Origin: Antedon mediterranea
Taxonomy: Eukaryota > Animalia > Echinodermata
Direction of reading: 5' to 3'
Length of the DNA: 64,000 bases
Assembly: GCF_964355755.1 (NCBI RefSeq)
Contig: NC_092671.1
Coordinates: 38,264,304-38,328,303, forward strand
This document shows, in pieces, positions 1-64,000 of this stretch. The notes under the pieces are model-generated. The model was given only the letters and a program-made list of their open reading frames with translations. It did no database searches and was not told where the DNA came from. Within the stretch, counting starts at the first letter, position 1. Each line of letters begins with the position of its first letter. Position numbers and translations under genes: made by a program.

Positions 1-835
1 GATGGCCAGTAGATAGGCTTAATATACAAACACACATTTAATTAATTAAAGATGAATCCATCATAACATAGATCAAATGACAACGTATACATTGAATACA
101 ATTAGCTACAAGTTTACAAACCCAGAAACTAGAAGTTGGTATCATTTAGCACATGAGTAGGAGGGGAACAAACAGTTGTATTGTGTTCAGTTTACTCTGC
201 CGTAACCTGATTAACTTAAACCAACAGCACAGTGACAAGGGATTGTTTAGGGGCTTGGTGAAGGCATGTCAATGACATTGGGCTTGCTAAAGAAATCTAA
301 TGGAGCTGAATTAAGGTCTCAATTGACACTCAACAAATAACTTATTATACTGTAGGAGTAACTAAGAAGAGTAGCATACAGAGTTACCCAGGCCGCATTA
401 TTTTTTTCCCTATATTGGGTTAAGGCAGAAATCAAGAATAATTCATGACCCAAATTATTTTCTATGATAAAGAATAACAAGACTGACCTACTGTACTTCC
501 TAAATATCGCTTAACCTAACCCTCTAAATAATCTCTCAACTATTAAAAAAAAAACATGGATGATGTTGTTAAGCATCGAACCTTGAGCGCGAGACCCTTA
601 ATAGTCAGGGCTTTTGCTACTGTAAGTTCAAGGATAAAGATAAAGGAGAAACGCTTTAGAAAAATAGGGGGTGGGGGATATGGACCTTTTGGTATACATG
701 ATTTAAGAAAGTCTATAGCTTAGGCCTAGACTGATAATAATGGTCAGAGTAAAACTTAAATATTCACATCCAGTCTTTGCATTTCTGCATATTCTGAAAG
801 CAAAGTATTTCAGTTGGTATTTCTTGTTAACCTAC

Positions 836-3800
836 CTGATCTTTACTGTCTCCAAGTCTATCTGTGACTGCGGGCATTACTGGAAAAAAAAAATAAACAA
901 TTTGATCATTAGCTTTCTATGTTTAAGCCTATATAATTATGAATGAATTATTTTATTACTCAATACTGTACATCTCACATAAACAATCATTATTTCTATG
1001 TTCAAAACATTCAATATGGTCAAAAGAGTACTTCATACACTGTAAAACCTCTTGAATATTAGTATCCCCTATAGAAAATGGTATAATCCATCATTAAAGA
1101 TTAAAGACATTTTTTACAAGGACTTAATAACAATACCTAGATAAATTAACATACAAAAGGGGATACTTTAACTATTCTCTTAAAATATTAAATTGAAAAG
1201 TACTACAGCATATGAATATTTCTATCACAGTTTGTTGAGAAGATACAGTACAGTAGTTATAAATCAGGCTTTTTAAAAAATATGACTGTGGGAACAAGAA
1301 GAGGTTGATATTGTTAAGCTCTGTCTACACTATCAAACTTTATGTGACAAAAAATGTGATGTGCCCATATATTGACATGATGATGTCATATCAATACCAT
1401 ATTTGGGCATATCAATACCATATTTGGGCATATTACTACCATATTTCGGCACATCATAGTTTTTATGGACATGATATCATTACCATATTTGGACATATCA
1501 CTACTATATTTGGGCTAATCACACTTTTTTGTCATAGTTTGATAGTGTAGACAGCGCTTTATGATCTATGAACATGTAGTAGAAAAATAATTAATTTACG
1601 GATGTGCAGATGATTGCAGTGTTGGCTTTGATTTCCCAAATCAATCATAGACTTGTTATAAAAACTCAAACCAACAATGTGTAGATAACCCTTGTGCTTT
1701 AGCTATTATTTACAGCTCATGGGAGCATTTTACAAATCCCAGTATTATTATTATGAAAGTCAATTAGCGGTGCCATTCACTGATCAATACCATTATGAGT
1801 GTACTGCAATGACAACTCTTGTATTGTGTGATATAATCAAATACACGGAAACATGGAGGACCTCCATACACGAAATAAAATGATTTTAAATATTCATTCA
1901 TTGAACTTACAGTAGCATTATTTAATAAAATGTTATTTATTGTTTATTTCATATTCAACAGTGAGAAATTATAGTATAATTTTTAAAAGGCTTAGGGAGT
2001 GGAGTAGAAAGAGTTACAACCCTGGCATTAGGTCAGGATTGAACCCCGGACCTTGGGATTGGAAGGCAAGAACATCAACCACTAAGCTACAGCTCTAATA
2101 CATTCAATGTACATTACATGATCATTTTTTTTCACTTGCGTAGTCCAACAAATAAATATTCAAATGTTCAATGTGTTGTTTTGATTTTAAACTAAAATTC
2201 TAAAAAAGAAAAACCAATTTTCATATTTTATATCAGAATTGAATTACTGATGATTAATATTGATACAGTATCACAAATTACTTTACTCTAATGATTCACA
2301 AATTTACAGTAGTATAAATAAACGTCAGGGTTAATAAAACTATCAAGTATAATTTTTAAAGTACAGTAGTAAAGATGTACACACTTTTTTCAAAATTGAT
2401 GCTGAAATCAGTGGAAATAACTAGTTTTTAGCAAAACATCTGTTACACAGTAGCAATGTAATATAACAAGGACGTGACCTTGGCCGCCATTTGACCTTGC
2501 ATTTCATTTGTCATTTCATTTGTAATTTTACCAGGTACATTGGTATGCAAATTAACGCTTGTTTTAATTTGATTATGTCATAATTATTATGATTTAAAGG
2601 CAATTTGTACTAATGTGTTAAAAACAAATCTCTAGGGAGTTGTAATATTTGATTATTAAGGACACTAGTGTATACGAATGACCTACAGCAATATGAATAA
2701 TATTATGTGCTACATGTTTATTAATTAATGATTACACAAAGTAGGAAAATGCTCTGTATACAGTACACTACCAACATTTATGTATAGAAAAATGTAATGT
2801 GCCCATATATGGACATGATGGTCCCATATATGGACATGATGATGATGTCATAGACTCATAATACTAATACATTTGGGCATATCACTACCATAGGCCTACA
2901 AACTAGTTTGATAGACAAAGTTTAAAACTGAACATCTACATCCATTGGGTTTGTTTGTGGTTTTCCCCACAGAAACGCCAGAAAATTACAGTTTGTATGA
3001 ACAGTAAAGAAATTGGGATCATTTGGACCACAATAAAGTTTTCGTTAAATGACAGTTAAATAGATTTTATCTAAAAATTCTAACTTAATGGCAGTTGCAT
3101 AGATTTTATCTAATTTAATGACAAATAATTCAGTAAATAATTTTGTTTAGTTATTGAATATTGAGACTAATTGACATATTCCTTTAGTTTATTGAACTGA
3201 TGTTATAACTAATTAATGAATACAAATTTATATCACCATGGAAATTATTCTGGGAGCAATATAATCACTATGGAAACCAGCATTTTCTATTAAATGAAAG
3301 CTACCTTGCAAATTCATTCATATTTTTCTAATAAAATTCTGTAAAATTTCTTGTGTGTACACTTCACACATAGGTAATGAACATACAGTAAAAACATACT
3401 GGAAGTGAGGGATAGAACTAGATTATTTTAATAGCATTAAAATGTTTTTTTTCTGAATATTTTAATCTAATATTAGCTCTATCCCAATAAACAGAAGAGA
3501 TTAATGGATACCAGAATAAATCATAAATTATAAAACAAACAATTGTGATAAGATAACCTGCCTGTATATTTAAATGTCAACAATACAGTTATTTGCATAA
3601 TTATTAAAAGGGCAGCAGTTCCATGATTGTCATGTGATAATTATCCAGAACTATACTACTAACAGTTAGATAATCATTTAAATTAATCCAGGGATGTACA
3701 GTAGCTGTATTGGGCATGTTTGTTTCCCATCGTAAATTTGTTACATCCCGTCTAAATTTAAAATTACTTACCGGTTCCAATATGGCTTCTAAATTTCTCC

Positions 3801-5218
3801 TCCATACGTTCCACAAGGACTATGAGACAGTTAAGACCATGTAACGAAAGCTGAAAAAAAAATTTCATTAAATTATGTAGGCCTACAGTATCAAAGTTCT
3901 ATAGTACCTCATAGAGACAATTAAAAGATAAGAGTTTTAACACATGTAGTCTTCATAAAATGATTTGTAGAAGTTTTGATGGAATAATAATGTGCTTTAA
4001 ATAGTTCATCATTAGAGAAACTTACGATTTATGACCGATAACCTAAGACCTACGCATTATTGTATCATTTGGTTGGTCGATGCATGAACATACAGTAGAA
4101 ACTGCTAAACTGTGTTGAGGAATTAAAGTGAGTAGTCTTCACAAATCAACAGTTCCCTCTCATGGTATCGTTGTTTAGCCTGCCTGAATATCAGAACTTT
4201 ATGCAATGAACAAGCTTGCAAAAAAACCGCAACAGTATATGCACTTGTTAAAAGGCAATGTTGTAAGAGTCACAAACACTTTTAATAATCGGCGATTTAC
4301 AATAAGTTTCAGTTACATCATAATGTCCATCTACGTTGACCATTAGAAGGTATTGAATTACACTAACCTCCAACACATGTGACCAGTGTTTTAACAAATA
4401 AGAATATTTTAGCAATTTTACACCAAAAAAAAAAAACCCAAAGAAAGTACCACCATACAATTGCATGTCTATGGCAGTATTTATTCTACTGTGTGGTCAA
4501 TACATTTGCATTGACACATCAAAAAACTTAGCAGCTAGAAAATTGTTCTTTTTTAGACATTTTTAAATGAACTGATAACTTCTCTTGATATTCAATTTCT
4601 TTTATTTCGGAAAATTCATTCAAACAAACAAAGAAAATTCGCAAACTCTAAGCTTAAATATATAGGATACTTCTCTATCTACAATACATTATTACCATTA
4701 TCACATGGGCTATAGATAGGAAGTGTTTTCTCTTTAAGTTTGATAACCAAAAAAAAAAAAGTATCAAGTCGAACGTCAAATACTTTAATAGATGACGCAC
4801 TGTTTGTTAATAAGATAAAACCGACATTAGAAACTTGACCTTTTATTCATTGGATGTATTTTGCATGTTGAAAAAAAACCCATTATAAACATGTTTGTAC
4901 TGTACCTTAAAATTACTGCTGCTGACCCACCCTACCAGGCCATCATGCCCATCAATGTTCTGACATTAGAAAATTGACCTTTTATTCATGTAATGTAATG
5001 TGTATGTTGAAATTTTAAAAAAACCCAGTCTGTACCTTAAAATTACTGCTGCTGACCCACCCTACGAGGCCATCAATGAGCCTGTCAAGGTTCTCGCATT
5101 TGACAGGGTTAGATTTCACCGCAAGGTACTCTTGCAGTTCTTTGCTAGCCTGAATACGCACTTGTGTGTCCGATCTCAAAACCTTTGCCGCAATATCATC
5201 CAGTGATATTTCTCCCAT
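836..5218 (-). CDS. CLASP1: CLIP-associating protein (CLASP), N-terminal TOG1 exons; gene continues off the left edge
   Basis: Exons 5218-5036 (MGEISLDD...LIDGLVGWVSSSNFK), 3850-3772 (LSLHGLNCLIVLVERMEEKFRSHIGT), 879-836 (VMPAVTDRLGDSKDQ), all GT-AG and phase-compatible. Resembles CLASP 'LVDGLATSWVNSSNYKV...LIDRLGDAKD'. Acceptor at 5277 and a candidate non-coding first exon ending at donor ~9456. Confidence 0.9.
1317..1558. mobile_element. Harbinger/PIF-like MITE family A, copy with expanded internal 21-bp repeats
   Basis: TIR AGCTCTGTCTACACTATCAAAC, TTA on both flanks, internal CATATCACTACCATATTTGGG-type repeats. Confidence 0.8.
1989..2097 (-). mobile_element. tRNA-derived SINE family 1 copy
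   Basis: Reverse complement matches 32636-32760. Confidence 0.65.
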
Positions 5219-6880
5219 CGTAACTCTCGTTGGAAGAATCACGTTCACAGCAAAATTAAGGACTTACTGTCATTCTTCTGTAAAAAAAAAAAGGAAACAT
5301 ATTTGTAAAGAAATTACCTTTTTTTGTAATCATTAGCTACAATACAGTAAGTGTAATACACTATAATGATACAAGTACAATTCTCAGGAGGTTTGAATAC
5401 CAAATTTTCCGAAAATTCGCAGGGGTATAATCCCACTTCAGGTCTAATCCCACCCCTTACTTTATGTCTGATTTCACAAACAGGCATATCCCTGGGTATA
5501 GTCCCAGTATTGAATTTTGGTCTGGATGTAGGCCTCTCTCTAGCCAGTTCAAATGAGTTTTTCTATTTTTTTCCTAAACCAAGATGTCCCCGGGTATAGT
5601 CCGACCCCTGAAGCCAGCCCAATTTTGTGTTCTAGCGGGGTGGGATTATACCAGAGGATGGTTTTAACAATGGAATTGACCTGATTCATATGGGTCAAAT
5701 TAGGGGCTGGGATTATACGGTAAAATCTGTATTCAACTGTGGTCACATGATGCTCTAATTGTTTTAGTCATCATACAAAGACAATACTAATGGTTCTCAT
5801 GTTGCATTTCAAGCAGTCTCTTGTATTGATTATTAATTCATGTTATCTACAATATGTTTAATCAGTAATGTACACCAAACATTGAAACATTACAAATAGG
5901 AAAGGTAAACATCACAGGGTAGCCAATCTGTGTCACTCACAAAGTTACACAGACGAGCAGTAACGGTAATAAAAATATAGAATCTCTAAAATTGAAAAAA
6001 TTCATCTCCTTCCCAAAACGTTAATTTTGTCCTTCACTAAAAACGAAAATTTGATTTTAAAAATAGAATCTCTATAATTATATTCATTATGACCGTTTAC
6101 CTACACACAACACGAAGCGGACGGTTTTGATTTCCGCTCAAGATAAATACAGATTCTACATGGGACAAGCTACGCAGCTTTTCGCTTACCGTTCGTGTGT
6201 GTAAATTTACCTTTTATAGTCTTAATTGAGACAAAAGATTGTCACGCAATGAAAATGTTATTAAACATTATAATTTATATAAGGTGTATAAATTTCAATA
6301 TGGAATTTGTTCAAAATACATCACCTCTCAAAATACTGAACAGTACATACAGGTAGCTACAAATGACTAACAAAATAAAACATAAATTCAGAAATTACAT
6401 CCAAGGATATAGAATCATGAAACCAAACTATAGGCCTACAGTATGCAACACAATTCTGCCATACAATTTTGCCATTTTATTCTGTTCAACTGTACTTACC
6501 ATTTAATATATTCCATATAATAATTTATAAATAAATATAAACACAAACACTAACAACAACACCTTAAAAAGTCCCAATGCAATGAATGACTTATTAAAGC
6601 TGGCAAAGCTCTGTTTTCATTCCTTAATGACTTGTTACAATAGTTGTTTTGTATCTATCAATTGTTACTGCTCTCTATTGTATTGTTAACTGTCAAAGTG
6701 GACATCAAAGTTGGGTACATATAAGGCAAGCTTTGAATTCATTGCATTTAGCCTTGGAAACATATCATTCACATGAGATGAGGATTTCTTGCACAATTAC
6801 TTTTTAAAAATTTAACAAAATTATTAGAAATTATTAGTACTGCACTAAATAAATATCAATACAGACAAGGTACACAGGGA

Positions 6881-7055
6881 CAGGGAAAAATTTCATTTGA
6901 AAATTTTGTTTAGCAAAATTGCTAATCAAACTGATTTTTTAGTCAAGAAACATAGTTTTGTATTGTATTTTTTGCTACACAATTGTAGAAATGTGTAGCA
7001 AGAAGGTTGTTTTGTATAGCTTTTTGCTATGCTACACTGGCGAAATTATTCCCTG
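6881..7055. mobile_element. CAGGG-terminated MITE copy
   Basis: Reverse-complement match to 9982-10156. Confidence 0.7.
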
Positions 7056-7198
7056 AGGGAGCTATACACTGTAGTTGTCTCAATTGAAGCGTAAGGAGTG
7101 GAGTTAAAAAAGTTGTGAGTTACAACACTGGTACTGGTAGTACTACTGTAGGTCAGGATTGAACCTTTGACCTTGGGAGAGGAAGGCAAGCATGTTAA

Positions 7199-8206
7199 AG
7201 GAAAGGAACACTCTAATATCTTACCTAACTATTATAAAAGTAACCCTACCAACTTAATATTCAGCACAATTTATGTTTAAATCGGATTTGTAGTTTTCTA
7301 GTAAACAGGATTTTAAAGCTGTTTTTAAGACATTTGAAAATCGCCATCTTGTGCTCATAGCAGCCTGTTTGTGACGTCAGATACGGCCGACGAAAATTTT
7401 AAGATTTGCGGTTGCATTCGGCGATTCTATTGGCTAAGCGAATCCGCTAATATGATTGGCTAATAACGCGACATGCGGTCATGCAGGACGGCGATGACAC
7501 GGTATGAGCATCCGCTGACTTGGTAAACAAACCTTCGATCGATCTTTTCTTCTGCAAGCCAATTCGTAAATCTTTCAGCTATTGTTAATGTTAATCTATT
7601 GTTACATTTATTGCCTAGCTGTTTCAAACGGGATTTGGTAGGGGAATTAACTGGCAAACCTTCCAAACGGAGGCTGTTGGTTGACGATGCAGTGTCTACT
7701 TTATTTTCGTTCAACACGAGTTCTAGGCCTAGTAAGGCATACAGTAAAGATACACTGGCCGAAAGTACACCATTCTTAGACGGCTTGTTATGCTCGAGAA
7801 TGTTCTTTTTTCCTCATCAGCACGACGCAAAACTAACTCACTTTCTGTATATTCTGGTTCCAAATTTTCTTAATTATAAAAACTTCAAGCCATATTCCAA
7901 AAATATTAGGTATGTTAGGCTATTTAATTGATTTTATTTTATGGTTATATCCCGCACTTCCATATTGAAATACTGTACTAAGACGATGGACGCTTGGATT
8001 TGCTTGAATGCGTCCACCTAATCTGACGTCACATAATTGCTCTTAACCTGTCAAAATGGCGCTGTTCAATTTCCGATATGTTGTCGTTTAAAAGTCTATT
8101 TTTTAACTAAATTGCTTACTATTGTACCTTGAACCATTGTAATCATGTTTTTATTACATTTATCTATAAGCACAGTGGCACATTTAGCCCAGGGTGTTCC
8201 TTTCCT
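7199..8206. mobile_element. Non-autonomous Kolobok-like DNA transposon inserted into a SINE
   Basis: TTAA TSD (7195-7198, 8207-8210) and TIR AGGAAAGGAACAC...GTGTTCCTTTCCT. The flanks rejoin into the tRNA-SINE seen at 1989-2097. Confidence 0.8.
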
Positions 8207-9450
8207 TTAACCAACTAGCTACAGCTCCACTGTTTTGTTGTTGAATTTACAATGTTTTGGGATCTTACAACATTTTGGGATAGTTTCCGGTTTTTAGAGT
8301 TTGATTTTGGGATAACAGTATCTATACACACAATGTTAACTTTCCAACATGAAATAAATTAAGGTTTTTATCAACTTTTGAAAGATTGTATGTTAGATAT
8401 TATATTATTAGAATGTCAGACTTTAAATTTCTACTATAAATTATTCTTTCAGAAAACAATGGAACCGAGAGACGTTATCATCAGATGGGATATCCAGTAA
8501 AAGAATGACTAATTAAAGACGAAAGGCCCAAAGTAAAGTAGTTAAGAGTCACACATTCTAATTAATGAATAGATGAAAGGTGAGACATCTCCAAAATGCC
8601 AAATTTCCAAAGAATGTATGTTAACTTTTTTTAAATTCAACAAAAAGTGTCATAGGTGTCATATTTACATTTTTATTGTAAAATGTTGTACTGTCACCCT
8701 GAGCATGAACCTACCAGTCACAATTACATGGAATTTACTCATAATTATTATAGTAATAATTTGATAACTATATTGTTAGATTTCCATATACTTTATTATG
8801 TTTTATTTGAAGCTAGGCCTAGACCAGGGAAGAGTGTTCCTGGCCTAGACCACAACTGCTACCTGGACCGTTCATCATTTCTCTACATTTAATTTAAAAA
8901 TATTCTTTATGATTTATGGTATAAAGAACAAAACTGATTGATGGACTAGAGTAGTACTACTAGTAGCACTTCAACAATAAACTAATGTTTAATTTAATTA
9001 ATAAGAACAAAGTACAGTGTAATTAAGTTTAATTAGCATGTAAATAATTATATACAACTGTCATTCATTAATTAATTGTACCAAAGTACACTGTAGTCAG
9101 TACAGTCAGAGAGTAGTATTTAGGCCAATTTGTGGTTAAACCGTTAGTGATGTATCATGTTCAATTAAAAATTTGAAAAAGTTTCAAAACCTATATTAAA
9201 ATATTTATTCTTATTATTATGCAGACCAGGCACACGGCCTAGGCCTATGCCTAGACAATGTGTTCGCAAAAAAAGCGCGGTTACCACGATCATAAAGAGG
9301 TCGAGCAAGCGTGACACTCTCTGGCTGAGAGAGGGCTGCTGCCACATCGTTACGTTGGTATTGGTTTGGTGGTGGTGTAATTCCAAGATAAACATCCGAC
9401 TTTCAATGCAATGCTTTTCTTGCCACTCGCCATTAATTGCCATGTTCATA

Positions 9451-9600
9451 CCTACCTTATTTAAAGATTAAAATGATGCAATATAGTTATAGTATAAATC
9501 CTGAATAATGCTTGCAATCTTATGTGTTGACTAATTTATTTCATTTTGTCGATTCCGCCATCTTATGTGTGTACATTTCAAATATGTGACGTCATACGTC
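9451..9600 (-). promoter_or_regulatory. Probable CLASP promoter / non-coding first exon
   Basis: Minus-strand donor AAG|GTAGGT at 9456/9455, YY1-type AAGATGGCGG at ~9554-9563, CRE palindrome TGACGTCA at 9587-9594. Confidence 0.5.
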
Positions 9601-9981
9601 AGATTGCACGCTTCAATGACCTTTGCAAAAATAATAAAATTGGGGGATATCGTTCGTGAACGTTCAAATTACGTATATAACGATACATTTTTATTTGTCA
9701 ATATATAAATCTATTAATTTTATACTTTATATTGAATAAACATTGCGCTGGATTTATGTGTATAATCGAGAAATATGTTGCCGAAATTGTTTTTGATAAA
9801 TTAATTAGACACCTGCATAGCCTATACATTACTAGGTTCTAGTTAAATGTATTGTTCATACTGTAATATTATTTTTATTCTATTTTTACACTAAATAAAT
9901 TAATAAAATATGCAATAATAATTTTGTTGAAATAAATTCATTACATAAGTACCAATGTTTTGATTCATTTTTGTATGTATG

Positions 9982-10156
9982 CAGGGAATAATTTCGCCAG
10001 TGTAGCATAGCAAAAAGCTATACAAAACAACCTTATTGCTACACATTTTGAAAATTGTATAGCAAAAAATACAATACAAAACCATGTTTCTCGACTCAAA
10101 AATTAGTTTGATTAGCAATATTTCTAAACAAAATTTTAAAATGAAATTTTTCCCTG
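9982..10156. mobile_element. CAGGG-terminated MITE (P/hAT-like); inverted second copy at 6881-7055
   Basis: TIR CAGGGAAWAATTTC, 7-bp flank duplication ATGTATG. Confidence 0.7.
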
Positions 10157-10739
10157 ATGTATGTGACTAATTGAACACACACGGTAAAGTTACGTTTAGC
10201 TAGCTATACATTTAACGCAAATTAAATGAATGGAAATTTTGTGGGAAAAAAACTTTTTAAAAATTAAGATTAATGTCGGTAAAATATAAAAGTTGAAACT
10301 AGCATTTAATTTCTGCTTTTACCCTTTTTTTTTTGTGGTAAATTTACAAATAGGCCTATGATTCAACTGAATATTAGGAGAAGTAAAAACTGATGCCGAA
10401 TATATGTTGATGAAAACCAACAGATCAATAACAATGATGTTGATGATGTCATGATAGACAAATAATGATTTTAAGAATGATGATAATTATTATCGATGAT
10501 TACACTGACGTGATTGTGATAATATTACAATGATTATAAATTTGACGAATTGGTGTCACCACGTACCTCAGCAAAGACTCTATTTTTGTCTCGGACTGCC
10601 AAAGATCTATCTGTACTCTAAAATAAAATTGAGGGCGCTGTATCAATTTTAAGTCCTATCAGACAGAGAAATCATTTCACAGTGCACACAAAAAGTACAA
10701 GCGGTAGTGTGGAAAAGCAAAAAATCGATGGATATTTAA

Positions 10740-11365
10740 AGCCCCATTCCCTACGTTTTTTAGATCTAATTTAAGATCACAAACTATATTTAATGTAAAA
10801 ATAATACTATATGGTCCTATTGCGATAACTTTTTTCGTCTTTAAACGGTTAAAAATGTGAAAAATAAGCCGATTCTAATAATTATAGCGGCCCGCTATAA
10901 ATCCCAAAATGCATTGCGCGCGGATTGATATTTTTGTTTTTCACCTGTAATTCGCCCACTTTTCGATCGATCGTGAGGCCAAAACAAATGGAAGACTCCT
11001 AACTTTTCAGCGAAAATACCGGGTTTTCCCCAATTTGTATCAACGGAGTCTGGCAAAAATAGAAAGACAATTAATGCAGCAACTATACAACGTCAGGCTA
11101 GGTATATAGCTCGCGTACGATGTTCGTACGTTACCGATGTTTACCAGCTAGGCCTACAAAACTAAGCCTAGCTAGGCTAGGCCTAAGACCGTCCACGAGA
11201 GGTCGATCGCCGCGAGCTACTTAGGTAGTGCATTGTTTCTCACTTTTTACCATAATTTACCATAAAACGTACATTTAAGACAAGGAATGACATGGTTTAA
11301 TGTTTTTAAAGTGATATATATGTATTATTTTCCAAAAAACGTCCAAAATTGCAGGGAAGGGGTCT
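10740..11365. mobile_element. Non-autonomous Kolobok-like element
   Basis: TTAA|AGCCCCATTCCCTAC ... GCAGGGAAGGGGTCT|TTAA imperfect TIRs. Confidence 0.65.
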
Positions 11366-13284
11366 TTAAAACATCGATATCATGTCAGCCTGAAAATATA
11401 GTTTAAAAAAACAGGAAATTTATTAGAAACGAAGCAGGTGAATACAATAATATATGCTTTGGTTGGCAAGTTTAAATTGATGGATAAGAAAAAGGAAAGT
11501 GGAAATTAAGACAATTATGATAAATGGTATATTCCATGATCACTTATTCATAATCAGATATGGCATTACACGAATTCATTAGCTCTATATAAATCGTAAT
11601 TTCTTCCAGAAAATACATTAAAAAATATAATCAGTTATCGCAAATATCTTGCTTTCTCGGGAAACGTCATTGCACAATGCATGATGGGAAGGGTTTAGGA
11701 GCAAGCGTAACAACGCCTATGTACAAACAACAAATCATGTAGGTACGCATCATGACTTTTGCTCCCAAACCCTTCCCACCAAGCATCGCGCACGCTATTT
11801 TCGATGACAAACCTTATTAAAAAGATGTGACACAACAAAATAACACACAGTACACAATAGTTGCCAATCGCTTAATATTATAATTTAGCTTTTTCATAGT
11901 AATGCCAGTACTGTTAACAATTCATTTAAGTAATAACTTTGGCTACTTAAATATACAATAACCAAAACCTCATTACATTAATATTAAATCATTAAAACAT
12001 AACAATGTTCTACAACTAATAAATGAGCATTTGCTATCCATTTGCGAAGCAACCGCTACATATTATGTAATACCCAAAGTTTTCAAAGCAATTGAAATCA
12101 TTCGTATATATTATTAGTTATTTACTTTTTTGGTTTTTAATTCTTAATATTTACATTTTAATTTAGCATTTCTAAATTTCAGATTTTAAAAAGTGAGTTG
12201 ACATTAATTATACCAATACAAATATAACAATGTAATGAAAATTAAATTAGAGAAAATCAAAAATAAATCAATAAATTACCAAAAAATTGTGCTTATTTAA
12301 ATTTGATTACAAATTACTATGTTTACATTAAAGCTGTATTTAAATTGTTGACATAACTACCAGGTCAGGTCAAAGTTCATTTGGCATATTTCCAAACTTT
12401 AAATATGTGTTAGATACAGAACACTGTAGTCTACAATGTAACAAATGTGTTACTTTTCGTTTTCACGACATACCATGTGAGAACACGCTTATCAAGTCAA
12501 AAGATCATTCTGCACATGCTCATATGTTTCTGAGCGTGTGCAAAAATAATTTTGTATTTTAATAGGCACACAGGTGGTTATCTCTTTATTACAGTAGATA
12601 TTGGATCTGTTAATAATGTTAAAAGGCTAAAAACTATGATCAAGTTAAATCAAAATTTTAATTTATGCAAGAATTCACATTAAAATATTCGTTGCCTTTC
12701 AATAATATGTGGGTTGATCACCAACCTATAACCCTTAGTTTAGTTTAATATAATAATATAATCCATAAAACAAACAGAAATTATAAATATTACATATATA
12801 TACAACTGTACATATTCATCACAATTGTCAGCATTTGATTGCTAAATTTAATAATTCAATGAGATGTTTTAATTAAATGATTTCTATTTATTTTTTTTTA
12901 GGGGGGAAAGTTCTAATTAGTAATTATTTAATAATTTAGGTCAATGCTGAAATGGCTTGTATGTTTATATGAACCAAATGTGTATATAAATAGCAATCAA
13001 CAACCAAGCTTACAGTAACGTTAGTAACACCACATGTGCACTACTTGAATGCATGTTGTATACACACTAGTGTTTACAACTATAGACACCGTAAAACGAC
13101 TTATAAACATAACAAATGTTTGGATCCTTTTTTGGCATTAAATTGTAGGAATTGTATTAAGAAATTTGACAATTATTTTGTTGTTACAGTGATGCAATTC
13201 TGTATATGCACTGTAAACATTGTAATGCCTTTGTAGCAATATCGACAATGGTAACAAGAAAATTGTTCAGGCTTTAATATCTCA

Positions 13285-13426
13285 AGCTCTGTCTACACTA
13301 TCAAACTAGTTTGACCAAAAAAAAGTGTGATATGCCCAAATATGGTAGTGATATGACATCATCATGTCCATATATGAGTACATCACATGCTTTTGTCACA
13401 TAACGTTTGATAGTGTAGACAGAGCT
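13285..13426. mobile_element. MITE family A copy
   Basis: Both family-A TIRs present. Confidence 0.8.
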
Positions 13427-14171
13427 TAAAAATATCTAACGGATTAATGTTGATGTTTTTAAATAAATAATGTGCGTGCTAGGGTAAAATATTTAGTGTA
13501 CAACTCTAACCGCTAAAAAATAACCAATCTACCTCGCAGCATTATAATGTGAACAGCAATACGCGAGTGCAACATTAACTAAGGCATTAGTCTAGCTACT
13601 GTAACTTCGCAGCATTTATATCATTAGCACTTGGAATGGCGTACTTGCACATATTTGTTCAGCTTTCTTCCCTCGCCCCCTGTACACTCTTCGCAGCCTT
13701 CTGATTGGCTAAACCCTTCCATGGACATTAAGTTTAACTCCGCCCATTACCAAACTGTTACACAATAACAAAATCAACCAACCAGAATAAAATTCTCAGT
13801 CAGGTAATAAGAAGGATGGTTCAACTCCTTGGTTAGGTCAAATGATATGCATGACTGACCGACTTGTTCTGATTGGTTAGATAGCTGAAATTGATTAACA
13901 GACCATGGAGGTATTATTTTATACCTCCATGGTTAGACATCGACACAAACTGTTTATCCTGAAAAGGTAGCGCATAAACCATCTATATTCCCTTAAATAC
14001 ATACTTTTGAAAATTCAATCTAATTCCGAACTCTTCTGGAAACCAAATTGATAACCTTACATCATGCACCTCAGTCCGACCGCTTCGGTGTGTCTCATCC
14101 TATTACTCTTATAACCCTCACTGGAAATAGAACCATATCTACTACCGACTCCTCGACTTCATCTAAGGAAA

Positions 14172-18211
<4,040 letters not shown>

Positions 18212-19088
18212 TGAACTCAATCAAACAGTTTCTGAAAGTAAATAAATACATACCAGATTGTTAACAGAAAGTGCAAGTGAAATCGCATTATCTAGAAAGA
18301 ATACATATTTAAAAAAAATAAAAATAAAATTACAGAATATTAATATTATAGTCATTTTTTGTTGTTGTTCTAAAGCTCTGTCTACACTATCAAAGTCATT
18401 TGACAAAAAAGTGTGATGTGTCCAAATATAGTACAGTAGTGATATACTGTATCCAAATATAGTAGTGATATGACATCATCATGTCCATATATGGGCACAT
18501 CACATTTTTTGTCACATAAAGTTTGATGGTGTTAGTACAGTTTATATACAGAGCATAAAAGCATTTCTTAAACTTTGCAGTTCTAAAATGTATGGAACTG
18601 AATGAATTGATTAATTCTATTATGAAGTGCCAAAAGCCTTCATAATGATCCCAAGAGAGATTTGCTAGAATAGTCACTAAGATAGTATTTCATATAACGC
18701 TAATTATTAAGTACTACTTTAGTAAGCTGTAGACAATTGTATTAGTACACTTGCTATTTTTAACAATACAAAAAAAGGTTCATATATTTTTTACAGTTAG
18801 TATTATTATTAACTAAAAACTAATTGTATATCCCACTCATGGCAAGCTAATAGAAATACTGTAAATCAAGCCCTGTACATTTTAACATAAATTGAATACA
18901 CTAATTTAATAAATATTGACACAGTACGGTATTCACAATGAAAGCGATTTACAGTATACTGGCTTTATTCATTTTGAAATATAAAAGCAGCCTGAATATA
19001 TACACGCAAAATGCATGTATACTGAATTACGCTTGAATACCGAGGTAATAGAAATTTGTGTGTGTTGTACGCGATTTATTGCCTTTAA

Positions 19089-19423
19089 AGATATATTGTC
19101 CCCTGAAAAATAATTTTTACATTTCTTTTTGTTGAATATGCCATTTTAATTTCACATAATAGTTATCCACTTTGACAAAAAATCAGATCGAAACAAAATT
19201 TATTTACCTAAAAAACTGTAATTTAAAGCAAAAAATGGTCAAATTGGCTGCCTGCCAGCTAATGGATTTTTGGTTGAATTTTAAAACCATTTATCAATGT
19301 TATTGATTTTTCATTGTTTTTTTTCTACAGAGTGATTAACTTTATTAAAACTACAAAATAACCTATTCAAAGTCTGATTTAATTAATCTTCATTTTTCAT
19401 GTTTTGCAGGGGACAATACATCT
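19089..19423. mobile_element. Kolobok-like MITE family C
   Basis: TTAA|AGATATATTGTCCCCTG...CAGGGGACAATACATCT|TTAA. Related copies at ~30910-31221, ~48810-49100, ~54170-54352 and 60552-60852. Confidence 0.8.
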
Positions 19424-19427
19424 TTAA

Positions 19428-21031
19428 CTAGACATGAAACTCGTCACTTTGACGAGTTAGTTATCCGCACCACGACAAACGCCAAGTGCACGTCTTACGT
19501 TGGAATATTGCACACAGATAAAGATTATGGCATTATGACAAGAACTGAAGAATATGATATGCTGTTAGTGCTGAATTCTGTCAATTTTGTGTCATATAGT
19601 ATATACATGCAAACAGTATAATCTGTATACATATTACATACAGTGTAGAATAGGTGAAATTACGGGACCCGCCATTTATTCCAATTTTTAACATGGCGAC
19701 GGTATCAAAATGAAACACTTAGATAGCAATTTCAGAAGGAAATTATCTCAGGAACAACATATTAACGTGTAGAAGAAATTTGAATACGTAAAATATAGAT
19801 GCGCACCCTTTTAAATGTGATGAACTATTACGCAAAATATGAAAATACGACTTTTTTTATTCAACTGGCCATATGATGACGTCACAACATCCGATTGGCA
19901 AAATGTTTACATGAATTCGTATCTACAATCCAATAGCTTCCATAAAACGTTTTAATCGTGATTATCACATTTTATTCTTACGAGCTATTACAGATTAAAA
20001 TTTACTGTAAAGATGAAATTAATGACCCACGTAATTAAAATTTTTAGGCATGATGACGTCATAAAAATTAAAATATTTTTATCTCATGCTAAAGAAAGTT
20101 GATTGACCTACACAATATATAAATGTAGGAGAAAAAGGAATACAGATACAGTAAGCGTGATGCGCTCCATTGAATGTGATGAGCAATAACGAAAGAGACA
20201 AAAATCCTATATTTTACATTCGTGTGGCCATACGATGACGTCACAATGTTTTTTTAGCCTTATCGATGCATGATCCGATATCTACAACTCATCAACTTCT
20301 AGATTTTGTAATAAAAATAAACGGTTCACGGTTTACTTTAGAAACTATGACTGTTTAAAAAAAGACATAATTTTGATGATTTTTTAAGCTTTTTCATAAA
20401 AAACGCGCATGAAATGTTTAATTCAACGTGTTCGTATGGCGTTATTTAAATTGGAAAAGGTCTAAATTGTTTTCAAAATTACTAGGAAAGGCTTGAAATA
20501 TATGATTCAAGGGAAAAAAATATGTTTTTAACGCTACGTGCGCACCGCGTGCGTAAAAAATTGCGCGCCCGTGGGAATTTTTGACATGCTCAAAATGACA
20601 AGAAACGCATAAAAAGTTGATTAGAAATTAATTTTGCGCATTTTGAAATTTTAAATGCGCGTGCGCGCGTAACTTCTTGTGAAACATGCCATTTTTAATC
20701 CGTAGAAAGTTTGCCCCTGATATGACTTAAATTTTGTCAAAGTGTCAATACTAAATGACTTTTAGTTTTTAATCTATGATCAATCATTGAAATTCATAAA
20801 ATTGCGCGTAAGTTACGTTGCGCACCTATGACGTCATTCAAAAATAGGAGGTGCACAACTTCACGTAAATGCCCATATGTTGTCAAAGTTATGAAATGTT
20901 ATGTTTACACATTTTAGAGAAACGCGATCCACAAAAAGGAAGGATGGAAAGAAGAATAATACAGAAAAAAACTGTTGATCTCATACAATAACAAGGAGTT
21001 ATCCGCTTGGTATACCAAGCGGATAACTAAT
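19428..21031 (-). mobile_element. Non-autonomous Helentron/DINE-1-like (HINE) element
   Basis: Subterminal repeat AGTTATCCGC at ~19459, hairpin AGTTATCCGC-TTGGTATACCAA-GCGGATAACT at 20997-21028, stem-loop ACTCGTCA-CTT-TGACGAGT at ~19439-19457, diverged ~350-bp internal repeats. Confidence 0.65.
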
Positions 21032-21672
21032 AATAACAGCATTGTCTATGGATGTGATGAAATGAATAATAACAAAAAAGAAATTGCAAGTCTCACTAAA
21101 ACCTGAAAATAAAATACTGTAGTTTCTCAAAGTAAGAAAAAAGGCATCAGTAGTCATATAAATTTCAATTTTTATACATTTATATCTGTATAATTTGTAT
21201 GTTATGCATGCCTTCAATAATAACACCATTGTCAATTATGAAAATAATAAATTGTAATAACAAATTTAAATTGGGATTCTTATTGATATCACTAAAACGA
21301 GATACCGTAACTATAGTTTCGCAAAGGAAGAAGAAAGTAATATTAACACAACAAACAAGTACTTTTTTTTTTGTCACATGAAGTTTGATAGTGTGGACAG
21401 AGCTTTACAGTGTACAGTATGATAGCTGTTTGTAGCATTGTGTCAGAAATTTAACAATAACAAATCTGAGGCATAATGTCTAAAGCGAAATTAAGCATAT
21501 CTGTGTGAAACCATTGCTGCATGAAACAACAACAGAGCAGATTAAATATTTAAATTGCCATGTTTATTAAATTTTATACTTGTTGGTTAAGAAAAAAGGA
21601 TATTGCTAAACACCACAAATCAATAGCAAACCGAACCTATTGAATACGTACTGTACAATTTATAAATTATAA

Positions 21673-21898
21673 AGCTCTGTCTACACTATCAGATTTTACG
21701 TGACAACCAAATATGATGTGCTCATATACAGTATGTACACAATGTCATATCACTCCCATATTTAGGCATTTCACTACCATATTAAGGCATATCACTCCCA
21801 TATTTAGGCATATCACAACCATATTAAGGAACATCACCGTCATATTTAGGCACATCACACTTTTTTTGTCAAACTAGTTTGATAGTGTAGACAGATCT
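21673..21898. mobile_element. MITE family A copy with ~5 internal 21-bp units
   Basis: Both TIRs, TAA flanks. Confidence 0.8.
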
Positions 21899-23307
21899 TA
21901 AGAAAACAAGATAATTTATAACCTTTAAATTAATTTAAAATAAGAGCAAATACAATTTACAGTAGTCAGTTTTTTTATAATGTATCCAAGATTAACATAT
22001 TCTAATCAAATAATAACTGTGTTATGAATTTTATCTGCCGAACGAAAGTATAATATATTCTTAATCAATAGCAAGCCATGCATTACAACGCTGTGGCTTT
22101 ATTGCCTCAGGCAACCGAGAAATAATTGCGCACAGGGTGGAGTGCAAGTTAGTGGTTCACGGTTCACTAATTTACCAACATTGTCATACTCCAATAATAA
22201 CAAGGGGTTTTAACAAATACCAGATTATGAATTGAATAAATAAAATAATTTACTGTAGCGTAGCCTAGTGATTCATAATTAAAATGAAATTTACATCAAA
22301 CTTTAATAATAAACAATAAATATACACAGGCCAAGGTGTACATATTTAGAGACATGATCATCCTTTTCTATTAATGAAATTTAAGACAAGTTTAGGCCTA
22401 ATAATAATACTAATTAGGCCTAAAGCCTTTAAATTCAATTAGAATGATGAATTAATGAATGAGAATAAATCATTCTAGTATTAATAATAGGCTATTGTTA
22501 ATATGTTTAGGTCTAAAAATATGAATTAGTTATTATTATAAGCTAGCCTCTAGAAGGTACGGTATTTTAAATTAAGATGGCATGGCTAGGCCTACTCGTA
22601 GTAAAATAGGTCAAGTCCGACTGTGACTCATCAGCCTACCTAGCCTAGGCTATAGCAAGTTAAGTTCGGCCAAGCAGGTGGTACCGCGGCGAGCTAAAGC
22701 CCAGGCCTCATGACCGAAAGGTGTACAATTCAATTGGTTAAAAATGTCAAAAATAATATGTATACATGTTTATAAAAGCATTATCAAGTAGTTAATGAGT
22801 TACTTAATTTATAAACAACTTACTTTTTATCTTTTATCTTTACGAAATGGTCAAAATGAACGAAATTCGACGGCCTCTCAGCCTGCCAAACCACCACTTC
22901 TTGTTCTTTATTTCAATTTTTGTTTTAAACCAAACAGCGCCACCAATTTGTCCAATATTACAAAACTATCGCCTCTCTCTCAGAGTAGTCCTCATATCTA
23001 TTCTTCTTAATTAAATTAAACACTGTATATAGTGTATTTATTGCGTAGCCTACTAATAAATAACATGAATATATTATAATGCTGTAGTATTGCAATCAAT
23101 TTAAATCTTCTATGTGTTGATATTGAAACAGATGACGCTTATGACCAAATACAATAAAGTGTGCCCAATGGTAGAGATATGCCCAAATATGGTAGTGATA
23201 TGACATCATATGTCCATATATGGGAAACCACCTCACGACGCTTATGACCAAATACAATAAAACACGGAGAAATTATATTTCTTCTTGATATAAACAAAGA
23301 CTACTAA

Positions 23308-23451
23308 AGCACTGTCTACACTATCAAACTAGTTTGACAAAAAGTGTGCCCAGATATGGTAGAGATGTGCCCAAATATGGTAGTGATATGACATCATATG
23401 TCCATATATGGGCACATGACATTTTGTTGTCACATAAAGTTTGAAAGTGCT
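23308..23451. mobile_element. MITE family A copy (right TIR shortened)
   Basis: AGCACTGTCTACACTATCAAAC start and family core. Confidence 0.7.
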
Positions 23452-25576
23452 TAAGTAACTTACAGTATTAGAGACCAAAAAAAATAAAACAAAGTAAAGA
23501 TATATTTTATGCAGGGATGAGAATCTCTTCTACCAGTCTTAATTCATGCCTCTGCCATATATCGATAAACGTACATTAAATTACAATTCCATTGTTTTGT
23601 TGTTACAAAGTGCGTTAACCCTGTCAAAGAGAAGTGAGTAGGCCCATTGAACAATATCTACCTCAGTGTGAACAGGTATCATTGAAAGGTGATCTAAATA
23701 AAACAACTTGAAAACAATGTGATCGATAAAGAAGGGCAGGTATAGCTGAACAAGATACAATAACAGGAAGAAGTATATAGTGTGTTGCTATAACAAAGAA
23801 GACATTGAAGATGTTTAAAGCCCACACGGTGCCAGTCGAATTGCTGTTAAATACAAGGCAGGTGGTCAAAGTGCAGGTGGCTGACTAAAAGTGTTGATGG
23901 TCATGATATTCAATGGGTAAGTACCTTAATATCGTATGAACAATTGATGCTGTTACCTTCTTGCTCATATTTTATAGGTTTTATGTTCAATTCATTTTCG
24001 TTTGGATCTTAAAGAGAGTTTGATGTTCATAAGTTCATTATTTTTAAAATGTAGGTCCCGTATCGTTTAAAATATTTTGGTTTTTCGAACTGAAGATTTT
24101 TTTCCTCACATAAACTTTTAATTTTATTAATTCAAAATTGGCAAGTTTTTCTCATTTTGTTAGAATTGACTGTTATAATTTCTGCTGTTCGTTATAAATG
24201 TTGTCTTACTTCTAATTCACTTTGCGCTGATATAGCTGCATTATGGGAGTATTATTATGTTTCCATACGTGTATGATCCAAAAAAATGTGATGTGCCTAA
24301 ATATGGCAGTGATATGCCCAAATATGGTAGTGATATAACATCATCATGATTGTCCATAAATAGGCATATCACATTTTGTTGTCACATAAGGTTTGGCAGT
24401 TTAGACAGAGCTTTAGAAGATTTATTATTATTATTATTATTATTTTACACAAAATTTTATAATTTCTTTTGTAAAAGTTCCTCTGTATCTGATCCTTGGC
24501 CGTTTCTGTAAGGAAATTCGCATTAAGGTGATTAAACTTGAAATGCCGTGTTTTTATAACAATAAGATGGTTTATATCACAATTAACAATTTTGTCGGCG
24601 TAATTGTCAACTAAACCTTTGTAATTACGATTTAGTTGTCTCGCCTCATCAGACAATTCATTTGTTAATGGATATTGTAAAGTATATTCTCCAAGTGCTT
24701 TTACCACCTGCACTTTTTAATTTAAGTTCAGTCTAAGTAAGTGTGAGCATGGGAAGAGTAAAATTCTCACTCTTCCCTTAATTAGTTTCTTAATCTGACA
24801 GTGTAGTATAGGTACACAAATAAAGTTGAAGTACGTGTGTAAATCTCGAAGATATTCATAATTTATGTTCCCAAATTATGTTAAAATGCACTGTGAAATG
24901 TACTTTATAGCCAGTCTTCTGCATAGAGCTATATATGGCAATCCTATTTTAGTGTCACTTGTGGTTATTTTCTTATGAATTTTAACGTTTGTATTGGAAA
25001 ATGTTACGGTTTCAGCCTTCTTGCTATTTGTGGCATTTTTCGTCTTTTTTTGGACAATAAACCTGAATTATTATTTATTATCAATCATTTTACACAATAA
25101 ATAGGCCATATAGGTGCACAATCAAAGTAATTTATTTTGTCAGGTCAACAGGGGGTCAATACTATAATAAGCCTAATAATTATTATAATCTCTATTGTAA
25201 TATTACGGTAATGATATTCACCTCCGGCGTAACTCAACCGTATTTATTCTAGCATCTATTTTGACCAATATAATAACAGCATTCATATAATTTCAATCAA
25301 AATCACATGCCATTTCTGTGTTCTTAATTGACTGTTCGCGGACTGCATTACCGGAGCGTCATGTCGCCATAGTTACCATTATTCTCTTAAACACTTCATA
25401 ACTATTCACATGGATATCAACCTATTAGTATCATAGAAACGAAAACGGAATAAGTAGGAACGTTTTGGTCGAATTTGACAGCGTTTTGTTCGTAATTAGC
25501 TCGTTTTTGTTAAGTTTAAAATTGTGTAAAGGTGTGGTCTCGCGATTGAATATCAGTAAGTTTCTTCACCGTTGCA

Positions 25577-28500
25577 ATGATGGAGAAAGAAGACGAAGAG
25601 GAAGAAGATGAGGAGAAAGAAGATAAAGACGAAGAAGATATAGAGGATATAAATTGTCAAGCATTTTCCAAGTAGGCCTATTAAAAGAAGCCACCTCACC
25701 TCAGGCGTACGACATCAGTCTAGAAACGTGAAGTATAATGTGTAGGCCCTACAATAATTTTAAACTCAGTTTAGAAACGTAGTTCAAAAGTAACGTTTAC
25801 AAATATTATATTCAAACAAAAAAAACTTCGAGGAATTGTATTGGGATTGAACTATGCATCCATGATGGTTGTAAAATGACGAGGAAAAGAGAAAACTACT
25901 TCATTTGAGAATGGAACATGCTAACTGCTGACCAAACAAGTTGTAAGTATTCGAATTTCAATGTTAAATATAACCTGTGTTTTAAAACTCAACGGTTTGT
26001 AAAATTGTCTTGTTTGGTGGTAAAAATGAATTGGTATAGTGAAAAATACCAGATCTAAATTTACTGTGGTAAAATTAAAACGAATGTGAATTCAGTGCTA
26101 TTCATTTGAAAATATGGTATAAAGCCCTGTCTACACTATCAAACATTATGTGACAACAAAAATGTGATGTTATATGATGCCATATCACTACCATATTTGA
26201 GCACATCACACTTTATTTTGTCAAACTAGTTTGATAGTGTAGACAGAGCTTAAGATATTTTACGTTTCTTCTTTTTATTTTATTTGTACTAAGGTTGTGA
26301 TTAAAGCTACGTTCACACTATACGCACGCGCATATGTTCTGTTATGCGATATAGGCCTATATACCATTACACCTTTCATCTTCCTTTTAGTTAGGTAATT
26401 TCAGATTGTTTTAGAAATGAGTCATTTTAACACAATTTTTCGTTTATATATTTGTGTCTTGTTATGATTTAATAAAATATATTATCATTTTAATTCATCC
26501 GGATGAAACCATCATCTGTATAAATATGACAAGTTTTCCCGCCCTAGCCGAGCTGAATTAAGCAGACACCCTACAACATTTCTGTATCTAGTTAGGCCTA
26601 GCTTTATAAGCTTCACATCCAACAAAGTACAGTTACTGTATATGTTATAAATACTGTCCTTGCTCTGTCCATCGTGATAATAATGTATTAATGAGATTCA
26701 CAGCCTTACAGACTATATAACAGGTACAGTGTATTATATATTGATCATTCTATTATGCTGCCTTCAGTCGTGATCATTCGTTTATAACTAGCCTTATTGA
26801 TCGGATTCGTGCCCTTCGATGAAAGTCGAACACAAGACGTTTGTTTGAGTAAAACTTATTATGTATAAATGCAAACAGACATAATTATTTTTCTGATTAT
26901 CAATTGAGTTACGTTCTTAGTTCGACAAACCACACAGCGAAAATTAAATTTATGTAAATTGGTGACAATTGACTCCATGACAATATTAGCTATTGATTTC
27001 ATATCCTAATGATATTTATTTAATTTTATGCATTTCTGTGATTATTATTATATGGGTCAAAGTCTAGTGTGTCTGTTTTTCCTATTTCAACGCAGAACAT
27101 TTGTTTTCTGCTGCTGTAGAGACGGGTTATAATATTGGGGTTTATGCGGCTGATACTACTGAATGAATAACCCTTGAACACATAACAAGTATACAATACA
27201 GGACTAGATACGACGGCTCAAACACTTTTAATGTTATGCTATGCAGTTTTTTGTCTAATTTAACGATTCGTTTTAAATAGGCCTATTTCCCGGTTGTAGG
27301 TGCTTACGAATACCGTATCTTAATATATATTATATATATATTATTAAGACCTGTAATATAAATGTGTCACTTATGTTTTATATTTCGCCTGAAGAGTGCG
27401 ACCAGCTACATGCTGGTCATACAAAACAGATTTGTAGCGATAAAAACAATGAAGTAACCATGTTTTCTGCTGTTATTTTATTTATTTATGCTCTAAATTG
27501 GTATCGAGCACTCTATCCTAACGGTCTGATACTTTCAACCTTAGTATATAAATATATATGTTTAGTACAAACCAAGCCGTAACAATTAGTTACCATGCGA
27601 AATATTTTGAACTTTTCTGTACGTGAAAAAATATATCGTAATTCTAGGAGAGGTTGTTTGGAAATTCTACTCCACTCCGGTCCGCTAAATGTAAACATTT
27701 GCTTATTTTAACAAAAAATCAATAAACTAGATGACAACATTCTTTTCTTCTTCTTCAATTTCAGTTTACATCAAGATTCGCCAGAGGAATGGAAGCAACC
27801 TTTAGGCCTAGAACGTAAATCTGTGTACTTAACCAATCAGACGTCTGCGCGTCATCCGGGTCTGTTCCTCCAACATTTCACAAATAGTATCAACAACGCG
27901 TTACGTAAACAAACACGCGCACGCACCCGTACATTTTCTGCACACGAACTAATTGCTTTGAGTAACCCGGCTGTGTACAATACATGTCTTAGTAACAAAC
28001 GTAGATGGAGGTCGTCTGATTATCAAAGAACACTCCCGCCAATAAGAGACATAAGTTGTCTGCGTAGAATAAACATATTATCAAGCCGGAACACCAGCAA
28101 TTTAAGTAGCAAAAACAGTGTTCCAAAAAAGCATGAAAATAAACCACTTGGTTGCGTTGTTAAAACAGAGGTACAATGTCAGCTAAAGTTGCCAAAAGTT
28201 ATGGAGATCACCGACCAGTTGGGAAACGATTGGGAAATTATTCAAGGTTGTAAGAGTAAGAATGAAAAAGGAATCCATAAGATGAATAAAGTGATTGATT
28301 TCAAAAAGAAAAATACTGATGAAAAAGGCCAGTCACAATCATCTCTTAATGAAAGACTATCCTCAAGCCCACCAGACGTCCGCAGTACAATTCAAAAACA
28401 AGAAACAGTTTCTACCGATAATAAAATAAACCAAACAAATAAACACAACCTACAACTGAACAAACAACTGGATAATAATGAGGTTATAGAAACAGCAACA

Positions 28501-29991
28501 CATGTTGACAAGAAAACTGTCATGTTAAAATATCAGATGTTAGTAAGAACCGGTAAAATATCTTATACAGAATATCTTCAAATAATGTCGGAAATAGCGC
28601 ATAAATTTCGATTTTATCACCCAAACGAAAGGAGAGGAATACCCATAATATCGGAGCAAACATCAAATGGATCAAGAGTGCCAGTAACAATAGAGGAAAA
28701 ATCGTCCAACATCGACAAGATCCGTATAAGTAACACTATACCACCGGAGACAAACGGAATTTGTAGTAACAACATTTTACCATCGGAGGAGACAAACGGA
28801 ACCTGTAGTAGCAACACTATACCACCGGAGACAAACGGAACCTGTAGTAGCAACACTATACCACCGGAGACAAACGGAACCTGTAGTAGCAACACTATAC
28901 CACCGAAGACAAACGGAATCAGTAGTAGCAACATTTTAAAACCACTGGAGAAAGACGGAATATGCAGTAGTAATACTTTACCACCGGAGTTAGAAAGATT
29001 ATATTCGCGGCCGTTTATTACCACTAAAAACTTAAGTTTGGTAGACAAACTTCCTGCCGACTTTTTACAGAAAGACCGTGACCAAATTCGCTCAATCTAC
29101 CCGATGTTTGATTTTATTCTAGAAAAAGAAAAGCGCCACAATGTTCACAAACATAAAGTACTTACAAATAAGACGCACAGGGTCGAACTTTGCCCACCAT
29201 TGAAATACAGTACTTTTAAACAATTTAAACTACCACTATCATCAGACAATACGAAATTGAAGCAAAAAGTTAACACGAAACACGCTACTATGAAAAACAA
29301 AATAGTTCATCAAGAAAACAACGTAGAATCCAAAAATAAAGTAAGATTACCTGAAGAAACTCTTGTCAAAAATACACAATGTTGTAAAGTTTGTCCTCTA
29401 GCAGATAATCAAAGAAAAACTCGTCAAAACAGTGCTATAACAATGTCTGATCAAAAAGACATGTTACCTAAAATTATACAAAGGGAGAAAGCGGTTGTAG
29501 TAACAGACAGAATTTTATCTAGGCCTAGTAGAGATGCTGACGACGGACAACAGGTAAAAACGGTGGAAAACGACAAGAAACGCGTTACATGGAATGCAGA
29601 AGTAGGCCTACGATTTGATTCTTCGCTCTCTTTTGCAGTTCCAAATCCGCCACCTGTTACGCTGGATTACTGCAGTAACCATTCCATTGATGAAATTTCA
29701 GGGCAAGACAACTTTTCTGTCAAAGACATCGATACAGGTCACAACTATGACAGCGCAGTTGATCTAGTATTGTTTCCTCATCTTCAGCCTTCGGTGAAGA
29801 CGTTGGAATTGTCTCCTTGTCGGCGGTACAATGGTGATCAGCATGCATTGGCTACATCTGCTAACCACGCTGTTAGTCACAAAGTAAATGATGTAAAAAC
29901 TACTAAATGTTCATCAATTAAGACAGAAATTCCGAACAAGCCAATGATGAGCACTCAATATGTTGTATTTGTGTCTCCATTGAAATTATAA
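25577..29991 (+). CDS. Uncharacterised, largely disordered protein (~773 aa if acidic exon 25577-25671 splices to 27765-29991)
   Basis: Long stop-free exon 27765-29991 after a pyrimidine-rich AG acceptor. Acidic ATG exon MMEKEDEEEEDEE... ends at CAA|GTAGGC in matching phase 2. No recognisable folded domain. The first exon is tentative. Confidence 0.6.
26122..26250. mobile_element. MITE family A copy
   Basis: Both TIRs, TAA flanks. Confidence 0.8.
28735..28990 (+). repeat. Coding 39-bp (13-aa, ETNGTCSSNTIPP) tandem repeat, ~6 copies
   Basis: GAGACAAACGGAACCTGTAGTAGCAACACTATACCACCG recurs at 39-bp period inside the orphan ORF. Confidence 0.9.
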
Positions 29992-30070
29992 AGGCAGCAG
30001 CATATACAAATACAAACACTCCGTTAGGACATCTCCCGGAAGCACCTAACTTTACAACCAACCATCTTTA

Positions 30071-30496
30071 AGCTTGGTTCCCACTAAGACGTAACGCAAG
30101 GACGTAAACGCAATGCAAATGACCAAATAAAGCTTGGTTCCCACTAGGACGCAACGCAAGGACGAAGACGCAACGCAAGTTAGTTGACCAATCACAAGCA
30201 ATTGTTCGAATAATCAATCGCATTTGATTGGTCAAATTACTTACGTTGCATTACGTACTTGCGTTGCGTCTCTAGTGGGAACCAAGCTTATCTTACGTTG
30301 CGTTACGTCCGTGTTTTGCGTCTGTAGTGGGAACCAAGCTTATCTTACGTTGCGTTACGTCCGTGTGTTGGGTCTCTAGTGGGAACCAAGCTTATCTTAC
30401 GTTGCATTACGTCCGTGTGTTGCGTCTGTAGTGGGAACCAAGCTTATCTTACGTTGCGTTACGTCCGTGTGTTGCGTCTGTAGTGGGAACCAAGCA
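30071..30496. mobile_element. Harbinger-like MITE family B, self-nested with tandemly amplified right end
   Basis: TIR AGCTTGGTTCCCACTAG. Related single copies at ~45200-45351 and 45856-46009. Confidence 0.75.
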
Positions 30497-30909
30497 TTAT
30501 GAAACATTCCCCCCTTTAAGGGTACACTTTGTTGGGACTCAAAGGTATCCCCTTACTGTATGGTATTTTGCGTAGTATGGTAATCCTGGTTTACCGTTTT
30601 TCAGCACCATTGATGTGATGCATGTTTGATACACAAAATACAAACAGCACAATAAACTCCCTCATTAATCTGATATATGGTCAAAGGTTAATTAATGTTG
30701 TGGATTTAGTTTAAGGCACATTCATGAATAATGTCTTCCAGTTTGAAAAAGTGAGATCTCTTATCAGAATCTCCGTCCATGTACAGAACTGTAGTAGTAG
30801 TCGTCGTTGTATACTAGAGAAATGTAAGTTATGTAATAAATAGTACAAATAATATTATTTATATCTATACTATTACGTATTAATCTATCATTGATGATTA
30901 AACGTTTAA

Positions 30910-31221
30910 AGATGTATTGTCCCCTTGAAAAATATTTATTTTTACATTTTTTGTAGAATATGTAATTTTATTGTTACATAATAGTTATCCACTTTGACCA
31001 AAAACTGGATCGAAAAAAAAAAAGTATTTACCTGAAAAAATGTAATTTAAAGCAAAAAATATTTAAATTGTCTGTCAGAACATGAGTTTTTGGGTAAAAT
31101 TAACCGTTTATTTATATAAATGGTTTTTTTTCTACATAAGTCAATAACTTCATTGAAACTGAAAAATGGCCTATTAAAAGCCTGATTTTATTAATCTTCA
31201 TTTTTCATGATTTTGACATCT
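30910..31221. mobile_element. Kolobok-like MITE family C copy
   Basis: TTAA|AGATGTATTGTCCCC start, shared core, partly deleted right TIR, TTAA. Confidence 0.7.
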
Positions 31222-31417
31222 TTAATATTATTATACAAAGCTATAATTTGACTAAAGTAGGCCCTATGTTGTAGCAATTGAGTTGTGTATTGATAACTAA
31301 ATAAAATGATGTTTGACAAATATTTATTTTTATTCATTATGAATTCAATAAGTGTACTCGTATATTTAAAGCTATATTACTTTATTAGGAATGACACGAC
31401 AGGTCATAGGGGAAATA

Positions 31418-31645
31418 ATGACCAATTACTAAAGAGTTGATTGTCATACTGACCAACCACTATAGAGTGTATTTCCATACTGACCAAACACTATAGAGTG
31501 GATCTCCATACTGACCTATCACTATAGAGTGGATTTTCTAACTGACCAATCACTATAGAGTGGATTTTCAAACTGACCAATCACTATAGAGTGGATTTTC
31601 AAACTGACCAATCACTATAGAGTGGATTTTCAAACTCACCAATCA
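31418..31645. repeat. 31-bp tandem repeat with CCAAT, ~7 copies
   Basis: ACTGACCAATCACTATAGAGTGGATTTTCAA at 31-bp period, degenerating leftwards. Confidence 0.9.
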
Positions 31646-32111
31646 TCAGAGGGCATGGACTGCTCTACATAGTATAAATAAGGTATGCAAAATAATACCA
31701 TATTCAGAATTCAGCTGCTACAATATACAGTTTTAAAATATAATATTGTTTACAAACAAATTAAAACCTAATGATTGTATGTCACAGTTGATCCTGAATG
31801 GAAAAACAAAGTTATCTGTCTACAATATCAAACTAGTTTGGCCAAAAATGTGCCCAAATATGGTAGTGGTATGCCCAAGTATGGTAGTCATGACATCATC
31901 ATGTCCATATATGGACACATCACATGTTTTTGTCACATAATAGTGTAGACAGAGCTTAATATAAACCACACTACCAAACCATCCCAAAAGAACATTCCAA
32001 GCACCAGACAGTGCTTATTAATAAATAAAATAAATTTCTTACACATGGTTTGATGAGTAAATATAAATATATGGAAGCACTATACCAAATGGGTTCATTA
32101 AAATTCCATCA

Positions 32112-35100
32112 TCAAGCCATGGCAAATTCAAAGGATGCAGCGTATCGGCCTGTTACGCTATGATACATCTGTCGCTCTATATCACCCAGTAAAGAACTTG
32201 CGCCAATACGGAACAGGTTAGGTTTCATCCACTCCTCTCCAAGTTCTTCTTTCATCAGTGACAGCCATACGCAGGAATCCTTGGCTGTTCGGATACCACC
32301 AGCTGGTTTAAAACCAACCTACAAAATAAAATGTCAAATTCACTGAGCAGTGGCGGATTCAGGATTTTGATATAGGGAGCCCAGGGCCTAAAAGTGGTGT
32401 TAAATGAAGAGCTGAGCTTAATAATCTTTTTCCGTTGGATCCACTCCTGCTGAGGGTAATCAAAACTTTCCCCCATTCAAGCTATTATTTCAGTTCTATA
32501 TTAAAACATCAAAAATCACAAATCTTGAAGCACAATAAATGAATACCACTTTACCAATTTAAGTAAAATACTATTTAAGGAAAATATCTCACTTAAGTGT
32601 GATTGTTGAATATGGCCACCCCTAGGCAACTTAATGGCGCTGTAGCTAGATGGTTAACATGCTTGCCTTGCAATCCCAAGGTCCAAGGTTCAATCCTGAC
32701 CTAGTGCCAGAGTAACTCACAACTCTTTCAACTCCACTCCCTAAGCCTCAAATGAGACTTAGTTTATAACCACGATAAATTATTGCATAGTTTATCAATC
32801 CAGTAATTGGCAAGTTACTTGCTGTTGGATGCATATAAAATCAATTTTAAAGTCAAAATGTTTAACAAATGATGGTGTACCTTAAATCCTGTGCGTTTAT
32901 AATATTCTCTGATAGCTCTGACCATAACAAGACCAACTGGTAAAATAGCATTTACGCCTTCCTTTCCAGTTGAAGTTTTAATAAAATCAGAACCTAAAAT
33001 CAACATTGCCACGTCACATAATTATTTAAGAGCGGAACCGGTAAAATTGTACTTATGATTTAAAAATACTGTGACAAACGTAAAGGCTTGTTTACACTAT
33101 CAAACTTGATATATATGATTGAATTGATTGATTGAAATATATATTTATACTGGGCGACCTCTTCAGTCAAAGACTGGTCTCCCAGAGGGCCCAGTTGGTG
33201 ATCAGTGGCTGTGAAGTACTAATACACCGGGGTAAACCCCTACTCGTCTCGAAAGATGTACTAGGTTCTTTAAAGTGCACACGAGCTAGATGTGTATACT
33301 GGACCTACAGTTTATAGTCTTTATCCGAGAAGACTCGTTCTACCACCAGAACCATGGAGTGAGTGAGCCTCGAACCCCTGCCGATGTTATGGCTACGTAA
33401 TTACGGTTCCACTGTCTTAACCGCTCGGCCACTCACTCACTGGACATGATGATCATATATTTGACCATATCACCACCATATTTGGGTACATCACATTTTT
33501 TTTTTTTGTCAAACTAGTTTGATAGTGTGGACAGAGCGTAAAGTTAAAACTTAATCAATGGTTATGAAGTTTTTATTGGTTATTGTAGAATATAACCTTA
33601 GCAAGTTTTTTTTTCATCAGCCGTAAAGCAAAACAAGCTTGAATGAAAAGCCCTTTTTTTTTAAAAGTTGTTCAGTAAAGTTAAAACTTATTAAATTGCA
33701 AACAGAATTATTTAATTACAATCACCCTCAACACACCATTAAACAACTTACCGGCCATCATGGCTACCAGACTGGCTTTGTAAACATTTGTCAATGAGCC
33801 AAGTTCACCAGTAGCTAGGATAGACTTCATGTGAGCAGGACCACAGGCATCACGGAATGCCTTTAACTCATCATATACACCTAGAAATAAATATAATTTT
33901 TAATTTTTAACTAGACGACACTAAATAGTTTGCGTTTACCATGTAACCATGTAATGCAAAGCTCTGTCCACACTATCAAACTAGTTTGACAAAAAAAGTG
34001 TGATGTGCCCAAATATGGTAGTGATATGCCCATATATGGTAGTGATATGACATCATCATGTCCATATATGGGCAAATTACATTTTGTTTGTCACATAAAC
34101 TTTGATAGTGTAGACAAAGCTTTAGAGAGGGAGATACCCTCTCTGAATCAGTCATCTTCATAAACGATTGATAGTGTAGACAGAGCTTAACTTTTGTGCA
34201 TTTTTCCACTTCCACAGCAGGGGTCAAGGGTCAATGGTCAATGGGGGAGCAATGAGAGGAGCCAATAATACCTTGCCAATTTCCACCTAGTGCATATGCT
34301 CTGTTGATGACGATGTCAATCTCAGTAGCACCATCTTCTACAGCTAACTTAATTTCTGCCAAGCGAATCTTAAAGTGAGTCTGACCAGCTGGAAACCCAG
34401 TTGCAACTAAAAACAAGTCATAATTTTAAAATATTATAATATAACACTTGTTAACTGGGAAATACATTAAAGATGATATGTATAAAATATTATAATAACA
34501 CTTGTATTAATAAGGTTTATCGCAAATAGCGTGAGTGATGCATGATCAGCCGCGTAACAAGGGGGTCTTGTCAGGGGGGGGGGGCAAAGAGGGGAAAATC
34601 CTTCCAGACACCAAGTACTTGAGCCACAGCCCCCCCATGGTGGGGGCTGTGGCGAAGCGAATTTTGGTAAATGACACCCCTAGATCGTCGGAAATGGTAC
34701 TCTCGCACACAAAATTCATGACAAATGGCGCCTAACTAGTAGTAGTTGGCCTGGAAATAACACTCCCATTTATTGCACAGCAATCAGCAAAATGATCGTA
34801 CATTTTCCACCGTTAAAAACACAGGTGACATAACATTTGAACATGTGAAAACCCAATCTAACATTGGATCCGCACCTGGCAAAGGTAGTAATTTTTCCGG
34901 TTAGAAGACTTAAACAGGGCCGTAACCAGGTTTGACGGCGGGGTGGATCGTTAAATTGTTTAGTGGAACCATACCCTCGAATTTTTTTTTCTCTATAGGC
35001 CTATGTATGGCCGCAAATCGCATTTCCGGCTAAACTCTTTTGTTTATGAACTATATAATTTGGTGAAATTTCCAGCCCACGAATTTCAATTGCCGACCTT

Positions 35101-38100
35101 ATTGCCGACCTTAAATTGTCAGAGGACGGCATTCTCTTGCCGACCGAAACTAGGCTAGATCCCTCCTCCCTTTAAGCCTCCTAGCAACAACATGGTACAT
35201 TAAGGGATCGTATCATTGAGACTTTAACAGGCATATTCACCATCATGTGGTGTTTAGGTAGCAAACCATGGAATTAAGGTGATCCCTGAATTCACTCAAC
35301 CATTGCATCTTGCACTTGCGTGAGCTGCATGCTTTCTCTCTATACTATCAAGCAGCTGGCTGGGCACGTCACACGCACGCAGAGACCTGTGTAGGGGAAT
35401 ACCCTTTTATGTCAAGCAAACAATGCTCTGTGCACGGCTAGCTCCAGAACCACGATGTTCAGCAGTTATCAAATAGAATTTATCTTGTAAATTTAGTGTT
35501 AGGTTTTTATATTTTAGTTAAAATATACTTTATATTCTTATGTCTATTTATATTAATTAAATTTATTAAGGCTTGACTAGACCTGTAGTAAACAATCGTA
35601 GTGTTGTGTTAGTATGCCTGTGAAAGATTGAGTATTGGAGTGACAGCCAGCCACGAAAGTACGTTCGTTTTGCTGATCGCTAGCGCGTTACATACGATTA
35701 GTAGGAGTGTATTTTTTTAAGGTGGCCTCACACGCACAGCACAGCGTCACAATTGTGTATGAGAATGATGCCCGCGATGGCGGCTTAGATAAAAGACGCC
35801 AAAAACCACAGTCAACTGACCGCATGTTAATGTACTGATAAGCAGTGCGTCTTCCCACGAGTTGTCAGTCAGGATTTTGTGTATTTCATATCATCTTACT
35901 TGAATATCATACTGTACTGTGACTCATTTGAAGCCATATCATATATCGTATATTTTATTCTTATATTTTCTTTCTTTTTCTTTCTTCTATCCCTTCTTTG
36001 TATTTTATTATATTTTTTTTGACTTGTTACCCAGCCCGATCGAACGCTTCTCAACCCGGTAAAATCCGCCAGGGGGGTATTCCGCCCCCCCTGCCCCCCC
36101 GCCTGTTACGCCACTGTGCATGATGGAAAGAAATTAGGAGCAATAGCCCCACCACCAGTATATAGTTATGTACTGTACTATACAGTGGCGCTATTGTTCC
36201 AAACCCTTCCCAACATGCATTGTGCAATGACGTTCCTCGCGCAATCAATAATACAAATATAAACCTTATTACAAATTTTAGATTTACAAAAGAGTAGTTA
36301 ATGCATTCAACAACATATAGAAAACCAGACATTTTTTTTCCATTTCGAAAGGTTTTCTTATCCTTTAAAACGCATATTCTAAACACAAGGCTCTGTCTAC
36401 ACTATCAAACTTTATGAGACAACAAAATATGATGTGCTCATATATGGACATGATGATGTCATATCGCTACAATATTTTCGCATGTCACTACCATATTTGG
36501 GCACATCTCACTTTTTTTTTGTTAAACTAGTTTGATAGTGTAGACAGAGCTTAAAGAAGTTTATTCAAGGCAGGGTTAATTAAACACTTATCTATTACAT
36601 ACTGCCATACACCAATTTCTGTAGCATTATAATAATGATGAGTACCTGAGGCAACAGGAATATGTAGAGCACCAGCCTCCTTCAATGCCTTCACAGCATC
36701 ACATACCCTGGATGGGTAAACACATACAGCACCTGTTGTAATACCTAATACAAACACAACATAAACTGATTAGAATAGTAGCTAGCTAAAGCTCTGTCTA
36801 CACTATCAAACTTTATGTGACAAAAACATGTGATGTGCTCATATATGGACATGATGTCATATCACTACCATATTTGGGCATATCACTACCATAATAAATG
36901 GGCACATCACACTAGTTTGATAGTGCAGGCAGAGCTTTAAAACTTTAAATGGTTGTATATTTTAATCTTTAATTTCAAAGATTACCTTTATCATGCATAT
37001 TTACTGCCTTTAATAGATCTTCCCTGATTGGATATTTAGCTTTGAAGCAAAGCCTCTGGACGTTAGTGAACGTGTCATCTCCTGACAGAGTTGTAAGATC
37101 AATGCACGTAACAGCTCTTAACATCCATGCTATCTGGAAATAGATATTAACATAAAACTCTAATTTATGATTGTTTGTTGTTTGAAGAAAAGAATGTATT
37201 GCTAACATTCGATAGGGAAAATATCATCACGGGAACTAATTCTTAATTAAAGAATTTTCTTTTAATCTTTGGTGGAATCTTTGATGTTTTAATGAATTCT
37301 TAAATCTTAATTATGTATTATTATTTTTCTGATCACTTTTCTGCTTTCATCTGATTTCTTTAATAATTTATTTAGCATTGAATGTCGTGAGGTGGTTTCC
37401 CGAATGATCGTAAAATAAAAAACGGTACTGTGTATGACCAACTAGCGTTATTGTCACCGGCTAGTCATCCATTCATAGAAGTACTGATGTAGTAGCCTAC
37501 CTGTACGGAGACCATAGAATGTGACCCGAGGCATGACTAACTACGACTTTAGATGATAGGAAGTTGAGAAAAAATGTTACGAGTAGTTGTACGACATGAA
37601 GATGTTTATGAAATTATGTCAATAATGTTTACACACTAGGCATACAAATAGTAATGTTTGTTAGTAAAAATAATTTTGAGTTAATAAGAATAAGATATAA
37701 GGAAGAAAAGCAAAGAGACTATGGAGCGGCTATTCCTGAATATACAATACTAAAGTATCGTAGATTTAAATTATAAATTTTAGGCGATCTTGTCAAAGGT
37801 CAAGCGCCATATAGCCTGCCACGTTTCGATACCTGATAATTTTTCTTTACACTTCTCCTTGTTTTAAGTTCTTCTGCTCGTTTGAATACTGCTGGTTTGT
37901 TAATACGAACATTATTCAGCCAATCAAGATCTGAAATAAAGAAATCATTGACAATAAAATAGCAGAGTATTGTATATAAAAAAAGAAAAAGTTTAAAAAT
38001 AGAATAGTGGGACGAACCGACCCACACATCCGATCCACTTCCAGTAATATTTATTATCATCATTGTGTGACCGCATTGATTAGAGCTAGGCCTAGCTTCG

Positions 38101-38301
38101 ACAGGAATCCCTTCGACACACAGGTAGGCTAGGGCTAGGCTTCAGTTACTTCAATATTAACAAAGATATGCGGAAGATGTAAATATAGACATTAGCTATA
38201 TCAATAGCATAATTTAACAAAAAGTCTATTGTATTGATATTTTATGTGTAAATCTTAGTTTAGCACCTACCCAGCACGATTCCAGGATTTCTCTCTGCCA
38301 T
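32112..38301 (-). CDS. DERA: Deoxyribose-phosphate aldolase (319 aa)
   Basis: Exons 38301-38271, 37930-37833, 37133-36986, 36744-36646, 34406-34272, 33880-33752, 32993-32881, 32318-32112 sum to 960 nt. Motifs MAERNPG, IDLTTLSGDDT, AVCVYP, VATGFPAGQ, GATEIDIVI, GSDFIKTSTGKEGVNA, VGFKPAGGIR, FRIGASSLL. Confidence 0.96.
32636..32760 (+). mobile_element. tRNA-derived SINE family 1 (other copies 1989-2097 and 7088-8228 split, minus strand)
   Basis: A-box-like TAGCTAGATGG, B-box GGTTCAATCC, shared downstream CAACTCCACTCCCTAAGCC. Confidence 0.7.
33117..33440 (-). mobile_element. tRNA-derived SINE with Deu/Nin-like core and (TCAA)n tail, inserted in a MITE-A copy
   Basis: Minus strand: TGGCCGAGCGG (A box), GGTTCGAGGC (B box), CTCGGATAAAGACTATAAACTGTAGGTCC...TTAAAGAACC...GAGTAGGGG core, TCAA tail. 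Confidence 0.7.
33960..34121. mobile_element. MITE family A copy (DERA intron)
   Basis: Both TIRs present. Confidence 0.8.
34547..36116. mobile_element. Non-autonomous hAT element in DERA intron 4
   Basis: Perfect 8-bp TSD TGCATGAT (34539-34546, 36117-36124). TIRs CAGCCGCGTAACA / TGTTACGCCACTG with G/C-run subterminal tracts. Confidence 0.85.
36389..36551. mobile_element. MITE family A copy
   Basis: Both TIRs present. Confidence 0.8.
36790..36936. mobile_element. MITE family A copy
   Basis: Both TIRs, TWA flanks. Confidence 0.8.
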
Positions 38302-39030
38302 GTTGTTTTTTGCCCAGGTGTGCAATCTGAATGCTGCCCTCTAGAATTATCTAGCAAAAAAACTTTTTACAGTATAATCACAATCATTATCAGTTTAGTC
38401 ATAATTTACCACAACTTACCACAAGTTTAAGAATATTTGCCTCGTCAATATTTTATTATTAATAATCTATATCAGATATTATTTGAAACTCATATATCAT
38501 TATTCTTTTTTAATATGATAAATATGAAAAAAATACACAAAATGACGTGTGACAACAGGGACTTTATTGGTTATTAAACATTTTCGGCTAATTTTTACGA
38601 CACTCAATACTTATCTTCATTCTTTGATATGAAGATGGAAATAATGCATGCGACAATAGATTCACATAACAACATGGTATAGTCCATTTACTCAAAACAA
38701 TTAATGTTTATTACGATAAATATACATCACATGATAATATTACATTAACGCACAAGAGAACATATCAGCAAAATCAAAACAATTCAAATTCTTTGGCTAT
38801 CATTAAAGATCGCATTAACGGATTTATATACAGATCAACGTCTTCATTAGGTCCAATTTATAATTCAGTAAAAGACATTCTTCACATTTTAATCAAGGTA
38901 TGGCTGGCCTGGGCCGCGATTTTCTTTTCGTACATACGTTCGTACATCCTGTCATGCAACGTCACGGCTATCTTTCATTTAAAGAGTCGAACTAACAGCC
39001 GCAGCAATTCGGTCATAATTCAAGTTCTTA

Positions 39031-39187
39031 AGCTTTGTCTACACTAGAAAACTTTATGACAACAAAATGTGATGTGCCCATATATGGACATGATGATGTC
39101 ATATCACTACCATATTTGAGAATATCACTTCCATATTTGGGCAAATCACACTTTTTTTGTCAAACTAGTTTGATAGTGTAGAGAGCT
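39031..39187. mobile_element. MITE family A copy (just past the stop of the DSL/EGF gene)
   Basis: Both TIRs present. Confidence 0.75.
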
Positions 39188-39271
39188 TAACTAGACAGGA
39201 ATGTTTCTAAACTAATAAATACAGCGTTTAATATCTATAATTACAAAATACATTTATTCATTTGTTTCATA

Positions 39272-42200
39272 TTACGCTTTAGACCATTCATCATTCAATA
39301 CTAACATTCCTTGTGAGTTATTAGTGAGACTTTCTGGCGAGAGTTGAAGTTCATAATAATCATTTTCCTCCCTCTCGTCGCTGATATCAAAGGCTGGGTT
39401 CACCGCCTCCGTCCCACCATCAAGAATGTTCGCACCTTGTCTTCGTTGATGCTTTTTGCGTCTTGCTCTGTAAGAACGATAGAAATTAGATAGAAAATAA
39501 AGTATTTGTATGTTCTGTATACTAGGATCATAGACGAGAAAACCTTCTTCTTAATAGGCTTAATATTTTTAGGTCCGTTATTGAAGGCTATATTCAGTGC
39601 AATCGAGTATTGTAGTAGTAGTCTAAGTAGTACCACGACGAGCAATGCTAAAATTCGAAATAAACTAACCTCATAAAACCAACTGTAAATATCATGAGAA
39701 ACAGTACACCTCCAATGGCCACAAATATATACCAGTTGCTGAAAATCTGAAAGAAAAAAAGGTCACCATGAGGAAAGGGACACCTTCGGGTGGTGGGAAC
39801 AAAACAAGCTTATTCATTGTTGTGGAGATTTATCCTATCGATATACTGATAATATTCTTTATACCAAAAAGTAGGTCTAAGTATGGAATTCGAAATGGGA
39901 AGCAATGATACAATCGTAAAAAAGTAAACTTACCGAGTTGGTTTCCTCAACTTGTTTGATCGGTTCGGTTTTTCCTATGTGTATTTTCTGATTGATAGCT
40001 AATGACACATCTTCATCAGAATGTTGATTAAGGAGATTCTCAATCTCACGTGAAATTAAAAGGACATCTGACATAGTTACAATGAATGACACACGAGTCA
40101 CAAGTTCTCTGCAAACAAATTGTAATAAAAAATGATAAAATAATTTTGCACACACAACTTCAATTCTAATGAGACGAATAAGTTTCTATTCTATTACTTA
40201 TCTATTTAAAAAACAAACATACTTCGTCAATATGTCTTCATATTGTTCCGTATCAACAACTGTGGTTTGTACTGAAAGACTACGTTTCGTCTGAGAAGCT
40301 CCAAGAAGCGAGTTCATTCCAGTTTCAAACACCACTTTATCTTCTAAAGATCCAACTACGTAAATAGAATACTGGTGTTTCGACAATTCTAGAAAAACAA
40401 GTTTGTTGTAGGCCTAAATAGATATTCTGTGTCATTTTTGTATTATCTTTACTGGTTAAACTATAAGTTCCAGAAGAATAAAAGTGGTGTAACTCACAGA
40501 GAAAGAAAAAAGAGATCCTTATCAGAAGATGCACTTTACTTCTTTTACTACGACTAGATCTAGACTATCTACTAACTAGATATACAGCTTCTGTTGACAA
40601 TTGTTCAAATTGCGCGGGCAGCATGCTGCCATGCAGTCTATTTTAACACTCACCTATTTCACAGAAAGAACCGTAATAGTTGACGTCACACTTACACATC
40701 AACTTGTCATTTGTTACCTGGCATTTACCATTACCGTTACAAGGATTCTGAGCACATGCGTTCTCCACCAAGGAGTCGCATGTTTTGCCTTCATATAAAT
40801 CGTTGCAATCACACCTGAAAGTTGTATTTTTTTACAAAAATGAATAATGTCTTGATGAATGATTTTTTACTTATTGATTGGAAAAGAAGAATACATGGTA
40901 CAATGATAAAGTGAACGAAAAAAGCGGTTAAAGACAAAATGCGAAGAATATTGGATGAGAAAGTGGAAAGTGTTTACACAACATTTTGTACAATGATTTT
41001 TATTAGTACGATAAGCTGGTGATGAACAAGATGATGAAAGTGTCGAGCATTATATAAAATAAATAAATTCACCTAAATTCTGTAGATAAGTTCACACATT
41101 CTCCGTGTTGACACGGGTTACTGGCACATCCATTGAAATCGTCACAAACGTCACCCGTAAATCCATCTGCGCAGGTGCAAGTGAAATTAGCGATGAGGTC
41201 AACGCAAGTGGCGCCATTTTTACAAGGTTGATTATAGAGTAAGCATTCGTTGATGTTGATTTCACAATTGGTTCCTTTGAATCCGTTTATGCATTGACAG
41301 TAAAACATATCAATGCCATCTGAACACGTTGCATTGTTTAAACATGGATGCGAAATACAATTGTCTTGATTGATCTCGCAGACACTTCCGGTATATCCCG
41401 GTGCGCACACGCAAGAAAATCCTGCAATCATATCTACGCATGTCCCATTATTTTGACACGGACTGGATGCGCATTCATCGTAGTCAGTCTCGCAGTGATT
41501 TCCAACGAAACCAGCGGCACATCCACAATGATAGCCATTTACTTGGTCGATACATGTACCAGAGTTTAAACATGGTGAGCTACTGCATTCGTTGACATCT
41601 ATCTGACAATCGTCACCGTCAAATCCAGATGGGCAGACACACTGATATTGTCCAATCAGATCAATGCAAGTAGCTCCATTAGTACAATGTGCGTCCACAC
41701 AGTCGTCAATATCGATGTCACATAAATCTCCAGTATAACCGATGTCGCATTCACATGAAAACCCTGAAATGTTGTCAGTACACGTTCCGTTGTGTGCACA
41801 TGGGTAACTTGCACATTCATTTATGTTATCACTGCATGTTATTCCATCGAATCCAGCAGAGCATTGGCAGACGAACTTGTCAATATCGTCTGTACATGTC
41901 CCATTATTTCCACATGGTTCACTTGCGCACTCATCTATATCAATTTCGCATTTTATTCCTGTAAAACCACTAGAACATTCACAGCTGTAGCCATTAACGT
42001 GGTCTTGGCACAACCCGTTATTTTCACATGGTGAACTTTGACATTCGTTGACATCCACTTGGCACAGGTGACCTTCAAATCCTTCAAGACATTGACAATA
42101 AAATCCATTGACCTCATCAAGACATGTTCCATTATTCTGGCATGGTGAACTTTGACATTCGTTGACATCCACTTGACACTGGTGACCTTCAAATCCTACT

Positions 42201-45200
42201 TTACACTGGCAATCAAATCCATTGATCTCATCAAGACATGTTCCGTTATTCTGACATGGTGAACTTTGACATTCGTCAATATTGTCCGAACAGACGATTC
42301 CTGTAAATCCGTCTGAACAGGAACAGATATAACCATCGATGAGGTCAATACATGTCGCATTATTTAAACATGGTAAACTTTGACATTCGTCTATGTTGCC
42401 AGAACACCGGACACCATAAAAACCAGGTAAGCAAATACAGAAATATCCGTTGACGTCATCTTGACATGTCGCTCCGTTATAACAAGGATCGGATTGACAT
42501 TCGTTAAAATTTAATTCGCATAAATCTCCCACAAACCCTGGTTGACAAACACATGTGAACGCATCTATAACATCAACACAAGTTGAGTTGTTTTCACACG
42601 GACCACTTAAACACTCATCTATGTCCATCTGACAATGGTCACCAGTGAAACCTCCCGCGCATACGCACAGATATCCATTAATATCGTCAAAGCATGTACC
42701 GTTATGCTGACATGGTGAACTTTGACATTCATTGATATCAATATTACAGGTGTGCCCAGTAAAGCCCAGAGGACATACACAATAGAATTCGTTAATTTTA
42801 TCTAAACAGGTACCGTTATTAATACAAGGATCACTGCTGCACTCGTCAAAGTCTATTTCACAAACATCACCAAGATATCCAGCCTGACATGTGCAATTAA
42901 AACCGTTGAAATAATCGTTACAAACACCACCGTGTTCACATGGTTCACTTAAGCATTCGTCTGTTTCGTTTTCACACAGGAAACCTGAAAATCCTGGAGT
43001 ACACAAGCAGAAGTGTCTGTTTAGTTCGTCTACGCATGTCCCGTTATTCATACACGGAGAACTTTGACATTCATCGACTTCGAGTTGGCACTGCTCGCTG
43101 GTGTAGCCAGGGGCACAGTCACAAAAGTATCTATTGACTTCGTCGTAGCACGTAGCATTGTTAAAACACGGCAGGCTGTCGCATTCATTAAACTCAAACT
43201 CACAATTTGCTCCAAAATAACCACTTGCACATATGCATACATATCCATTTATATTATCATTACACGTCGCTTCATTTTCACATGGATCACTGGCACATTC
43301 ATTTACATCTATCTCACAAAAAAGTCCCGAGAACCCTTCAGCACATGCGCATGTAAAACTACCGATGTCGTCATCACAAGTACCGTTGTTAAAACACGGT
43401 ATACTTTCGCATTCGTTAACGTTAATGCTGCAGGTTTCCCCTTGATAACCAAGAGTACAATCGCATCTAAATTCATTGATGCCGTCATAGCACGATCCAC
43501 CATGTAGACAAGGATAGCTTTCGCATTCGTCTGCGTTGATCTCACACATGTCACCAATAAAACCACTTGAACAATTACACGTAAACCAATTGATATCATC
43601 AATACATGATGCCCCGTTATAACAAGGATAACTATCACATTCGTCAATATCAGTTTCACACAGTGACCCATTATATCCAGGTGGGCACACGCAGGTAAAC
43701 TCATTGATCCCGTCTAAACAAGTCGCTCTGTTCATACAAGGGTTATTGAAACATTCATCTACATTTACGTCACAAATGTCACCGGCGTAACCAGGTGCGC
43801 ATGTACACGTGTATCCATTAACAGCGTCTACGCAGGTCCCATCATGTGCACAAGGTCTACTAGCGCACTCGTCCACGTCCCCCTCACATGTAACCCCCGA
43901 ATAACCATCTAAGCAGTTGCAATAATATCCATTTGGTTGATCCATGCAGGTTGCCGAATTCTGACATGGTGAACTGTAGCATTCGTCGATGTCAACTTCG
44001 CAGAGTGTTCCATTGTATCCGGCATTGCACTGGCAACTGAAGCCGTTGACATCGTCAATGCAAGTTCCCGCGTGTTCACACGGGCCACTCAAACATTCAT
44101 CGATATCCGTCTGACATCGGATCCCTTCAAATCCATCTGGGCAAGTGCAGATGTAGCTGTTAACCATATCAACGCACGTGGCACCATTTTCACAGGGAAA
44201 GCTGTCACAATCATTAATGTTTACTGAGCATGTGCTTCCGGTGTATCCAATCGAACATATGCATTGGTAACTGTCAATTTGGTCTACGCATGTGCCAGAA
44301 TTTAGACAAGGCTCACTCGAGCATTCATTAACATCAACCTCACACCTGATGCCATTGTAACCAGGACTACATATGCACAGAAAGGATGCGATGTGATCGT
44401 AGCAAACGCCTGAGTTGATACACGGACTGCTGGAACATTCATCAATGTTTGTTAAGCAACGATCGCCTGCCCACCCCGGAGTACATGTGCACGTGTAACC
44501 ATTAATGACGTCATTACACACGCCATTATTTTCACATGGACTACTTGAGCATTCGTCGATATTAGTTGTGCATCTGGTGCCTAAAAATAAAGCGTAAAGC
44601 TCAGTCTACACTATCAAACTAGTGCTCAAATATGGTAGTGATATTACCAAATATGGTAATGATGTCTTCGTGTCCATATATATGGGCACATAACATTTTT
44701 TTGTCACATAAAGTTTGATAGTGTAGACAGAGCTTAAGAAGTCATACATCATATAGAAAGCATATTTTTATCGGAAGTAAACATCTCAATATTCTGGAAA
44801 GCTTGACCACCTACCAGAAAAACCTTCGGCACAAGTACACGTAAATCCATTCTGTCCATTGATACAGGTTGCACCATTGGCACATGGCGAAGAGGAGCAT
44901 TCGTTTATGTCTTGGGTACAGGTGGTTCCCTGCCATCCTGGCAGGCAGACTTTCCCGCCAGAATTACTGCAATCATAATGACCACTACTGTCGTCACGTG
45001 GTTGGCAGTAGACGCCACATGTACTACCGTAATAATTGGTGGCGCAGTAACCTCTTACCTTCACTACTAAACTGTAAAATGAATACATTATGTACAGTAA
45101 CTACTTTGCAAGTGTACCATATTGTATGTATATGTATATTTATTTATAACCATCTTTAATGAAGTAATAGGTGGTCTAGAACGCAACGTATCGACGTTAT

Positions 45201-48200
45201 GATTGGTTCCCACTAGAGACGCAACCCAAGGACGTAACGCAACGTATTGACCAATCACACGCGATGGATTATTCGAACTGTCCTTTGTCATTGGTCAACA
45301 CGCTTGCGTTGCGTTTACGTACTTGTGTTGCGTCCTAGTGGGAACCAAGCTTTAGACCATTATATGCGTAAAGCACTGTCTACACTATCAAACTAGTTTG
45401 ACAAAAGAAGTGTGATGTGCCCAAATATGGTAGTGATATTCCCAATATGGCAACATCATATCCATATATTATGGGCACATCACATTTTTTTGTCACATAA
45501 AGTTTGATATTGTAGACAGAGCTTAAGTAAGTATAAGTACACCGTTTTATCGCTTTGCGCGTTGGCGCGCAGTGGTGATTTAACTTTTCGTAAAAGGGGA
45601 TGCAAAATTGACAATGGGTATTTTGTTTGCGCCGTTGCGTTGAGGTAGAATCAATAACTTACGTTGACCGTCTTCCCGTGATCGTAACAGACGTCCATGA
45701 CGATGATGATACCGTCAGGGTAGGCGTGAAATAAATATTGTGTTTATATTCATCTATCTTATCATCTCCAGAGGATCCGTCGTTGTCATGTACGATCCCT
45801 TTTATACGAATTCCATTCTAAATTGAGTAAAAACAAATGTTAGAATTACGCTTTAAGCTTGGTTCGCACTAGCGACGCAACGCAAGGACGTGACGCAACG
45901 ATTTGACCAATCACAAGCGATGGAGTATTCGAACAGTGGCTTACCATTGGTCAACACGCTTACGTTGCGCGCACGTCCTTGCGTTGCGTCGCTAGTGGGG
46001 AACCACGCTTTATTTGATTTAGGCATGTTTACGCAACGTAAAAACAATTGCGAATCCACCTCCTTTCGAAAACTTAAAATTAGTAATATGATACTTTTCA
46101 CATTAGGAAATAAAGGTCATTGCATCTTATGTTTCGCAAGTTTTTTTTCCTGAAATTGTTTGAAAAATTCAACGTAATGAAAGGCTTTTCCAACAATTGC
46201 GAATCTCCCTCATTTCGGAAACTTAATTATGGTGGTATGCACTATTCACACAAGGAAATAAAAGTCATTGCATCTTATGTTTCGCAAGTTTTTTTTTCTG
46301 AAATTCTTGGAAAATACACAGGTCTCTTATTAGTAAATAAATAAATACCATTTCTTCGTTTGCTCACATTAAATGTCGACATTGTAAAAATATACGGATT
46401 GGTTATTCCACCGGAAGCTCCGCTACCAACAGGAAATGTAAAATCGTCATCATCGGAAAAAACTTCACCCATATTTATATCACCTAGGGGACACGTGTCG
46501 AAGTTTCCTTGGGACGCACTGAAAAGATGAAATTATAATTTAAAATTTATTGTAAACATTTTACCATCGGTTGTCATTTTTGATTTATAACATTCTCAAC
46601 TAAAACAATGGAAAACTTATTTGATTCAAGGTTTTACAAAAGGGTTTTTTTTTTCAGTGCAATCATGAAAATGTCTACTGCGTTGTTTTATGAATGAATT
46701 TACTTATTTTTCATTGTTTTCAAAACAGAAAATGAAAAGTAAAGTGTGAGTGTTCTTGGAGACTTACCTTCCAGGAGTATCGAGACAGAAATAGAAGCGA
46801 TTATCACATCTATTTCCACAACTTCCAAAGATACTATCGCAACATCCGCCATTGTAGTCCTCGCTCGTTGGGTTCACGTAACTTACGAACCAGAGTTCAA
46901 CTTTTGTTGCGCAAAAGACACTCTAAACGAAAGAGTAAGACACTTTAAGAGTCACTTGAACCATGGAGATCCTAACTTATTTCTCCATGCTTGAACCTAT
47001 ACTTTGCACTCAAAAATATAAGTTACAATAAATAAATAATAACAAATAAAGTTCGTTTTGTTGACACTTTTTCAGAGTTTGTATTATCATATGGGTCTAG
47101 TATAGGCCTGTTATTGATATAACTAACAAACCAGATTTCAACTTTTGTAGTGCAAAAAACACTCTGCGAAAGAGTAGCCTAAAGAAACTTTAAGAGCTCA
47201 CTTGAATCTGTACTTTGCACTCATTACGGTCGACAAACTTGGCATAGTAACAGTATTTGTATTGTCAATTTGCATTGCAACGATTTCTTATTAGACCATT
47301 TATGGAGGTATAAGACCTCTACTGTCATCTGTGACGTCACAACGAATGCTTATTTTGTTTTTCTTTAAAAATGTTCATATGTCTGAATGAACAAAAAGTT
47401 TGAAATATACAATCATTAGGCCTATAAGTTGCCTTATGTTTTATTTTTCACGCTGCTGCTCTAGCCCGCTACGTCCCATTAGGACTACTCAATCAGAAGC
47501 TAAAGCAAGCAGCAGTTATAGTTCTAAGGACAGACAGTTTTGTGAAAATGGAAACTCCACTATGATTTATTGATTCCAGCTGCTACAGTAGACCCAAAAA
47601 ACGTCTGGGAAAGAGTCTATTAGGACATGTCATGCTAAAATTACAAATCCCTAAGCATTTCTGGTATATTCACTGTCAGATATTAAAGTTTGTGTTTGTA
47701 ATAGGATACTTCACAATTGAAATATCTAGGGTGATGAAGTGACCCCCAGATTTGACCTTAGCAATAAAATTAACTAAAGTTACAGAAATTGAGTATTTAC
47801 TTCTGTAACAAAAAAATAATATTTATTCACATATAAAAAAAGAAAAGAAACCCAAAAACCATTGTCTGACAGACAATTTAAGTATTTGTTGCTTTAAATT
47901 ACATTTTGCAGTTGCATAAAAAATAACTATTATGTGACAATAAAATGACACATTCAAAAACATTTGAAATAAAAAATATTTTTCAATAAGCAAGCAGCGT
48001 TTTTTGTAAGAAATATTTCTTGTTTATTCAATATTCTGCACCGAGGCGCCTCACTCTTTTCAAGCCTTCCTTCAAGGCGCCTCAGATTAATATAAATACA
48101 ATATTCATACAAGAGAAACAGAAAACAGATAAATCAATCAAATCTTCCAGAATTAACAAAACATGTTTGTACATTAATAAAACAATAGAGCATTTTTATG

Positions 48201-49807
48201 AGTCGAAAGAAAATCATATCCAAAAATAATATTTTAACTCAATTTAAAATGATAACGTTTAAAGAAAAATCCTTGGCCTCAGGCTCTGTCTACACAGTCT
48301 ATCAAACTTTATGTGACAAAATATGATGTGATCATAATGGACATGTTGATGTCATGCCACTACCATATTTGGACATATCACTACCATATTTGGGCACATC
48401 ACACTTTTTTGTCAAACTAGTTTGATAGTGTAGACAGAGCTTAGGATCCTCAAGTTAGCGTTTACAAGTAGAACATCTCTCTTTGCATGAATATAATAGA
48501 GAGCAAAAATCCGATTTCAATTTCATTAAAGCCACAATACAAAATTTGGACTGTCCCGTGTCCATGTAAACAATTTTACGGAGTTTGTTTTATCTTATCA
48601 TAATATATAGGCCTATATAATTGATACCGTCATTGAAATAGTGCCCAATAGATGATGGTCATGGGGAATTAAACAAAATGTCTGTGGAAGAACCGTACAG
48701 TACGGTATGCAATTCGCCGCAGGAGCCATTTGGGATTTACCAGATACATTTACATAGAAATCCAAGACGGTAACATTTCCGTGTTAGTTTTTTTTAAAAC
48801 CTTTTATCAAAGAGGTATTGTCTCCCAAAATCATGAAAAAATAAAGATTTATAAAATCAGACTTTGAATAGGCCATTTTGTAGTTGTAATGAAGTTAATC
48901 AATTCAGTTATGATTTTAAACCCAATTTGCCTGATAGACAATTTGACAATTTTTTGCTTTAAATTACCGTTATCAGGTAAATAATTTTTGTTGCCGATCC
49001 ATTTTTTGGTCAAAATGAATAACTATTATAATTATGCAACATTAAAATGACATATTCACAAAAAAAAATGATTTAAGAATTATTGGTTGAGGTGGACAAT
49101 ATTATAATAAAACGTTATATGCCTATGTTGGTTTAGGCCTACTTTCATTTTGAATGATAACATTATTATATCATGTTTCAACTGTACATTTTGACATTAA
49201 AAGATAATTTTATAAACACGCGTTGCTGGTTGTGTCCTAAAATGTCACTTTCCTCATTATTAAAACCATATTGAAATAAAAATCGTTGGTCCTATTAATG
49301 TTAACTAATTAATGAAAACTAAGTAGGTCTATAGAAATAATATTATTTTATTTGAGATAGAAAAACAAAGCATCGGTGTTAAGATTGAGGACAACCAAGG
49401 CTCAAAATTCTGAATAATATACTTAAGCCTAAAGTAGCCTACATATATACAAAATACAATTATATACTCAAAAAACTACTATTCAAAAAGTTGAAAACAA
49501 GATTTCAAAATATATATATCAAGATTAAAAATTCAAGCTGCTATATCACCTTTGACAGATATATCTTACCTAATTTAAATAAATATAACAGTGACAATTA
49601 TCGAAAGGTCTTTCTCCGTGCGTATTGTAAGGAATTTAGAGTTACAGGTGGTAATACCAAATTCAACGAAATTTCAATCAAATTTCAATCAACAGGTGAA
49701 CTCGGAGTCGCGACGAATTTCCTATGGCTATAAATGCGTATTGTTTTCAATTACTTACTTACCTTTGTAAAAAATATTCCAAGAACAAAAACTATATTAA
49801 CCAACAT
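39272..49807 (-). CDS. Delta/Serrate-like (DSL) type I membrane protein with 33 EGF repeats, ~1681 aa
   Basis: Exons 49807-49763 (signal peptide MLVNIVFVLGIFFTK), 46922-46768, 46518-46368, 45817-45663 (MNNL/C2-like), 45071-44815 (DSL CATNYYGSTCGVYCQPRDDSSGHYDCSNSGGKVCLPGWQGTTC + EGF1), 44580-41073 (EGF2-32), 40814-40654, 40388-40223, 40108-39934, 39746-39670 (TM), 39467-39272 (tail). Total 5046 nt, in frame, GT-AG throughout. Confidence 0.88.
44598..44734. mobile_element. MITE family A copy
   Basis: Both TIRs, TAA TSD. Confidence 0.8.
45372..45523. mobile_element. MITE family A copy
   Basis: Both TIRs, TAA TSD. Confidence 0.8.
45856..46009. mobile_element. MITE family B copy
   Basis: TTA|AGCTTGGTTCGCACTAGCGACGCAACGCAAG ... 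CTTGCGTTGCGTCGCTAGTGGGGAACCACGCT|TTA. Confidence 0.75.
48283..48441. mobile_element. MITE family A copy
   Basis: Both TIRs present. Confidence 0.75.
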
Positions 49808-51319
49808 TGTTTTTACATCAGCACATTAGTTTTTAAAATATTCTTTCTTCTTTCCACCATTCATCGAACAAAATGTATTTGTTTCTTCCTGCTCCTGTGG
49901 TTATATGTAAATCACGTGATAACGGAATTGATTTATAGACCGGGCCTATCTTATTTCAATATAGTAAAACCTCACTCGTGGGTCCTAAATGCAAAGTTAC
50001 ACCTCTACCACCAGTGTGTGTTCTTGATAGCGGTCATCTACTGTACAAAGAATATTATGCAATACACACCCAGTGATTTGCTTAACACGTTGGATTTAGG
50101 TGTAATTTTTACATGACGTTGGATTTTTCAGGTCGATAAGCCGATCGCCTCTACCAAACCATTTGATGACGTTGGCTTTCCGGGTAGATAGGCCTGGCCT
50201 CTACCAAACCTCATATCATCGGGTCTCGTTATTATCAAATCATAAAAACATCTGTCCTGGTTTTGAGGCTAAAAACTGTGTTTTCAAAATGTTTGGATTT
50301 TATTTATTTTGAACAATAAAACAATATCCAACATCAATGTTAGCCGAGTGCGTATTATGTGCAGTTTTGCAATTGTTTTGTTCCGACCGTCATGGTAATT
50401 TCGTCAACTTCTTTACGACGCCCCGGGGATATGTGAAGGAGGGGGAGAGGGTTATGGGAAGGAGGAGGGGCACTGTAAAATGCAATTATTATTATGTCAT
50501 TACTTTTAATTTCTCGTTTGGCTTCAGATCAGAAGTGTCCGATGTCGTTTTCTCACGCTACATTTATCATGTAGGAATGATATCCACTGGAAAATCCAGC
50601 GACGTATTTTGGACATATTTATAGTGTTTGCATTGCCATTGCTTTACATTTTTTTGCTAGGCCTACTTTTATGAACCTGTCCTACATTCTTCAGGCAACA
50701 GAAAAGTCACCATCTCCAAACAACACACCCTGCGCATCAACTTTCGTTATTAGGATAACATTGTTTTATTTATTAATTATGAGAAAAAAATTACAAAAAA
50801 AACAGAGTTGTAGAATAAACATATCAAAATATAAAACGAATACAACAAGAATTTATATTTTTAAAGGTGGGCAGTGGTGGTATATACGACGTCACAAGAT
50901 CAGATTGATAGAAATCTTTGTGTCCTGCATGGTTGAAGTTTAATTATTTTGTTTGTTTAATAATGCAGAGACCGTCAAAGGGCGCGCTATTTAATATTTC
51001 GGCCCAGTGAAATTAAGAAAACTCAAAATATAAATGGGAAGGTTGAATGTAATCAAATATTATTATTTTTAGTCCTTTAGACACTTCTTAACAACGTTGA
51101 CACTGAAAACTGGAGGTGATAATATAAAAATACTGTACTGTATATAGAAAATATCGTCCCAGACCGCTAGACCATGCTTTACTAAACCGCAGAGAAAAAG
51201 TTATTCAGCATTTTATCAACAAAAATTTAAAACAAAAAAAGAAAAGACTAGAAAAAGCAGCCCGGTGGTACTCTTCAAAAAGAGTTTTTCTTTTATTAAT
51301 ACAATATTAAACAAAACTA

Positions 51320-54300
51320 ATGGCACACTCTACGATAAAGATTGAGGAAGACCCACTGTTCCAGCAAAACATCGCTAATGCTGGTGACAAGCTGGTTGTG
51401 GTAGACTTCTTTGCAACTTGGTAAGCCAGGCCTAGGCCTACGCTAACAATTCTGACTACGTTCTTGAAGTATCAAAGGCCCGGTAGAGGATAATGTTGAT
51501 GGTGGTGTGTATAGGCCTACTAGAGGTTATATACTACAGGGCCTAGAATTTATGTATATATAGACTCGAAAATATTTATTATGGTTACCCAACAAGACAA
51601 AACGGTCTAGGCCTGATATATGTTTAACAATTATTTAGTTCCAAGACTATTTTCTGTCAACATAAACCTAAAATAAACATTTCAAAAACCAAACACATCA
51701 AATTCCCTCTCTACCTATATAAGGCTATAGTATTTACAAACACCTCTAGGCCTAACTGTACTGCTACTACTAGGTAGTATGGGTGGATATGTAGGCCCTA
51801 GTGACAGTGTAGGCCTATCCATGCCAATAATACTAGTTATTTATCCAAACCTTAGCCAAAATTGTGACTAGCCAACTAAACTTTCATGAATTCACTCTTT
51901 TTTGTAAAGGTGTGGACCATGTCTCGCAATAGCTCCTTTTTTTGAAGAGCTTCCATCAAAATATCCAAATGCAGTTTTCTTGAAAGTTGATGTTGATAAA
52001 TGCAAAGTAAGAATATAGATTGTTATCATTTTATCTAGTCTAATAATATTAATAACAATTAAACAAGACAATATTTCATTTATTTATTTTCCACACAATG
52101 AACAAAATAGGCTCACTGTAAAAAATGATTTATGTTATTGTTATTGTAAAGTAAATACTGAACAACATTATTTCTGTTGGACACTTTTTTCTAACCTTTT
52201 GTGTTTATTTTACAGGCAACAGTTGACACTTACAAAGTTCGTGCTATGCCTACCTTTATTTCTATGAAAAATGGAGTAAAACTAGACACAGTCCAGGGTG
52301 CCAAAAAAGATGACATTATCGCTATGATAGAAAAGCACTATGTAGCTGGAGAGGATCAAACATCATCCGGAGTACAGGGCCATGTAGGTATTCTTATTTA
52401 AAAAAATAAGTTTCCTATGAACCTACACTTTTACGTCTTATTTACATACCACCACCTGCAATGCTTCTTGGAAAGCAAATCCTCCACTCTGGACATTTCC
52501 TCTTTGACAGTTTGTAATGTAATCTCTTTTTCAGATGGATCTGTCATCTTTTTTTTCAAAGTCTGGTTGTATTTGTTTAAATCAAAGTGATGACACTGAC
52601 TTAGATAACTGTCTGAGATTTGGCGATGGAACTTATCTTGAATCTGACTGTGATGAGCAAGTAAGGTTTATTTTAGAATAAGAATCAAAAGTGTGATATG
52701 CCTAAATATGGTAGTTACATGCCCAAATATGGTGGTGATATGACATCATCACATCACATAAAGTGTAAATAGAGCTTTAGTTTAAATCAACGCTCTATCT
52801 TCTTTCATATTTGATATGATAATAATAATTTATTCGGAAGCTATACTATGAAACAGTGGCACACTTCTTCAAGTGTAATTCAGTATCCCTTTAATGACGT
52901 GTGTTTATAAAAAACTAATACACACAATACAGATATACCCCATATATCTTTAAGGCCAATTTACACAGATGACCGGTAACGGTAATAAAAATATAGAATC
53001 TATGTTACTCCTTATGACCATTTACACACAATTCAGAGCAAGTAGATACATATTCTACGCAGGACAAGCTACACAGTTTTTCACTTACTGTTACCACTCG
53101 TCTGTGTAAACATCGCAACTATACATACAACGTACATTTCTAGTCTAACAAAAAATTTTTCTAAACTTTCTATTATTTAAAAGTCGAAGATAGCCAGGTC
53201 TCTGGTCCATTCTATTGTCGCCACAGATTGATATCTTCATCAGTACTTCTATGAATGGATGATTAGGTGGGAACACGAACGCTAGTTGATCATACCCAGT
53301 ACCGTTTTAATCGTACGATTAATCGGGAAACCACCTCACGACGAATTAAAATTAAAATATATTCATGAGATTTTGTATTTCTTAGTTACTTATAACATTG
53401 GAATTTAATCAAACCGTAAAAATCCATTCCATGAAGCTGTACGGTCCGAGTGAAAAAGGCGCTAAGACGGTGAAGCTGTTTATCAACCAACCACACACAA
53501 TGGATTTTGACCAAGCTGAGAGGAATAATCCGGTTCAATTACTCAAGTAAGAACAAATATGGAAGTGATATGCCCAAATATGGTGGCGATATGGCCAAAT
53601 ATGGTGGCGATATGGCCAAATATGGTAGTAATATACCAAATATGGTAGTGATATACCAAATATGGTAGTGATATGACATCATTGTGTCCTAATATGGGCA
53701 AATCACATTTTTTTTTGTCACATAAAGTTTGATAGTGTAGACAGAGCTTTACCTGTATTTCAAACTGTTTACATTGATTTTGTTTTGTTTGTTTGTTGTT
53801 TTTATTTGTAAAAAATAATTGTGAATTGAGAATTATTAAACATAATAAAGATAAATAACAGGATACATTTCTCAAATAAAGTATTGCGTGCGGATGGAGA
53901 ATGCTCTCGATAACTTGGTTGATATGATACAAAAGTATATATTTTCCCAACTTAATTGATGCCATAGATTTCAAGGTCTCTCTCTTTTATTAAAATAATT
54001 CTGGTTTTTATTTTTGTCTTGTAGCTTAACAGAAGATGATGTTAAAGAAGATAGTATCATTCCACTCAAGTTTGTCAAACTACAAAGTGTCAATAACTTA
54101 ACAGTAAGTACAAATTAACAAGCTGTGGGCTTCTTAAGCTCTGTCTACACTATCAAACTTTTCAATTCAACCAAAAACCCATTGGCTGGCAGTTAATTTG
54201 ACTATTTTTTGCTTTAAATTGCAATTTTTTCAGGTAAATATATTTTTTTGGGATCAATTTTTGGTCAAAGTGAATAACTATTATGTGACATTAAAATGGC

Positions 54301-54944
54301 ATATTCAACAACAAAAATGTTTAAGAATTATTTTTTCAGGGGGACAGTATCTTTAACTGCAGTAGGAATAAGATTTAAAAGTCAAATATGATTGTATCTC
54401 TTCTTATATCATTTAGATATTTATAAAGGACAATTTAGGAGGAGAAGAAACAACAATTATTGAATACCTGGGTATTATTGGATCGCCTGTATCTACAACA
54501 AAAATGGATGAATTTAAACGAGTAAGTCTGTCATATAGAATTATATAAAGTTTGAGTTAAGATTGGGGGGGGGGGGGGTGTTGGGTTGGCTGCAGTGGGT
54601 TGGGACTGAATCCTATTATTAAAAGATTTATTTATTTACTGGTCTATCATCTCTCGTACAAATATGTTTCATAACAGCTTTTATCCAGCTGCCATTCGGG
54701 CACTGTACAAGAGTGATGTGACACTTTGTAATTGTTTTTGTTAGTTTTTCATTTACCTGTTTTTGTATATCTCAGAGCAAACATTTCTATATATATTTTA
54801 TATGCAAATGACAATAAATGGAAGTAATATTCCACTGATGAATGAATAAATTAAAAAAATAATTGTCATCTGTCCAATCAAGATTTTAAGCTGCTTACTT
54901 TTTCTTTTATGTAGGTTGCTGGAAAGAAAGGAGAAAGTCACTGA
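51320..54944 (+). CDS. TXNL1: Thioredoxin-like protein 1 (Trx + PITH domains, 288 aa)
   Basis: Exons 51320-51420, 51910-52006, 52216-52383, 52535-52660, 53386-53546, 54025-54103, 54417-54521, 54915-54944 (867 nt). WCGPC active site, [19 protein letters not shown]-terminal [12 protein letters not shown]. Confidence 0.96.
52952..53110. repeat. Dispersed MITE-like repeat, related copy at ~5940-6210
   Basis: Shared GTAACGGTAATAAAAATATAGAATCT and GGACAAGCTAC...TTAC blocks, with TTTACACAGA / TCTGTGTAAA inverted ends. Confidence 0.6.
53553..53748. mobile_element. MITE family A copy, left-truncated, ~6 internal 21-bp units
   Basis: Right TIR plus CAAATATGGTRGYGATATG repeats starting just after a TXNL1 donor. 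Confidence 0.7.
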
Positions 54945-55034
54945 TGAGTATACACTTAGGCCTTCTGGTATTCCAACTGTCAAGATTATTCAGTGATACA
55001 ACCTATACTCGCATTATCAATATTTTATCCATAA

Positions 55035-55192
55035 AGCTCTGTCTACACTCCAACTAGTTTGACAAAAAAAGTGTGATGTGCCCAAATATGGTAGTGTTAT
55101 TCCCAAATATGGTAGTGATATGACATCATCACGTCCATATATGACACATCAAGTTTTGTTGTCACATAAAGTTAGATAGTGTAGACAGAACT
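55035..55192. mobile_element. MITE family A copy (TXNL1 3' region)
   Basis: Both TIRs present. Confidence 0.75.
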
Positions 55193-56072
55193 TAACATAT
55201 TCTGAAAGACTATTTTGTTTTCTAATTTTCAATATTATTATTATACAGTAGTATATTGTAGAACAATAAATATCAATGTATTAAGTTCAATGTTCAGAAT
55301 CATTTATGAAAAATCATCCCAACATTTTTCAAAAAAGTGTTTTTGGTAGTTAATGTTTGCAACAAACTAAGAGGCAATAAAGAACATTTAAACAGTGATG
55401 TTTTGTGGTTTTAATTCCATTCTGAATTCACTAAAAATTTTCATCATCTTTCTTTACTCTACAGTATCTCATTTGAATTGCACATAGGTTGGTCACATTA
55501 TACAGTTGATCTCAATTTATTTGTTAAATAATACATGATTTCTTTTTTTAGATTCCAAAAGATACAGTATATACACAATTAATTTATCATAAATTAAAAA
55601 TGCACAACCAATCGGAGAGCAGGAATGTTTTGAAATGTACTTAACATGTGTTGTTTATTAAATTATAGAATATTTTGTTCAGAGATAAATTGTCACTGCT
55701 GACATTAAATACACTAAAAAAGGGTGCTCTATTAAAAATGTATTGTATTCCGATATACAAAATAAGTTAGTTATGATATTTTTACAACAGAGTACAGTAT
55801 CATTTTACATTTTATGGTATAGCCCCATCATCGTTGTTATAAACGTAGGTAGACTTATTCAGCCATCCGTGGGTGTATTGAAAACTCTACTCGGTAAATA
55901 ATACACTGTTTTTGTGTATATTACAATGCCAGGAAGTCCATGATCACATTAGTTAGTGTTGTTGAATCTGACCTTTATTTGTTTGGTCAGTTTTACGAGA
56001 GTTAGCTGTACTATTAAAGTCGGTTACAGACATTTTATATTTGACCGCAATATTTTAAAAAGTACCACCATT

Positions 56073-59000
56073 ATGCCACCACCAAAGATTCGAAAGCTAG
56101 CCATCATGGGATTCCGTTCTGTTGGTAAGAAATTTCGCCCACTCAAAATGCTTCTCCTCACCGCTAGCTAGACCTCCTTAATAAACCCAACCAGGAGGAG
56201 GTGTGTGCCTGGGTCTTTTTTTGTAAAATTAAATATTATTTTCATATACAGTAATCTAACATAGGCCTAGGCCTAGCTAGTTTTAAAAGGTTGTAGGTCC
56301 TTAGACCTTAATTGTTGATATAAATTTAAATTTTTAAGTCTAAAGAGTAAATAAAGACTAAAATTACATTTTTACAAATTTCAAAAGAAACACCACCAGT
56401 CAGTGACCAAATTATGTGAATTTAGAATTTGAGAAAGTCATTTTTAATTTTTGTTTCAGGAAAATCATCACTAACAATACAATTTGTAGAACATCAGTTT
56501 GTAGATGCATATGACCCAACAATTGAAAACAGTAAGTATTTAGGCGCTAGGCCTAGTTCCGTTTTGCACCTGTCGTTTATTTCGACTCAAAATTGGTTAA
56601 GTAACTTTATCGTGAGTACCACACCTTAGAATTAGGCCTCAAAAATACTTTTCGAAGGAGATCACACAAAAAGTAAAAAATAAATCCTTTAAATTGATGA
56701 ATTTACAGACGTGTTTCTCGCACATCGGTTCGTGAATTTCGCATACTCCATGTTCAATGGGTTGTTGTTTCTATGGAGCGCCAAAAGAGCAATCATAATA
56801 GAGGGCTAAAAACTCAGTAAATTTCGTATATTTAATGCATTTATTGGTGAAAATTACGTTCAATTTTATCATATTTTGTCAATGTCAATGCAACAAAAAT
56901 ATTACTGTTGATACTGTACATGGTTTTTGCAGGAGCTTTTGAATGAATGAAAATCGACAAATTCATCATCATATTACATGTACTGTAGTGTAGGGGTATA
57001 CCTTAATCTAAATAATATGCCTCTTAGTCTTACTCTTAGGCCTAGGGTTGGTTGCTATTTGAAAACAGCAAATTATTAGCAGTAAAATGTTACAGCATTT
57101 TTATTGACAAAATATATTAAAATTAAACGTGTATTTCAATAATAAATGCATTAAAAGAAGACGCATTCCACTGAGGTTTTAACCATCTATTGTTGTTGCT
57201 CTTTTGGCGCTCCATAGAAACGAAAATATTGAACTTCGAGTATGCTAAATTCGCGGCGAACGGTATGCGAGAAACATGTCTGTAAAATCATCAATTTAAG
57301 GATTTATTTGTTACTTTTTATGTGATTCTTCTTCATAAAAGTACTTGTGAGGCCCAATTTTAAGGTGTGGTATTCACAATAAGTTGCTTAACAATTTGGA
57401 GTCAAAAGGAAGTCGAAATAAAAACAGGTGCGAAACGGAACTAGCGCCAGTATTTATTGCTTGTTGTTTAAAGAAATGTAGCAAAGAAATTACAGTGGAA
57501 AAATGGACGTTCCATATAATATAAATATATAGTGGTCATTGATATTTATTTTTAGGATTTAGTCCTGGGGATTAAAGAAAGACAATGTTTAATAACCAGG
57601 TGCCTACTGTATTAATTTGTTGATTGATATTTAAGTGAGTCCAATCTTTATTAAGATTGATGATAGTTGAAATTAAATTCTGGTGATATTTTTATTCTCA
57701 TCTTTTTAATATATTCATGACTTGGCATAATGTTAATCTAAAATTGGCCTAATACTTTGATGAGAACCATTTAATCCGTTTCCTCTGGCTCAAATAATAT
57801 ATTGTTTTATTTTTTAATTTTTATTTATAGCATTTGAAAAGATAATTAAAGTTGGAAATCAGGAGTTCAACATAAAAATAGTGGACACAGCTGGCCAAGA
57901 TGAATATTCCATTTTCCCACAATCCCTTTCAGTCGGAATAAATGGTTTTGTTTTGGTCTATTCTGTAACATCACAAAAAAGGTTAGTACTTTGAAAAGAT
58001 TTTTTTTTATTATTTGATTATTAATTATTATATTACTAATGTTCAATAATTGTGTAAATTTTGTGGAAAAGTTCAAATAATGTCTCAATTCCTAAAGAGT
58101 TGTTATAAGTGTAATTACTATTTGAAATCAATGATAATTCATATTTTTTTTAAATTTTTGTTTAGTTTTGAAATTGTACAGATTATTCATGAAAAACTGT
58201 TAGATACAATAGGAAAAGTGACGTAAGTAACATATTCATATTTTGATTGTAAACTCGCATTTATTTTCACCATGCAAACCTTCAAACGGTATACATTTTC
58301 ACATACACATAAACTATTTAATAGACTCATTGCATAGCACTTTATAATGAACAGTACTGGAATAAATTTTAATCACATTTTTAATTTGTTTTTTTCAGTG
58401 TTCCTATTGTACTTGTTGGTAACAAGATTGATTTGGTAAATGATAGGTAAGCATTGGCAACCTCAGTGTGTAGTAATGCTTAACTATGACCTGAACTATG
58501 ACTTAAACTCTGAACTATGACCCAAACTTAAAACTATGACTCATACTGAACAGTTCCAACTTCTAGTATAATGTTCATTTATAGATTCAAGTAACATAGG
58601 CCTACAGATGAATATGTTCAACCTTTATCAAATATATTTTTATTTATTCATTAAATATTTTGATATTTACTCTATAAACAGGATAATAACAACTCAAATG
58701 GGGCGGGATTTGGCCAATTCCTGGAACGCTGCATTTATAGAATCATCAGCTAAAAAGAATGAGGCAAGTTTATCTTCACTTAATTCACAATACGATATAA
58801 TGTATTATAACACACTTATGTGTATCCGTGTCATTTGATTGGTTAATTTTGTATCACATACTGTGCATTATTTTCTACCATTTAAATGATTGGTAGTACT
58901 ATTGCATACTCAAATTAATCATTTTTTGGAATTTCGTGTGAATGAATATACAACACAAACCTGTAGTGTGCACTATCTATACTCTGCTCTACCTCAATGC

Positions 59001-59444
59001 TATAGTTGCAATAATGCCTAAAGCTCTGTCTACATTATCAAACTTTACGTGACAAAAACATGTGATGTGCCTATATATGGACATGATGATGTCATATCAC
59101 TACCATATTTAGGCACATCATGACTATGTTTGGGCACATCACACTTTTTTGTCACATAAAGTTTGAAAGTATAGACAGAGCTTTAGACACCTGATTCAAA
59201 CAACTTGTAAACATTCAGTATTTGTATAACAAAAACTAACATTAGGTCAGACAAATTATATTGTACTTTATAATGTAAATGCCATCAATTTAATAATTAA
59301 TATTACATTCTCTTTACCAAAATTGACAAGCTTTTTTATTTACCGAAACAGATGGTAGAGACAATATTCAAAGCTGTTTTGGAATTAATAGAAAGGAATG
59401 ATGGTACCTCGCCAAAGACCGATAAGGATTGTACCATTCTGTAA
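56073..59444 (+). CDS. RHEB: Rheb small GTPase (184 aa)
   Basis: Exons 56073-56124, 56460-56531, 57831-57981, 58166-58222, 58399-58446, 58682-58763 (GC donor), 59352-59444 sum to 555 nt. GFRSVGKSS P-loop with the Rheb-specific Arg, YDPTIEN, DTAGQDEYS, NKID, ESSAK, CaaX CTIL. Confidence 0.96.
56540..57450. mobile_element. Foldback element with ~350-400-bp imperfect inverted arms in Rheb intron 2
   Basis: CTAGTTCCGTTTTGCACCTG / CAGGTGCGAAACGGAACTAG ends. Internal arm matches such as GTTTCTATGGAGCGCCAAAAGAGCAA / TTGCTCTTTTGGCGCTCCATAGAAAC. Confidence 0.8.
59023..59182. mobile_element. MITE family A copy (last Rheb intron)
   Basis: Both TIRs present. Confidence 0.8.
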
Positions 59445-60038
59445 AAAGGATTGTACCATTCTGTAAAAAGGATTGTACCATTCTGTAAACAGGATTGTAC
59501 CATTCTGTAAACATGATTGTACTATTCTGTAAACAAGATTGTACCATTCTGTAAACAGGATTGTACCATTCTGTAAACATGATTGTACCATTCTGTAAAC
59601 ATGATTGTACTATTCTGTAAACAGTATTGTACCATTCTGTAAACAGGATTGTACCATTCTGTAAACATGATTGTACTATTCTGTAAACAGTATTGTACCA
59701 TTCTGTAAACAGGATTGTACCATTCTGTAAAAAGGATTGTACCATTCTGTAAACAGGATTGTACCATTCTGTAAACAGGATTGTACCATTCTGTAAACAG
59801 GATTGTACCATTCTGTAAACAGGATTGTACCATTCTGTAAACAGGATTGTACTATTCTGTAAACAGGATTGTACCATTCTGTAAAAAGGATTGTACCATT
59901 CTGTAAACAGGATTGTACCATTCTGTAAAAAGGATTGTACCATTCTGTAAACAGGATTGTACCATTCTGTAAACATGATTGTACTATTCTGTAAACAGTA
60001 TTGTACCATTCTGTAAACGGGATTGTACCATTTTGTAG
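59427..60038 (+). repeat. 22-bp minisatellite, 28 units, consensus GATTGTACCATTCTGTAAACAG
   Basis: Exact 22-bp period from 59427 to 60021. The first unit is the last five Rheb codons plus stop. Confidence 0.97.
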
Positions 60039-60210
60039 ACTGGCTTGTTCCTACAATACAAGATATGGGACCATTGGAGAACAACAATTTCGGTAATTGC
60101 CATTAAAATGTCAACTGCAAATGGCAACGTCTTCTGTACATCATCCAAACCAATTGTTTTTAAAAGTTAATTTTATTGCTCTTGTAGGAGTAACAATGCA
60201 TCTGGTTTAA

Positions 60211-60365
60211 AGCACTGTCTACACTATCAAAATAGTTTGGAAAAAAAAGTGTAATGTGCCCAAATATGGTAGTGATATGCCCAAATATAGTAGTGATATG
60301 ACATCATCATGTCCATATATGGGCACATCACATTATTTAGTCACATAAAGTTTGATAGTGTAGAG
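60211..60365. mobile_element. MITE family A copy (Rheb 3' region)
   Basis: Left TIR and core; right TIR degraded. Confidence 0.7.
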
Positions 60366-60551
60366 TATTGCAAAACATTCTCAATAAAAATGATGTTTGT
60401 TTTCATCTATGTAAATATTCTACTGAATCATGGTTGTATAATTACATGCAAATGTCATTTATTTGCATAAATGAAAACTGAGTGTGCTTTCTTTACTTTG
60501 AAATATCCACAATGTTGTACTTCTATAAACTGATTTTCCTGTATTATTTAA

Positions 60552-60852
60552 AGATGTATTGTCCCCCTGAAAAAATAATTCTTGAACTTTTTTTGTTGAA
60601 TATGTCATTTTAATATTATATAATATTTTTCCACTTTGACCAAAAATTGGATCAAAAAAAATGTATTTACCTGAAAAAAAGTGTAATTTAAAGCAAAAAA
60701 ATAGTCAAATTGTTTGAATTTAACCATTTATTTTGGCTTTTTTTAAGTGACAACATTATTATTTCCCATTTTTTTCTATGGAAAAAATAACATATTCAAA
60801 GTCTGATTTAATTAATCTTCATTTTTTTATGTTTTTTGGGGACAATACATCT
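60552..60852. mobile_element. Kolobok-like MITE family C copy
   Basis: TTAA|AGATGTATTGTCCC...GGGACAATACATCT|TTAA. Confidence 0.8.
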
Positions 60853-61502
60853 TTAAAGGAAATAGTGTATAATGCAAGAAATTCAATTTATCAGCATTTA
60901 TTAAAATTGTTAATTTGATTTATTATTTTAATATTGGTTGATTAAAGTATATGAAAGGGATATTATATTAACAGATTTATGTTGACCTTAAAATTCATGG
61001 TTATAATTTTGTTATATTTTAATAGCTAAAATGAATGATACCCATAATTTATACCGATTTAAACTTTTTCTGTTTTTATCCGTAAAATGTCACACTATAC
61101 TTCCATAGTGTAATTCTCCTTGATAAATCTATATTGTGTACAAATGTAGTCAAATTGTAACTTGGTGGTTCTGCTCATCTTCTATCACCAGTGTCAAAAT
61201 CAGCGCCATAAGCAAAGTTTAAAATCACATAAGTTAAAAAAGCATGGGTGTATTTCTTTAGACGTTACTGCAGTAACTGACGAAATACTTTACAAGTACA
61301 GTTAGTGTATTAGGATGCTCAAGAAAGATGTTTTTTAAACAATGTGTATAGACTGTAGAGTAATATGCAAATATATTATGTATAGTTAGTATATGAACCA
61401 TTGTAAAGTAATTAGAAAACAAGATTCAAGAAATTCTATTGGTCCACTTTAAAAAATAAAAATTTTTCTTGAGGATAATTTGAAAGTTACCATACATCCA
61501 CA

Positions 61503-61657
61503 TTTCACACCTGTTCCGGCACGTTTCCGGTTTGGCGAATCGAACATCAATGTTTAGTTTTCACAACGCTCCACACCAATCAATAAACGCGTAGAAACGA
61601 AACATTGACATTCAATTGGATTTGCCAGACCAGAACCGTGCTGGAACATGTGTGAAA
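61503..61657. repeat. Palindromic MITE-like hairpin
   Basis: TTTCACACCTGTTCCGGCACG ... CGTGCTGGAACATGTGTGAAA inverted ends. Confidence 0.6.
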
Positions 61658-63676
61658 GACCCTTTAAGGTGGAAAAACCCCTGGAATGGATATTCAGTTA
61701 TTGTGCCTGGTCAGGCTTAATATTTACCCAGGTGATCTGGCCACCTAAGTTAGTGATAATTGGTCAATAAAGCCAACCTAACCGGGTAAATAACTAAGCC
61801 TGAATCTTCATTCATAGAAGACAAGAACAAATATCCTTACACAGTCCATAGCCGTCTGTAACTTAATTCTGCTGTTTAAGTTACAGCTAACTTTGATGTC
61901 TTTTTATTCATACCTTTTCTCCTTTCAACTATACTATTATAGGAATATTGTATAAACCCAACTATTGTATATTCTAGACAATGTATAACTAACAATTGTT
62001 AAATAAAGTCTTTTACAAAACAAAAATTGAACTCTGTTTGTATTCTGATTCATTCATTGGGAAAATGTGTGGGTCAGTCAGGGTCATACATATTCATACT
62101 ACAAATAAGGTGTGGTGTTTTTATTGTCTGGCCAAGCCACTGTTTTTCTTTCTACCTGTACTTTTCACAATATTTACAATACTAACACAAGCATGTACAG
62201 TACTTAGCATAGGGATTTGTGTATAAACAAATATTTTCATTCATTTTCAACAATCAAAATCAATTATAGTTTGCTTAAAAAAACATTAAAGTTATATTAA
62301 GAAATATAAAACGTATTCTTCTGGTACAGGAGATCATGAATGATATAACTGTTTACCAAAAACAAAGTTATTTGCATAATTGCCACCTGTAAAAATGTGT
62401 CTATTAAATGTATTTAGCCTTTGTACATGAAGCAGATTTCTTGACTGTAAGAATACTAAATTATTACTACACTTAATGCACAATATGCCAAACATTAGTG
62501 TGTTGCGATCGACGTTAAATACCTGGATGAGTCCCGATAGGTGGCTCTTTACCTGCTCTAACATGCTAACTGCAACTAAGCTTTTTTTTCACTTACGCAT
62601 TTTAAAGTCCATAGCCCACTTAAAGAAGAGATACAACCCCATTATAACATATATACAATTTGTACTAGGCAAATATATTATAAAGTACTGTCAGTCAATG
62701 AATAAGCTATTGAGTATTAGCTAATTAATATAAATAAAATATATAATAAACTGCATTCTATATGAAATGGAAGGAGACAAAACATACCATCTATATATCT
62801 CCTCCATGATCATACCTGAGGTGTTTTAGACTAGGTTCTAGCCAGTATTAAGTAAAGATAAATATTTTGGCACATACAGCGTTTCATACGTATAATATAA
62901 TACTCACAATGCATTCGAGATAAAATCGAAATGTTGACTGGTGGAGACACTAAGTAAGTGTGCAAGTAAGTAAGTCTACTGAGAGTGAAAGCTTATACTA
63001 ATATTGGATGCGACAGACAAATTTACAACGATGATGACAAAAATGCAATTGTTTTTATTTTTAATAATATATGGAAATTCTAATAACACTTGATATACTG
63101 GCCACAGATAAAGTCTCTTATTTAAGGTAATGTGCTTGCCCATGGATATCTGAATTTTTTATTATATCATTTTTCTGTGCATCATTACAATGTTTAACTA
63201 TTTGAATTTTAACTTGAAAAAGTTGAGAATATTTTGTCCACAATAAATATAGGCCTACATATATATGAAGAGTAGGCCTAAAGTCATTTTGAAACCTTAA
63301 GTTATATCAGGTAGGGGGCCTAACCATATGTATTACAGTTGCATTTTTACCAGGGACTATCTGGGACATATAATAGTTCAGTAGTGCACTCACCTAATAG
63401 AATCCCACTTTCTACTAATAAAAGGAAAACCAACACCCACTTGACTAACAGTGCCCTCTATTTTGTTATCATAGAAAAAGCTATTTATAAAATTAAATGT
63501 AAATATTGAACTTTGATTGGAACATGTTTAAAGTCTGATTATTATGTTAAAAACTTTACATTAGCACATTGATGATTAGTAAGATCTTTAATTTATATTT
63601 TAAAATGTTGAATTACAGAACATTTACAAGTTTAATGTGCATTTGTTTTTTGTTTTTTTTAGCCACACAGATAAAT

Positions 63677-64000
63677 TTATGGTATCATATCCACAAATTC
63701 ATACTCTGAAGTTCCATCAAAATGCGAATTGACATGACCATTTATGTATTCTGCAGAAAACAAACACCTATCAAACTGCCTACTGCAAATGGGACATAAA
63801 GTTATGTCTGGTGTAGCACCAAGATTGGCTGCCTGGTCTGGTTTATCTACTATTCCAACTGGTGTGTAAAACTCTGGAGAATTTCTCCCACCAATATCTA
63901 AATCCGTTTCTATGTTTGGTGGGTTTCTAGGTGGTAGTAAGCCTCCCCCCGTCTCTTGCATAATTGGTATTCTAAAGTCAGAAACTTGACTCCCGAGTTT
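63677..64000 (-). CDS. 3' end of a gene with a C-terminal UBZ-like C2H2 zinc finger (TANK/TAX1BP1/CALCOCO-like adaptor?)
   Basis: Frame is open from the window edge to the stop at 63677. CPICSRQF...INGHVNSHF is followed by SEYEFVDMIP*. Confidence 0.6.
   Translation of the reverse strand, partial: KLGSQVSDFRIPIMQETGGGLLPPRNPPNIETDLDIGGRNSPEFYTPVGIVDKPDQAANLGATPDITLCPICSRQFDRCLFSAEYINGHVNSHFDGTSEYEFVDMIP

What the first reader, a model, noticed from the sequence alone, without database searches (positions are those of the whole stretch)
39272..49807. Notch-ligand head (MNNL+DSL) on a Notch-receptor-sized stalk of 33 EGF repeats
Seen: an in-frame 11-exon model encoding signal peptide, MNNL/C2-like region (VELWFVSYVNP...GGCCD...CDNRFYFCLD), a textbook DSL domain, 33 EGF repeats, a juxtamembrane domain, a TM helix and a ~65-aa tail. 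Most repeats carry the Ca-binding (D/N)I(D/N)EC start and the C-x-S-x-P-C O-glucose and C-x-x-x-x-T-C O-fucose consensus. Known: Delta ligands have roughly 6-9 EGFs, Serrate/Jagged about 14-16 plus a VWC, and both usually have atypical DOS EGFs after the DSL; Notch receptors have up to 36 such EGFs. Here the DSL runs straight into regular Ca-EGFs, with no DOS-type repeats, VWC, LNR or ankyrins. Inference: a non-canonical long-reach Notch ligand, decoy or cis-inhibitor that automated annotation would probably label 'fibropellin/Notch-like'.
Basis: partly seen in the sequence, partly recalled or inferred. Interest (0 to 1): 0.85.

Follow-up and report, generated by a model that had tools for sequence, protein, structure and literature searches.

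The report
Notch-ligand-like tether missing key binding residue
This stretch holds a transcribed gene, likely from a feather star, predicted to make a membrane protein with a Notch-ligand-type head on a stalk of 33 EGF repeats; the head lacks a residue that Jagged needs to bind Notch, so it likely works as a long cell-surface tether or uptake receptor, not as an ordinary Notch signal.

Summary
In detail: 11 GT-AG exons give a stop-free 1681-aa frame with signal peptide, C2/MNNL, DSL, 33 EGF repeats, TM and a 65-aa tail. One RNA-like run splices exons 6-11 exactly, but shows no exon 4-5 or 5-6 joint; its contigs run into those introns. Crinoid orthologues (Anneissia) and two starfish proteins join DSL directly to calcium-type EGFs, so the layout is shared among echinoderms. 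The interpretation needs changing. The DSL face has Ser where Jagged1 has F207 (F207A abolishes Notch binding). The tail has an NPx[Y/F] motif and no Neuralized motif. The juxtamembrane domain folds like SEA/MAD domains of PCDH15, CDH23 and CELSR1 and carries a dibasic loop. The stalk is not in register with Notch receptors. Long EGF arrays on DSL proteins (up to 75 reported; at least 22 in cnidarian Jagged) and DOS-less ligands are already known. Verdict: a new variant of the DSL family, most likely a Notch-independent tether or endocytic receptor (0.45); Notch decoy or modulator 0.28; true long-range ligand 0.1; mainly a short secreted isoform 0.12. The scan had not noted this gene on other DNA.

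The parts
49763..49807 (-). Exon 1 (coding): start codon and most of the predicted signal peptide
   Evidence: First Met after an in-frame stop; hydrophobic N-terminus; no signal-peptide predictor was run
46768..46922 (-). Exon 2: start of the C2/MNNL domain
   Evidence: Pfam MNNL E 6e-06; 82% identical to Anneissia P0175
46368..46518 (-). Exon 3: C2 domain, middle
   Evidence: 71% identical to P0175; C2 fold in the orthologue model
45663..45817 (-). Exon 4: C2 domain, end, with an acidic loop aligned to the Jagged calcium-binding loop
   Evidence: 80% identical to P0175; alignment; X1 contig of 709 nt leaves the genome at 45817 with 460 nt upstream
44815..45071 (-). Exon 5: DSL domain and EGF1
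   Evidence: Pfam DSL E 3e-18; an X1 contig ends exactly at the acceptor 45071
44984..44986 (-). Ser198, the position of Jagged1 F207 on the Notch-binding face
   Evidence: Alignment; no X1 difference listed at this codon
44581..44814 (-). Intron 5 (234 nt), mostly a high-copy repeat that ends about 12 nt from the acceptor; if retained, the frame stops 8 codons in and gives a short secreted C2-DSL-EGF1 form
   Evidence: X1 contigs enter it from both sides
41073..44580 (-). Exon 6 (3508 nt): EGF2 to EGF32, regular 38-residue calcium-type repeats
   Evidence: covered by X1 and by DNA contigs except 42056-42146
40654..40814 (-). Exon 7: end of EGF32 and EGF33
   Evidence: length fits the spliced X1 contig
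40223..40388 (-). Exon 8: first half of the SEA/MAD-like domain, with a Lys-Arg pair in an exposed loop
   Evidence: 62% identical to P0304; fold of the orthologue domain
39934..40108 (-). Exon 9: second half of the SEA/MAD-like domain
   Evidence: 68% identical to P0304; laid as its own piece of the spliced X1 contig
39670..39746 (-). Exon 10: transmembrane helix (residues 1598-1616)
   Evidence: Hydropathy maximum 2.56; the 77-nt gap in the spliced X1 contig fits exactly
39272..39467 (-). Exon 11 (coding): 65-aa cytoplasmic tail with an NPxF motif, no NxxN, 3 lysines; stop codon
   Evidence: X1 contig runs on to 39156 as 3' UTR

Best explanation
The gene encodes a C2-DSL head on 33 EGF repeats, a predicted SEA/MAD-like base, one membrane helix and a short NPxF tail, and it likely works as a long cell-surface tether or uptake receptor that binds Notch weakly or not at all. 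Shown: the domains, the exon chain, transcription with exons 6-11 spliced, Ser at the F207 position, the tail motifs, and relatives with the same layout in a crinoid and two starfish. Inferred mechanism: calcium-bound, O-glycosylated repeats would hold the head up to about 100 nm from the membrane (about 3 nm a domain). The C2 domain, which keeps acidic loop residues, would grip a membrane or lipid-bearing particle. The altered DSL face would bind a partner other than Notch. The SEA/MAD domain, perhaps pre-cut by a convertase at its dibasic loop, would yield or shed under load. The NPx[Y/F] tail would link to PTB/FERM adaptors for endocytosis or anchoring.
For: F207 position: hydrophobic in 8 of 8 DOS-bearing ligands aligned (6 F, 1 L, 1 Y, including a sea-urchin protein with F), polar in 7 of 7 DOS-less proteins (S,T,T,K,Q,T,R). 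Jagged1 F207A cannot bind or activate Notch (PMC3888931 passages); the same face serves cis and trans interactions (PMC3415683 passages). Tail: NPx[Y/F] in this protein, Anneissia P0304, Asterias and Patiria (4 of 4), absent from 3 of 3 Jagged tails checked (the motif's adaptor role is recalled); no NxxN Neuralized motif (PMC12678834). Base domain of the orthologue: PCDH15 MAD12 Z 10.5 (rmsd 3.4, 100 aligned), CDH23 MAD28 Z 9.7, CELSR1 Z 8.9, Nup54 Z 11.2, MUC16 SEA Z 7.7, Notch2 HD Z 6.0. A basic pair or triplet lies in the same loop in 4 of 4 echinoderm proteins aligned. Tree: the crinoid trio groups 100/99 outside the Jagged clade 100/99.
Against: No binding partner is identified and nothing functional was tested. 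R203 and D205 positions and an aromatic at F199 are kept, and the C2 domain also contacts Notch in solved complexes (recalled). DOS-less ligands (DLL4, C. elegans) do signal (PMC2504490). Anneissia P0304 and Asterias P0095 tails do contain an NxxN. The base fold rests on one of five models (pLDDT 76.7; the others 62 to 37), Foldseek E only 8e-3, and was predicted for the orthologue, not this protein. The joint that makes the long form was not seen in RNA.
Confidence: 0.45

Rival explanations
1. A non-canonical Notch modulator (weak ligand, decoy or cis-inhibitor): the C2-DSL head still touches Notch through retained residues but cannot be pulled efficiently.
For: Intact C2-DSL fold closest to DLL1 and Jagged; aromatic, Arg and Asp kept at F199, R203, D205 positions; few tail lysines and no NxxN, and Delta lacking ligase sites shows increased cis-inhibition (PMC5675594 passages); 'DSL-only' ligands were proposed as competitors (PMC2504490).
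Against: [quoted passage not shown]
Confidence: 0.28
2. The main product is a short secreted C2-DSL-EGF1 protein made by retaining intron 5 (stop 8 codons in); the long membrane form is minor, or the EGF-TM part is used separately.
For: In X1, contigs enter intron 5 from both sides and no exon 5-6 joint is listed; a high-copy repeat ends about 12 nt from the acceptor; one Anneissia model (P0175) is short, 312 aa; depth in X1 falls from 46 (3' end) to 7-8 (5' exons).
Against: Contigs show presence, not absence, and pre-mRNA or assembly pruning next to a repeat at depth 1e5-1e6 explains the pattern; splice sites are canonical and in phase; P0175 reads through this very junction into EGF2-3, and P0304, P0095, P0278 join DSL to EGF array and TM (these are annotation models); no polyadenylation hexamer in intron 5; exon 6 has no start or signal peptide of its own.
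Confidence: 0.12
3. A true long-reach trans-activating Notch ligand that signals across wide gaps or matrix.
For: Complete type I ligand layout; cnidarian Jagged proteins carry at least 22 EGFs with an intact face, so long ligands exist; an endocytic tail motif could supply pulling force without ubiquitin ligases.
Against: Ser at F207, Gln at R201, no DOS, no NxxN, only 3 tail lysines (2 beside the membrane), no C-terminal ATEV-like motif; a sea-urchin DOS-bearing ligand keeps the Phe.
Confidence: 0.1

Closest known systems
Anneissia japonica XP_033111995.1 ('delta-like protein C', P0175) and XP_033112004.1/5.1 ('fibropellin-1-like', P0304/P0183)
   Same: 71-82% identity over C2-DSL-EGF1 exons, 62-68% over the base domain; DSL followed directly by calcium-type EGF; polar residue at F207; NPxF tail; EGF16-23 in positional register (Z 2.48, 2 of 300 shuffles).
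   Different: Annotated as two models on equally long contigs (947,859 bases): one ends after EGF3, the other jumps from a broken EGF1 to the EGF16 equivalent and has 11 repeats. Whether this is real deletion or assembly/annotation error could not be checked. Names are automatic; none of the five accessions searched appears in the held papers.
Starfish XP_071788874.1 (Asterias, P0095) and XP_038077196.1 (Patiria, 'fibropellin-1-like', P0278)
   Same: C2-DSL, direct calcium-type EGFs, alignable base domain with basic loop, TM, NPLY tail, polar F207 position.
   Different: 15-17 EGFs; base domain only 19-28% identical to P0304 and P0095 was not hit by the phmmer search with this base domain; C2-DSL tree leaves P0278 unresolved on a long branch, so orthology is inferred from layout.
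Delta / Delta-like (DLL1, DLL4, DLL3; C. elegans LAG-2 type)
   Same: Signal peptide, C2, DSL, EGFs, TM, no VWC; DLL3, DLL4 and worm ligands also lack DOS (PMC2504490).
   Different: 33 versus 5-9 EGFs; extra SEA/MAD-like domain; F207 position polar; no NxxN or ATEV-type end.
Serrate / Jagged (including long cnidarian Jagged, P0272, P0275)
   Same: C2-DSL head, many calcium-type EGFs (at least 22 in Nematostella and Rhopilema), and a ferredoxin-like juxtamembrane domain (Pfam JAG1, weak hits).
   Different: No DOS repeats, no cysteine-rich VWC region, outside the Jagged clade, polar F207 position.
Notch receptor ectodomain; tip-link cadherins PCDH15/CDH23 (works-like comparison only)
   Same: Long calcium-stiffened, repeat-built stalk ending in a SEA-like membrane-adjacent domain; O-glycan consensus sites as in Notch.
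   Different: No LNR, RAM or ankyrin; EGF array not in register with 7 Notch proteins (63-151 of 300 shuffles as good); no cadherin repeats. Shared fold shows no function.

Membership tests
DSL protein superfamily | N-terminal C2/MNNL domain | tested here: met
   Pfam MNNL above cut-off on exon 2; orthologue model matches ligand C2-DSL structures
DSL protein superfamily | DSL domain followed by EGF repeats and a TM helix | tested here: met
   Pfam DSL E 3e-18; 33 EGF; TM 1598-1616. The joining splice is supported by orthologue models, not by RNA here
Canonical Notch ligands (Delta, Serrate/Jagged) | DSL face F199-R201-R203-D205-F207 | tested here: not met
   Y-Q-R-D-S; F207A is a binding null in Jagged1
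Canonical Notch ligands (Delta, Serrate/Jagged) | Atypical DOS EGF1-2 after the DSL | tested here: not met
   DSL runs into a regular calcium-type EGF. Not obligatory: DLL4 lacks it
Canonical Notch ligands (Delta, Serrate/Jagged) | Neuralized-binding NxxN in the tail | tested here: not met
   None in the 65-aa tail. Not obligatory: DLL4 and JAG2 lack it
Canonical Notch ligands (Delta, Serrate/Jagged) | Mind bomb N-box/C-box | tested here: inconclusive
Canonical Notch ligands (Delta, Serrate/Jagged) | Binds and activates Notch | not testable with these tools
   Needs binding and reporter assays
Serrate/Jagged | VWC cysteine-rich domain after the EGFs | tested here: not met
   No cysteine after residue 1475
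Serrate/Jagged | Groups with Jagged in a C2-DSL tree | tested here: not met
   Jagged clade 100/99 excludes it (24 rows)
Bilaterian Delta (definition of PMC5356439) | MNLL-DSL-9 EGF-TM-ATEV with no further domain | tested here: not met
   33 EGF, extra SEA/MAD-like domain, no ATEV end; by that paper's scheme it falls under 'DSL-like'
Bilaterian Delta (definition of PMC5356439) | Groups with Delta in a tree | tested here: inconclusive
   No named Delta sequence was among the 24 rows
Notch receptor | LNR, NOD/NODP, ankyrin repeats | tested here: not met
   No Pfam hit in the exons scanned; 65-aa tail
Notch receptor | EGF array in positional register with Notch | tested here: not met
   0 of 7 Notch proteins beat shuffles; these were partial, and those with a named species are vertebrate
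SEA / MAD ferredoxin-like domains | Membrane-adjacent beta-alpha-beta-beta-alpha fold | tested here: met
   Orthologue domain: E-H-E-E-H-H, Z 8.9-11.2 to MAD/SEA-like chains; no Pfam SEA hit by sequence

The most novel reading that the evidence does not exclude
An echinoderm family in which a Notch-ligand head has been re-aimed away from Notch and set on a receptor-like body: a stalk of up to about 100 nm whose length varies by lineage (11 to 33 repeats), a convertase-cut SEA/MAD 'mechanical fuse' at its base and an NPxY-type tail. It would act as a force-released tether or receptor in its own right, possibly binding the Notch-like glycosylated stalk of its own kind on a facing cell.
Probability: 0.12. 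Interest if true: 0.75.

Novelty: new variant of a known kind. Interest (0 to 1): 0.42.

Why it matters
Automated pipelines name these proteins 'Delta-like' or 'fibropellin-like', and surveys count any MNNL+DSL+EGF protein as Delta. This one shows that such counts include proteins whose Notch-binding face has decayed. If it is a Notch-independent tether or receptor, it gives a tractable test of what the many orphan invertebrate C2-DSL proteins do, and of whether the C2-DSL module has a function apart from Notch. If it does modulate Notch, it is a natural test of how stalk length and loss of F207 change signalling. The stalk length alone is not a record.

Tried and rejected
No whole genome is held for the window, so the presence of canonical Delta, Serrate and Notch in this animal was not checked. 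No run is on record as RNA; X1 is a guess by the tool, taken as RNA because one contig skips introns 6-10 exactly. A second lay aimed at the exon 5-6 joint listed 7 joints, all inside the intron repeat, none matching the splice; contigs cannot show absence. A word search with the DSL alone gave 2 candidates, none significant. The atlas search with exon 5 gave only generic DSL/EGF clusters below 0.9; with the base domain, unnamed, SEA, collectrin, CD34 and PCDH15 clusters below 0.9 and a KIAA1549-related structure at TM 0.65: leads only. Idea that the stalk was copied from a Notch receptor: rejected (a sea-urchin fibropellin-like protein reached 5 of 300, one of 20 tests). Idea that the array is a recent tandem burst or an assembly collapse: repeats are about 50% alike except EGF22/23 (84%), and DNA depth is flat at 34-39 in X2, which may be the source sample. 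No second full copy of the gene in the window. Allelic differences in X1: of 33 coding codons affected among the rows shown (121 rows were withheld), 21 change a residue, 12 do not, none makes a stop or removes a cysteine; pN/pS about 0.42, too partial to interpret. Mapping Jagged1 D72/D140 by fixed offset failed because of indels; the acidic-loop statement rests on the alignment by eye. Four rows classed as calcium-EGF by my pattern (P0190, P0200, P0201, P0250) were misclassified and are not counted. Ten isoform or near-copy rows were on the skip list for the tree (30 selected, 24 kept). No complex prediction was run: no cognate Notch was on hand and a pass would mirror solved structures. Literature searches found no description of this family; the sea-urchin Notch-pathway survey (PMC1880897) is not held and may list such genes; Figure 8 and the DOC supplements of PMC2770060 could not be read, so the species with 75 EGFs and its layout are unknown.
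Full report
Gene model. Reading the region and building the model gave 11 minus-strand exons from 49807 to 39272, every intron GT..AG and in phase, 1681 residues with one terminal stop. Pfam on in-frame exons (10 of the 11 exons were scanned, exon 1 being too short) gave MNNL on exon 2 (E 6e-06, above cut-off), DSL plus a calcium-type EGF on exon 5 (E 3e-18), 31 EGF stretches on exon 6 and EGF on exon 7; exons 3, 4, 8-11 gave nothing above cut-off. There are 33 repeats; 29 of 33 fit the O-glucose, 27 the O-fucose and 27 both calcium consensus motifs (patterns recalled). No cysteine follows EGF33.

Transcription. Five runs hold the DNA, none on record as RNA. In run X1 one 1133-nt contig lies on 41070-41314, 39934-40108 and 39156-39467 with gaps in the contig that equal exons 7+8 and exon 10 exactly, so exons 6 to 11 are spliced as modelled. 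A 709-nt contig covers exon 4 and has 460 nt upstream that leave the genome at the exon 4 acceptor, consistent with exons 1-3 (inferred; the pieces were not listed). Against the model: that contig runs on into intron 4, and two others enter intron 5 from both sides; no exon 4-5 or 5-6 joint is listed. One contig ends exactly at the exon 5 acceptor, a weak hint of splicing there. Both introns hold repeats at depth 1e5 or more, which can distort such assemblies (inference). Retaining intron 5 would give a secreted C2-DSL-EGF1 protein. DNA runs cover exon 6 at flat depth apart from a break in the EGF22-24 tandem; they may be the source sample.

Relatives. The best single-DSL hit among 1.84 billion representatives was P0175, and P0183 also carries the base domain and tail; both are Anneissia japonica RefSeq models, 71-82% identical over exons 2-5. 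The window is therefore likely from a crinoid. Asterias P0095 and Patiria P0278 have the same order of parts with 17 and 15 repeats. An unnamed transcript-sized protein (P0238) has C2, two DSLs, three EGFs, a similar base and tail. P0175 reads through the exon 5-6 junction and P0304, P0095, P0278 link DSL to EGFs and TM, which supports the long form, though these are annotation models. Anneissia P0304 matches EGF16-23 in register, so part of the long array predates the split of the two crinoids. In print, 'Delta' proteins range from 0 to 75 EGFs (PMC2770060, passages), DSL proteins with extra domains are set aside as 'DSL-like' (PMC5356439, passages), and DSL/EGF expansions are reported in molluscs (PMC8166818, passages).

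Head. The orthologue's model (pLDDT 87) matches DLL1, Jagged and DLL4 C2-DSL structures. The Notch-binding face of Jagged1 is F199, R201, R203, D205, F207 and serves both cis and trans interactions (PMC3415683, passages); F207A cannot bind Notch but still binds liposomes (PMC3888931, passages). Here the face reads Y, Q, R, D, S. The F207 position is hydrophobic in 8 of 8 DOS-bearing ligands aligned, a sea-urchin one included, and polar in 7 of 7 DOS-less proteins. In the wider pattern count it was F in 11 of 12 DOS rows (four of them Nematostella isoforms), in none of 12 true calcium-EGF rows, and in 30 of 202 other DSL rows, so loss of this Phe is common outside canonical ligands. Acidic residues in the two C2 loops that bind calcium in Jagged appear kept (alignment by eye). 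Lack of DOS is by itself no bar to signalling (PMC2504490, passages). In a 24-row C2-DSL tree the crinoid trio (100/99) lies outside the Jagged clade (100/99); no named Delta was in the tree and the starfish row is unresolved.

Stalk. Repeats are about 50% alike, EGF22/23 84%. None of 7 Notch proteins is in register with the array. At about 3 nm a domain (four ligand domains span 120 A, PMC3415683) it could reach about 100 nm if extended (inference).

Base and tail. The Anneissia base domain folds as a ferredoxin-like unit in the best of five models (pLDDT 76.7) and matches PCDH15 MAD12 (Z 10.5), CDH23 MAD28 (9.7), CELSR1 (8.9), Nup54 (11.2), MUC16 SEA (7.7) and the Notch2 heterodimerisation region (6.0) (Foldseek E 8e-3 at best). 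A basic pair or triplet sits in the disordered loop after helix 1 in 4 of 4 echinoderm proteins, a possible convertase site (inference). The tail has NPx[Y/F] in 4 of 4 echinoderm proteins and in none of 3 Jagged tails, no NxxN in this protein though two relatives have one (motif from PMC12678834 and PMC5675594, passages), and 3 lysines.

Reading. The parts that make a canonical ligand work (F207 face, DOS, ligase motif, ATEV end) are each missing or altered, while parts typical of tethers and uptake receptors (long stiff stalk, SEA/MAD base, NPx[Y/F]) are conserved across echinoderms. I commit to a Notch-independent tether or endocytic receptor at 0.45, against a weak Notch modulator at 0.28, a mainly secreted short form at 0.12 and a true long-range ligand at 0.10. 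It is a member of the DSL superfamily but not of Delta or Jagged as defined in print. Six literature searches found no account of the family; the sea-urchin survey and key supplements were not readable. PMC12166595, PMC10970066 and bioRxiv 10.1101/2025.09.30.679519 were seen as passages and added only that ligand domain content varies. The scan's index had no look-alike and no Notch-ligand note for this genome; one note on a different atypical ligand array in a placozoan came up.

Noticed in passing
window 47120-47165 (minus strand), intron 1: An 87% copy of the 5' end of exon 2 with an acceptor-like AG; read on it stops after 46 codons. A decoy acceptor or remnant of a partial duplication.
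   Followed up: partly
window 44592-44738, 45366-45527, 39025-39193, 48276-48445: Copies of a very high-copy miniature inverted-repeat-like element with a 21-nt internal unit; the copy in intron 5 ends about 12 nt from the acceptor of the large EGF exon and might weaken that splice.
   Followed up: partly
window 45197-45350 and 45853-45997: A second high-copy repeat family with inverted arms, in introns 4 and 3.
   Followed up: no
window about 17470-17560 (minus strand): Exon with a BTB_3 domain start (E 1.7e-07), probably a BTBD10/KCTD20-type gene (name recalled).
   Followed up: no
window 27712-29991 (plus strand): A 759-codon open frame with a 39-nt tandem repeat and no Pfam hit above cut-off.
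   Followed up: no
proteins P0272 and P0275: Nematostella and Rhopilema Jagged models carry at least 22 regular EGF repeats, above the 12-18 range reported for Jagged in PMC2770060.
   Followed up: partly
protein P0106: A nemertean (Tubulanus) protein with a degenerate ligand-like N-terminus, a Gla domain, a long EGF array and a Jagged-type base.
   Followed up: no
window 43683-43847 and 41399-41488: Dense clusters of differences in run X1 relative to the window, many changing residues, suggesting divergent haplotype blocks in the EGF array.
   Followed up: partly
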